64,000 nucleotides of DNA, taken from NCBI GenBank assembly GCA_045837725.1, contig JBEWZL010000308.1, positions 1 to 64,000 of the forward strand, written 5' to 3'. The stretch is from Vermamoeba vermiformis (lineage: Eukaryota). The notes beneath the pieces are model-generated. The model was given only the letters and a program-made list of their open reading frames with translations. It did no database searches and was not told where the DNA came from. Shown here piece by piece: positions 1 to 64,000 of the stretch (position 1 is its first letter; each line of letters starts with the position of its first letter). The translations under genes were made by a program, and so were the position numbers.

Positions 1-561
1 ATGAAAAGAAAATAGTGCACTGTGATGTCAAATACTCAAATGTAGTATTTGGTGAGGAAGGCACTTATCTCATTGACTTTGATCTGGCATTGGAGAATCC
101 AGGTAAGGCAGAGGCTTGGCTGAAAGTAATTTGAGATGAGCTAACAATATATTCATGAATAGGCAGGAATCAAGGAACTTTTGGTTATGGAGCACCAGAA
201 ACAAAACAGTGTGGAGAATTATCGTACAAAAGTGATATTTATTCATTTGGCGTCTTTTTATTTGAGCTGGCAAGAAGATGTGAACTTTACGACATGGATG
301 AACATCTCTACAATACTACTGACGAACGGACAATGGCTCGCAATATTCGAATTGCCATAAAAAAGTATGCACTTGCTATTAATTAAATTTATTCGTTTAA
401 CCTCTTTTGGTAGACTTGCCTTCAGATCGCCATGGCATGCAGAAATAGTGGCGTTGATTGAAAAGTGCATGAATGAGGATCCGAACTTGCGGCCCAGTGC
501 CAAAGAGCTCTTGGCTGAGCCATTCCTGGCCCTCAACAATCAGAAAGCCAGATTTCACTAA
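1..561 (+). CDS. 3' part of a Ser/Thr protein kinase (non-RD), truncated by the window start
   Basis: Spliced translation gives [41 protein letters not shown] and [16 protein letters not shown] (subdomains VIb-XI). GT-AG introns at about 103-162 and 365-413. Confidence 0.85.
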
Positions 562-695
562 GTTGAGCACCTTATATATAAATCCTATCATCCCTCAGCA
601 TGCACAATATTTTTGCGGATCGGATCGAAGTTTTAAAATAATAAAAGTCAGTCAATACTACATCTTTTTGGCTGTTCGATTGTATTAACATATTT

Positions 696-3600
696 TTACA
701 CGTGCATGTAAGCCTCATTAACTTTTTGTTCCAAAATTTCTCGCATCTGCGCGTTGATCTGTCTATCGGGACTCATCATCTCAAGCACGGTCTTGTACTC
801 GTCGTAGCTGAATAGTTTCGATATATCTCCTGCATTTTCAGTGATATGTGCAAGTACTTCCTATAAAACAAGCAATTTAGCCTCAGTTTATCAAAATTAA
901 TTTTCAGATGCGCCGCGACCGCCGTTACAAAATTATTCAAAATAAGGTAATATCGATTATAATACGCACCTCTTGTGATACATTAAGCAGTTCGTAGTAT
1001 TTTCTCGCTTTTTCGAATGGCTCTTCATCCGTAGAGATGATTATATTCGTCAAGTTTTGTTGCAATGCGAAGACGTTTCTGCACATCTTACGCACTCCCC
1101 ATTTGTTAATAGACTATAGTAGTATAATATATTAGTATACTATCAAAAATCTATCTTCAACAACGCAATAAAACCAAGCTTTTTTCGGATATACCAGAGT
1201 AATTAAATAAATGGTAGGATTCTACCATTTAAAATGCATATTTAGCGTACCTTGATTTTAGTTAAGCTATTAATAAGCACTGCACCCATCAGATAAGACA
1301 AGCTGGCAAGCAAGAATCGGATCTTGCTCTGACTCAAATAGACCACGAGTACTTCTTGGCAAGCCACCAAATCATCGTTCAATGAAATAACGAACGCATC
1401 GGGCTCACGTGACTCGGAGTCAAATGAGTAAGAAGTCTAAAATAAGAAAGTTTTAGTTCGGATGTGGTTTGTAACGGATTCAGTTGCAGACTAAAATGAA
1501 GGTTTTTTGATTTAAATAGCATAATATTATTGATAATATACTTACTGATTTGATTTTATCCAAGAAATAATAGCAGCGCAATCTGAATTCTTCGCGCAAA
1601 GTCAACAAGCACTTATCAGCGAGCAACTTGAAGTTTTGAACGAGATTGAGCATATTCTCCGTGATACGAGGCTGATCTGATAAGCGAGGAGACATTCTAG
1701 GAATAGAATTCTCAATTTCCTCCGCATCCAACGGGTTGTAACGGAAAAGTTGGAAGATGCGATCCGCGAACCAATTCTAGTAAATATTACGGTCAGTATT
1801 TTAGACGTCTAAAATATGCAATACTAGGTCAAAGTACGTACCAAGCTATTATGCATATTAGCAAGCAAGCCAATTCGAGAAACTTCCAAGATCCATTTTC
1901 GGTTGAATTGTAGCTGGTTCATCAAGTCCTTGGCATTAGTAGGCACGGTGAATATCTGATTGATGACTCCCATAACAATTTTCTGCTCGCTTTTGATGAA
2001 TTCTCGTTCAAAGTCTCGTTGCTCTCGCGTAAAGTCGTCCATGAACGTCTTTTCAACTTCAGCATTGATCATTTCCGTCAAAGAAGATGAATTGCCCTAT
2101 TAATATAACACGTTAATATACAACTAAAATATAATAATTATTTATCTTACCGAAAATCTATGCTCGCGGGGATAATTTTTCTTGCTGCTCGGATCCGAGT
2201 GCGTTGAACTACTAGGTCCACTGACATTGTTGATATTAACATTGTTGACGTTAACGCCTTCATATGACTCCTTTTCTTGCATAGAGAACTGCAGTTGCTG
2301 AAGTTGTTGCAAGCGAGCTTCTTTTTGGATCCGACGCCACCACGGACCTTCTTGCAATCGCGTAAAGATCTCAGGGTTACTATGATCATTAATATTAGAA
2401 TTTACTATGTGAGACTGAGTCCTATACTCATATTATAGTACCTAATAACTTTGCCAATATCAGCATCTTGTACTAATGAGCTGTACTTCTCTTGGCACGC
2501 GTCCAAATATTTGACCATAATGGCACTTTCCATAATGGTGCTGAACTCATCGCGATATTGCGGCATCGAAATCATATCTAAATACAACTCTTTGATGCAA
2601 TGGAAGATCTCGCGAGCGCTCTGTTAGAATGAGATCAGATCTCGATACGAAAAAACTTGCAATAAAACTCACGTTAAGAACTGGTCGTTGTTCATCGTTA
2701 GTGGAGTCACGAATGATCTTGTCCTTCGATTTGAACGCTTCAGTGCCTTCAGTCGAAATGACGGCACGCTTCTTGTAATCCAACTTAATGTGCTGCAAGA
2801 ACGTTGTGCTAATGAATTCGTCTAGCCATTCGCGGAGACCCACAGTGCTAAAAAAAAGAAGTTAGCTCGTTGGAACAGGAACCAGAAGAAGGCTTCACAA
2901 GAAAGGACAAAACAAAAAAATAAAAAGAAATACGCCCGCTGTGGGGCTCGAACCCACGACCACACGGTTAAGAGCCGTGCGCTCTACCGACTGAGCTAAG
3001 CGGGCTGGCGTTGATTCGAAGCTCAACAAAATTTTCGCCGTGTCATTGTAGGCCGAACTCAGCAACACCAAAACGGCTTGTGCTCGAAGATGTGCACTAA
3101 CAACAATATTACGTTGCCTGTCTCGCAATACTTACGTTGAGAATATTAGGTCGGCTACTTGCTCATGGAAGTTGGTGATAAGCGGATAGATCGGCGTCAA
3201 ATTGTACGGGCTGGGAACTGCTCCAAAGAAAATGTCGCTGTCGTTGTAATTTGTCATGCCACTTTGTTCATAATGCTCGAAGTACGAGAAAGCAGCGGAC
3301 TTGTAGAATGAGAACAACTAAATAAAAAGACTCGATCAGTTTCAGTACACAAGCGAGATCCACAAAAGCGCGAACAAAAATGTGAATACTGCAAGAAGCA
3401 ATAGTACTCATTCTTGTTTTATGGCAACGAAATTTGAACTTGCACGAAAATGCTGAACTTTCGAGCGATATTTAATCTTGATCTGATAAATTTCCTTATT
3501 GAATGTATGCTAGCGAACGTACCTTGGGACCATTCTTTGGGACTTCTGGACTGGTGGCATCATTGTTGCCCGAATCTTTCATCTGAATCGTTTTGCTACT

Positions 3601-6600
3601 CGGTGCATCTCCAATGTACTTGCGGATCAAGATTTGAAGCTAGCAACAGAGTTAGTTCATTTCGGTTTAACAACGCTACCAACAACAACTATTTAATAGA
3701 ACAATCGAGAAGATTCTGATACTTCATGGATCGGACAGAAACTGAAATTAGGTATGACGTCACGCATTTTCTCGAAAGATTTGACAAGCGATAAGAACTG
3801 TGTATTTTTGATACGTCATATTTAGCCGAAAAGACTGTTAATACGATTATAGAACACGTCATAATAGCCCGATATTAATTTAAGAGATCGGAGACAACTC
3901 CGATCTAAAAATGAGTTTAGTGTTAAATTGAAATTAAGAAAAGGAGCGTGCTCTTAAATAATGCATGTTTGTGTAGGGAATTTACTAACCGCCGTCAAAA
4001 AATAGGAAATGTAAACGAAATTCATGTAGATCAGGAGAAAGAATTATGTTTTGTGTTTGCGTCGCGTGGCGTTCACAATTAAATAGGGAGATAATAAAGC
4101 TCGTCTGTCATCTTCAAATTTAATACGATTTGATTACTTTTTCAAAAACCAGAGTTAAATTGCTCTCCAGCGTGCAGATCAAGTGTTGTACTTTTGTTAA
4201 GTGCAATAATTAAGTCACGATTGGGAAATTCGCATGTACTTTTACGAAAAGTTGCACGTGCAATACTTAAACAATAATGACGTGGAATAAGGAGAATAGT
4301 TTTGCCCTGAATCCGCTCGCGAACTTTTCTCCTATTCCCAACCGCTTAATTAACAATTTCATGCCCTAATGTTGTAAATTACTCTAAACGGTGATTCAAC
4401 CGATGATAAATATAACTAAAAACACAATAAGAAATAACACAGTAAAAATTACTCAGGCGGCATACGTTATAAAGTATCAAAGTAATAAATAGCCCGCTCG
4501 CGAGCGGACGAATTTCTTTTTTGTCCTAGTTAACTGTGATTCCTCATATATATATTGCATTTCTTGTTTGCTTAGGAAGCCAAGTAACAAAAATATTTGT
4601 ACTCGATCCGGTAAACCAAAAATTTCTCAATCGCAAACATTTGAATGTACTAAATAAGTATATATACGTGGCTTACCTCTTTCAAAATCTCTTCCCAAAC
4701 AGCTTGAATATTATACGGAATTCTAAACGGTCCATTGCTGTTCATAATTAACTGCAACATGACTGGATTCGTTGTGGAACCCACTGAAATTCCACCTGGA
4801 CCACCGCGAGGAGTCGGCGGCGTGGCTGAAGAATTTGCACGCTTCTTAGTCTGCTGCGCGGCTTGTTGTTGCGCAAGGATTTGTTGTTGCGCGATATATT
4901 CTTGGAGCTGATCTTGAAACTGTTCTTCGAGCCGTGCAGCCACGATGGGTTGTTTTTCAGTTTTGATCTCAAACAACGCACAAGCCTCGCGATGATTGTA
5001 CAAGATCTGCTTGCACTTGTTGAACAACACGCGCAGTAACTTGACGAAATGGTTCTCTTCGAATGATTTTGACGAGGCTGTAGTTGATTGAGTGTTATCG
5101 ACTATGCCTGACACGAGCGTAGGTTTGTATTGCAATTTCTTGTTAGCAATCTCTTGTTCACTGAAAAAACCAAAAATTGTCAGACCTTTCATACCCCATA
5201 ATTCTCGAAGCGTTTTCGATGCACTATTAAGAAGTATATACACGTGACTTACTATTCTTTCTTAGCCTCGGCAACGGTCTTCTGAATAATGATATTGAGC
5301 TCCGGTCTGACACCTTCAAGCAAAGTCTCGACTGAAAATTTGACGCGATCCAACACGAATAGTGATTCGATGAGCTGATCAACCATTTCAATGAATCCTT
5401 TGCTCGGACCATCAATCCTTAACGAGCCTGCCTTGCCCGCGTCCGTATTGGTACTAGAGGCCATTGTCTTCCTGTAAAATAATCGTACCATTAGCACGTT
5501 GTACATGAAGCTTTGGTTGTAATCAAATGACGTACTTCAAAGCAGCTTTAGCGGCCATAGACTCATCTTCGTCCATTTCAACGTCATCTTCTTGCAAGTC
5601 CTTCATGTACAATAAAATATGCAGCTCTTTCAAAATGATCTCGTGGAAGGTCTGCGCACACGAGAAAGTCAGTTATAGGGCTCATAGTACTAATTATCAT
5701 GATGCCACATACCGTTCGTTTGTAAATAATATCGTCTTTCAATTGAGATAATGCACCAATGTCCTTCAAAATATCGAGGTGCAACAGTCGTTCGGCATCC
5801 ACGAGCAGCTTCGCTGCTTTCAAATATTCCGCGTTCGAAATATAAATCTGATACTTCTCGGGCACCTCTTTAACTTCTTTACTATAATAGGATAAAGATT
5901 AGTATACAAACCAAAATATACCACGAGCGAATGGACCGAGTCACAAACATTTAAAAATCATTTTGCCGAGACTCAACTCGTGTAATATGGATTATATACT
6001 CATGAATGAATACGTACATTATATCAAGTATTTGCAATGTGCAATCGTATTCTGTAATTTGATTGAACATGCCATTCAGACCCGCACTTCGAATGTTGAA
6101 CGCATTGCCAACTTTAGAGAAATTATCGTTCAATGTGTCTACTGTATGCTTCGACTCGTTGACGTTGCTTAGAATATTTGTATATGTTCGAATGGCTCTA
6201 TTGAAGCCTTCATAGAATTCTATATGACCAACAATTAGTACGTGTACACGGATCCAAATTCCATTTAAAATCAATCTAACACGTACCATTAACCAATACA
6301 TCCATTGACTCGTTCATTTCTTTGCATCTTTTATCAATTTCTCGCTGCTTGTCGCCAGCCTTTTCAGATTTCATCATTTCAATTACGATCTCGAGCGGAT
6401 TGAAGTTCTCTGCCATTCTATAGAACGAAGGTATTTTATCTAATTTTTCTTGAATTCTTTTGACCTCTCTTTTGAATTCAGGACTGACAGAATCTATTTC
6501 AAAAATTTAACCGTTAATATTAAATTGACAAAACTGTCTTCGTGCAAACAGCTTTTAAATGGTATATATATTATCTAATACATAAATATGATATAATTTA

Positions 6601-6817
6601 ATAATTAGCCTAAAGCCATCCGACGAAGATACCGATCTTTTTTTTTAATAAATTATTCAACATATTTTAGGCCTAAAATTGCTTCATTATCGTCCTGTGT
6701 ATATTCACCTTTAGTTTTGCTCGGCCTTTCTGATTTTTCTGAACGCTCTAGCTTGTCATCTGAATCTGACAAACGACGATCCTTCTTCTTCGGCTTAACG
6801 CCCCGTGGAGAATCCAT
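696..6817 (-). CDS. SEC8: Exocyst complex component 4 (Sec8), multi-exon
   Basis: ATG at 6817 and TAA at 696-698. Exons give FYEGFNRAIRTYTNIL, AEYLKAAKLL, DIGALSQLKDDI and LADKCLLTLREEFRLRCYYFL, which resemble the N- and C-terminal regions of Sec8/EXOC4. Confidence 0.8.
2933..3005 (-). tRNA. trnK-CTT: tRNA-Lys (anticodon CTT) inside a Sec8 intron
   Basis: Reverse complement GCCCGCTTAGCTCAGTCGGTAGAGCGCACGGCT-CTT-AACCGTGTGGTCGTGGGTTCGAGCCCCACAGCGGGCG is a 73-nt cloverleaf with A and B boxes, followed by a T-rich Pol III terminator. Confidence 0.97.
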
Positions 6818-6906
6818 TTCGTTATAATACTATATAGCTATATTTACAAATAAATAATAAGGTATGGTCTACAGAACAAAAGAGCGAGACGAAAGAAAAT
6901 TGCTAG

Positions 6907-6941
6907 CCAATCACGAACACGTCCAATGGGGGGACCCCAAT
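6907..6941. promoter_or_regulatory. Cluster of three CCAAT motifs upstream of Sec8
   Basis: CCAATCACG...CCAATGGGG...CCAATCGG lies about 90-125 nt upstream of the Sec8 ATG. Confidence 0.3.
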
Positions 6942-8152
6942 CGGCAGTTCAATCAATACCACCACAATTCTACCTCTTTTGAGCAATCGCATTTACGTCG
7001 ATAACGAAATTAAATGTGCCGACATAATAAACGTTAAAACCCTGATCGCTGCCAGCTAGTTTTGCGATTATTCGTATTCATGAACGACTGCCGTTCGATG
7101 GATTTAAATCATTCTTTATTTAAATCGCAGTATACATTGATGAAGATATTTTCGCTCGATAAGCAATTGTACTTAGATCCCATTCTATTAACGATAGACG
7201 CTCCCTAAAGCCATTCTACCAATGTAATTGCCGCCGTCTCATGCATGACCTTGCTCGGCACTTTCGGAGTGCCTTGACAGAGGAGTACGAGCGATCGTTC
7301 GCTCCTGAATCCCGAGATCCACGAGAAATCTATGCAGGCAACCTGGGGGAGAACATGTCATGAAAAGTATCTCCATCGATCAGTAAATGAATCGGCAAAG
7401 GTATATAGAACTGAATGGACCTTTAGAACGTCTGACATTTAGCAATTTACTGCGTGCCTATGACTTACTTGCGATCGTCGGTTTGGCTCTACCAAAGCAC
7501 GCAGAACGCTCATTTACTTGTACGCTGTATCAAGACGGCGAGTAGTATAGAAGGGTTATTAAGCGGTACCCCATAGTGATTGAGCATCGGTGAGAACACG
7601 TGCGGATCCAGCAGGTGTACAACGGTTTTGAAAGTTTTTCATTGTCCTTAGAATTGCCGTAAGAAATTGAATCAGCAATTGCTGGGCTTACCGTAGAGAA
7701 CTCGGGAAAGTTGTTGGTGTTAAATTCAAGGTTCTCCCTTACTCGAGATACAGACCCATCTTGGATTGCAGTACGGAAATTGCGTAAATTTTCGATTAAT
7801 TGGCTAAACGGTCGTTTGTAACATGCAGTGACACCACCATCGCTGAAAAAAATTGTCACGCAAAGGAAATTTCATGACACAACTTCCCCGATTTTTTTCC
7901 TCCCTGGGTTTCTTGGGAGGCAAAGATCACAAAACTTAATGAAATTTACTTGACTCAATTTTGAAGGCACCCAAAAACAGAACGCAGCGAACACAAACGC
8001 GGACAAAAAAAATAATCTTGCTGAAAAACGAATCATTTTGTTTACATTTGTAACAGTGCGCAACGACACGACTCGCAAAAGCGCAGTATATTTTTTTTCT
8101 ATTAGCAAAGCCACATCTCGGTCAATTAACCAAGAAATACTTAACCGAAGCA

Positions 8153-9907
<1,755 letters not shown>

Positions 9908-11020
9908 TGCCACTGTAAATAGCCCGTTTAACGCTCTATTTTCACCAGAAAATTGAAGAAGAGCGATATCAAAGCCGAGAGAACATTATGTAAAAACTCT
10001 TGGATTTGGATGCCTTCCAAGAAACCCACTCCCAACAACCCTTTCCTATACTACCGCCGCAATGAGCTATATGCGCGATGTTGATTAATTTAGCATCGTT
10101 CTGTAGCTCAAAGCAAGCTTTGTAAATGGAATTTTGTCGTTCTCGTCTTTTGCGACGAGCTCACTTGCCCGAACTTTTAATTATTTGTAAATAAACTCCA
10201 CCCTCGCTTTAAGATGCAATTAGTATACGCTTGCCTTCCTCTAAGAGTATTTGTGATCAAAGGCGAAATTGCCTTACTGGGATCATACCAGATCGCGTGA
10301 CTTTGGCGGGATCTGCGTCGATTACTTTCCGTAGCAAAAACGATTCGGTAGAGTCTTTGATCCCGATGAAGATCTTCTACAGGATCACAATGATGCGGGA
10401 TTGCCGTTAATGAAATTTTGTGCGATAAATCGATAATTTAGATCCAAATTTCTCAGTTGGATAAATTATTTACAGATTGGAACTGGTTGGAAAATTAGCT
10501 CTTTTGAATCGTGTATTGACTTTATTACTTTAAACAAGTCTTAATTTGAAGGAGGAAAATCAAAGTCGTTTTACTTAATCTACAAGTTTTTTAACTTTAC
10601 AAAGCAGCAGACCGCCAATCGCAGCGACGAGAGATCAACCATGGCAGCGAGAGTGATGGCGTCAGAAGTCTTGGCGGCAACAGGATCGGCCTGACGACTA
10701 GAGTCTCGCAGGCATTGAACTGCGTCTCTTTGATCAAACAGCTGTACCACAACTGATGCACGAATGGCCCTGCATCGCTCACCACCTTCCAATGACTGCG
10801 CTGGCACGAGTTCAATGGGTATCACACCAACAACGCGGTGAGTGAAGTCATTGGTTGAAATCATCTACGAATAAGTGTTAGAAAGTTTTCCGCAATGTAA
10901 AGTTGCATTCTATCATGTGTACGTACCTCTTGTAGTTGTGACTTTGACGGTGAAATAAGATGTCAGGCCACTCGGCAAAATGACGGTGTACATCCAGGGA
11001 AGATCCGTGTCCATTTTCTC

Positions 11021-12520
11021 TTATACGACTTCATCCTCGGGGTTAAATGCGAGATTAGTCTTAATATCTACATCTTGATAGCGCTGATAATCGGCGATTA
11101 ATGTTTCTAAGTTGTCAAACGCTTCTTTAAACTCCATTTGATCCATTCCTTCGCCGGTGTACCACATTAAAAAAGCTCTTCGTTTGTACATCGCGTTAAA
11201 TCTCTGCGAAGTGAACTTTAAATTATCAATTATAGCACTAGTATTCATTAGAGCTGTTCCAGACATGTTGAGATTGATCGGCGGTCTCGAACACAACGAC
11301 GTTTTGATGTTATCAGGGATCCATTCTATAAATGACGCTGAATGCTTGCTTTGCATTTGTGCAATCTGATCGTCTATTTCTCCGCTCGGAATATCTCCGC
11401 GGAAGATACAACTCGCTGCCAAGTGCTTGCCTGATCCATTTTTTGGCAGATTCTCGTGTAGCAGTAAGTTCTCGGGGCTAAACATTTGCGTAGTAATTTC
11501 CTTAAATGTCGTAATATCGGGCTTATTCTCTAGAATGTTGGCTGAGAGTGGAGATCTGGCAGGCACGTAAAAGTGAACGCGAGGGAACGGCGCCAGATTA
11601 AACGACAACTTGCGTAAATCTGATCGAGATTGCGTTCTAAATCGCATGCCACTAGTCACATCGCTTATAATATTCGCAAATAGCGTGTTTACGTGATGCG
11701 TCTGCGGATCCACTACGTTGTATTTCCAGGCAGTTGAATAAGCTGCATCATCGTCTAAATAGACCACCGAGTCTGCATGTTCGATCAAATAGTGCATAGT
11801 TAACACTTGATTATAGGGTGCCACGACTGCTTCTCCACCACGATTAGATCCAGTTGCCGAGTAAGTCCAAAGCATTCGATCTGGATAATCTTCGCGTAGT
11901 TTCATTAGGATTAATGAGCCTAGACCTGCTCCAGTGCCTCCAGCAATACCATGTACGAGTTGAAATCCATGAAGACAATCTGATCGTTCAACTTCGGCTC
12001 GGATTCGGTCCATGAGCAAATCCTCTGCCAATTCTGCGCCTTCTGTGTAGTGTCCTTTGCCCCAATTATTGTGAGCACCGTCAGTGCCTTTAATAAAGTT
12101 ATCTTCGCGATAGTAATGCTGTCTGTTCGCCTTGATGGAATCGAGTTCCGTTGGTTCTACCAAAAAAGAGTCAAATCTATGACACGCAAAAATTACCAGC
12201 GAGATTTGATAAAAATTTTATAAATTACGTTGCGTTATAGAAATTATGCAATACTATTTTAACGTCTTCCGTTAGATCAGGGTTTTTAAACTGAAATAAC
12301 TTTTTAACTTACCTAAATCCACGAGTAATGCACGAGGCACGTATTTATTTTCTTGCTCTTCGTGGAAAAATACACCAATATTTTCATTTAACGAAGCTGG
12401 AGCGTCGTCTTTAAGGACACCATTGGCATCCAAACAATGCTCGTTCTGTAATAGAGCCCAAAATTTGTCTCCAATACGATTTCCCGTTTGACCAAATTGC
12501 AAGTGAATTATATCGCCCAT
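11021..12520 (-). CDS. Divergent beta-tubulin, two exons (intron 12157-12312)
   Basis: GQTGNRIG, YVPRALLVDLEP (across the intron), NNWGKGHYTEGAEL, DLRKL, PFPRVHF, FIEWIPDNIK and RRAFLMWYTGEGMD. Confidence 0.92.
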
Positions 12521-12942
12521 AGTGAAGATGACAGGACCAAAGACTTCAAGATGTGACCAGCTGTATTAATTCTCTTCAAGAAAACTCAGGAGTGGAGTTA
12601 TAGCATCACCCTTTATACAAATAGAATAAATATTATGTTCTTTGTGTTCGTGTATTGTTCTCGAGATCAATTTTTTGTTAATTTTATTTTCTGGCGCCAT
12701 CTAGTTCTTAATCGATTCATGAAAAACTACGTCTGGTCGCAGTCATCTGTTTTACGTATCGTTCAACCTTATTGGAACCGTTGTCTCTAACACGCTTGTG
12801 TTATCCGCACTGAGCTGTTCTCGAAGGTTTGAGCGGGAATTGTTTTGTTATTTTTGTTCAGTCAAAAGGCAGCGCACAACAGCTGCTTGTATTATTTTAA
12901 AATATAACCTATTGTATTATATAATAAGTATCCCTTGCTCGC

Positions 12943-13406
12943 ATGAGTGCGAATAAGGTTATAAAAGATGGTATGTTTCGAAAACAAAAGACCCGAAGAC
13001 ATCTGATCAAATCATAATTCAACAATGGTCAATTATTAGTATTTTTGATAATATATGCAATATATAATACCCGAAAAATATTCTAATAATTATTGGTATT
13101 TTCTAGAAATCGAACATTGGTCGATCGAAGATGTCGGCCTTTGGATTTCAGAAGTATGCAAGAGAAATCAAGTTGCAGACTATAGGCATGCATTTATATC
13201 AAAAGGTGTTAATGGAGAGATGCTATTGAAGTTAACAGCAAAAGAGCTTGAGGAATTTTTGGAGATCAGAGCCCTGGCAGACGTAAAAGCCCTGGAAAAT
13301 AATATCAACGCGTTAAGGACTGCAGGTACGTTATAATTAATATGGACAATATAGGCAAACAATTATTAATATTATTTGAATATTTTTTGGCAAATTAGTG
13401 AAATAG
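12943..13406 (+). CDS. Small stand-alone SAM-domain protein (about 85 aa, 3 exons)
   Basis: MSANKVIKD|EIEHWSIEDVGLWI...YRHAFISKGVNGEMLLKLTAKELEEFLEIRALAD..|VK*. This fits the SAM pattern and the splice phases are consistent. Confidence 0.8.
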
Positions 13407-13623
13407 TTGTGAATGCGTTACTTTTCGCCAAATAGTCTTAAAATATTCTTCTTATTTAATTTCGCGATCAATGTTCGTTTTTACACGATAAATAATTCAT
13501 ATTATGCAAAATTTGCCTGGTTAAAGCCTATTTGTTGGCACATCCGAATTTTTCGTCATTTTAATAACTTGCTCCTTTGCAGTTCAATTAAGCGAACATC
13601 AACTTGGACGCAGTGACCATAAT

Positions 13624-15598
13624 ATGCACAATCATATGCAAGACAATTCACAGCTCAGCATGTCGGGTCATCCGCATCAGTACTCTTCGCATCTAGATGC
13701 GAGCGGATCTGGTGCCGAGCATTTGCAACAGCATCAGTCAGGACACGAGCACCATGTACATAACGACAATAGCGATCATGAGTCGAAGAGCGAACAATAC
13801 GGCGAGTTTAAGGTACGTCAATTTATTGGCTGCAAACTCGTGACCACGCGCAACTTTTTTTCTCGGGTATTAAGCACGCCCGATACAAAATTAATATAAT
13901 ATACGTTTGAACGATTATAGGGGACATATTATTAATACTTGTGATGTTAATAGGAAGAAGATTTTGTTTGTCGCTGGGACAACTGTATAAATCAGTCAAA
14001 TTTTACGGTGAAGTTTGGCACAGCCCAAGAATTGGCGCTACACGTCGCTGAACATGTATTATCAAACCCTATTCAACAGGTATATGATCGTAGTATTAGA
14101 TGATTATACAGGAGTTGTTAAGTGTTGAGCGGATCCACTAACATTGGTATTTTTTTATTAGTTAAATCAAACGTGCTTAGCTTGCGGACGAAGTTTTATT
14201 GGCATGACCGACGAGCAGATCACGGCTCACTTTAAGACACCTTCACATTCATTTGTGGTACGTAGAAATCGGATCGAGATCTGGTACACTTTGCAACGTT
14301 AAATTTTCTTAGCTCTAACACGCATAATATTGGTTTATTTTACTAATTTGTATATTATTGAATAGCCACATATAGCCCAATCTTTCAATTTGGGTCCACC
14401 ACAAGTGCAAATGCCGAACAAACCGATTGGCATGATGTTACCGCCAATGCCCGTACAAATGCACGAGCAACATGGTCATGGCATGGAACAAACGTACGTA
14501 ATTAATTATATTATAAGAACAAATCTTATTGTATTTGGGTAATTAGAATAATAATTCTGACCGTTGATTTTCAGCCAATGGAATCAATTTATGCAAAATG
14601 AGTCCGACATGCAAGGCCACGAAGTTGGTCCTAAGAGGCGAGGTAAGCGTTAATATACTATAATAAGCGAATATACGAGACTAATACTGATGTACGTGTT
14701 AGTTCGAAGTAAGAAGCGAAAAGCGGAAGAAATGGAGCCAGCGAGCATGGAGGACTCCATGGACGATTTAAGGCGATACATTTGCGACATTACTGGCTGC
14801 GGCAAGACATTTAAGCGCAGCGGGCATTTGAAGCGACACAAATTAGTGCACGCGCCTGCTACTGAACGCGAACGATATCCGTGCACTATGGCCTCATGTT
14901 CGAAGACTTATTCAACGAAATACGATTTGGCTGCTCATGTCCGACAGGTACGTGACGCTTTCTATATTAGGAAATGAGTCATTGCAAAAATTTATTCGCG
15001 TCAAGTTGAATGGTTACGCGTGCTCGTATTATTTTTTAGAATGATGAAATCAATTAAAATTCACTGCTATTGGAGCTGATCTGAGTGCGCTTTGATGCAT
15101 AACCGCAGTGTCTGACTTAAAAATAATACGAGCCTGATTAATATAACTTTTAATCGGTTTTTAAGTTCGACATTAAAGCTAATATATTTTTGATGGTAGG
15201 TTCATGAAGGAGCACCGCAATTCAAATGTAGTTACCGAGGTTGCTGTCGTCGATTTGTGCGCAAAGAATCGTTAGAAAAACATTTGCAAACATTCGATCA
15301 CAGCAAAGCTTCGCTGAAACTGGACGGCAACACTGATGAAGCTGAAGATGATATTGCCGATGGATCTTTATCATTGGCCTCGATGAGTGGTCAGCAGCAT
15401 CAAGAACAACAACAACATAATAATTATATGGGCAATAATGTGCCAATGATGAATCAGCACGTGAATTTGGGCATGCCAGATCAACAAGCTGAAAATCTGA
15501 TGTACTTGCAGAACAACGCGCTAAAAGACGATAACAATAATAACCTCCGCACCGGCAATACGCCACATATTAAGACGGAGATGGCAGAGCACCTGTAG
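13624..15598 (+). CDS. C2H2 zinc-finger transcription factor, multi-exon
   Basis: YICDITGCGKTFKRSGHLKRHKLVH, YPCTMASCSKTYSTKYDLAAHVRQ|VH and FKCSYRGCCRRFVRKESLEKHLQTFDH, plus His/Gln/Asn-rich low-complexity regions. Confidence 0.9.
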
Positions 15599-16027
15599 TA
15601 TTAGGATTGGAACGGAAAATGAACCGGATGCAGATCTAGCGCAACAATCTGTTTTGGCGCGACGCTTCCGAATATTGTACAAAAGTTAGTATTGATGCCC
15701 AATACTTCATATTGTAAATAAAAAAAAAGTTAGTGCACGCAAGATCCAGATCACCGAACTAACGGTTTTGGATTATTCCCAAAACAACATCGGCATTTAG
15801 CCGGTATGGAAGAAACCTTGAATAACGTTGATGTCGGACAACAATAAGATTATGATTTTTATCAGCCCTGGCTTTGCTTAATTGCGAACTTTTCTCGGTA
15901 AAATTAGTTCATATTTCAATAATAAAAACAAGCACCACACGAGACCAAACGAAACTTGTCTGGTCGTCAATTAATATTATTCAATCGTGCTCAAGATCCT
16001 AAGCTCCGATACACTTGTAAAACAGAG

Positions 16028-16366
16028 ATGGAAGTCGAATCTCACCAACAATTTGCTTCATTTACATTTGTTCCCTTGGGAACCTCGCCCATAAATTGCA
16101 GTACCTCTCCGCAAAGTAATACCAACGTAGTTATACCACTCCCAGTCCAATCTTCGACTCCCAATACGAATTTGCCAGTAGCTAAATCCGTATCTGTTGT
16201 CCAAGCCAAACCTCAACTAAGGAAAAAAGCGGTGGTGCCAGAGGTTGTTCGAGCACACGAACATGCTACGGCGGAATTAACTATTGCCTTGTCCTTCTTC
16301 AGGAAACCCCGAGACGAGGATGCAGAATTACATGCCGTGGTTGTAGAAGAGATCTACGTTGATTAA
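16028..16366 (+). CDS. Hypothetical protein (intronless, Pro/Ser/Thr-rich)
   Basis: Open frame from ATG 16028 (MEVESHQQ...EEIYVD), flanked by AT-rich UTR-like sequence. No recognisable domain. Confidence 0.5.
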   Translation: MEVESHQQFASFTFVPLGTSPINCSTSPQSNTNVVIPLPVQSSTPNTNLPVAKSVSVVQAKPQLRKKAVVPEVVRAHEHATAELTIALSFFRKPRDEDAELHAVVVEEIYVD

Positions 16367-16702
16367 TATCATCTAGCGTCTCTTCTATGTGTTAAATATA
16401 TATATGCGATGTACAAATGGTAATAGCGGCGTTTGTAAGATTTGTATAGAAAAGATTTTATGTAAATCTGCTTAATGCTCATGTAATAATCCTTGTAAAT
16501 AACATTGTTTGATATGAAATTAATAAAATAAATATATATTATCCATCTTTAATTATTTAGATTGTTCTTGTCCGCCTCCAGTCCTATTTGCAGCGTTTTT
16601 ATTTTCCGAAAGAATTCTACGCAAAAAAAAGCATAGAGAAATTTTGGATGCGGCTTAAAAAGCTGTTTTGTTTCATTTATTTTATTATTACTGTATAACA
16701 CA

Positions 16703-17990
16703 ATGTCGTTGTATGTTGGTAGTGTATCGTTCTAACACTCAATAAAAAGGCCTAACATTAAAAAGCGAATAATTATTAATGACGTCACGCTTCTGCAGAT
16801 CGGCCTTTGCATTGGATAATTAATTTAATAATAGTAGATACTAATACTTTTATTGCAGGCAATTTACCTGGGGACTTACGTTCTCGGGAATTGGAGGATT
16901 TGTTCCAAAAATATGGACGGATTCGTTATTGCGAGGTCAAATCCGGAAGAGGTAAGCGCAAAAATATTCTCATTTATTTTTAAATATTAGAAAATTAGCT
17001 AATTTTAAATTTTTTTAAGGTTTTGGCTTTGTCGAGTTCGATGACACTCGCGATGCCGAAGACGCTCTTGACGCATTAGACGGTAAGTCCTTATAATAAT
17101 TACATACTCCCATACAATAATACTGATAGTATATTCCTTTGCAGGTACAAATTTTGAAGGCGGTCGCATCCGCGTAGAGTTTTCTCGTCAACGAAGTAAG
17201 TATTTTTCCTTTTCTTAGCAGTTTACTTTCGCTATTTTAAATTCATATAATACTATGTGCTCGTTAAAGTACTCGAGGAGACGGACTATTTTAAGCATTC
17301 ATAATTAACTTGTTCGTAGTCTCGGATTCACCTGCTACATGACGCGTCATCCACTGAAGAGGGCACACGCGCGTCAAGTTGTTTTAAGTACTTAAATTAT
17401 TTTTATTATAATGCTTATTAAGGCTATTAGTACTTCTCTAAGCCGTTAATTCAAATCCGAATTTTTTTTTTGCGGCTGCATCCGTTGAACTCTGGAAATG
17501 ATACTAATACTTTTTTCTTATAGGCACTGCGTGCTATAAATGTGGTCGTGAAGGTCACTTTGCACGTGAATGCAGAAGATCGAGATCACGAAGCAGAAGT
17601 TATTCTCGATCGCGTTCCAGATCCAAATCTCGTTCGCGCAGTCGCGGTCGTAGACACCGTTCTCGATCTCGCAGCAGATCATACTCACGTGGCTCGAGAT
17701 CTAGAACACGCAGCCGTGATGGCCGTCGACGAAGACGTTCACCTTCTTATTCTAGATCGCCTCGAAGAGGTCGATCCAGATCCAACTCTCGCGAACGAAG
17801 CAGAGAACGCGAGAGATCTCGTTCACCTACTAAGCACGACACTAAGACTAGTGCTGGTGATAAAGACCAAGCTGTTGGCAAGAAGAGATCTCGTTCTCGA
17901 TCTGTTTCAGCCTCACCTGATCGTAAACGTCAACGTACTGACAATGCTACCATTGGTGTAGCGACTACTGAAGACAATACTCATGTTTGA
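16703..17990 (+). CDS. SR splicing factor, RRM + CCHC zinc knuckle + RS domain (SRSF7/9G8/RSZ type)
   Basis: [35 protein letters not shown] and [15 protein letters not shown], then long RS repeats. The ORF track shows the wrong frame for the last exon. Confidence 0.93.
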
Positions 17991-18567
17991 ATGGATAGCG
18001 AGGGACTAGTATCGCAAAATAAGATCTCGATCCCATTTCAAAATTTTGAGTTGGAAGAAGCTGCTATTTCTAGCAGAGAATAATTATAAGCTAATTTTAG
18101 TATTATTTTAAATTATTACATAATATTGTACAAAATGGAATAAAATTTATTTAATTTGACGCACTGGCGAATTGAGATAATTATTTAGATTAATTAATAG
18201 AGCACAAAAGCGGGATCTGAAACTGGTTCGAATCCTAACGCTTAAATACACTGTTTGTCACTGAATTATCTTAATAATACGTCTAGTCTGGTGTAGGATC
18301 CGATAAAAATGTACCGCTTGCCAAATAAGGGTAATAGCACACGGGTCGGAACTATTTATTTGGCCAAATAATCCAGCGGCAAAAATAAAAATCTGATTGC
18401 CGACAATATTTGATTAGTTCAAATACAAACACCAAACCCACTACCACATCTGGTTCGTAAGTAACACTTTGAAATCCTTCTCCTAGAACCAGCACTGACA
18501 CTAGCACACCATACGCGGATTATAATAGTGACGTTCTAATCATAATTTTTTCTTATTGTAGAATAAA

Positions 18568-19297
18568 ATGGCTATGAAAAGAGTTACGCTGCAAGATGTG
18601 ATCCTTCCAGGAGAGAAATACTGGCGCTTATCGGTAAATTTAGGTCCCATAATATAGTGATAATAATATTATAATATCAAATGCGAGCCTCGCCGAGGCG
18701 ATGTTGCAATTCAGAATTTAAAGACCTCCATCCGGAGATTAATTTTATTTCTATTACAGGAAGTATGGGCTAATAATAAGAGACCTGTAAGAATTGTAGC
18801 TTTGAGCAAAAATGGCTTTAGAGTGATCGATCCGCTGACTTTGGTACGACATGGGACACGATCCCGTTCTAAAATTAACTGTTTTTGACATATTGCTTTA
18901 ATACAGACCGTATTATATGAAATGCCTTTAATCTACATTAAGAGCTACGAATACGGCGTGGACGCATTGAAATTAATTTACACCAAGTTGGATGGAGAAG
19001 ACGTTCAAGTTGAATTTAGACCGAAAAAAGTATGGCGTTATCAATATCATTAATATAGTGACGATCTAATACCAATCTTAGGGCATGTTGCATAATATGC
19101 TGAACTTTAGTACTAAACTGCCAATTGTGGTCTGGATGGAGTCCCTGATCCAAGAAATCGCCCGAGAAAGCAGTGCGCAAAACTCCTCTGTATCAACACC
19201 TCGCTCTATTCGCATGCCCGATGAAGACAGTGGTTCTGAGTCATTATCATCACCTCGTCGCAATTATAAGCATTACAAAGGTTACAAACAGCTCTAA
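18568..19297 (+). CDS. Small PH-like (FERM-C/PTB-like) domain protein, 4 coding exons
   Basis: The spliced product contains RIVALSKNGFRVIDPLTL|TVLYEMPLIYIKSYEYG, resembling the FERM F3 lobe. There is a probable 5'UTR intron at about 18457-18561. Confidence 0.55.
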
Positions 19298-19538
19298 ATC
19301 CGTTGAGCAAATTGTATTTTTATCGCTTGTATTATTATATCATTAGGAACATGTACATTAATATCAAATTTAGCATATTGCGCTCGCAAGAATCCGATTC
19401 GCAGCGGAATAAATTTTTCTTCATGAAATTAATCTCCCGCTCGAGATTTGTAATAAACACTCCAACATTAGTTTAAAACTGTACAAAAGCTCCACAAGCG
19501 TTTATTTGAGGAGGGTATTAAGGCCTAATAAGCCTATT

Positions 19539-22500
19539 TTAAGCCAAGAGCTTTGGCCAATCGAATCGTTGGATCAGATCCAACGCGTTGTTTTCTTCGA
19601 GGTACTGCTCGGCTTTGACGGAGATCATAATGAACTCGCTCACAAATTCCGAGAACAGCTCGTTTAGCCACGCGAGCACGAGAACTGTCGCCCACACCGA
19701 TTCACCGAACTGTTCAAACTGAAAAAAACAACTCGTTAGTTCAGATCCAACTTCATCGATTGGAAAATTACTAATATAAAACCAATAGTACTTCTCAATA
19801 CCACTATTAATTACGAAACGACTATCATAATGAAAAAAAAAGTAGCTAAATTAATTCAATTTCTTGTACTCAGATCAAGGGATCAAATCGATGAAAAATA
19901 TTTGAAGTTAGTAATGCCATAGCATATTTGTACTAGTTTAGGCGTACCTCATTTTGGCCAATAAATTCTAGGAATTTCTTGCGATCAATATTGAGCACAG
20001 GCAGAACGTCGTTCAATAACCAATGGCCATCGGGATGTTGCCTGAACAACACTTTGTCCATATCGATCTTATTGCTCATTTTCTTAGTCTTCATCGATAC
20101 GCTTCTATTATTATTATGACTCGTTTCATATTCATTTTCTTCGCCGGTCATTTCCGTCAGCTGATCCCGCAATAGTTGCATTCTTAATGTAGAGTCCTTA
20201 TACGAATCTTCTGATAGGCAATCTAGCTCTGATATTGCATTGTCAAATGCTTCTTTGCCGATCTTAACCGCCCTAAAAAAATAAATTAGAAAAAAACATA
20301 ACTTATTTCCTTTTTTGGCTATTATTCTTATTTTCATTTGCAGGTTAAAGAGTTATTTTTGCAGTTAAATAAATTACTTGGCTATATCTTGCAGGACGTA
20401 TCTACAGAATGAACTGTATTCGTCAGCGATTTGAAGTGTGTCCGGATGTGTCGGCGACAGATCTGCCTTAAACATTTTCTGCACGGCCATGTACTGCTGA
20501 TCGACTTCTATTTTTAGTGCATTGAATTCTATGGGATTGAAGTTTGACATTTTGATGAATTCTTCGTGTTTGGGTTTCAACGTCAATTTTGACACCAAAA
20601 GTTCATTTTTCAGTGAAACATCCGCGTGATTGAGTCCGAGTGACTTGTCATAAGGCTTATATGAGCTAATTATAGCTGCATATTGGTTGTAAAGTGCTTC
20701 GATGTCATTTGACAGCTTTTTCATTACGCCTGAAATTTCTGCAATCTTATCCACGTGCTCTTTCTTGTTATTCGCAGCTAACAATTCTTCTTCTTCATTT
20801 CTGCGCAATCTCAGCATTCTCTGAATCGCGCGCTTGTTCACTGAAAAAAAGTTCAGTGAAACAATTCTTTAGTTTTTGTTTTTCCTAATTTAGTAATCGG
20901 AGTTTTACGTACTGATATGCTCTTCGAATAATTCTCCGAGTTGTTTTTGTTCTTCGTAATTCAACGGTTGAGAATTTGCAATTTTTTCACGGAGATCTGG
21001 TTTGCTGTCGAGCACGGAGGGCGGAACTTCTTTGTATTTTTCTTCTCTATTGTCAACATTGAACTTCGAATTCAATTCTTCGTTGAACTGAGCGCTGGAT
21101 TGACACTCGTAGTTTGGAATTTCAATCGTGAAGCTGATTGGTGGCTCTTCTTCCACGCCCGAAGTATCCACAACCACTGCTGAATAGGTATAATTAGTAC
21201 TATTAGACCACAGACTATATTTTTTCACGTCAATCATTTGTTTTGGCTTGATTGGTTCGGTCGTTTTACCAAGTGTCAAAGTGTCAAAAAATAACGTTAC
21301 GAATAAATTGAATTTGAAAGTGATAGTAATGGTCTTTTAAGAGTTGTTTTTTTGTATGCATGTACGTACCAGGCTCAGGCACGGTCAAATCAAGTCCCTC
21401 CATGATCATCGTAGCATAGCTCGGTGTGCCCGTGTTTTTGATCTCGGTCAGAACGAAGGCAGTGTACAGCGACAGCACGTTGAATGTGAGCGACAAGTTC
21501 ATGATGGACTCGATGGTCTTGCTTGACTTGTTGTGCGATCTCAGGTGCGAGATCAATGTGCCGCACGTGACGGTGTGCAGTCCTGCGCCATCGACATATT
21601 TAGGCATCGTAAGCCTAATTAGGAAATATCAGAATGAGTTATTGCCTTATATGGAAAGTATACTCGGCGGGGGTTGGATACTTACGGTGTCGTAGTGCCA
21701 TTAGATGTCATTTGCAGGGCACGAGTGGGTTTTGAATTCATGAACCCGTAAAAAGTATATTTTCTGTTCGGAGCGAGCGGCAACTCGATTTTCTCTGAAT
21801 ATTCGTTCACTGAACCGAATTCTTCACCCAATGCGGCCAATTTGACCGGCACGCCAAAGTCAAGTGTCACTGATGGAGGACCGAACATGACATCTGTCAC
21901 ACAAAGTGTCAATAAATTTTTGCAAAGATTTGTGGTGCTGACGACTATTGTAGGTTGATCGTGAAATTATTGCAAAGATTGACAGCAAATTGGATCGTGA
22001 AATTATTGCAAAGATTAGTGACTTACGCTGCAACAAGCCAATGATGCGAGACTGCAACGAACTGCTGTGGATGTGTTTGACAATCAACGACTGACCCTTG
22101 CCGTGCAGTGCAATGTTGATCAGATCTTGTTCGACGACATCGCTGCCAATGCCAATGGTGTAAACCGATGATTGGTGCGCGTGGGCATCGATCAGATCAA
22201 AAATTTTGGTTTGATCCGTGAATTGACCGTCTGTCAACAAGAACACCACGCGCGGAATAATCTCGCCCTGAGATACCATTCATGAATCAGTAAAATTGTT
22301 GCAAAGATTCATATATGTTTTTCGTTGTTAGTGTATGAGACTTACGTCTTTTCCTTTTAAGGAAGGTGCTTCTAAGACAGCTTTAAGTGGCTCGTATACT
22401 TTGGTGTCGCACATATTGGCATTCGATTCATCGGAATATTTCATGGCCTCTTGGACTGACTCAGACGTCAACGATTTGCTTTCCTAAAAAGGAAATGTCA

Positions 22501-24126
22501 GGCCAGAGGATTAATTCTCACTGATAGAATTGAATTCTTACGGGCCACAACAAAAAGAATCGATCGCCAAATCGGACAATGTTGAATTTGCTGTTTGACG
22601 GCAATGACGCTAAAAATAGTTTCAACGCTCCTAAACCGGCCAATTTTCAGTATAAAGACCAAATAAGGCAATAATTAATACGAGTACGTACTGCACGCTT
22701 GAGTGATCTTCTCGCCGCTCATGGAGCCAGAACAATCGAGTATGAACACGACTTCGCGCTCTTGTTTCAGTGCTAAGCGTTGTTGCGCCGTCAAAGGGAC
22801 ACCTGAACATAAGAATTGTTATTACTAAAGTGCAAACAACTAATACACAGTAAAACAAGATATACTATCAACATTACATTAAAATATCAAATTTAATTTA
22901 AGCGTGAAAGTTAATTAAATTTCAAAGTTGGTCAGATCCGGTTAGATAAATTTTGCAAATAAATTAACTTGGTAGTTCGGCGTAGTAAAATATTAAGGGG
23001 AGTATGGATATGTCAGTATTGTTTTTAATATTGATACGTACTTAGCGAAGCCATAAAAGCAAAAGGATACTGTTGAAAGTCATTGCACTCTTCGACCACG
23101 TAGCTCGGCTCAGGTTTAGCGGATCTGATGGTCAGATCGATCGATCGGAACACTCGTAGATCTGTTTGTGACACTTCAATGACAGCGGTATTGCCTAAAA
23201 AGGAAATATAAATATTGAAATTTGATTATGATTTTGTTATCGTTCTTCGTCAATTTAAAACGTACCATCAATCTTTGCATCTATTTTATGATTTTTAGAT
23301 GTAATTGAATCGATATTTTCGCTTAATTTAACGGTGATTGGTTGGATCGTAACAGAGTCGCTATAAAAAAATAGATTAGCAAAAGGTTAAATTGTTAAAA
23401 ATAATGATATTACATACCTGTATATCATATTGAGAGAAGGAAAATTAATTTGACGAGTTTGCTGGTCTTTTTCGAAGTTGTGAGGCGCTAACCACGATAA
23501 CTTAACGACAGCGACAGATCCGGGCAGGAAATTGCCTAAAAATCAGCCCAAAATATTAGTTAAATATTAAATTGATTTTTGATAAATTTTTAAGCCATTA
23601 CCAATTGATAAATCAAAGGTGTTTGGGATCTTCTCCGACATTTCGCCCATGTAAGCGGTTCCACCACTAGCAATATGATCGTCATAATTATCTGACGCTA
23701 CATCTTTGGGCTCTAATGTCGCGTTGTAGCATTTACCGTCTGTAACAATAAATTAAAGTCAGATCCAATTTTCGAACTCAGTTTCGAACCAAAAGATGTT
23801 CGGTAAACAAAAACAAATATATCGTTACCTTTATATACTTCGAAGCCTTTTAATTGCGCGTTATATGGCAACGGAAATCCATATTTGACTTCAACGGCGC
23901 AATTGTTTTCATTTTTAAAGACCTACATCAGAATCTTAGACTCAATATTTCCCAAGAAAGAATATTGTAGTATGCATATTACTTAGTTCTTTAACGCGGT
24001 AATTACCTGAATCAGCTCGGTATTCGTTGCAAAATCGTCGATCGAGATCTTAAAATTTCCTTTGACAAGTTTAAGGCCAGCAGCGGTTGCTTGACCGCTC
24101 TGGTCATCTACTTGTGGTTCAAGCAT
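19539..24126 (-). CDS. VIT + vWA domain protein (VWA5A-like) with an internal 14-3-3-like domain
   Basis: VIT segment ([16 protein letters not shown]); vWA with [20 protein letters not shown] and [15 protein letters not shown]-terminal QHPDGHW and [10 protein letters not shown]. The 14-3-3-like insert is at about 20140-20975. Confidence 0.85.
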
Positions 24127-24284
24127 ATTCAAATATCTTTTGATCGAAGATATTAACTTGATGCGTGGTCTTTGACAGATATTTTTGATGAGAATACATC
24201 CTGGTCGAATTTTTTTTTTATTATTTTTTTGTTCGTATCGATAGCAATACGCAACTACAATACTGTGTATCACAAGTATTATTT

Positions 24285-26248
24285 ATGGAACCTAATCAAC
24301 CTGCATACAAAGCACTTTACGCGCACTCGCAGTATTTCCGTATGTTGACCTACTGGCGCAAATGAAAATAGTAAAATAATAATTATAGATTATTGTATTA
24401 TAGATTACGCAAATTTTCCTGATCACTATCAATGCCACGATCTACTGGCAGCACATCCCGAAGTTGAAGAATTAATTTACACAATTGGCGAAAAATGCAT
24501 ATTTGCTCTTAATACCGACCAAAATATTAAGGAGAAGGTACATATATATTTAAAAAATAATAATCAAACAATTTCACGCAATTTAAATTTGAGAAATTAC
24601 GCGGATTTGGTAATTGCATCCGTAGAGATCGAAGCTAATTGATATATATTTAGCGTGTTTATGTACGTGGTCCTAATAATGCTATTCACTTGCCTCAAAC
24701 ACCGATGTCGATTGCCGCGTGCAATAAATACCTCGCTGTTGGTTATCACAACAGCTTGGTCGAATTTTACGACATTAACAAACGAACGTAGGTTATATAT
24801 AGCTATAATAGGACTATATTATAGTACAATTATATTAATCGATATCGTTAAGGTTTTTGTTCTCGTGGGAGGCGCATAGTAGTATGATTAATTACCTCGA
24901 TTTTTATTATGTGGAAGGCAGACCAATTCTATTAACAGCCACAAATTATGACTTGGTGATTGGTAAGATTTAATTTAAATATTATTATTTCCTTTTTAGG
25001 CAATATATATATTACAAAAAAGCTGCTTAAATGGACGAAACTTTTCGGATCCAAATCTGCTGAAACAAATTATTCAATACTAATAATAACTTATTTTAGC
25101 GTACGATGTTGATAACAAACAAATCCTATATTCGGTGCAATTGCCGCAAGCAGCAAATGGAGTCAAGATCTCGCCAGACAATAGAACGGTTGCAGTTACA
25201 AGTGACACTAGCGATGTATATTTTTTTTCACCTCATGACCTTATTGAAAATGGCATGATTAAACTGCAAAAGACAGTCAGAGTGTTCGATCGGCCGATCG
25301 CGCAGTCCATTAGCTGGGATCCCACTTCGAGATACATTGCGCTTGCGAGTGAAGGAGATAAGTCTTGTGTAGTATATGATACTGAAGAAGAGCGAGTTAT
25401 TAGGAGATATGTTACGCCAGTAAGTACCATTTACAAACGAAAACATTTTATCAAAAGTATTTTCTGAGAATTTCTTCCGGTACATTTTACTAGATCTGAA
25501 ACCGTTATGATTTCAGTAGTAATAATATTACTTTTCGTAACTTTGATGTGAAATCACGGAATTAATCCACTATTAAGCCCGTATAATTTTTTGTACCAAA
25601 GATCTGTTTTTTTGTTGCCAGTTATTAACGGTCTTTATTATTTAGTATCCAGTTCGTATTGTCAAATTCAATCACTCAATGGAAGCGCCATTATTAGTGA
25701 TAGGAGAAGATATCAAAACAGTCACAGTTATCGATTACATCCCGGACTTTCAAGATGCGATTGCAGCGAATGACCCAAATATGCCGTGCGTACGACAGAA
25801 TGTTAAGAATCATACTGTACATGGTCCTTATCATGTCTCGGGCATTTGTTTCTCAAAATCTGGAACGAAACTTTATTGGGGTAAGATAATTTTTTTTACT
25901 TCAAAATTCAGATTTAATCTTAAAAATGCCATCAATAATGTACTAATAATAGCAAGGTTATTTAATTGGCAATTTACGTTCTTAATATTTGTTTTTGAGT
26001 GAAATGGAAAAATGATCCGAATCTAATTTTCATTTTTATTAGCGTATTGTGCCACCGCGGAAACGTTCGAAGACGGCGGAGATTTTTACAATATTTCCGA
26101 GAATACAATAGGCTGCGTCAAATCGCTTAAAGATACGTGCATTCAGTTCATCAGATCTACTCTTGCAGAACACCGAGCACATTATAAGGGCATTAGGAAC
26201 CGTGTGACAAAAGAGCTGTTTGAACAGATCAATATTAAGACTACATAA
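24285..26248 (+). CDS. WD40-repeat protein with a C-terminal BC-box/SOCS-box-like motif
   Basis: NGVKISPDNRTVAV, SISWDPTSRYIALAS and GICFSKSGTKLYW. The last exon reads VKSLKDTCIQFIRSTL. Confidence 0.7.
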
Positions 26249-26583
26249 TAAACTCCAATAGAGTGTTACAAACTGCGTTTTAATAAAAACTGGATCGTAC
26301 AGTTGATTAGTAATTGAAAATATCAACAAAACGAGTAAAAATTTATATTTGTTTCCATCACTCTTCAATAGTTAGTCCGTTCCGTAAGAAATTACGTACT
26401 CGTAAATGTTACGCAGGGTTATGTGCGCTACAATGTTCTGAATATTGTAAAAACAGAGAATTCTCTGAAAAATCAATGTTGAAATAATATGAAAAGGACC
26501 AGTAACGCTACGATATCGATAAGAATAAAGATAATAATTTTTACCGCAATAAACAGATCAAATTGAATGCTTCAATTTCAAAT

Positions 26584-27596
26584 TTAAGATCCTCTCCAAG
26601 AATCCGGCAAGATCTCAATCTACAAGGAAGAAAGTTAAATTGTATTCATATCGATATATTAATCGGTTATATAGTTAATTACCCAATAGCCATCAGGGTC
26701 AGCGACGAAAGCAATGCCTTTCATTTTGCCTCCATCCGGTCGTTTCAGGATGTTGACGCCAGCAGCTTCAAGGCGAGCAATAGCAGCATCGACATTAGGC
26801 ACTATAACTGCTATATGACCAAAGCCTCGAGGCTCGGTGTTGCCTGTGTGATAACCAGCGAAATTGGGATCGGATTCGGTGCCCCAGTTGCTACAATATA
26901 GATATTAGCCACAATATCCCTAATAGTATTTAATTATGTACTTAAATATATTATAGGTTATTGACTGATTAATGAGAAATGAAAAAAAGTGGATGTGATC
27001 GGTACCAAAGAACCGCGTAAGTTGCTTAATTTGAAGTAATATATGATTTAATTAATATGATATATTAAAGGTACTTACTGAGTAATTTCGATGCAGTGAG
27101 TGCGCAAGCCAAATACATAAGCGAGTTGATCCTCTTGCGAATTAAAAGTGGGAACTTTCTCGCCAGGCTGCAAATAACCAAAGAAATATAAGCTGAATTT
27201 GCCCCAATCGAAGTCTATCATATAATACGGATTAATATACTGCTAAAATTGCAAAATTTTCAAAAAATATCGCGCGATCCCAAATTAATTTTAATTACAA
27301 CTAAAAATTCAGATATTCAAATAATGCAAGGTCTATTTAAATTATAAAAATTATAGAAAGGTGTCGGTATTCAAATATTAATCAAATTTGGACCAAAAAT
27401 AATTCTGATCAAGCAAAATTTTCTGGTGGATGCTCGTAATGTTTGTTATAATTATGCAATAATATTTACCCAACTTCATAAGCATAGACATGCCCAACAA
27501 ATCGACGTAGAAGTGTTTAGTCTTCTCGGGATCTTTGGCGCGCATCATCGTATGATGCAATCTCCAGCCAGCAGTCGGTGAATTCGCGTCAGTCAT
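26584..27596 (-). CDS. GLO1: Lactoylglutathione lyase (glyoxalase I)
   Basis: [57 protein letters not shown] and [13 protein letters not shown]. Confidence 0.93.
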
Positions 27597-27988
27597 ATTT
27601 ATATGCTAGTAGTGTTGACGTGTTGCAAAATAATAATTAACAAAGGCGAAAATGCTTGGTCAAGATTTTTTGTTTCTTGTCCTCTGAAGTCCCATGAGAC
27701 GTTCTAAACCTATGACTGCCATATCAAGTCGGAAACAACCTAAACAAACTAAATATAAAAACCAATACTAAATTCAGACCGGTTAGGAGTGCGGAACGCT
27801 TTTAAGAGCCAGTCGGATCCGAATTACAAAAACCATTCATTCAAATTCATTCAAGGCACAATTGTCCTTTATTACTATCAATTGTCCTAAATTGGCAGGT
27901 TATAATAAAATTCATTTACCAGCCATTCATTGAACGGATAGGAATCTCAGATCAAAAAGCAGAATTCTGTATCTCGAACCCACATCCG

Positions 27989-30645
27989 TTACTTTTTGAA
28001 TAAATTGTTCAAAAAGAATGAAACGAAGTGATTTCCAGCGTATTTGAGTGACTTGCTCATCGCCGTAGCAATAGCTTGATAGCGCTGAATGTTGTATTCT
28101 TTGGCTGGATTGATCTGCGTCACGCCGAGCAATGAGAATCGTTCCGAGCAATATCGGAGAATACTGTACGCTGACAATGTGTAGCCTGCCATTTCGAGCA
28201 CATCGATTTCCTAAAAAGGAAAAAAAGTGTCAAACTAAAGCGTCAAACTTTTTACTCTTATTTTCTTCGCTGATTAATTATAAACTATTGTTCTATTGCT
28301 ATCGATTGTTAGTGTCGTATAAACGGGTCTTACATCTTCAGAGAGGCAATCCAGATCTGTTCTGAATCCGGTCAGTTTTGTCAAGTCATCGTGAATAGCC
28401 TTCAATTTGTCGAGATTGAAGAGCGGAGATAAATCAGGGAATCCCGGAGTATTATTGCGCAAGAAATCGGCGAGACTTTGGAAATGTTCCGAGCTTGAAT
28501 CAGTCGCTTGTCGTACTTCAGACATGGTCATGGATTTGACATCTGGCTTTGAATTTTTAGCCTTCAAAATCATGTCCGTAGGCGTCTGTTCGTGCTTGAT
28601 AAGGTCGTAGTATATAGCGTAGTAATAATCCCAAATGTCATCGAGGCCCCAAAGCGCACCGTCCATCATTTCAAGCGCAACTTTTTTCTTCAAGATCTGC
28701 TTTCTCAATCTAACAATTCAACAGTTAATATTGATTATAATATATATAACATCGTTAAGTACTACCTAACCGCTTGACTATTCAACAAATCGTTATCGCG
28801 CAGAGCACTGAAAATTGTGCTCGAACTTGGTTTTTGGACTTCAGGCACAGGAGCGCCCTTAAGTATATTAATTAGACTCTATTAAGGTCATAATATGGTA
28901 CTTACAGCATCGCTAACCATGATCATCATGTGCGGTAACTTCTTGTAGTACTGCATGCCGTTGAACGGATCCATGCCAATGTTGTCGTAAATAGCGCCAT
29001 CGGCAATATAAGCGATCAGATCTTCGTTGTACGCTGATTTGTACGGAATTTCAAGAGGTGAGAAGAAAATTGGAAAACCTGATGATGCAGCGAGTGCTTG
29101 GGACAATTTAATCTTTGTCGCTAGCTCTCTTGCTTGGGCCTAACCGCAGTTAGTAATTACCAAATATAGTAATAACTATATGATACGTACTAAAGGTACC
29201 GAGTAGCTTTGAGGCACATCATCGTTAACCATAACTTCTTCCTTAGTATCGTACAAAGGTCCCACAGTTCGTTGGGTGAAGTAGAACGGCAAGCCGGTTC
29301 TGACGTCAGTGCCGCAGAACACGAACAACGGATTGATCTGTGCAGGTCCGAATCCTTTCAAAGGACCTTCGAGCAATGGTTTTTGCGACCTTTTCTGGCG
29401 CCACAAGTCCAATTGAGCTTCATAATGGATTTTTCCTTCGCCTGCATCCGGCATTCTAAACTCGGGATCCACAAGTGCCTACCAAGGACGTTAGTTGGTC
29501 GTAAGTACTAGTTATTATACATAACGTACCTTAGATAACGGTAAGCTGAATTTGCCTTCCAAAGAAGGAAAGTCGTAGTCAGGATAATTTTGCTTTTTCC
29601 AAGCAATGAACTCGGGCATCTTTTTGACTAATTTTTTGCCTTCACGTTCAGCAGTTTCGTATTGCTCGGACAAATACTTTGACGAGCTCTGTTTGTGAAC
29701 AATTCTGTCCCATATCTTTTTGCGGATTGAAATTGCTGTTTGAACGGCAAAGTTGTATTTGAGGAACTTGCGCAAGGGCTCCAGAACAAGAAATCTCAAT
29801 GACTCTGGTGAAAAATTGCAGTAGCACAGGTCTTCCCAAGCTACGGCGACAAAGCCTATTGGATGATCGCGTATTAGCCAATAAATCTCGGTGAGATCTT
29901 GTTGACACGTGTCACATCCAGATCTGAAATTTTTATCTTACCAAGAGCAAGACTGCCACCGGATACGGCAGAAAAAGTATCAATAAACCTTAATAAACCA
30001 ACTTCTAGCTATACGTAAAAATAAACTTAAGTAAGTGACAGATCAGAAGCGGAAAAACTTTCTGATTAAATTTAAACTTACGAGTCTCTGGAAGGCTCCC
30101 AAGTGAAATCCAGCTGCTCTGGAACCTCCTCCAGAGAATGAGACGCCCATTAAGAAGTCAATTTCATCGTCAAGTCCTATTTGTTTCGGATTAGTTCCGC
30201 AGATCACAGAATCTTCGAATTATAATTCTTATTCTTGGAAAGAATACTAACTTAGCTGAGTATCTACATAGAGCACGAGGTCTTTGGTATTCCAGAACTC
30301 GTCTGAATAATTTGGCGCGTAAATATTAACTGCCCAAACCTCGGATGCCCTGTTCTTATTGAAAACTCTAAATTTTCTGGGTAAAGGCTCTTCTTTGCCA
30401 TTTTTCCAAATTAATCCTAAATAAAAACATCAATATTGTAATTAAAGAACAATTATTAATTATTCTTGTTGTTTAGATCGAACTTCCTTACCCGTTGCCT
30501 TGGGGTAGACCTCCCAAACATCGCTTAAACGAATAAAATAATGATTTTCCTCCTCGTCCCTAGTTTAATTAATAATTAAACGCTCAGTAAGAAAATATAA
30601 AACCTTACCATCGCAAAGGAAGCAAGTGGCCTTCATCGTCACCAT
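27989..30645 (-). CDS. Patatin-like phospholipase, paralog 1
   Basis: SFSGGGSRAAGFHLG, FSAVSGGSL, ALAASSGFP, DGAIYDNIG, VSDA, FRTDLD and GYTLS. The exact 3' end is uncertain because a further short exon is possible. Confidence 0.85.
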
Positions 30646-30847
30646 ATTTAACACGAACTTGATTTAATCGTTCCATTGTGCTGACTTTGCTTTAAAATAA
30701 TTCTTGAAGACAAAAGTTGCAACACGCAAAACAAAAATGGCACTTGAATCACACTTCACAAAGTCAGATCTCCGAGAATAATATTTATTCGAATCTAAGT
30801 CTCGGTGCACCGAACAAATGTATTGCTTGTATAATAATGCTATAACA

Positions 30848-33578
30848 TTACTTCTTTGCGGCATTAGGCTTAGCTTCGACTTTTTCGACTTTCTTTTCAG
30901 TTTTGGATTCGGTACTTGCCGCTTGAGCAGCAACTTTGCCAAGGCTTTCAGTGTCGAATATAGGCTTCATTAGGTCAGGATTGGCCACGTGCTTATCTTT
31001 CTTACGGAACGGCAAGTTATTCAAGAAGAATGAGACGAGAATATTGTCGCTGTGTTTGAGCGCATCCGTCTTTAGAGTCAGCTCTATTGCGTGTTCATAT
31101 CGCTCAATAGCAAATCTCTTCGCAGGGTCTACTTTCTTTACGCCTTTGAATCGATCGGAAGAGTAGCGCAGAATGCTGTAAGCGGACAAAGTGTAGCCGA
31201 CCATTTCCAAGATCTCAGTTTCCTAAAAAGGAAAGAACAGCGTCAGTCCTGTTTTATCCTACCATCTTATAAGGATACATTATACATTATTATATATTTG
31301 AATTAAATAGATGGCTTTCTTCAGGTTACCTCGTCGGAGAGTGCATCCAGATCGGTTCTGAAAGAAGTAATTTGAGCGAGGCCTTTATGGAACGACTCCA
31401 AGTTCTTAATGTCGAAGAGACCTGCCAAATTAGGAAATCCTTCAGGCATAGGTTTCTTCAAGAAGTCACTCAAGCTGTCAAAATGTTCGTCGCTCAATGC
31501 TGATTGTTTGAATTCTTGCGCTGATGACGGCGAATGTATTTTAGTGTCGCTATTATTAGTATTATTCTTTTTGGTTTGACTTTCTACGTCATAATAGATG
31601 GCGTAGTAATAATCCCAAATATCTTCGAGACTCCAAATAGCGCCGTCCATCAATTCCAACGCAATCTTTTTCTTCAATTGTTTCTTGCGCAATCTAAAAT
31701 AACATTAGGGACTATATTAATATATACTATTAAATATTGTATACCTGACCGTCTGATCAATCAACAAGCCAATATCACGTTGCAATACTGCAATAATGTC
31801 AGTCGTGCTCGGTTTTTCCACATCAACGACAGGCGACCCCTATCAATATAGTTACTATATGACCTATTAGTATGATGCTACTGTCACTTACAGCATCGCT
31901 AACCATGATCATCATGTGCGGTAACTTTTTGTACCGGTTGAATCCGTCGAACGGATCTGTGCCGATATTATCGTAAATGCCTCCATCAGCTACATAAGCC
32001 ATCTGCTCGCCGTCTAGATCACTCTTGTACTTGAGTTCGAGTGGTGCAAATATGACAGGGAACGCTGATGATGCTGCAAGTGCTTGGGACAACTTGACTT
32101 CTTTTACGAGTCTATTTGACTCCTCCTACAATAATTTATATTAGACGATGCTTATAATGATTATTATAGTATACCAATGGTAGTTTAAAGCGGTGATAGA
32201 CTCGTTCTTGTTTTTCTTCGTGTTCGTCGTACAAAGGTCCAACTGTTCGTTGTGTGAAATAGAACGGACGACCAGTGCGCACGTCCATGCCACAAAACAC
32301 GAAAAATGGATTGAGATCGCTAGCTTTTGCTTGATTTCTCGTGTGATCTGCTTCGTACACCGTGTATTTTTCATTGGCTCGTCGCATGCGAACTCCTGGA
32401 TCCACCAACGCCTAAAAATAAAACAGTAAGATATATGTCAATTGGTATTATAGGATCTTACCTCGCTTAAGGGCTTGCCGAACATGCCGTTCAGTGAAGG
32501 GAAATCGTAATCAGGGTACTTGGCGTTTTTCCATTCTTGAAACAAAGGCATCTTCTTGACGTATTCCTTCGCTTCAATTTCTCCGCGCTCATATCGTGCA
32601 GCTAATCTATCAGCTCGTTTTTTCTTGTTGATAACTTTCTCCCATAACTCGTGCAATGAGAAAAGTGTCTTGGCAGCGAAATTATTTTTCAAAAATTGTC
32701 TCAGCGGTTCAATGACGAGGTATAATAAAGCTTTGCTATCAAAATCGCAGTACGCTAAATCTTCCCACGCCACAGCGAGAAAAGCTGTTCATGAAAATTA
32801 ATGCAACCTCAATTAAGTCAAAAGAAATATTTGACACGTTTCATCGCTCATTTGAATCCCTTACCCAATGCCAGACTTCCGCCTGATACTCCAGTAAAAG
32901 TATCAATATGTCTAAGGAAGCCAACTTCGTTCTGTTATTTTTAAGTTGATTAGATCTGCAGCGGAATAACTTGAGATTGATTCAATATGCTTACTAAACG
33001 TTGAAAAGCACCAATATGGAATGCAGCAGCTCTTGAGCCTCCTCCAGAAAAGGATATTCCCATCAAAAAGTCGATTTCGCCTTCCAGTCCTTTTAGATTC
33101 GGATTAGTTCCGCGCCAAAATCTTTAATCGAACAATTAACGGTATAAATGGCTTACTTAATGTTGTGTCAATTTCTAAAACATTATTCTGAGTCCAGAAT
33201 TTCAAATCTTTTCGATCTGGCGCGTAGATGTTGACTGCCCAAGCTTCTGAGCTTCGGTTTTCATTTAATCTTTTAAATTCGCGTGGTAACGCAATAATTT
33301 TATCTTTTCCATCTACATCTTTTTGTTTATACACCAATCCTGTATTTAAAATTAAATTACTTCTGAAAGTTAAAAATATCTTAAATTACCCGTTGCTTTG
33401 GCATAGAATTCCCAAACATCATTCAAACGAACGAAATAAATGCCATCAGATCTATAGAATATTTCTTAATTAATGATTTGCGGAAAGAAAGATCTTGATC
33501 TTACCTTCTCAACGGCACCTCGTAGACCTTGCCATCAGGAGATCTAATTTTAACTGCACCAGGTAGATTAACTTCCAT
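30848..33578 (-). CDS. Patatin-like phospholipase, paralog 2 (tandem duplicate)
   Basis: SFSGGGSRAAAFHIG, FTGVSGGSL, ALAASSAFP, DGGIYDNIG and FRTDLD. Intron positions largely match paralog 1. Confidence 0.87.
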
Positions 33579-34025
33579 CTTCACGTGTTGCACTTTTAAA
33601 GGACCCTTTTAAAGCTGATTACAACCTTTGTTGCCGGCAAGAAACAAAATCGTTTAACTTCGAGTAATCAACCACAATAGGACCCCACAATACTACCACT
33701 AATATTCCATATATTTGTAATATTTATCGCTTTGTTCTGCAACGTCAAGATTCGAAAAAGAGATCAAAAAAATTGATTGATCAGCTCCGATCGACAACAG
33801 ACAGCTCAGTGCGCACGATAATATTACAACTAGCGATAATAATTGTCGTGTTGCATTTGCCCACGTAATGTCGCAACACGATCTCCATCCTGCACTTTTG
33901 TTCTTCGATGCGCGTTTGGGGGGGGACGAAATTCGGGACTAAAGGTTCGATCTACAACATTGTTGTTTTTCGTTCGTCAGCCCCTGTCAAAATTTTGTCC
34001 TATTCAATAGCAATGCAATAGAAGA

Positions 34026-35894
34026 ATGAAGTACTCAACTGAAGAGGTTAAAAAAGTGGACTTGATCGGTCCAACCATTCCATTTATGTTTCTCTTAATG
34101 TTCGTCGAAATTATCGTTGGATGGCTCATGAAGAAGAATAATTACCGGTTTAATGACTCGTTCAACAGGTAATTGCGTAACGAACGGAACTACGAAATTG
34201 TAAAAGTTCAAAAAATGCCCGAATGAATCCGAGCCGAAAATCCCTACATAGCCCCTCAATTGCTCTACTATTCAGTACAATATCTACTACTAATTTGGGG
34301 GTGTTTTGACGTTCGGCCCGATCCCGGCCAGATTCGTACAGGGTTTTTTGAGTTTTTCAATTTCAAAGCGTTCCCAATCGTGAGATCTACCGACATTTAA
34401 CGTTCTTTGCTGCAGTCTTGCGATGGGAGCCTTCGATAGAGTGATTGAAGTATTTACACGAGGATTTGAAGTTTGGATCTATGTTTCCGTTTACAATCGC
34501 TTTGCAATCTTTGATTTACCAACGGATTCGTTATGGACTTGGCTTTTGGCTCTACTTACTGTCGACTTTCTATATTATTGTAAGTAGAGCATTTATCGAT
34601 ATCTAATTGTAAGTAACTATGATAAAGGCAAATGTATAACCAAGAAGCAGGGTTCCATCGAACGGGGCACGAAGTAAACATTATGTGGGCCACGCACGAG
34701 GTAAGATATCCTAATTTGGCAATTACGACCAATTACTAACCCTCTTTCTCAGTCTCATCATTCTTCTGAAGAATTCGTAAGCAACCAAAAACTACAAATT
34801 CTTTTGTTTGTATCTAAACTCCACCATCCTTATTAGAATATAACTACTGCGCTGCGTCAAAATGCATTCCAGACGTTGTTTGGCTGGGCTTTCTACCTTC
34901 CTGCAGCTCTATTTATTCCTCCAACAGTTCATTTTGCAAACAAGTTAGTTTGTCCAATATTTTGAGTGACTACAGTTTAATTACCTGTCTATTTAGGCAA
35001 ATTATGCTATTGTATCAGATTTGGATACATACAGTAAGTTACAAATGCAAAGAACAGCAATTAGGATGCAAATTTGATGCTAATTTTCAGGAATTAATTG
35101 ATAAAATGGGACCTCTGGAATACCTCTTCAATACTCCTTCTCATCACCGTGTACATCATGGAAGAAACAGGATTTACATTGATAAGAATTATGCTGGGTA
35201 CGAAGCTGATCCCTTTTCACCAAATATTGTAATCTTATGCTTTATGTAGGGTCTTTATCATCTGGGACAAGATGTTTGGTACATTCGAAGAGGAGAAGGA
35301 AAAAGCAATCTATGGCATTAGCACGCCACTACAAAGTTGGGACTTAGTTGCTGGACAATTTCGACTATGGAGAAAAATTTTGACTGGTGTCAAATCAACA
35401 CCAGGTTTCACTAACAAAATGAAAGTAATGTTTTACGGCCCAAGCTGGCAACCTGGAAAACAGAGACTCGGCGATATAAAGGACATTCCTGAGCCAAATC
35501 CAAATGAACCCAAGTAAGGCTCCAGATTCGATGGCTCTTTCAGGTTACTTAACTTGGTTTATATCAAATAGGTATGACGTAAAACTATCGCTTGCATCAA
35601 ACATTTATGTGTTGGTGAATGCATTGCTAACATTGTGGGGTTTATTGACACTTGTGGAACAACAGCTGCTAATACCACTGTCGATGCAAATTATTATTGC
35701 TGTATGGATATTGTTCTCGTTATCAAGCTTTGGATACTTAATGGATCACAAGCCTTATGCTTTCAAAGTGGAATTGATAAGAATTATAGGAATGACTGGT
35801 ATGATAACGAATTTTAAAACAGATCCAACAAAACAACAATCTAACTTTTTAATTTAAATTAGGAGCACTTTTATTTTATATAGTAAAGCACTAA
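34026..35894 (+). CDS. AGMO: Alkylglycerol monooxygenase-like fatty acid hydroxylase
   Basis: DFLYYW|FHRTGHEVNIMWATHE|SHHSSEEF|NITTALRQ, YQIWIHT, LEYLFNTPSHHRVHHGRN and IIWDKMFGTF give the His-box di-iron motifs typical of AGMO/TMEM195. Confidence 0.88.
34186..34375. mobile_element. Fold-back (MITE-like) element in AGMO intron 1
   Basis: Left arm GAAATTGTAAAAGTTCAAAAAATGCCC versus reverse complement of the right arm GAAATTGAAAAACTCAAAAAACCC. Inner arms also pair partially (CCCCTCAATT / AATTTGGGGG). Confidence 0.45.
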
Positions 35895-36105
35895 TTGTAA
35901 AGTACAATATAAGCACTTGAAATGGACGAATCAACAATGAACCAAAAATAAATTTGATAAAAATGTCTTTAAGCGCATTCGCCAGTACGTCTTAATTATA
36001 GTTAAATAAATAATTTATTTACTTTGATAATAAGTTATTAAATATACGTAAGGTTAAGTTTACAAGACGAATTTGTTCTAGTCAATAATAACGATCCAGA
36101 TCCGC

Positions 36106-39100
36106 TTAGTACTCGAACAAGCAACCAGGCAAGATCTTCATCATATCAGACACTACTGAAATATTCTTGCACTTGTTAACGTCAACGAATTGCAATTGAG
36201 GACACTTCTTGGCGAGTTCCAAAGCAGCCGCATCCGTCACTAAAAAGAATCAGAGTCAGATCTAGCTCCGCAGGTGTCATAATATTTGCTTACCGAAAGG
36301 ATTCTCTCTGATGCTCAATATCATAAGATTAGGACAGAAGTTTCCGAGCGAGTTGAGTGACAGATCTGTGACTTCTTTGCAACCAGACAACACCAAGCTA
36401 ACGAGACGAATGTTTCGCTTAGAGGCCAAGATTTGCACAGTACGATCAGAGACCATGCATCCTAATTACAAAAAAAAAAGTTAGATCCACCGTGAAAATT
36501 TTTTCGATAGAGATCTGGGTCTTACCTGAGAAATTGACGCGGTTGAGTTGTTTGCAACCATCAACGACAGCGTCTAAACTCTGATGAGTGATCTGTTCGC
36601 AGCCTTCAAGACGCAACTCTTCCAACACTTTGCAGTTGGCGATCTGTTTGACACCTTTGTCGGTGATCGCACTGGCATAAGACAAGTCGAGAATTCTCAA
36701 AGAGAAGGCACAGCTGATGGCTAAGTCTTCCAAGCCTGTGTCAGTCAACTTGCTCGCAGCTCGGAACAGATCCAAAATTTCGATCGTGGATCTGGCCTTC
36801 GGCAGCTGAATCATCAAGTTGGTGGAGCTCTCGCGGCCCTCAATACCATCGTCATTATCTGCGTTGCGCTTCTTCTCGGCCTTCTTCTTGATTTGTTCGG
36901 TGAAAGTGCCTTCGTTGGCCTTGGCAATCTCTTCCATTTGCTTTTGATACTCGGACCAATCAACAGTTCCGCGGTTAGTGCGGTCCTTTTTGAAGCCGGC
37001 ACGGCCAACAGTGGTAGTGCGCTTCTTTCTAGGAACTAAATGTACAGTGAGACACGCAGTCTAAATGCAAATACACGTGGTTGTACGTACCAGCTGAAGC
37101 TTGACTCAAGAACTCGTCCAATTTACCAGTGACGCGCGATTGAGCCAAAGCACGTTGAGCTAAACAGAACTCCTTTGTGGCCTCGTCGTCGATGCCTGTA
37201 CCACCGCTGGCAACGCCTGTGTCGCGCAAACGAACGACGCGAACAGGACTGTAGCGCTCAGCGAGTTGCTTGAAAATAATATTGAACGAGTGTTGGCAGT
37301 CCAATTGAAGTGCCTAACAAGACATTAGCATCACGCTGCAGGAGGTAAGTTCTACGTGGTACTTACTTGCAAAGACAAACAGTTCTTCAACACCATCTCC
37401 ATTGATTCAGGCTCAAACTCACCACATTCAAGCGCGGACAAGGCTTGAAGATTTTTGTGGAAGTTAGCGAGGGCTTGAAGGGACAAATTGCCCAAGGCGT
37501 TAGGACAGCCATCCACGTTCAAGACCAACAAATTGAGCTTCTTCAACAACTTCGCGAAGGTCTTGTCCGTGACATTCTTGTTGTTGTTGAATTGCAATTC
37601 ACGCAAGTTGACGCAAGCCTTCAACTTCTTGATCTTTTCATCGGCAACATTAGGCCACAAAGCCAATCGTTCAATCATGAAGCCGTGCTTAGCGATCCAA
37701 TTGAACAATCTGTCGCTAATGTGATTGTTGCCGGTCAAAATCAACGAGCGCAAAGTCGGAATATTTTGAATGGCTTGACCGACAGAGTTCTCGCTGATGT
37801 TCGGGCAGTTGGACAAAATCAAGTGTCGCAAGTTCGGGCAATACTTGATAATGTACAGCATGGAGCCTTCAAGCGAAGCAGAAGACTATGACAAACATTA
37901 ATACGGCTTAAATACTAACGAATCTAATTGAACTTACGCCTGACAAGTCGAGCGTGCCAATAACACTCGGGAAGACTTGACACAACTTCTTGATAGTGAA
38001 GGCATTGACGGCATTAGGTGCATTGTGAACGTGCACTGATTGCAAAGGCAAACCGTCCTTGCTCTGGTACTCCGTGTCTTCTTCGAATTCAGAAGACAAA
38101 GGCAAGGCAGGAACAGTGACGTAGCCAGTGGTCTTTGGAGGACGATACAAAGACGTCAACAACGAGTAGCCCGACGATTTGCTGTCGTCAAAGATGCTGA
38201 TAAAGCCTCTAGGCTTGCTCTGCAAAGAGTATTAATACCAAGTTTGACAAGCGTACATCAAATCACTTACAACTGCATGCTTCATGCGATGGTGCAAGAA
38301 CACAGTGAACAACGAGTTCAACAAGGGACTGCAACGCACTGTACGCAACAAACCGGCTAACTTGGGACCTTGCATCTCGAACACGTTCTCAAACAATCTG
38401 ATCGGATAACGAGTCATCTTGTCGGCGCCGACCCAACCAGCGCTGTTGCCCTTCAAATTCATGTTCGTGTTGCTTCGATTCAAGTTGGCGTTTGTGTTGC
38501 TGCGAGCCAACAAGTCCTTTGAATCACCAACTAAAAAAGTACATTAGCTTGACGCCAAGAAAGCAATTAATTTGGCTTACCAGGAACAGTTGTCATTGAC
38601 TCCTTTAATTGCTGATCAGCGTTGTACTCTTGATTGCCCTTGAAGCAAACAAACTCAACGCTGAACGGGTCTTGGATGCCACTGGCTTTCTCGTCCAAGA
38701 TTTGAATGATTTCTGCGTTCGTTAGTAGCTGATTTGGAGTCTTAAGTAGTAACTTACTGATCAAGATGTATTTGCCAGTCTTAGCTGCGGGTAAGATGAC
38801 ATCCATCTTTTGCTTGGGCAAGCCTTCTGCATCCAAATACTCCTTGTCGTTGTCAGTCTCGAACCAAGCAACAGGTTCATTGCCCTCAGCAATCTTCGAC
38901 AGCTTTTTCTTTGAAGCGAGTGCCGCGCGCATTGACAACCAACTCTTCTCGGTCTTGTCGTTGAAGAAGTCAAACTCACGCATGTTGTTAGGAATGTGAT
39001 CGAGAACGAAGATCAAGATTTTGCCCTTGTGGTTGAGTGGCAGGCCAGTTTCACTGCATAGAATCATAAGCACAAGGACATCAAGCAGAAAGATAATGTT

Positions 39101-42100
39101 ACACTTACGCGTTTCTTGGGAAACGAACTGAGACACGTGTCAACGAGAAGCGTGAACCTTCGTACGAGCACAGCAAGTTGGCGTTGCCGGGAGAAGTCAA
39201 TTGGAAGGCAGATTGATCGTTCAACAAAATGTTACGGCACACATCTAACGACTCGCTGGTGCTGTCCACGGACATCAAGTTGAACCATAACTGCGAGTCC
39301 ATCTTTCTCTTGGGGAGTTGATATCTTTGCAGCAACTGCGAAACGAACTTGCGTTGACTCTTGCGCTTGTTGACGTTGTCAAGATCGCTCTCGGGATTTG
39401 AGTAAACTTCAACGATTTCCTCTTCAGCAACCAACAATGAGCCGGACTTTTGCAAGGTTCGAGGGCCTAAGTTATCATTAGTAATTCGTTCTATTGTTCA
39501 ATATTTAGTCTTCATACTTTCGACAGCCAGGATTTCTTTAGTCTTGGCTGACTTAGCGTCCTTTCCGTAGGCCACAACGACGGATTTATCTGTAACAAGG
39601 ATTAGTTCCACTGCAATCAAACACAGCGAGATTACCGCCAGTAGATAATGAAATAGTTCGAGGAGATAGGCTACCATTTCCGTTGTCCGCTCCTTGCGCC
39701 GCACTTTCAGTACGACCTCTTGGCGAGTGGGCATTGAGCTCGATCTTCACTGGCTCCGGTGACTTTGATCCCTTCTTCTTCTCAGTCTTTCGCTTCTCTT
39801 TCTCGAGCTCCCTAAGAAAACGTTACACCTTGTCCAGCAGAAGGTCAATATAACTTTGTCTTACTTAATCTTTTGTTCCTTAGTCACAGGGACGTTGCTG
39901 TACTCATTCGGGAACTCAGGGAACTGCTTGAGAATGTCCTTGATCTCGACTTTAGGTACTCTAATCTGTTGAATAGGGAAGTCCTCATTGTCAGCTGTGC
40001 TCTGAGACAGCTCTTTAATGACGTATGTGAAGTGGCCATCAGTCACGGCAGGGGCGTACTTCAATGCAGACTCGTACATGATCGCTGCACGAATGTAGTA
40101 CTCGTCGGCATTGACTGAAGGCTTGGTCTTAGCCCAATCGACCAAAAGATTTCCAATTTGATAGAAGATCTTCTCGTCACTTCTGTGCATCAACACGACC
40201 TTGAACATTTGGAAGCAAGACATAAACAGTTGCTCTAATTCAGTGGGCACGATAGGCTTCTCCTTGGCATCCAAAATTCTTCGAATGCGTTTGTAAGTCT
40301 CCACGGAGTGAATGATCAACTTGTCGAGGTTCTTTTCGTCGAGTGAGATTGCTTTCTCAAACTTCTCCACGGCTTCGTTGAACAGCATTAATTGATCTTC
40401 GTACGAGCTCTTACGCTTGCCCAACTCGATCAAACAAATACCCCATTGGAAGTACGTTTCGTTGTTGTCCGGTTGCAAACTCGAGCAAGCGGAGTACTTG
40501 TCACGTGCGCTCTTCAAGTTCTCTTCAGCTTTTTGGTCGTTTCCTTTCATACCCTACAACATCTTAGTAACTATTCAAATTGCAAAGACTTGCAGGTCAG
40601 AACGTACCTGTGCTAAAAGGACTTGAGCCCACAAGAAGATAGTGTTGGCAGAGTTGGTGTTGGACGCAACGGCAAGCACGAACTTCTTGTTCAAGATCTC
40701 CCACAATCTGTCGGCTTGAGCACCAGTAGCGATGGCGAATTGGAAGGCCATCATCTTAGCCTCAGCTTCTTCGACGATGTTCAAATGTTTCACGGTCTGA
40801 AATCGTTAGTGCCAGACAAGCATTAATGCGTTCAAATACTTACTGCATTAATTTGAGCAATATCAGTGTCGAGAAGCTTGATGGAGTACGGGTGAAGCTT
40901 CAATTCGGCGAATGATTTCTTGGTCAACTCAATGCCGGTCATTTCTTGAATTCTGTTGAACAAGACCACGAAGTCGTCGTTCGACCAATCGTGCTTCAAG
41001 TTAAAGTCAGGATCCATTTCACGAATGGTCACGGATCCAGCAGCTGCCTTGAAAACACCCAATGCTCGAGGGAACTTGGATTGAATTTCCTTCTTGATAG
41101 TTTTCTTCCAGAACAAATCTGACTTCTTTTCTTGACCCAACAAAGTGTTCAAGTACTTCAAAATGATCTTCAAGTACGGATCTTCAGACGGGATCTTGAC
41201 TTGTCTCATCTTCTTTCGGAGAATTCGACGAAGACTGTTCTTGGCAACACGAGCAATCATCTGAAATCGAGTTAATACTGCATCACTTGGAGACTAAGCA
41301 AAAGACCTACCTCAATAAGGAGAACTTTACGAAGACCAGCAGTCGGCACGAGCGATCTTACACGACCCAAGTGACGAATATTGATCTGATTAAGTGATTA
41401 GAATTGCAGTCAAAGCAAGTATCAAAAGTAATACGTACACCTTCACGATGCATTTCTTCGATGATACCAATAGTCGAGTCACGGTACATCAACACGGGCA
41501 TTCTGCTGAGACGTTGAGAGAACTCAGGAATGACTTCAGACAACAAGAAACGAGTAGCGTCTTCGACTTCTTTATCGTCAATCTCTTTGTTGTGGCTGTA
41601 GAAGCTGGTGAAGGCGTCACTGTTCAAAGGAACTTTGTATCTTCGAACCAACTCAGGACGCAACATGAAGTAGTAAATACGACGGTCACCACGCTTCAAT
41701 CTATAACGAGTGTAAGTCTCTAATAACGGCCTTTGCATGCAACACTTACGGTTTGAGAGGAGCCTCGGGAGGGAACGTTCGAGCAAAGTCCAGCACGTAG
41801 TATTTGCCGTCAGTACCCTTGTGACCTTCAATATCTGAAGGACCAGTGATCACGACATCGCCGACTTGATGCTTCTTTAAGTTGAGCACCTCTCCGACAC
41901 GCTCCATCTTGGCGTTGAGCTCCGGAATATCAGCGTGAATGGTCTTGCCGGCATCAGCACTACCGTACTTGAGCGACTTGGCGTCGAGTGGCACGATGGA
42001 AATTGCAGTCAGACGATAACCACTGTGGTAAAGTTAGCATGCTATTGAGACTTTCTTGAAGACTAGTACATACCGATAATCAATAAGCGCCATCAAGGGG

Positions 42101-44124
42101 AAGTTGAGGTCATTAACGTTCGAATTGTAGTAGCTCACAAGACCTCTCAATTCGTGACCAGCAGCCTTGGCAGCATTACGATCACTTTGGTGCTTGCCTC
42201 CGTACATCCAATAGTCAAAGTTCAATTTGCTAAAAGAATGGTCAGCACGTGCCACGCAGATACTTCAAATTATACTTACACTTTCTCTCGCAAGTTGGTG
42301 TCGACAGCGAACTTGAACAAAATACCTTGCACGATGTATTTTTCACCACCAGCAATACCACCCATAGATTTGGGCTTGATGGTCTTTTGTTCATTCGACA
42401 AGTATCGCTCTGAAATGATGATACGGCCGTACGTCTGTGCTGCGTACACGAAATCGTGTGCCAAATTACTGAGCTTTCTATATTTGTCTAAACCTTCCTC
42501 CATGGCACGGATCTTTTGGAACTGGTTGTTCCAATAGTTAGGGTTCTTGGCTGTATATCACGATAAGATTAATCCTACTGAAGACCAATTACTTAATTTA
42601 GAGCTTACCAGGATCATCGGCTTCGTATTCTTCCGCATCACTCGTCTCTTCCTCACTGTTACTTGCGCTACGACACCAACGTTTAGTATATTATTATAAT
42701 TCTGCTTAAGAGCGTACCTGATCTCCTCCTCGTCAATAAATAATTGAACTGCGCTTGATTGATTTAAAGCCTCATTAGGGTCTGAAAAGATGGACGTAAG
42801 TACGCGTCACACGTGCCAAAAAACTTCGAGTCTTACCCTTAGTAGGTCCTTGTCCTGCACCAAACTGTGTCATGTAAGTTCCGCTTCTTACGGTGCCTAA
42901 TCCTTTATCGGCGGCTGTAGGCTTTGCCGAAGGATTAGCCTTGGTGAGATCTCCGTCACTGCCGTAGATCGACTCTTTTGGTGAGGTCGGTGTCTTTGGA
43001 GTTTTTGGGGTCTTCGAGCCATTAGCTGCAGAATCCACGACTTCACTATCAGAATGATCGTCGTCATTGCCGTAACCACCAGCACCTTTTACTTCTAAAA
43101 ATAGCAATTTGAGTTTTTGTGTGGTATAAAGAAAAATAATCAGAGAAATCACTTTAATGCATTAAATAACACTCCCTTATAATAAGTATGATGTTATAAC
43201 GAAATGTTTTGTAATTTTGTGATTTTTGAAAATTGTGCAACGGTTAACTAATTTCTTAACCTTAATAATCAAGTACTTTATAAAACACGCGTAATTCGAT
43301 AATTTGATTAATTTAACGTGATTAAACGTGTTCTTGATCCGCATCTTACCTTGACCGAGATAATTTACGTTTTGAACCAGCGTAATTTCAGCATTTTGCA
43401 AGTAATTCAAGTTCATTGCCGGCTTCTTAAAGCTCTCTTCTTCAGACGAAGATACGACGTCTGATTCCTCGGCATCGCCTTTAGTTTCACCCGGCATCAA
43501 GTAGTTCGGATTTGCGGGAGCAATATCTTCGCCGTCTAATGCTGCTTCAATATCTACATTTTGTAAATAATTCATTTGACCAGAAATAAGCGATTCGGGG
43601 CGCAGATCGGCTTGAGACAAATAATTTCCAGCTGCGACTACGCGCTCGCTGTCTGAACTGCTTTCATCAACCTCCTCGCTGCTGTCACTACTGCTATCAT
43701 CGTCTCCAGTTGCTTGTACTTCTTCTTGGGAAAGATAGCTGTTGATTGGACCCATGTATCCGGTGGCAGGTATGGATTTGATAGCGGATTTGGTATTTTG
43801 CTTTTGAATTTCCTGCCTTTTTTGATCCGCGACTTTATTAATCGCCTTCTCTAACTCGTCAACATCAGAGGAATCGCTATCACAAAAGCATACGTTAGTA
43901 GTTGGAATACCACAAGCAGGGCGTAAATAAATAGTAATTCAAATATAAATATTTTTATACATATTTGGCACGAGGGTGGAATATAAAATGCTTTTGGTTT
44001 AATTTTTAAAATGATTTTACGATCTGCATAACGGTCGCATCCTTTGGTACCTTTCACTGCTCGAAGAACTCTTCGATTTCGCAGATTTTTCGCTTTCTTC
44101 TACTTCGCCACGTGCGAGATACAT
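36106..44124 (-). CDS. Large Clu-domain protein with TPR-like repeats and C-terminal cysteine-containing LRRs
   Basis: Clu motifs HDFVYAAQTYGRIIISE, GGIAGGEKYIVQGILFKFAVD, AAKAAGHELRG, DIEGHKGTDGKYYVLDFARTFPPE and LRPELV. Helical repeats at about 39900-40790. AMN1/F-box-type LRRs (CPNLRHLILSNCPNISE) at about 36110-37900. ATG at 44124 splices in phase. Confidence 0.85.
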
Positions 44125-44521
44125 CACAGATCACTTATAGAACGAATAGAAGGTCTGTTATGATCGGTCTGTGGTCGACTTCTAAAAAATCAAAACTGGT
44201 TTAAAAATCTTAAAATATCTCAAACAAATCACCACGCATCAGTGAAGTACTTTACAACATTCATATTCGAAGCATTCATAACGAACAACACTGTGCATGA
44301 AGCGTATTGAGGATTGACGTTATGTAACGGTAACTATCTACATCTGACTAATGCCTGGCTTCTCGTGCGTCTATTTACCAACAATCGCTTATGTCCACGT
44401 GCTTTAGTCTATTCATACAGTTTATTCGATTGTCAAGCTTAGGCGTTCCTGTGCTGATTCAAATCTCGAAGTTTTACTTAAATCGCTTATTTACAATTAT
44501 ATACATTTTCTAATATGATAA

Positions 44522-47009
44522 TTATTCTTTCTTAAAATGCTCCTCGAGAACTTTTTGCAATATATTCGAGGCAACAGGCTTGGTAACAAAATCATCAAAT
44601 CCAGCCTGCAGAGCGATTGCTTTTTGTTCTATGATTGCATGGGCCGTCAAAGCAATTAACTTAGATTTTAGTCCCATTTTTCTAATTTTTTTTGCGGCTT
44701 CAATACCGTCTGGAAAGCGAATCTCGTTAGTCGACTGGATTTGGTGTTTCAAAACATGAGCTTACCTAAAATAGGCATTTCTAAATCAAGTAATATTACG
44801 GGGTACTTCACTGGATCGGCTTCTATCATATTAATAACTTCTTGGCCGTCATTTGCGATGTCCACGTGGTACCCCAATCTTTCGACCAGTTTTCTAATCA
44901 CTATTTGATTCACCTTATTATCTTCAGCTATTAAAATTAACGGCTTGTCCTTCGTGATCTCCTCATGCGGTTTGCTAATAATCACCTTCTTGCTATCAGA
45001 TTTCTGGATCGTGTGTCGCTGTGTTATTGGCGGGCTTGCGATGACTTTTGTAATGTTCACTCGCGGAGTTGAGCTGTCACCGGTGGTATTAGTCTTCATT
45101 GTCCATATTTCTTCATTATCTACGTTCTCTTTAGTGAAATACATCTTCTCGCCGCTCGATACATTTGTCACGGATCTGCATGGTGTCGTGTCATGTTCTC
45201 CATCTTGTTCGCTTGAATTACACGCTTGGTATGGAATGTAAAGATAGAATGTCGAGCCCTTGTTCTTGCCATGGCTACGGAGGGGTTAGTAACTCGAGGT
45301 ATAAAGCTATACGGTATAGCAAACTTGCCTCTTGACGTGAATAGATCCTTCCATCAAGTGGCACATCTTCTTGCAAATAGCTAAGCCTAGACCAGTACCG
45401 CCTTTTACGCCTTTAGTAGCGGCAAACTATAGACGAGATTAGTGTCATAATAAGGAAAAACCACGTGTCACCAGCGTTGTTTTCTACCTGCTCAAAGGAT
45501 TTGAATATGGATTTGAGTTCATCTGGTTCAAGGCCAATGCCTGTATCTGTAACGCTGAATTTGATGTACTTGTGCTGTTGAGAGTTATGCGCGTGCTCTT
45601 TCTTGCTTTGAAGGGAGGTGCCGTACTTTTTGATTCGTTCTGCGTCTTTGACTGACACGCGGATGGTCACGCTGCCACTGTTGGTGAATTTGATCGCGTT
45701 GGACAGTAAGTTAATAAGGATTTGCTGCAGTCTGAAAGCATCTGAATAGAAGTCGCAGATCTTGCCTCGGATGACCACTTTGAACGACAGTGCCTTTCTA
45801 TTCATTAAGGGCGATATTACTTCGAACGAGCGCGTCAAAAGTCCGCTCAAATTGACTGGTTCGCGCACGAGCTTCATTTTATCGGCCTCCATTTTTGAAA
45901 AATCTAGGATGTCGTTGATAGTCGCCTAATTTAAGAGTATATTAATCTCCGCGAAGATTCGAGTAATATTCCGCCATTGTAGGGTTAATTCATAAGAAAC
46001 ATTTCGTGTGCAGGCTTACCAGCAAGTGCTGCGAGCAAGTTTCGGCAATTTCTAGTAAGTGTTCGTAATCAACGTCGAGCCTTATAGATTTGAGCAAGTC
46101 AATGGCGCCAATAATTCCTGAAAGCGGCGTACGTAGTTCATGACTCATTCTGCAACAATAAAAATTATTAATAAGTTTGCCTAAATAGGAAAGAGACCAC
46201 AGTTTACTCCAATGACCGTTATAATAAGAATTTGTATTAAAATAACGTCGATTCGTTTGGTGCTTACCTGCATAAAAAGTCGGTTTTGAGTTGGCTTGCT
46301 TTGGCGAAGTAATCTTGAGTGTCAGAATTCTTCTTATAATATACAAACGCCATTAATGATACACCGACCGTTTGATATTGCGCATGGTACCATAGGTAAT
46401 CAAGCATCGGTTTCGGTAAGGTTCCGAAATCCAAAAAGTGCATCCCGTTTAGTTCCATTAAATAGAACGACGTAACTACGATATAGTTGAGCACGAAAAC
46501 TGTCATAATAGCATATCCATTTCCGAGGAGTAAAACAGCGCAGTAGAGAAAGCCGTCGGATCTTAGAAGAGAAATGAAAAATCCTCCGTGTCGGAACGTT
46601 GCCACGCACGATGCTATATATAATATGGCGTAAAGGAAGTAGCCTTAATGACATTATTAGCAAATACCAAACTAAAGGTTGTGCGGTGCTTACCCGAACT
46701 AGAGAGATCTAACCGCAACCAATACATTATTAAACCGGCGCACACTGTCATTATTAAAACTCCACTAACTTCTAAATAGTGTCCATAGCTCTCGAAGAAC
46801 GGTACTCGTAGCGCTATCATTACTAAATAAAGCGACATTATGTAAATGATCCGCAAGTACGCCAGGACCAGAGTTCGGTGCGTGTGTCTCGCTTTATCAT
46901 CGGTTCCAAACTCGTCTGTGCCATTTCGTTGATGAAATAAAGTTGTCAGTCGCGTTGCAATACGATCTTCATTCGTGCGGAGAAAAGTAAACGGATCGGT
47001 AAACTTCAT
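44522..47009 (-). CDS. Membrane-bound hybrid histidine kinase (TM - HisKA - HATPase - receiver)
   Basis: H-box MSHELRTPL, N-box QILINLLSNAIKFT, DTGIG, GTGLGL and receiver AEDNKVNQ...LLDLEMP...ALTA...TKP. Hydrophobic N-terminal helices. Confidence 0.93.
45275..45328 (-). other. GC-AG intron in the histidine kinase gene
   Basis: Donor AG|GCAAGT, branch TACTAAC and acceptor CCGTAG. Removal restores EGSIHVKS|HGKNKGSTF. Confidence 0.85.
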
Positions 47010-47587
47010 CTATCAAAAAAGATTTGATTAAGCGCCACTAAATTTATAAATAATGTCATCAATATTTTTAAATCAAATTTAAAGGAGTTTGAACGCAGCA
47101 AACAGAAATAGAAGTAATAAATTTAAATCGTGTTGCAATAAAATAAAATAGGTACTACGAGCGGAAAATACACTGCATGTAAGAAAATAAATAGTCTAGG
47201 CGTTTACAAGAGGATTCTCTGCATATTGATTAATTCTAAAAGCTAAATTTACCTCTAATCCAATTCGATTAATTCTTTACAAAAGCCAACGCGCTTAGTA
47301 CGCCATGAGGTAAGGATGAATAAATTGTGTGCTCCGATCTTCGGCAACCAAATAATGCCCAAAATTCTGATTCACCACAGAGAATAATTCCATTTAAGGC
47401 TAAAACACGTGTTCCTGTTGACGTTTACGTAAACGATGCTTTTGAGTTTCATCAGTAGTAAGGGATACGCTACGTTGTATAGGTTCGAGTTTTGCATAGC
47501 TCCTCTTTTAAGTGGAATTTTCGTTTCAAAAAGTATGACTCAACTCAGTTGTGATCTCTTCTGGTTATTTGATAATTGAATTCAACA

Positions 47588-50582
47588 ATGGAACAACACT
47601 ACGGCGATTTTGATATATTTCCTACAGAGCTCAAGTTCCTTATTTTTCGACGGCTGGATTCGTGCTCTTTAGGCAGGCTGTTGCAACTCAATAAGACTTT
47701 CTCAAAAGTCGTTGACGATTTAGGAATATGGAAATATATTTGTTTGTCTCAGTGGGAGCTATCACCTGAACGTAAGTGCTGGAGGATTCGCGCCACTTGA
47801 CACTCGACGAATCAAAATTATCTAAAGTATTCAATTAATTGAATATTGATCATAATTCTGCCACTTATATGGGCATGAACCTGTTCATATAGTTATTAAA
47901 AATATTAATTTGCTAGGGGCGAAACTGCTGACCCAGGATCTGTCCAGCAAGATCAATTGGAGGCGAGAGTATCGAATATTGGAAGAATATTCTAAGCGCG
48001 TATATAATAACCAGATTGTTATTCGCCCAGCGGATTCTGGCTTGGCGAAACAAATTGATGAAGATCCCAATTCGTTGCACTACTACGCCTTTACGGATGC
48101 TAACATGGGGGATGCTAAGGCTGTCATATCCTTAAATCCTTAATTTTGATCACAATTAATTTACTTGAATGGTGAACAGATCTTCCTTAACTGAACTCAC
48201 TCCGCCCAAGGAAAATACAAGTTGTATCCATTGCCGCAAGTTAATTTTTGTGTTGCTTACTATGAAGTGCACGTAGATAACCTTGGTCCAGATGAGCCGT
48301 AAGTAGTAATCGGATTGTTGAGCGCTCGTCCATAATTAGATCCTGCGTTAAGACTCGCTTTACTACAAATATCAAAATAGCATATAATGCTACCGTTCAT
48401 ATCTAACCGGCACTGTAGAATCGTTGGAATTGGTTTGGCCCTTGATAAGTACTTACGAGCTATGCCTGGTTGGGGCAAAGACTCGTACGGACTTCACTCG
48501 GACGATGGATGTTTCTTCAACCAACGACCCTTTGGCATTCAGTTCTGCGAGCCATGGCATCAAGGCGATACTTGTAAGTGACGTGCACTGTTGTTGGATT
48601 AATTTTAACACGTACCTTGTAGTTGGCCTTGGCATAAATTATGCCACCAAAGAACTGTTTGTCACTAAGAACGGAGCGTTGCTAGGTACTATGGGCTCCA
48701 AAGTTAGAAATTTGGTCCACTTGTACCCGACTGTCGGCATTAAACGACTTGACAACAAGTGTCGAGTCAACTTTGGTCAACGACCGTTCGAGTTTGACAT
48801 CGTGCATTACCTTCAAGAGCTCGATAAAGATGAGAAGATCAAATTGAAATGGCCTTTCAAGCTTTACAGTGAAATAAGTACGACTGATTTTTATTATAAT
48901 TATTGACTTTGACTAATGTTTCTGCGTCACAGTTCAAGAATTTGAAACTCAGTTGCTGGACAGTGACGATCCCGAAGAAGTTGAGCCCGAATTGATGGCT
49001 GCCAATAACTACTACGAAAAAACCGAGCCGGTAGTTGAAGAGGCCAAAGAGGACAATGATGAAGACAGCCGACTTGAGCGCGTTGTGGAGTGGCTGTTCA
49101 GCAGATTTGAAATCCTACAATCTGATAACACTCTAAGGTTGGTCTATCATAATATTATTGCATTTGCTCTAACGCGTCATCAGAGATGTCGAGGCAAATC
49201 GTCCCGAAATGAAGAAGATGCTGACGAACCTGATTGGCAATCTCGACTTTGTATGTACTATTTATAGAACGATATGAACTTATTCGGCTGAGCTGATATA
49301 TAATATTTCTAGCCTATCGATACCAATCAGCCCTTGACTCAGATCTTAGACTTAGTCAAAGATCGACTCTTTATTCTGTTGTGTAGCAACTATATTGACT
49401 ACCTTGTGAACAAGCGTAAAATCAGAAAAGCAGAAGAGCGCAAAAATCCCGATTTGGTAAGATAGAATGATAGGCTAATGCAACAGCCCGGTATTTACGC
49501 TCAATTCAACAGAAGAAAAACCGTACAATCTTCGAATTGGACAAAATTTACCGAGAAAATGCAGCTCTTGTGCTGTGTGACCAAGAATTCCCGGACGATC
49601 ATCCTTTTATTGCTGGTATTATTCGTGGATTTATTCCGCAAATTCCTGGAGCGCCGATACCGCATGTAATCACAATGCAAGAGCGAGTTGACTTGTGTCT
49701 CAGAATATCCTATCGTTTGTTTGCACCGTGAGTACCTTCCCTTAGTTATATGAGCACTATTAATCCTATTGTTGTATTAGTGACAGGATGATGAAAGCCA
49801 AGCAAGACCTTGCCAAGCGCCGCAAACTGTACCAAGAACAGCACAAAGGCCAAAGCTCGTTCACTGAAATCTACGGACCTACTCCATTCGTTACAGAGAA
49901 AAATGAACTCACGAGTGGCCAAGTGGACTCAGAGAGCGCCAAAAATGACGGAATGAGCGCTGTGTCTTATACGAAGGAAGACAACCTTGCTGCGCAGCGT
50001 TATGCGGCTGCAGCGTTTTTCGGATCGCCGCTCATGGCAGAGGGTCTGGCTAGCAACAGCCCTCAAATTTCTGGTCTATTGTTGTGGTGGTTCCTCGCAG
50101 AGGAAGAGCCATATGACCCTCGTGCCCCACTCGATGGTTTCCGAGAATCTTGCGTTGAGCAGATTAGAGATGAAGTTGACCTTTTGGAAGGCTCATTGGA
50201 ACAATATGAGAAAGTTTTGCGAGGCACCTACGGCACTTTATGTGATCACAAAGACTATCAAACAATTACTGTCATTACTGGCGTGTGGAATGAATTCGTG
50301 GAAAGAAGCCGAAAATCGCCTGGAAACGAGAACAAGCCTGCTGTGGAAGTCATCAAAGATGGCTTAATTGCTGTTTTGTCTGACGTGCCAAGGGCATTTG
50401 AGATGACCAAGAAGATGAAAGAAGAGAGAGAACGCGCAGAACAAGAGAATAAAGTTCAGACAAAGAAGCTAGAGTTGAAATCGCCGTGGAAGGCAGTGTT
50501 TGTAACTGCCGCATCCGTCGCAGTTTCAGTCGGATTGATTGCAGGTGCCTTTTTGTTCTTCCAAAAGAAATGGCGTAAATAA
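47588..50582 (+). CDS. F-box + SPRY domain protein with a C-terminal transmembrane tail anchor
   Basis: F-box FDIFPTELKFLIFRRLD...IWKYIC; SPRY VAYYEV, IGLA, MPGWGKDSYGLHSDDG, GDT|...GLGINY, FVTKNG, LYPTVG and VNFGQRPFEFD; C-terminus AVFVTAASVAVSVGLIAGAFLFFQKKWRK. Confidence 0.85.
48126..48200 (+). other. U12-type (minor spliceosome) AT-AC intron
   Basis: 5' ATATCCTT, branch site TTCCTTAAC ending 9 nt before the 3' end, terminal AC. Removal gives in-frame DAKAV|SAQGKYKLYPLPQVNFCVAYYEV. Confidence 0.93.
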
Positions 50583-50698
50583 GGGACCGACACGTTCAAG
50601 AATAAAGTTTGCGTTTGTTTTAGGAGTCACGTGTCACTCTTTGGTTCGCTTAACTATATTTTTTTTATTGTTCTACTTTTACGATACAAGCACTAGAA

Positions 50699-52675
50699 AT
50701 GACAGACAATAATATTGCTACTCAAGTAAGTTCTATTAAGTAGTATAGCGTGAATCGGAACGAGTCTGAATCGAAAGAAATTTCTCAAATCAATTATTAA
50801 TTCAGAATTATTCTTAAAATTAGGTAAACGAGTTGAAAAATAAGGGCAACGCATGCTTTCAATCAGGAAATTACGAGGAAGCAATTCAGCATTTTTCTGC
50901 TGCGATAGCTCTTGATCCAAGCAACCACATTCTCTACAGCAACCGTTCAGGCAGCTACGCTTCATTAAAAAATTACATAAAAGCTCGTAAGTATATACGG
51001 TTCAATTTTGATTACTGTAAGTCTTACACGTCTGTTTCAAAGTTGAGGATGCGGATCGGACTATTGAATTAAATCCCAATTGGGCTAAAGTAAGTAATAT
51101 AATTAATCTTGACAATTTAATCGGATTCTGCTCGCGAGCGACTTCGTAACTAGCCCGGATCTGATCAAGAATTTCCTAGGGCTATTCACGTAAAGGAACG
51201 GCGTTGTTTTACATGGAAAGATACACCGAAGCATTGAGCGCATTCAACGAAGGATTGAAACTTGAGCCTGAAAATGCACAACTAGCTCAAGGCTTGCAAC
51301 AGGTGCGAACACGTTAAAGTTCGTCAACGCATTTAAAACTTATTATTAACAGGTTCAATTGGCGCTTAAATCATCGCCGATTAAGAAAGGAGTTTGGGGT
51401 CAAATGTTAACTCCGTATAATTCAACTAAGCCTTATCCGATTAACTGGAGCATGTACGTGACAAGATTTTAATGCCAAAGTCGGTTTATTTAATAATTCT
51501 GCTGTGTAGGGTCGATGAAATGGTCGATTGGTTCATTAACAAGGGTTGTGCTGGTATATTCGCAGTATCTCCGACCAGCGAGATGTCACATCTGACCGAA
51601 GACGAGCAATTGCAACTCGCTACTGCGGTGGTCAAGTAAGCGATTCGGCGTGCACCATTGTTACGACGAAAAAAATATTCATTTGATGGTTTAGGCGAGT
51701 AAACAATCATCTGCCCGTCATCGCTTGTGCGGCGATTGGATCGTCACTTGAAGCGAAGGCTGAAAGTATCAAAGTAAGTCATTTAGCACAAAGTAATTAG
51801 CAATATTAATACTGTGATAGAAAATGCACGCCACTGGAGTATCGGCAGTCATTTTGCCAGTCAATCAAATCATTGCTAATACAGACAGCGATGAGGAGTT
51901 CAAGTCGAGACTGGAGTCATTGTTGAAGTTAACGGGAGATATTCCGCTCGGTATCTTAGAAACTTCCGGAAGATCTCTTAGCGCTGGTACGTCGCGGTCA
52001 AAAAACGAAATATTTTTCTAATGCCACGTAACAGCTACTTTGGGCTGGATTTCATCGACCACAAAGTTCGTGCTGTACATTGATAACTCGAATTCAATTT
52101 CCAAGATCAAAGAGAAGCTTGAAAAGGTCAATTCTAACCCGGGCCTGAAATATTGGATCACTAGCCCGACACTCTTGATGGAAGCGCTCCGCTTGGGTTC
52201 GTAAAAGAATATTATTGCCCAAAATAGAATTTTAAATTTGACCCTTTGACAGGTGTCAATGGCTTTACGGGCACTGCTACGTGCTTCTATCCTCAATTGT
52301 TTGGTAAGATAAAGAAACGAATCATTGGATCGTGCGTCGTTTACTTACGTCGTTTTAGGGTGGTTGTTTGAGAATTATCACCGAGCTGACAGAGAAAATC
52401 CCGAGATGATTCAACGCTTCTTGTCAGTTTCGCAGCTCGCTGTTGACAAGGGATTCCCATTAAGTGCAAAGTTGTACCTTCATTTCGGCGAGTTGAACAG
52501 AATGGACGGCGTGACACGAGTGCCGCAACAACCAGGTTTTGAAATCAACGAAGAAGACATGCTGCGTGTCAATCATTTACGCGATCTTGTGCACTTCATT
52601 TCCTTGTCCCTTGACGAAGAGAAGAGCAGCAACAAAGTAGCGTCGAAGAAAAAAGACAACTCCACCTTGCTTTAG
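50699..52675 (+). CDS. Hop/STI1-type TPR domain fused to a DHDPS/NAL-family (class I aldolase) barrel
   Basis: VNELKNKGN...DPSNHILYSNRS...PNWAK|GYSRKG...EGLKLEPENAQLAQGL. Then GVWGQMLTPY, VDWFINKGCAGIFAVSPTSEMSHLTEDE, LPVIA, IPLGILE and NGFTGTATCFYP. Exon phases join. Confidence 0.8.
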
Positions 52676-52959
52676 AGAGCTTAAATGTTGGCATGTCTAA
52701 CTCGTTGCATCATGTCCACGAAGAAAACCAGCCAGTGTTGGTTTGTATCTTATTTTGCTTGCAAGACCTGATAAAGTTAACGGATCTTCTAACAAAAATT
52801 GCAGTTTTTAATTTGTTCGCTAACACTACACAAATGAATGTGATATTAAAGTGGACTCCTCAATTACGAGTAGTTTGGTCAATATCTTATGGCCTTCGAG
52901 GCAAAATTTCTCATGGCAGTGCAACGAATCTCCGGATAAAAAGCCCATCTAACCTAAAA

Positions 52960-55446
52960 ATGGCATATCTCTTTGCAAAAAATCAGGAATTTATTCAATT
53001 TGCATCAGGTAATTATGGCAGCTCTAATGTCAACTGCAGGCAATTAAAATTAATTCTTAAGCAGTGCCTTCTCGACAATTCTCTACAACTCGTGAGGGGT
53101 AGGCAATGTACACATTCCTTATCTAATTTTAATGCTTTTACAATAGTGTAAAGAAAACTAGCCTACCTGCAGGCCATGCTTCGGAATTTTTGGATCGGAT
53201 CGGATCTCCCGTCGACGATGCAGACAAACTGGATTTTTCTGGTTTGGTAAGCAGCTGTATGTTTTGATTTTGGTTTGCATCATATATTCATTAAATTTAG
53301 GGCTTCGCGTGTTGGGTGATGCTAGATCTCTATTCGATGCAAATGAAATAGGGTCTAAAGTAGTTGAAGCAGCGTTCCTTACAGCGTTCCAAAAATTTAG
53401 ACCAGAAACGAAACGTAAGCGCTATGAATTTATTTGCGTACTTTATAAGCTAACGATTACAATTTAGCACGCGAGTGGTTGCACACGGATGTAGCGGACT
53501 GGTTAGTTCAGACAAGGGGCTTTCCAAATGGTCATCCTTTTGTGCAAGGCATTCGTGACAATCCTTTACTTTCTGCTTCTATGGTTCCATTGGCCGCCAC
53601 AAATCCGCAAATATTGGCTGAAAATGGCGTAGATCCGAATTTAACGGAGTTTTTAGCCAACGAGGTTACTAGAATTGCTAGAGGTACGCCTGAATTATAC
53701 TAAGCTTATAAATATTAATCGACTTATTTAGAATTGGCTTTTACAAACACAACTTGCCGTCTTTCGAAGCGTGACATTATGCGAAGTATTGCAAAGCATA
53801 AAGCAAGGGTCAAGGAAGTTATAAAGTTATCAAAAGACAAGGACTATCAGAAGAAGCTATTTCCATTTATTGTGAATCCGCTGCCATTGGCTACTTCTGA
53901 TCCAACACGCTGGCAAACGTTTCATTTTACGGATTTAATGAGCAACTCAAAATTGAATAACCTTGCCGGCAGTATTGCAAATTCTGTCAGTGGTGATGCA
54001 CAAAAACGAACACTTACAAGTATCATCCAAAGTAAGTAAACTAAACGACCAAATGCCTATTCTAACTATTTGCAGTGAGTGGAGTGGGTAAAACTCATGT
54101 GTCTATAGTAATGGCAAAGAAGTATGGTGGCTTAGTTATTCGAAATGTTCAAAATGTCCACAACAAAATATTTGCTTTGGCTAAAATGTTTGTGGAAACC
54201 AACAAGTATTTGCTTCTGGGTGCTGACAGTGACAGAAATGTCGAAAATTACCATGCAGAATCAGCATTTTTAGAATATGCCCAACGTACACTTATGCTCA
54301 TTCCCCTGACATTCTTGCAATTTGTGGATTATTATGCAGGTAAGTAGATCAGTTCTTGGGAATGCTGTTACTCATCTATCTGTTGAGCAGCTACAGAAGA
54401 GCATACCAACACAGCTGATTTTCGAGAAGAAATTGTTCGAGTAACCCTTTCTGGTGCAAATAATCTCATTCTCCAAATGTATGAGAAGAATTTGAACCTT
54501 GTTGCAAAAGACAGAAAATTCAACCAGTTCTTTGAAGAGATGCTTCAAGTAGCAAAAAAACGAGGAATCACAATGATAGTTTATGATGAAATTACTAAAT
54601 GGGAAAATGCACTTTTGGGCAGCTTCATTCATGATAAACGAAAGGATATGACAGAAGCTCAGCTTGTGAGTAATCATTTGACTGCAAATATGACCAACAA
54701 GTTTGATAGCTAGAGAGATTGAGAGAAGAGCAAAGAAACACTGAGACAAGTACTCGACGAACTTCTTTGCTCTATGTACAAATCCTTGCTATGGAAAGAA
54801 TTGCAAGGGCAGAAAATCCCATTGCTGTAAGTGATTGATTGTCATAAGCTAAACTTATTTTGTTATTTAGCAAGTTATTGTCTCCTCAAAATACTCTTCT
54901 CCTGCCCTTGGTGATGATAGCTATTCAAGACACAGGCTTGCAATGACAATGGAGCCTTATGACCAAAGCCCTGCTGAGTTGTTAAAGCGCTTTGAGTGTG
55001 AGATGAAAAAAACCTATGGTGCCAAGATTAGTTATCTTTTTACAAAACACAAACCAGCACTTTGTCGTCTTGCAAGCAGACCAAGTTACTTGTGGTCATT
55101 TTTTGAAAAGGTTAGTAATCAGTTTTTTTCTTGTTCTTACCAATTCAACAGATGCCACCACCACAAATAAAAGACTTTAAGCAGTATGTGGATAAATGGG
55201 TGTATGAAGTTGAAAAAGCAGCATTTCTCCAAGCTAAACAGTAGGCTGATAAAGCAAGAAGACTTGGAGAGATATATGAAGTCCTGGTATGTTGAATCCC
55301 TCTCACAATATAAGCTAAAAATACCAGGATTTAGCCAAAGTAATGGTTCAAGTTGCCTTTGGAATTTCAAGCAATACTCAATTGAAAGAATAAGTAGTGT
55401 AGCAGCAACAATTTGTAACCAACTTGTTATTAAACAGAGTTTTTAG
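52960..55446 (+). pseudogene. Disrupted SAM-like + P-loop NTPase gene (possibly Crinkler/RHS-like)
   Basis: PREWLHTDVADWL (SAM-like), Walker A SGVGKT and Walker B MIVYDE. There is a frameshift near 54708 and an in-frame TAG at 55242-55244 within an otherwise spliceable exon. Confidence 0.6.
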
Positions 55447-55503
55447 TACTTAATCTACCCATTTCTGCAAGATAATAGTGCTAGATGAATAATATGATTA
55501 CAA

Positions 55504-56811
55504 TTATACTTTGTACACAACTTGACCGTGAAGTAACGGCGCTTGTTCTGAAGTTTGAATGATCTGAAAAACAAAATAGAAGTTAATCACTGAAATGCCG
55601 TGTTTAAATTAATACTTAATTAAATAATTATTTTAAGGGTTTCGTTATATTATTTTGCTATAAAGACGGTCTAACTAGAAATTCAAAAGATTCGACTTTT
55701 TCGGATCCGAAGTTTTGTACTAGCAATTTGTGCAGCGATTTAAAATATTATATATACGTACTCTGTATTCCCGAGTGCGAGGACCATCATTCGCAGCCAC
55801 ACCAGCGGCAACACAAACACCGCAGCAACAAACCAAAATCAAAATGATCGGCAGAGCCACGCAAACCAAGACGAGAATAATAACGACGACTACGAATACT
55901 GCAATAGTCATACCCAAAATTTTAGTTCCGTCTTCGGCTGCTTGCGCTATTGAAAAAGGTCAGATCCAAATCCGGGATTTGAAAATGTACTTACAAAAGC
56001 TGCAATCGTTGCCAGACCATCTATAAATAGTGTCATCGCATGTACAAGTCAATGAGGTAATATTGCAACCGCCTTGGCCGGAGCACAAAGAAGGACAAAA
56101 TGCTAAAGTAAAACAAGCGATCAGATCGGGTATTAGCAATGCAAAACGTCTAATTAAGTAAGAGCAAATAGAATACATATCATAAGATAAAATATAACGT
56201 ACTTGCACAGCTTCCAGGGCAATATTGGATCGCGTAAGTGTAATTTACGTTGTCAGCGTAGATTCCGATGTAGTAATCGCCTTTTGCTTCGTAACGACCA
56301 ATAGTATAGGTAGTACGATATCCAAAACCCGATTTGACGGTAAAGTCGGAGCTATTGTATGCCACGAAGAACTGGATTCAAAGATATTACCGTTAATAAA
56401 AATTAGTGATAAAATGTATGGAGATATTTGACGTGCTAAATAAGCACATTTAATTAAAGTAATTAATATAGGGTAGTATTAATATAATATTAATCCCGGG
56501 ATTGAGTTCTAATTTTCGGGCGATTGTTGCAAATCTGAACTTTCAATCAACTCTTCAATTCAGTCATATTTAATTATTATAATTACCTTGGCTGCATAAT
56601 CACTATCCACGGGAGTCATACGAATTAATTGGATTTGATATGAAGTGCTGCTGGTAGAATTTAGATGGATCTTGTAGGTGGTCATGTTAACGCCATTATT
56701 CGACTCCACACTGCCATATTCAAGTGTATTAGGTGGCAGTAATATTTGTCCTGCTGAAAGCGCGACTAAAATAAATAATGAAAGTGCGCTGACTACAGAT
56801 CGGATGGCCAT
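55504..56811 (-). CDS. Type I membrane protein with EGF-like domain
   Basis: Signal peptide MAIRSVVSALSLFILVALSAG, EGF-like CPSLCSGQGGCNITSLTCTCDDTIYRWSGNDCS, long TM segment, juxtamembrane CCCGVC and a cytosolic tail with EQAPLL (dileucine-type motif). Confidence 0.8.
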
Positions 56812-57150
56812 GGTTAGATTTGGCTTTTGTTGGCGTACAGTTAAAGCCTAATATGACCTATGGTATGCAGTTTTGTATGTTAAAAATATTCGTGTTTCTA
56901 CACTAAACAGGGTTTCATTTTTTCGGGCTTTAGAAAACTTGAAAAACCACGCTGTGAATCCGATCGTGAACTGCGCAAATGGGGATACGAACAGCTGGTA
57001 TTAACATTATGAGAGTAGCAGCTGAGAAAGCGCAGAATATTCGGAAATTTCAGTTCCCGCTCTTTTTGAAGATAAATAAGAATTATTTTTTGTCAGATTT
57101 GCAAGTTGAAAGTGTGCAGCACCACGAGAGGCTTATTCTATATTTTTTAG

Positions 57151-60100
57151 ATGTCCGAACCAACAAATAATACCGATAAAACCTCAAAAGAGGTAACGCA
57201 TCATGAATTTTCTTCACATCTAATACTTACGTGTCCTTTTGATCAGGATAACAAAACCAAGCCTAATTTTCGTCGAAAAAAATCAAATTTGAATAATGGT
57301 TGGCCTGACGTTCAAATATTCGACCTGGTATTGCCTCCCAAGCAAGTAGATCTGAGTCAATTTGAAGAGTATTTAACGAGTAAGTTGATAAATGTATTAT
57401 CCTTATACGATGTATCATATGGTATTTCGGTCATAATTACGAATTAATTAAACTTGATTATTTATTTATTAATTATTTTTCACTCCGCAGTCAAGTGCAA
57501 TGACGGCGCTGAAATATTGATCCCAAAATTAGTAGCAACATCAACTTCATTATGGATGCGACGACTATTGTCAAGTAAGTCTTGGATAACCCCAGATGCC
57601 GACCCAAACTAAATTTTAAGTTTTGTTATTTTTGCTTGGTCTCAGCTTACCATCGGAAATTTAGGCGATTTTAAGGAAAAACAAACGTTGTCCGTTGAAT
57701 TTAAAGAATTCTCCGGCCTGATCTTGGAAGAAATCCTTCGTTTTTGTATTCAAGGTACGCAGCTCCAGATCCGCTCAATTTAATATTCAAAACTAATCTT
57801 AGATCATTAGATTATATTGTTAATAAGCCGAATTACGATGAAGACGTTGAGGGTAAAAAGCAACAGCCTCGTGTCGTATTTCAATTTTACATTCATCCTA
57901 GCGTCGTCATGGAAATGTTAATGGTACGAAAATATATTACTACATTAGGCAATAATTATAATCATAGTTACTAATTAAATTTTAAGGCCGCTGATTTCTT
58001 GCAAATTCCATCACTGCTCGAATTATCTTCGCTAATGTTAGCTCATTACATTGACTGTAAGTCCCATTAAAAATATCATATAGTAGAGTAATACTAATCG
58101 TATTTATCGATATATAGATGTTCCATCGTTTGCCGGAATTGCACCGGATCTTATTCTCGGAGTTTTCGCACGTGTCAACCCGATTAAGTTGTGCGGTCTA
58201 GAAGACAGACCTGAATACAAAGCGTTGAAATTAGGTACGATATTATATAAGACCGGGACCCTTAATATACAGATCATATTAATATTGTTATTATTGTTAT
58301 AGACACCGCGCCTATTTGGTACAAACATTGCATCAAAAAAGATTACAAAGCGTTAGGCCCTGTTTTTAGCTGGGACAGAAATCCGATACTGAAGCAATAT
58401 TTGGATTCACTATACCCCGAAAAACAGACTAAGACAACCCATATATATAACTACGATCAACATCATCAAGTCGTGGAAGATCTGCATTCAGTTGATTGGA
58501 AGAGAATGTACCTCGAGCGAGACCTTAATTTGCGATTGTTTTTCTTGGAATACTCCAATGAAAAGCACGCAAAGATTAATGGCGAAAATAACGCGAATAG
58601 TAATAATAATAACGTGATGACTTCGGATCCAAACCCGGATGTGGGACCTGAAGATGATGACGACGAAAAAGTTGATATTTTAGATCATTTAGATGATGTC
58701 GCGCCATATATAAGGTAAAGAATCGATATGAAAACCGTTCAGTGAAACTAACGAAATTTCATTTTTTTTGTAGTTACCTCAAAGTCACGATGTCAAACTT
58801 CAATCTCGCTCCGTTCATCGAACACTTGACTAAGCTGCAATTATCAAAGTTCCAGTTGACTAAAGAGCACGCGCAAGTCATTTCCAAGTTGAACAAAGTC
58901 ACGGATCTACTTTTGACTGAAATGGTAAAAATATTCATATTCTTATATTAAGTCCTAATATCGATTATATGTAGAATATTAGAGACACTACAAACGTTGC
59001 AACTATTTTGTCATCGTTAACGGTATGTAAATACGAGAAAAAGTATACCGAAGTATATACTAAGAAGTATTCATTTTTAGAACTTGAACGTCCTTGATTT
59101 GAGCGATAACGAGATCGATGATAACGGAATTGTTCCGCTTTGTCGAGTATTGGCAACAAATAACTCGTTATCGCGGTTAAGTATTGCGTACAATAAGCTT
59201 GGCGGACCATCGATGGGACTGCTGTTTGCATCACTTAAGAAGCACGTCAATATCGAGTTATTAGATATTTCGCATAATAATATCTTTGCAATGGGTAGGT
59301 CATATTATATATACCTTAGATACCGTATTCTGATTATTCCTAATGCTTGTAACAGACGTCGAAGAGGACCGTTTCCGCGACTTGAAAAACAACATGACTT
59401 TGAAGCACTTAATTCTCGATGAAAATCCATTGGGTGTGGATGTAGTTCATAAGTACGTATTATTATATAATATTATATTACTAACGGTTCTTATATGTTC
59501 ATGCACATTTTTCACGGTTACTTTTATTTTCGCAAGGCTAACTTTCATTTCCTTTTTAGGGCATTTTTCAACTTCAAACTTGCCCGTCATTCACCAACAG
59601 CGCTCAACGCACTGTTCGCCAACATTCCAAATCAGCTCTTGTCGCTGTCACTTCGCAGCACAGATCTGATCCCCGAGCACATGAACACGCTCGCTACTCA
59701 TTGGACTACGAACACGTTGATGCAACTTGAATTCTTTTCGATATCGAATAATGAAGTGCGCGATGAAGGTGCTCAAGCATTGCGCGATGTTTTGCAAGTC
59801 AATCGCAGCATCAAAATGTAAGTCAGATCCAACGGAGAAAATTAGCTCTACTATTACTTTCTATCATTATATACTATCAAGTAGTTAGATGTATGACATA
59901 TCTTACGGTATTTTTGTCACAGCTTGGATCTGACCAGATGTGATCTGAAACAACAAGGCGCGGAAGCACTAGCAGTCTGTTTGCAATTGAACGATTGTTT
60001 AGAGCACTTGATACTAGACCGCAATAAGATACATAGCACTGGTACTATTAAGCTAGTTGAGGCTATTAAGAAGAACCCTAACCGTGGCTTGAAATCATTG

Positions 60101-60223
60101 CACTTCAAATTGACCGAGACTAACAACGACGTGACAGTGCGATTAGAAGAAGAGTTGGAAGCGATAGGCATTATTGCTTATACTGATAGTACCCCTGATA
60201 CCACTTGGCGATACAAGCGTTAG
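57151..60223 (+). CDS. Elongin-C/Skp1-like POZ + BC-box/Elongin-A-like segment + RI-type LRR protein
   Basis: VKCNDGAEILI, GDFKEKQTLSVEFKEFSGLILEEILRF, FYIHPSVVMEMLM|AADFLQIPSLLELSSLMLAHYID|YVPSFAGIAPDLI, IWYKHC and WKRMYLER. LRRs include LDLSDNEIDDNG, LSIAYNKLG and LILDRNKIHSTG. Confidence 0.8.
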
Positions 60224-60282
60224 AAAATTAATAGGTTATTTTACATAAACGTGTATTTACAAGTGTTGGTATGATTCGTTTT

Positions 60283-62401
60283 TTAGACTTGCGGATCTGT
60301 TGCCGTAACTTTTTTGACATCTTCGTTTTCGGATGGTGTTGAATCATTCGAGTTTGATCGATAAGGCGTGCACCATAGTAATGTAATGTAGAGCCCACTG
60401 TATAATAGAAGAGCGTACGTTATTCCAATAAGGCTGGTAATAATGATTCCTGCGGCGTTACATCCGACTCCAAGCCCGACCGCTGCAATTGGATCTGCCA
60501 AACAGTTGTCAATCTCTGATAATTAAGACATCGTATATAATGTATATCATTCAGTTCCTACTTACTCCATGACATTTTAAACGAGATGCTCTTGCAGATC
60601 GAGCCTATGAACATGAAAGAAAGGAACCAATGCTGGAACGGAAATAAACTTCCTAATAGCAGTAAATATAATTCTGGGTCTAATCGCTGTATTGCGAATA
60701 GAACGCGTCGCAGGAAACCAATGGTTGACTCCATCCGGAAATTGTCAAATTCAGTTCGCTTTTATCGATAAGATGCTCTGTGGTTATGTTACCATACAAA
60801 AAAATAGACCAATTCAATTGATTTGCTAACAAAAAACGGTTGTGGTATGACCTACAAAATTGAGTGTGTACCACACAATCGTTAGAGGTCATACGGGAGA
60901 TTTTGGCATCAGTTTTAGTAATTCGATTTGCAAACGACAAAATTTGACTGCAATTCGGTAAGAAATAGTTGTGACAACTCTACTTGAATTTTACACAAAC
61001 AGCTTGATCAGATCGTCGTTGGTTACGTTTAATGCAGGGTCAAGCTCTTGTACGTAATAAATGGTACAGGTTATTTATCATTTCCTGACTAATTAAAAGG
61101 TAGATCCAAATTTACTAGCATTGTGAAAAATCGATGTCATTTAACATCGGAAATAGAAGACAGTATAATTACATCGTTACTATTTATAAGCACTCACTCA
61201 GTCTACTCGCAGTTTGTGCTGTTCTTTCGCCAACAAATCACCGAACATTTCCGCAACCGTCAAATGACCCCATAAGAGCGCTGGACCTGTCATAATGCCA
61301 AGTGAAACCGATGACACTAATAAGAATTATATTAATAATAAAATAAATATAACAATAACAAAATTTCTTGGAGTTCGATCAAACGAAAGAAATTATACGA
61401 TTTAAATTTAATTTTTTGTACGGATGCACCAGGAAATTGTTATTTTTAATAGACTTACCAATCGTACAAAGAGCAAGTGCAGCAAGTGCACTAATCGTAG
61501 CCTTCTTATAATTCGATCGAGCCATAGGACCAAGGGATTGCCAGATCTTTCGAACAGTTGTCGTATTAAATATGCTGGTCCATTTGTTCTTATGATCTTG
61601 ATTCACTAATGCATATGCAGCTATTAATGGCGCAAAAAATAGCACTAAAAATGCGGCCAAAAATGGCGGAGCAGCGAGGACCGTAAATGTCAAGAAGTTT
61701 GAGTTTTGGAATAAAGCTGCTGGGATAGATATAAATAAAACAAATAGCGCTGGTGCGATGAGGATCCATATGCCATCTTTTAGTAGTGTTGATACTCGTT
61801 CGCTTTTGTAAGCTGGCAAGATGTGCATGTTGATAGCGGATGGACTTAAAATTTTGTCTCTATAAGCATTAATAGCAAAGCCTAAGTAAAAATGATATTA
61901 TTTATGAGGTTTGTATTATATTAAACAATTTGCATATCAAATTAAGGTAGATCTAGCGGAGATCGAATTCGGATGCATCTGTTTTTCATTTATGTGACTT
62001 ACCGTTCAATATAAGATAGGCTGCAATATCTACAAACGGAATAAACATAGTGAGTGATAGGGCCACGCTCCAAGACCAAAATCTCTTAAGCGGAAATTTT
62101 GTTGGTGTGACTCCGATCCCTAAGTTCATTAGATTAGACTTGAATAATTTTTAAAAATTATTTAAAAATATATTTGCTTACGTATGAATGGTACTCTTCC
62201 CCAAGTGTTGAACAGATTTCTGACACTGTATGGATTTGTTTTTTTGTATTCCGTGTACGAGCCGATATATCGTTGCTGGATTGTATTAACACTAGATTTC
62301 TTCGCCAAAATCAACGAAAATATTGGCTTATTATTTGCTATCTTTTTGGCGGCTACTCGAACTGCACCAAGGCGCAGGCCAGAAGAAAATATTTTCAACA
62401 T
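60283..62401 (-). CDS. Multi-pass membrane protein with a mitochondrial-presequence-like N-terminus (possibly DUF4013-like)
   Basis: Basic, acid-free N-terminus MLKIFSSGLRLGAVRVAAKK. Several TM segments, including FIPFVDIAAYLILN|GFAINAYR...LPAYK...LLKDGIWILI. Confidence 0.6.
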
Positions 62402-62649
62402 CTGTTGTTAATGAATGAAATTGTTAGATCTCTAGTGCAAAAATATGATCATATTTGTATTGGATAATTATTCTTATAATTTTAAGATGACGTGTAAAGT
62501 TTTATCGAAAGGATTCAGTGAGCTCAAAGGTGAACTCCTTGGCACGTCACCTTCGATAATTACCTTATGATTTTAATGTAAATAGCAGTTGTGCTTATGC
62601 TTCTTTACATTTGAATTAATTCAGTAATTATTTGTTCGCAAGAAAAAGG

Positions 62650-63250
62650 CACGCAAAATTGATCTGCGAAGATTGCGCCTTATGACGCAAGAATAGCCAG
62701 CATAGTAGCTATCCACAGGAAATGTTATATTTATTAATGAATATGAGCTCAATTTATGGTAGCTAAGAGCATTGATTTGGAGCTGCAAAACTAAATCAGC
62801 GTGTAGGAGAAGATCCGCCGTTACAAAAATTATTCCACGATAATACACGGTAAGTACGATATTACTAATGTGGTTGCACGTTGTTGCAGCTTCATCCTAA
62901 TTTTACAACAAAAATTTGATTATTACGTCAAAGTACTTCGCTATCTTACAGCCATCATTATAGTACTAATCACATATTAAAAGCAAATAATTATTGCTAA
63001 ATAAAAGATCGTGTTTTACTTGGATTTGTAACTGGATCATGACTTTCCTCGATCCAATTTTTTGATGTATTCTATTTTAGGTACGATACGATTGCTCTTA
63101 CTCGCGTGACAAAGCTCCCAAGACTCATGAATTAGTGCAGTTACTAATGAGTCGCGACATCCAAGTCACGGTTGGACGATCCTCTCAACCTGGAAACTAA
63201 CTGGATAAAGAGGCCTGTTGATCTTAGTTATCATTATTATGACTACAAAG
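62650..63250 (+). pseudogene. Probable decayed protein kinase remnant
   Basis: Only with several 1-nt frame corrections does it read ICE(G)LRLM(H)...LSTGNVIF...VAKSID(F)GAAK and, after introns, ELVQLLMSRD..KSRL. Splice signals are present (GTAAGT at 62849, TTTTAG at 63080). Confidence 0.35.
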
Positions 63251-63893
63251 GTACAGCGGTCATAAGGATGAAAAAGAACACATGGAATCGTTGGTGACAT
63301 TAAAGGACTTTACAACGGTTGCGCTGGATTCAAAAAGAAACATGCCGTTCGTACGTGCCAAAGACCAATAATGATTCGTACTAACGTATCTTGTTTAAGC
63401 CCCGGCCAGAATCAGCCGCTGGTCAAGAAAAACCTCCTACATCCAGATCTTCGTACGAAATTTGGTGAGTGAGCCTTCGTTTGACTTTTGCGATTGCAAG
63501 TCTTGTAAGTACCTATAATTATAGTCATATAATGTCTCAAATCGCTAATATTATTTGGTGTCGCTTCATTAGTTATGCTCGGATTCAACATCCACCACAA
63601 AATAACGGGACCGTAAGTCAAAGAGACCTAGCCCACCCCAAAACTTTAGGCAGTCCAGTTGGCGACCCTAATTTCACGTGGCAAATGTGATTGTGAATTC
63701 TTGGTCTGGTTAATGATTGGCTGACACAAGGCGTTAAAAACTAAAGTCACGTCAGTAATTTTATTATTTGGTCCTACAAACGTGATCAACACAAAAGGTA
63801 CGCTTCATTATAAATAGAGGGAAAATCAATTATTTGAAATTAATTGTTTTTGGATCTCGTAACACGGATTTGATACTGATCCTGACTTTTTAG

Positions 63894-64000
63894 GCATGGA
63901 AGCACTTGAAGGATTGCTTAGCTCGCTTAAAAAGCGCGTCTATAATAGCTTCGAAGAGGCCAATGCACAACTCGAAGAAGTCATCAAACTTCGAGATGCG
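63894..64000 (+). CDS. Coding exon of an unidentified gene running off the window
   Basis: Acceptor CTGACTTTTTAG followed by an open frame MEALEGLLSSLKKRVYNSFEEANAQLEEVIKLRDA. Confidence 0.45.

Follow-up and report, generated by a model that had tools for sequence, protein, structure and literature searches.

A VWA5A-type VIT-vWA protein of Vermamoeba vermiformis with a built-in, degenerate 14-3-3-like module

Gene structure, VIT-vWA core and C-terminal tail

The window analysed here, a stretch of 64,000 nucleotides from the start of a Vermamoeba vermiformis contig (JBEWZL010000308.1; assembly GCA_045837725.1), encodes a protein of 994 residues on its reverse (-) strand, where all features given below by coordinates are located. 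The coding region (19539..24126), defined by splice-site scanning and translation, consists of 16 exons that specify 994 aa and a stop codon and are separated by 15 introns of 57-239 nt. The frame is continuous across all exon junctions and every intron is GT..AG. A gene on the opposite strand begins ~220 bp upstream of this ORF. The encoded protein comprises a VIT domain, a vWA domain, a linker of ~80 residues, a 14-3-3-like module, a short linker and a VWA5A-type C-terminal domain, in that order. Two relatives show the same order of VIT, VWA and 14-3-3: P0001, an ORF annotated as complete in a Trinity transcript (74% full-length identity, 954 residues aligned), and P0002, a JGI protein (70% identity, 990 residues aligned).

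The VIT domain (23495..24054; aa 25-131, exons 1-4) was mapped from the Pfam VIT matches of P0001 and P0002 (77.2 and 70.1 bits, respectively), and the ORF starts at this domain in both the 994-aa protein and P0001. No hydrophobic leader is seen by inspection in the first 60 residues, the VIT strands starting at about residue 19. The vWA domain (22064..22755; aa 256-420) is matched by Pfam VWA in exon 10 (25.6 bits, cutoff 23.8) and by VWA_3 in P0001 and P0002 (69.7 and 77.8 bits). As a preliminary description of this DNA had proposed, its MIDAS is intact, with DxSxS at aa 262 (codons 22723-22737) and with the Thr and the LTDG Asp in agreement with the alignment consensus. The predicted full-length structure of P0002 has ITIH1 (6fpy) as its top structural match (E 4.5e-26 over 611 columns).

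The VWA5A-type C-terminal domain (19545..20076; aa 893-993) is encoded by the end of exon 15 and by exon 16, on either side of the intron 19719-19947, and is predicted to be helical (pLDDT 83-93 in the full-length P0002 model). The P0002 tail (residues 895-1001) matches the extreme C-termini of P0165, P0169, P0153, P0155, P0152, P0159 and P0160 (E 8.6e-9 to 8.5e-6, 28-sequence database), and the tail of the 994-aa protein matches the same C-termini (E 9.5e-7 to 6e-5, 15-sequence database). These tail-matching VIT-vWA proteins are without 14-3-3, and P0165 and P0169 carry the NCBI name VWA5A. Because the final ~100 residues share homology with the C-termini of VIT-vWA proteins lacking 14-3-3, the 14-3-3 part is an insertion within one gene, as first described, and not a neighbouring gene.

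The overall layout can be compared with that of Dictyostelium Vwa1 and VWA5A/BCSC-1, given as VIT-Hyb1a-vWFA-Hyb1b-3 helices-VITpt2-variable region-CTD (PMC10539598, section 22). Shared features are the VIT domain, a vWA domain with MIDAS, then a region rich in beta structure, followed by helices and a strand (E551-555 in the P0002 model), a conserved helical CTD of ~100 residues that closes the protein, and an N-terminus that does not resemble a signal peptide. The 994-aa protein differs in that its variable region contains, ahead of the CTD, ~240 extra residues that make up the 14-3-3-like module; the term 14-3-3 has 0 occurrences in the available text of the Vwa1 paper (PMC10539598). Exon 13 (20913..21179) encodes linker sequence with a conserved SFTIEIPxYE-type motif and then the opening of the module, from helix B to midway through helix C. 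Assignment of this motif to the VITpt2 strand is at most tentative, as the full-length model puts a strand at P0002 551-555 and the motif in the linker before the module, a segment of low confidence in both AlphaFold models of P0002 (domain and full-length).

The three consecutive exons described earlier as in phase are real. Exon 14 (20378-20840) and exon 15 (19948-20272) are in frame with their neighbours and have canonical GT..AG boundaries, the module being interrupted by intron 13 (20841-20912) and intron 14 (20273-20377). It is extremely improbable that the fusion is an artefact, either of a separate 14-3-3-like gene nested between VIT-vWA exons or of a chimeric assembly. In favour of an artefact, the RNA reads and contigs compared include none from the window's own organism that bridges the exon 12/13, 13/14 or 14/15 junction. 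Against it, the reading frames are continuous and the VWA5A-type tail comes after the module, and the domain order recurs in the transcript P0001 and in the JGI protein P0002. Moreover, exon 15 codes for 14-3-3 helices H-I plus the beginning of the VWA5A tail, and helices H-I and tail are likewise joined within one exon in the environmental fragments P0005, P0007 and P0012. RNA reads of a diverged relative also span the exon 13/14 junction: in three runs, 12 of 16, 11 of 15 and 11 of 14 raw reads stop matching exactly at 20913 and then continue into exon-14-like sequence of that relative. In run X6, near-identical spliced contigs cover exons 13-16, and introns 1, 2 and 11 are removed. On the strength of the frames, P0001, P0002 and the relative's reads over exon 13/14, the locus is one gene encoding a single fused protein.

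Homology and predicted fold of the 14-3-3-like module

Proteins of the 14-3-3 family are almost always free-standing phospho-readers. Their antiparallel helices build a cup in which C, E, G and I make up the ligand groove, with D, F and H behind. The module of the 994-aa protein (20137..21033; aa 633-872, exons 13-15) covers helices B-I and was delimited by Pfam, PDB profile search, hhalign, and AlphaFold2 modelling with Foldseek and VIA-align. Exon 15 alone scores 38.6 bits against Pfam 14-3-3 (PF00244; cutoff 33.2, profile positions 182-220), and P0001 and P0002 score 54.1 bits (positions 149-220) and 66.7 bits (positions 141-220), a partial match in that it covers the last third of the profile only. 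All three domains named in the preliminary description, VIT, VWA and 14-3-3, are matched by Pfam profiles in exons or relatives. A profile of the family matches residues 146-237 of solved 14-3-3 zeta (PDB profile search, E 4e-24 to 1e-23), and default hhalign against canonical 14-3-3 aligns only the last 89 columns, at 45% identity (E 1.4e-32). Significant sequence homology to 14-3-3 thus sets in only at the end of helix F and extends to helix I. Default sequence methods do not recognise the N-terminal half of the module as 14-3-3, and exon 14 searched by itself has no Pfam 14-3-3 match and only sub-threshold Clusterin and TipAS; the exon 14 part is 64-70% identical between the 994-aa protein and its relatives. 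Relaxed or global hhalign returns the helix-C alignment that had been drawn by eye, with a posterior confidence of 6-8 of 9.

The fold of the whole module was assessed on P0002, so that this evidence is a prediction made on a 70%-identical relative rather than on the 994-aa protein itself. An AlphaFold2 model of P0002 residues 599-885 (pLDDT 73.4, pTM 0.68) superimposes on solved 14-3-3 chains with VIA-align Z values of 20.6-21.8 and rmsd values of 2.3-3.0 Å over 201-218 aligned residues, the match typically running from model residues 39-277 to zeta 17-230. All 50 of the structural matches listed for this model are 14-3-3, and Foldseek gives TM values of 0.60-0.76 by target length. The strong homology of the C-terminal third may have pulled AlphaFold toward a 14-3-3 fold. 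As judged from the model, the module is a real but degenerate 14-3-3 domain that retains the cup of helices B-I. The earlier alignment along most of 14-3-3 is borne out by sequence for helices F-I and by the P0002 model for helices B-I, its N-terminal half lying beyond default sequence detection. The interval first assigned, 20140-20975, covers helices C to I, and structural alignment places the start of the module earlier, at 21033, to include helix B. In the ESM Atlas, the best module features score 0.89 to 14-3-3 clusters, which serves as a lead only. Apart from this locus, no second 14-3-3-like sequence was found in the 64-kb window.

Compared with canonical 14-3-3 (zeta; PDB 1qjb and 5d2d), the module shares the homology of helices F-I and the modelled B-I cup, and differs in being embedded in a larger protein, in having no helix A in the alignments and in a helix E-F loop with ~10 extra residues. 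The models are least confident around helix E, where pLDDT is 58-71 for the domain model and <50 for the full-length one. SMG5, SMG6 and SMG7 (EST1 family) also contain, as part of a larger polypeptide, a helical domain of 14-3-3 shape, which we set beside the module by description; here, by comparison, the module is a sequence-level homologue of true 14-3-3, with a PF00244 match. Phosphoserine-independent functions have been reported for SMG7 (PMC6739308).

The predicted architecture bears on the possibility that the module serves for dimerisation or for recruitment of 14-3-3, pairing with itself or with canonical 14-3-3 via helices C and D so that the VIT-vWA protein would come within reach of 14-3-3 clients. 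In favour of this, helices C and D are long and confidently modelled (pLDDT ~78-85), and homodimerisation or autoinhibition was proposed for this protein family in the Dictyostelium Vwa1 study (PMC10539598). However, helix A, which builds the dimer with helix B and contributes half of the canonical interface, has no aligned counterpart, structural matches typically beginning at about zeta residue 17, and the residues upstream of the module are of low confidence in both models (pLDDT <50). We regard such a role as improbable.

Residues of the ligand groove

In canonical 14-3-3, R56, R127 and Y128 bind the phosphate, commonly together with K49, and N173 and N224 hold the peptide backbone (PMC4409382). 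The helix-C register of hhalign (posterior 6-8) and the start of the model helix place Glu669 (codon 20923..20925) at zeta Lys49, and the same hhalign register places Arg676 (20830..20832) at zeta Arg56, which is kept. Asp812 and Glu813 (20419..20424) correspond to zeta Leu172 and Asn173 in a high-confidence HMM alignment to solved zeta chains, and Gln864 (20161..20163) corresponds to zeta Asn224 in the HMM alignment to such chains. The assignments K49E, R56 kept, N173E and N224Q, made previously by eye, are accordingly supported by profile alignment, hhalign and mapping. Glu and Met occupy the positions of L227 and W228. Besides R56, the module shares with canonical 14-3-3 the conserved L216/L220, and differs from it at K49, L172, N173, N224, L227 and W228 and in a helix E without Arg.

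Within the family, the K49 position is Glu in three of the four sequences that cover it and Gln in P0002, and the L172 position is Asp in 5/5 sequences (the 994-aa protein and P0001-P0004). The N224 position is Gln in the 994-aa protein, P0001 and P0002. At N173 these three proteins have E, Q and H, respectively, and I217 is likewise variable among close relatives. That variability, together with an N-terminal half that has diverged past default sequence detection, would suit a decaying relic acting as a spacer only. Such a relic is nevertheless very unlikely, as helices G-I are still 45% identical to canonical 14-3-3, the groove residues D (L172), Q (N224), E/D (L227) and M (W228) are fixed across the family, and distant lineages still have related modules (P0014, P0056 and P0180).

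Helix E cannot be aligned with comparable precision: its hhalign register has a posterior of 0-1, and several registers are conceivable, one from global hhalign, another from the model helix limits and another from a spacing argument. The register proposed earlier, with R127E and Y128F, does not hold up, global hhalign giving a different one. What is firm is that the segment from helix D to helix F of the 994-aa protein is free of Arg and that its only Tyr residues sit in the D-E loop, leaving no Arg-Tyr pair and no Tyr in the predicted helix E. In agreement with what had been anticipated, the basic triad is not intact, K49 being replaced, R56 kept and helix E devoid of Arg. When LK......SKL is set on the K120...R127 spacing, the family alignment can be read as putting a family-invariant Lys at R127. 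Bridging helix E through P0014 (BLAST and local HMM) extended the match with few identities and was not decisive.

Judged from these alignments, most of the residues that hold a canonical phosphopeptide (K49, the helix-E Arg-Tyr, N173 and N224) are lost from the module. The term 'charge-reversed', applied to it earlier, fits the K49 position in most family members as well as the Asp at L172 and the Glu at L227, but not R55(K), R56 and R60, whose equivalents stay basic in the 994-aa protein, P0001 and P0002. Because these basic residues are retained and one helix-E register would supply an invariant Lys in place of R127, binding of phosphate or some other anion is conceivable, and the module could be a phospho-reader of altered specificity in which R55, R56, R60 and the helix-E lysine replace K49 and R127. 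The minor effect of K49A, which is tolerated for some peptides (PMC4409382), would be compatible with this. Yet K49 is replaced mostly by Glu, and K49E zeta is still folded and able to dimerise, while no longer binding Raf and many other ligands (PMC2173313); in addition, both backbone-holding Asn are gone, the groove gains acidic residues at L172 and L227, and the helix-E register has a posterior of 0-1. We consider an altered phospho-reader unlikely, at roughly one chance in five.

Related architectures and a proposed role

A combination of VIT, vWA and an appended 14-3-3 is known from a 'third type' of PARP4-like proteins in amoebae, Capsaspora, lancelet and sea urchin (Perina et al. 2014, DNA Repair 23:4; PMC4245714, section 3.1.2). 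The 994-aa protein shares the VIT, the vWA and the 14-3-3-homologous segment, in the same order, and differs in having neither BRCT nor PARP catalytic domain. In the PARP4-like P0180 (Ptychodera flava) the 14-3-3 match is also to the C-terminal part only (profile 124-217), Asn173 and Gly169 are likewise absent, and the C-terminal end is an actin-like piece, as opposed to the VWA5A domain of the 994-aa protein. Searching the 64-kb window by tblastn with PARP4-like N-termini (P0180 residues 1-640 and P0182 residues 1-660) gave no match at E up to 1. The protein is thus a PARP-less variant of the VIT + vWA + 14-3-3 combination that ends in a VWA5A tail. The novelty claimed at first is reduced by the PARP4-like precedent and would persist for the PARP-less form with a VWA5A tail. 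This form and its degenerate groove appear to have no description in the literature searched; PARP-less forms may already be depicted in PMC4245714 (Fig. 1B, tables) or in PMC10539598 (supplementary alignments), and no discussion of the groove state was found in the available text of PMC4245714. A coccolith paper (PMC11685980) was dismissed as a prior report, the 14-3-3 and von Willebrand domains in its available text being in separate proteins. Since the finding refines a known architecture and reveals no new kind of system, the gain is moderate.

Among the 28 VIT-vWA proteins found with P0002, PF00244 is present in two, both of the same family as the 994-aa protein. In a FastTree phylogeny of 122 tips, the six VIT-vWA-linked modules fall within one clade of 7 tips (SH-like support 0.85), a grouping in which long-branch attraction is possible because the tree rests on 81 columns and the clade holds one divergent non-fused sequence, P0013. 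With less certainty than the homology itself, these sequences suggest that the module and the 14-3-3 domain appended to VIT-vWA in PARP4-like proteins go back to a single ancient fusion.

Taken with the demonstrated gene structure, fusion, homology, modelled fold and substitutions, the reading that we favour, with somewhat better than even confidence, is that one gene encodes a cytoplasmic VIT-vWA protein of VWA5A/Vwa1 type whose true-14-3-3-derived module is likely a phosphate-independent binding or scaffold unit. A 14-3-3-derived domain would have been placed after the VIT-vWA core, in the variable region that precedes the conserved C-terminal domain, and would no longer read phospho-Ser/Thr motifs in the canonical manner. 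As far as its sequence indicates, it would most likely offer a phosphate-independent helical binding surface or scaffold, which would tether a partner, or an internal segment of the protein, to the MIDAS-bearing VIT-vWA head. A true 14-3-3 homologue permanently built into a VIT-vWA protein, with most phosphate-binding residues gone, amounts to a natural experiment on other uses of the 14-3-3 cup, and the module may hint at which partners VIT-vWA proteins have. To our knowledge, no mechanism has been described for VWA5A/BCSC-1 or for the VIT-vWA part of vault PARP.

More speculatively, and in our view doubtful as it stands, Amorphea VIT-vWA proteins of both PARP4-like and VWA5A-like kinds might share one ancient, dedicated pseudo-14-3-3, with a groove rebuilt for a non-phosphorylated, probably basic, ligand or for an internal latch. 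If true, the question of what the VIT-vWA heads are coupled to, in VWA5A and in vault PARP, would become approachable for the first time. The rebuilding would consist of acidic residues at K49, L172 and L227 and of the loss of Asn173 and Asn224, and the candidates for an internal latch would be the conserved SFTIEIPxYE linker motif or the CTD.

Gene structure, transcripts and domain order

On the minus strand, open frames from 24282 down to 19539 are connected via 15 canonical GT..AG introns (57–239 nt each) into a VIT-vWA coding sequence of 2985 nt that starts with the ATG at 24126 and comprises 16 exons (994 residues plus stop). An acceptor for exon 8 at 22610 was discarded in favour of 22631, as alignment with relatives shows that it loses seven residues. 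The 14-3-3-like module (residues 633–872) is encoded on the minus strand by exons 13 (20913–21179), 14 (20378–20840) and 15 (19948–20272). Codons are split 1|2 at the exon 13/14 junction, where the codon encodes Met, and 2|1 at the exon 14/15 junction, and the reading frame is continuous across both. Exon 15 alone matches the 14-3-3 family PF00244 (38.6 bits; cutoff 33.2) and exon 10 matches VWA (25.6 bits; cutoff 23.8), while exon 14 alone gives no 14-3-3 match in Pfam. The preliminary description of three 14-3-3 exons within a VIT-vWA gene is borne out, as is its reading of the MIDAS as intact.

With exon 14 as query, a word-indexed search of longer proteins (443 candidates, threshold E ≤ 0.001) returned three: P0001, a 960-residue EukProt Trinity transcript ORF marked complete (70% identity over exon 14), P0002, a 1001-residue JGI protein, and P0003, a 283-residue fragment. 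P0001 and P0002 are 74% and 70% identical to the window model over their whole length, and in both Pfam finds the VIT, VWA and 14-3-3 domains that had been proposed for checking, in that order, the last with 54.1 bits (positions 149–220 of the 223-position profile) and 66.7 bits (141–220), respectively.

In P0002 and the window model, the last ~100 residues are matched by the very C-terminal ends of VIT-vWA proteins devoid of 14-3-3, including two named VWA5A by NCBI (E 8.6e-9 to 8.5e-6 for P0002 against 28 sequences; 9.5e-7 to 6e-5 for the window model against 15). Helices H–I of the module and the start of this C-terminal domain (CTD) are both encoded within exon 15, which is evidence independent of RNA. 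This join recurs in P0005, P0007 and P0012, environmental fragments that next enter an intron at the position of window intron 15. Judged from sequence, the module is thus an insertion and not a neighbouring gene, as first proposed. Two further environmental gene calls, P0003 and P0017, read into introns 14 and 13, respectively; the positions of introns 13, 14 and 15 are therefore conserved among relatives. In a study of Dictyostelium Vwa1, this family is described as VIT-Hyb1a-vWFA-Hyb1b-three helices-VITpt2, followed by a heterogeneous region and a conserved CTD of ~101 residues that human VWA5A shares (PMC10539598); compared with this layout, the module of the window protein occupies the heterogeneous region before the CTD.

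P0001 is an assembled mRNA spanning the VIT start through the module. Three RNA-seq runs (X11–X13; 16, 15 and 14 reads), whose species label is that of the DNA run best matching the window, match it at 95–99% and, within the region searched (19300–24400), only at 20913–20952. In 12 of 16, 11 of 15 and 11 of 14 reads the match stops precisely at the final base of exon 13 (20913), and 30 more letters follow; 25 of these are identical to the beginning of exon 14, and the 30 letters, together with the preceding base, translate to the residues of P0001 at the exon 13/14 junction. The reads therefore stem from a diverged relative that splices out intron 13 in the predicted way. Beyond their 40-base match they are unlike the window and agree with P0001, and the species label apparently spans lineages that have clearly diverged. 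Contigs of a further run, X6, comprise 10 pieces, of which 4 are ≥ 99% alike; they are confined to exons (13, 14, 15 and 16 included), lack introns 1, 2 and 11 and have a loose end at the boundary of intron 8. Among reads and contigs of the near-identical organism, none bridges exons 12/13, 13/14 or 14/15.

Modelled fold and ligand-binding residues of the module

The family profile aligns with solved 14-3-3 chains (E 4e-24) over zeta residues 146–237 only, which span the last part of helix F through helix I, and default hhalign against 12 canonical 14-3-3 proteins covers 89 columns at 45% identity. Relaxed or global hhalign extends the alignment to 230–233 columns, in which helix C takes exactly the register of the preliminary description (posterior 6–8 of 9) and helices D and E have posteriors of 0–2. 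An AlphaFold2 model of P0002 residues 599–885, computed from an 11-row family alignment (mean pLDDT 73.4, pTM 0.68), shows seven long helices of 39, 34, 20, 25, 17, 21 and 21 residues preceded by a short helical element. Results of a Foldseek search of the PDB include only 14-3-3 chains among the matches listed (best E 9.4e-9; TM by target length 0.60–0.76). VIA-align, run on 986 Foldseek-matched chains, gives Z values of 20.6–21.8 and r.m.s.d. values of 2.3–3.0 Å over 201–218 residues, and all 50 entries among the matches listed are 14-3-3 proteins. Model residues 39–277 typically fall on zeta 17–230, so that the module models as helices B to I; no residues of the P0002 module model align with helix A, and those upstream are of low confidence.

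In the full-length P0002 model (pLDDT 78.5, pTM 0.63), a VIT-vWA core confident up to residue 556 (best match ITIH1, 6fpy; E 4.5e-26) is followed by a low-confidence linker (560–638), the module, a second low-confidence linker (875–899) and a confident, helical CTD. The fourth-best match of the core is chain 4s of 9e5c, the 96-nm repeat of the Trypanosoma brucei flagellar doublet (E 2.4e-20, 643 columns), so a VIT-vWA protein is part of an axoneme structure. Upstream of the module, exon 13 (20913–21179) encodes a short SFTIEIPxYE-type motif and then FN.EL..K; this stretch is kept in the window protein, P0001, P0002 and fragment P0017, lies in a linker with pLDDT < 50 in both models, and could be a binding or latch motif.

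Zeta numbering from residue 146 on was taken from the profile alignment to solved chains, and that of the helix C and helix E residues is presumed in this mapping. In the window protein, P0001 and P0002, in that order, K49 is replaced by E, E and Q, R55 is K throughout, R56 is kept in all three and R60 is R, R and K. L172 is D in all three; N173 is E, Q and H, V176 is S, Q and Q, and E180 is Y, H and Y. Towards the C-terminal end, L216 is retained throughout, I217 is R, T and I, L220 is L, L and M, and Q, E and M stand in all three at N224, L227 and W228, respectively. Of six earlier residue calls, K49E, R56 kept, N173E and N224Q stand, and R127E and Y128F are unsupported, helix E aligning with a posterior of 0–2. 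Arginine is lacking between helices D and F of the window protein, whose tyrosines there lie only in the D–E loop, so that the R127–Y128 pair is absent in every register.

In 14-3-3 proteins, the phosphate is hydrogen-bonded by R56, R127, Y128 and commonly also K49, the peptide backbone is held by N173 and N224, and the single change K49A matters little to the binding of some peptides (PMC4409382); K49E retains the fold and dimerises, with no binding to Raf or many other ligands (PMC2173313). Because binding residues are lost while the modelled fold is conserved, a phosphate-independent role in binding or scaffolding is most likely, in which a 14-3-3-derived cup would be carried as such a unit on the VIT-vWA head.

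Published architectures, distribution and origin

The novelty of the architecture was overrated in the preliminary description: PARP4-like proteins with an appended 14-3-3 domain have been reported from four amoebae, lancelet, sea urchin and Capsaspora (Perina et al. 2014, PMC4245714), which puts the PARP-bearing form of VIT-vWA-14-3-3 already in print. Literature searches linking 14-3-3 to VWA5A or the VIT domain gave no paper on a fusion, and in the article texts searched neither a PARP-less VIT-vWA-14-3-3-CTD protein nor the degenerate groove is described. The VIT-vWA locus holds the sole 14-3-3-like sequence in the 64-kb window, where tblastn with the first 640 residues of one PARP4-like protein and the first 660 of another gave no match at E up to 1.

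When 1.84 billion representatives were searched exhaustively by HMMER, the module profile matched 3318 proteins at E ≤ 0.001, eight of them at E ≤ 1e-30; the 151 matches listed include, from the window's own family, P0001, P0003 and fragments P0004, P0005, P0007, P0012 and P0017. Among 32 of these 151 scanned with Pfam (selected by rank or length), 25 are canonical, tandem or evidently chimeric 14-3-3 proteins (two resembling two-hybrid vector fusions), five are own-family fragments and the other two represent more distant fusions of this kind: P0056 (VWA_3 with 14-3-3 positions 137–223) and P0014 (a PARP4-like post-vWA region with positions 81–223). Fusions of 14-3-3 with Gal4 DNA-binding and dimerisation parts (probable two-hybrid constructs), tandem double 14-3-3s and probable gene-model chimeras with integrin alpha or TCP-1 occur in the protein collection (P0141, P0143, P0006, P0009, P0011, P0016, P0074 and P0116), and multi-domain 14-3-3 matches therefore require one-by-one checking. 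Of 7998 proteins scored in a search with full-length P0002, 28 VIT-vWA proteins reached E ≤ 1e-5, and only P0001 and P0002 of these 28 carry PF00244. The P0014 search among longer proteins returned six, including P0180, a Ptychodera flava protein named PARP4-like, with BRCT, PARP, VIT, VWA and 14-3-3 (positions 124–217) domains and an actin-like end.

A FastTree phylogeny was computed over 81 columns from 156 domain rows, reduced to 151 by dropping five with more than eight gaps and then to 122 unique ones, a coverage filter having left out P0003 and P0005. The window module, P0001, P0002, P0014, P0056, P0180 and P0013, a divergent and apparently unfused fragment, form one seven-tip clade (SH-like support 0.85), which suggests a single origin for the VIT-vWA-linked modules, with long-branch attraction possible.

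Neighbouring loci

A beta-propeller (WD40) gene at 24349–25467 on the plus strand starts ~220 bp upstream of the VIT-vWA start codon; these opposite-strand starts suggest a common divergent promoter region at 24127–24348. At 17508–17990 (plus strand), an exon encodes a CCHC zinc knuckle (Pfam 30.2 bits) and, after it, a long tract rich in Arg and Ser, and so resembles a zinc-knuckle SR splicing factor. The window also holds a 398-residue open frame at 11021–12217 (minus strand; Tubulin 110 bits, Tubulin_C 82 bits) and, at 44749–45925 (minus strand), open frames in which a histidine-kinase ATPase domain occurs together with a response-regulator receiver domain; they probably encode a hybrid histidine kinase, a hint at a eukaryote other than an animal. 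Beyond the beta-propeller gene lies a glyoxalase-family exon (26659–26904, minus strand).

Follow-up and report, generated by a model that had tools for sequence, protein, structure and literature searches.

The locus examined here raises the question of whether a single polypeptide can serve as both a cullin adaptor and a substrate receptor. It lies in a window (the whole stretch of DNA that was analysed) comprising the first 64,000 nucleotides of contig JBEWZL010000308.1 of Vermamoeba vermiformis (assembly GCA_045837725.1), whose intron-rich genome, referred to below as the host genome, consists of 43.3 Mb in 309 contigs. The original prediction, made from the sequence alone, was that an Elongin-C-like domain is fused to an Elongin-A/DRC5-like segment and LRRs at 57491..58530. 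All of the motifs that it quoted were found in place, on short forward-strand exons that join in frame into a protein of 709 amino acids. One of them, GDFKEK, is present in the DNA, but its G is intronic and the spliced sequence reads S-D-F-K-E. The region itself is real, but the POZ domain begins further upstream, at Tyr56 (57370), and the gene occupies 57151-60223 (Table 1).

Table 1. Positions in the window of the gene, its exons and the parts of its product
Feature	Position	Strand	Remarks
Whole gene	57151-60223	+	14 exons, 13 introns; 709 aa; 2130-nt spliced frame with no internal stops
Exons 1-7	57151-57192, 57247-57379, 57491-57574, 57665-57754, 57811-57923, 57987-58056, 58118-58234	+	
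Exons 8-14	58303-58714, 58774-58924, 58975-59022, 59081-59294, 59356-59452, 59560-59817, 59923-60223	+	
Short conserved N-terminal motif, aa 35-39	57307-57321	+	Family V-E-I-aromatic/aliphatic; central-column Ile in 18/26 aligned members
Complete Elongin-C-like POZ core, aa 56-160	57370-58004	+	Five exons; F89-x-E91; starts at Tyr56
Helix, aa 161-177	58005-58055	+	BC-box consensus S163-L164-x3-S168-x3-L172; place of BTB-core helix A5
Elongin-A-superfamily/DRC5-type helical module, aa 178-297	58056-58544	+	From family profiles and shared intron
Asn/Asp-rich low-complexity linker, about aa 305-340	58566-58673	+	Read from sequence
RI-type LRRs, about aa 345-690	58686-60163	+	8 clear motifs at aa 422-646; putative substrate-binding arm

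Twelve of the 13 GT-AG introns are present as joints in public contigs (runs X1, X2 and X4), although the RNA nature of these runs is a guess and no one contig covers the whole gene. We infer the remaining intron (59295-59355) with the support of an alignment, gapless past residue 13, to P0001, an intronless relative of 710 amino acids that was found in a database search with exon 8. A raw RNA run (X9) provided 14 reads, mostly partial and too few for use. P0001 and the window protein are identical at 577 of 709 positions (81%), and the best-kept parts are the POZ domain (94/105) and the module that follows it (65/70), compared with 282/345 in the LRRs and 36/55 in the N-terminus. The P0001 cluster has three further full-length members, one of which is a 730-amino-acid protein on a 2323-base contig. 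As that contig is too short for introns, the POZ and LRR exons form one chain. Separation of these exons in cDNA had been named in the original prediction as a finding that would speak against the fusion; the records found are intronless and full length. The same records rule out a chimeric gene model. A pseudogene is ruled out by the open frame and by contig C11, which carries another copy with an identity of 97% in DNA and 707/709 in protein, probably an allele of the window gene.

Word-seeded protein searches returned the P0001 cluster as their sole result, and a third search of this kind, confined to lengths of 890-2540, had no match and is uninformative about the family. Skp1_POZ, BTB and Elongin_A were not matched in Pfam scans by any exon of the window gene taken singly, and the only significant matches of full-length P0001 were LRR families (LRR_6, E 3.8e-14 on P0001 and 1e-08 on exon 11 of the window gene); a PDB search also returned RI-type LRR matches. 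P0001 bears the precomputed Pfam accession PF27087, which was absent from the scan with an older Pfam copy and may already name part of this protein.

In a family search of 1.84 billion cluster representatives (E up to 0.001), 47 matches were obtained. The best stretch spans the seam between the POZ domain and the following helix in 39 of them, and 27 include the greater part of both the POZ domain and the module, with a Pfam LRR match in 23 of the 27; the profiles were built from most of the same matches, so that these two coverage counts describe the set and do not test it. Eight of the 20 family records that were looked up are named by organism: Cavostelium, Stenamoeba, Pyxidicula, Pelomyxa and Ceratiomyxa (twice), which we take to represent several subgroups of Amoebozoa, the fern Adiantum nelumboides, and Nonionella, presumably a foraminiferan. 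The fern and Nonionella records are assigned to the family as deposited, without a contamination check. The host genome contains a paralogue of the same layout (C84, with an open frame of about 735-755 codons) and also encodes a free Elongin C, a free Skp1 and an Elongin-A-like gene. Among 45 family sequences, Pfam matches above the cut-off were to Skp1_POZ in three, to BTB in two and to Elongin_A in one, and all leads from Atlas searches fell below the 0.9 level, BTB/BACK clusters reaching 0.82-0.85. The family is real, conserved and apparently undescribed, and is present in amoebae and at least one fern. Together with the open frame, the intron joints and P0001, the profiles of this family confirm the observation that an Elongin-C-like domain, an Elongin-A/DRC5-like segment and LRRs are joined in one chain.

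The identity of the POZ domain was evaluated against Elongin C, Skp1 and BTB proteins. When the N-terminal (non-LRR) part of P0001 was compared with the PDB, the top 19 of the 23 sequences listed were whole-length Elongin C, at weak E values (0.0095-0.058, versus 0.61 for Skp1). The family profile matched Elongin C over columns 37-139 with an E value of about 2e-16. A profile of the N-terminal part only matched Elongin C at 3e-12 and Kelch-type BTB chains at 3e-6 to 4e-5 in the PDB, a lead of about six orders of magnitude for Elongin C and likewise for Skp1, which equals Elongin C (best E 4e-13) once helix 161-177 is counted in the profile. Against host-genome proteins, the POZ-core profile gave 66.5 bits for Elongin C, 44.6 for Skp1 and a score below zero for the Elongin-A-like protein. 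The POZ domains of 28 of 31 members scored higher against Elongin C than against the Skp1 core, in a test based on a single host sequence each of Elongin C and Skp1, together with PDB chains from human and yeast. In addition, an Elongin-C-type strand ahead of the last POZ helix aligns to Elongin C without a gap.

An AlphaFold2 model had a mean pLDDT of 82, with values >90 over most of the POZ domain and the module and about 50 over the aa 35-39 motif, which formed no strand in the monomer; a single-sequence fold of P0001 (pLDDT 38) was unusable. The model superposed on Elongin C (1vcb_B) with a Z score of 11.2 and an rmsd of 2.2 over 88 residues, and the first four Foldseek ranks were Elongin C chains, as judged by entry title and length. 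However, Skp1, BTB and Elongin C chains all had Z scores of 11-12, the top Z belonging to a plant Skp1 and the highest identity (25%) to Elongin C, and thus the fold does not decide the identity of the POZ domain. In a tree of 29 family POZ cores with the host's own Elongin C and Skp1, the latter two were paired (95/91) and the family was mostly unresolved; the tree is unrooted, its bootstrap is unsettled, and it does not tell fusion from fission. The window POZ has a core BTB/POZ fold in the model and, judged from the sequence comparisons, has Elongin C as a nearer relative than Skp1 or the other BTB domains.

Where Elongin C would end, the likeness changes abruptly. In the full family profile, Elongin C stops at column 139 and DRC5/TCTE1 starts at column 140, and in the N-terminal-only profile, column 131 is both the end of Elongin C and the start of human Elongin A (residues 576-669, matched by the family profile at E 3e-4). 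The DRC5/TCTE1 match begins at TCTE1 residue 77 and has an i-E of 3e-17, LRRs included; the alignment is in register across the L-x3-C-x3-I, W-x-x-x-C and W-K-R-M helices. Within the module, the order is a cullin-box-like helix, two more helices, a W-x-x-H-C helix, a variable insert and a W-K-R-M-Y helix. The Elongin A superfamily (PF06881) was matched by 6 of 40 sequences, one of them above the cut-off, and by an exon of the C84 paralogue (E 7.6e-4), with no match from the window exons or P0001. A phase-1 intron located right after helix 161-177 is common to the window gene, the C84 paralogue and the host's Elongin-A-like gene.

The original prediction had also allowed for a Skp1-like C-terminal extension, which fails past the first helix. 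Of the 72 columns in a profile of the post-POZ segment, 71 matched the host's own Elongin-A-like protein (33.3 bits) and 17 matched its own Skp1 (7.3 bits); when the first helix was left out, the Elongin-A-like protein still scored 22.6 bits and Skp1 gave nothing, and so the match does not continue into the F-box-binding tail of Skp1. Of 38 post-POZ segments, 33 had a higher score against the Elongin-A-like protein than against the Skp1 tail.

On Elongin C, a BC-box helix fills the place of helix A5. Elongin C is described as lacking core helix A5, which Skp1 and BTB domains have in cis (PMC1257465), and the BC-box of Elongin A is described as a loop and helix that bind Elongin C (PMC10716050). 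Residues 163-172 of the window protein meet the BC-box consensus, (S,T,P)LxxX(C,S,A)xxx-hydrophobic (PMC3355856). The strict consensus is present in 12 of 39 members and in 25 of 39 when the first position is waived. Helix 161-177 was modelled with a pLDDT of about 95 and superposes on the helix at the corresponding place in BTB and Skp1 chains. Its superposition and its fit to the consensus thus make docking in cis both modelled and expected. Intramolecular docking of the BC-box had been put forward in the original prediction; it agrees with the model, but as the BC-box is the same structural element as helix A5, such docking is expected rather than surprising.

M105 and F109 of Elongin C are reported to be its strongest Cul2 hotspots, forming a pocket that the Cul2 tail enters (PMC5462531), and M154 and F158 occupy their places in the window POZ. 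In the family, the F109 place is F or Y in 38 of 39 members, the M105 place is Met in just 11 of 39, and the aromatic-x-acidic loop is kept in 29 of 30. A Cul2-box pattern (hydrophobic-P-x-x-hydrophobic-x-x-x-hydrophobic) was found in 25 of 38 members; in the window protein its spacing of 8-23 residues after the BC-box fits, with Ala186 at the Pro place and Pro one residue later. Five full cullin genes were retrieved from the host genome, one of which (L025) has its best score with Cul1, followed by Cul5 and Cul2, and has a Leu/Pro start that resembles the Cul2 tail. Elongin C is described as binding Cul3 in the ZSWIM8 ligase (PMC13083262) and reportedly binds Cul3 in yeast, and plants are reported to lack animal-type Cul2 or Cul5 (PMC2785787), which makes Cul3 a candidate partner as well. 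The candidate cullins are thus L025 (Cul1/2/5-type) and Cul3. A complex prediction in which the POZ domain and module were paired with the first 165 residues of L029, a Cul1/2/5-type cullin of a relative, was carried out without alignment or folded controls and was uninformative, with scores of 0.29 and 0.01 where the mark is 0.34.

We propose that the post-POZ helix packs as A5, and in the model it would occupy in cis the position that, on free Elongin C, is taken by a BC-box partner in trans. The POZ face (the F-x-E loop and M154/F158 pocket) and the cullin-box-like helix would bind the first cullin repeat, as the conserved residues suggest, and the LRRs, by analogy, may bind substrate. The protein would in this way be a one-piece adaptor and receptor of a cullin-RING ubiquitin ligase that makes no use of free Elongin C. 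The proposed bypass of free Elongin C would apply to the window protein alone, as the genome still encodes free Elongin C, and the interpretation offered in the original prediction is partly supported. The window gene probably encodes a cullin adaptor and its substrate receptor in a single chain, a BTB-BACK design assembled from parts of the Elongin system, with the conserved hotspot residues pointing to a ligase role.

The alternative that survives best, although we consider it unlikely, is that the family is derived from Skp1 or forms an old third lineage within the Skp1/Elongin C group. It would then be a POZ domain with its own A5, an F-box-like helix and LRRs, equivalent to Skp1-FBXL in one chain on Cul1, with no fusion of Elongin C. 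Inclusion of the helix brings Skp1 level with Elongin C, and a plant Skp1 has the top Z score, but 28 of 31 cores are nearer to Elongin C. Helix 161-177 aligns equally well with Skp1 and carries Skp1-like Cys and Ala, and a phase-0 intron ahead of A-A-x-F-L is common to the Skp1 gene and absent from the host-genome Elongin C gene; however, the likeness to Skp1 ends after 17 columns, whereas the likeness to Elongin A and DRC5 continues beyond them. A Skp1-like Pro is present at column 68, in the pre-helix strand, in 18 of 32 members. The strand ahead of the last POZ helix is of the Elongin C type and aligns to it without a gap. The Pro is the second of P-x-P-N, described as the Cul1-binding motif of Skp1 (PMC1257465); the first Pro and the Asn are not among the common residues of the family alignment, and the full motif was not seen. 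Pfam F-box matches, in 3 of 40 sequences, were weak. A further intron, of phase 1 and two codons ahead of F-x-E, agrees with Elongin C when placed from the right and with Skp1 when placed from the left.

An improbable reading is that the protein is a non-ligase scaffold, a structural LRR protein like DRC5 or SPARKEL in which the POZ domain only folds and shields the BC-box helix. Everything past the POZ domain is homologous to DRC5/TCTE1, a subunit of the nexin-dynein regulatory complex, and the M105 place is variable in the family. SPARKEL provides a precedent: its pull-downs found no ligase parts (PMC11321763), which shows that a protein can have an Elongin-C-like domain without necessarily being part of a ligase. 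On the other hand, the exposed aromatic-x-acidic loop and the F109 place are kept in nearly all of the members compared, which are about 30% identical. The axonemal form of this reading is doubtful: in exon-wise searches of the host genome, which do not prove absence, no DRC4/GAS match over the cut-off and no IFT46 match were found. It therefore seems unlikely that the protein has an axonemal role in this organism.

It is very improbable that the family consists of ordinary BTB-BACK(-like)-LRR proteins acting as Cul3 adaptors with a chance likeness to the Elongins, the outcome that the original prediction had set against its own reading: an aromatic-x-Glu loop is likewise a Cul3-binding motif of BTB proteins, and Pfam BTB matches (E up to 0.1 in 14 of 40 sequences, and above the cut-off in two of the 45 scanned) and the Atlas BTB/BACK leads point the same way, but BACK (PF07707) did not occur among 25 of the 26 Pfam families matched by 40 aligned sequences, Skp1_POZ and Elongin_A also reached the cut-off, Elongin C and Skp1 lead Kelch BTBs by the margin given above, and an intron is shared with the Elongin-A-like gene.

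A bolder and rather doubtful reading is that the family is a surviving, unsplit form of the Elongin C/BC-box pair, an old gene whose fission would have produced Elongin A and DRC5 as BC-box proteins and a free Elongin C without A5, with the corollary that DRC5/TCTE1 has a hitherto unrecognised BC-box that binds Elongin C. This reading draws on the Elongin-C-like core, the A5 in cis, the Skp1-type intron and the Elongin-A-type intron. If it were true, DRC5/TCTE1, an axonemal and fertility-related protein, would be tied to the Elongin and cullin machinery. Because the fusion indicates that the N-terminus of DRC5/TCTE1 is of the Elongin A type with a BC-box pattern, an interaction between that N-terminus and Elongin C is predicted.

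A literature search, mainly at the title and abstract level, found no description of this architecture or of a DRC5 BC-box. TCTE1 and DRC5 are absent from the main text of a compendium of human E3 ligases (PMC13061254), and no such protein appears in the available portions of Dictyostelium and trypanosome cullin papers (PMC9108976, PMC12816148). Elongin C and Skp1 have been described as almost bare adaptors with receptors in trans (PMC1257465), and it has been proposed that Elongin-based ligases arose recently, in animals and fungi (PMC2785787). If the family does combine adaptor and receptor in a single chain, as we favour, its hard-wiring of an Elongin-C-type POZ domain to a BC-box module and LRRs, seen in a fern as well as in amoebozoans, would mean that the BTB-BACK design was reached via another route. 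The family would also offer a natural test case for the origin of the split between adaptor and receptor.

The closest known counterpart is the pair of Elongin C and Elongin A, which forms CRL5-Elongin A in animals and has been reported as Cul3-Elc1-Ela1 in budding yeast. The POZ domain, the BC-box helix, the Elongin-A-superfamily helices and an intron are shared, but two chains are used in place of one, LRRs follow in the window protein, and the host genome has separate genes for Elongin C and an Elongin-A-like protein besides it. Elongin A is described as having an N-terminal TFIIS-like domain and a Pol II latch before its BC-box (PMC10716050), where the window protein has its POZ domain. 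Free Elongin C is small, lacks A5 and takes BC-boxes in trans, whereas the window chain runs on into a helix in the A5 place and 530 more residues. With DRC5/TCTE1, the homology sets in at the BC-box-like helix, takes in the W-x-x-x-C and W-K-R-M helices and extends into the RI-type LRRs. However, the matches of DRC5 chains start at column 140 of the profile or beyond, with no sign of a POZ domain, which is an extra part of the window protein.

Other single-chain or LRR-bearing systems resemble it in part. SPARKEL of Toxoplasma (TGGT1_291010) is another protist protein with an Elongin-C-like POZ domain within a longer chain, but it is a 23-kDa, kinase-binding protein with a C-terminal POZ domain, for which no BC-box module or LRRs are described in the available report (PMC11321763). 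The BTB-BACK and BTB-3-box adaptors of CRL3 (KLHL, KBTBD and SPOP) have kelch or MATH receptors, whereas the window protein has LRRs and an Elongin-C-like POZ domain with BACK not detected, and its model lacks their long N-terminal dimerisation helix. The VHL-box LRR receptors of CRL2 (LRR1 and the PRAME family) and the Skp1-FBXL pairs likewise have BC-box or F-box-like helices followed by LRRs, but they recruit a free, shared adaptor in trans, whereas the window protein would have its own in cis and would act like Elongin C and a VHL-box-LRR receptor united in one polypeptide. The principle of a single-chain adaptor and receptor is already known, and the version made from Elongin parts is apparently new.

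A second intact copy of the window gene, identical at 707 of 709 residues, lies within a stretch of contig C11 (L012) that is probably an uncollapsed allele. The paralogue on contig C84 (L011) has a long Ser-rich insert in its POZ loop, and one of its exons matched the Pfam Elongin_A profile directly (E = 7.6e-4). Upstream of the POZ, the family has a short conserved motif, V-E-I-aromatic, in many cases with basic residues just ahead of it. This motif may form a swapped strand as in BTB proteins, or it may substitute for Elongin B. The window also contains an open frame that, as recognized by eye, we take to be similar to a divergent beta-tubulin.

Features in the window and in the source assembly (G000)
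Feature	Location	Strand	Description
V-E-I-aromatic motif	window 57307-57321		upstream of POZ
Open frame	window 11021-12217	minus	398 aa
L011	G000:C84, locus 6287-3720	minus	paralogue; POZ + Elongin-A-like + LRR layout as in window gene
L012	G000:C11:62000-70000		8 kb; 97% identity to window 54645-62637
L016	G000:C260, locus 1345-2233		compact Elongin-A-like gene
L026	G000:C260:540500-543500	minus	divergent cullin-N-terminus-like gene; Pfam Cullin 1-118, under cut-off

Because the BC-box of L016 is ∼14 codons from the apparent start, this Elongin-A-like gene lacks a long N-terminal region. L026 is additional to the five full cullins fetched from the genome, and further partial cullin matches were found on contigs C3, C75, and C306.

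Among family matches with an organism name, there was no record from flowering plants. A record from the fern Adiantum (P0029) and its close relative P0019 were nested within the POZ-module-LRR family, and both have His at the position of Elongin C Met105. Two other matches have extra domains N-terminal to the POZ (P0021, WD40; P0025, a periplasmic-binding receptor domain) and may be fused gene models.

The literature searched yielded no connection between DRC5 and Elongin C. In the DRC5/TCTE1 sequences compared (PDB chains 9fqr_Qx, 8j07_5, 8glv_Ez, and 8th8_F), the L-x3-C-x3-I helix aligned in register with the BC-box of both the POZ-module-LRR family and Elongin A.
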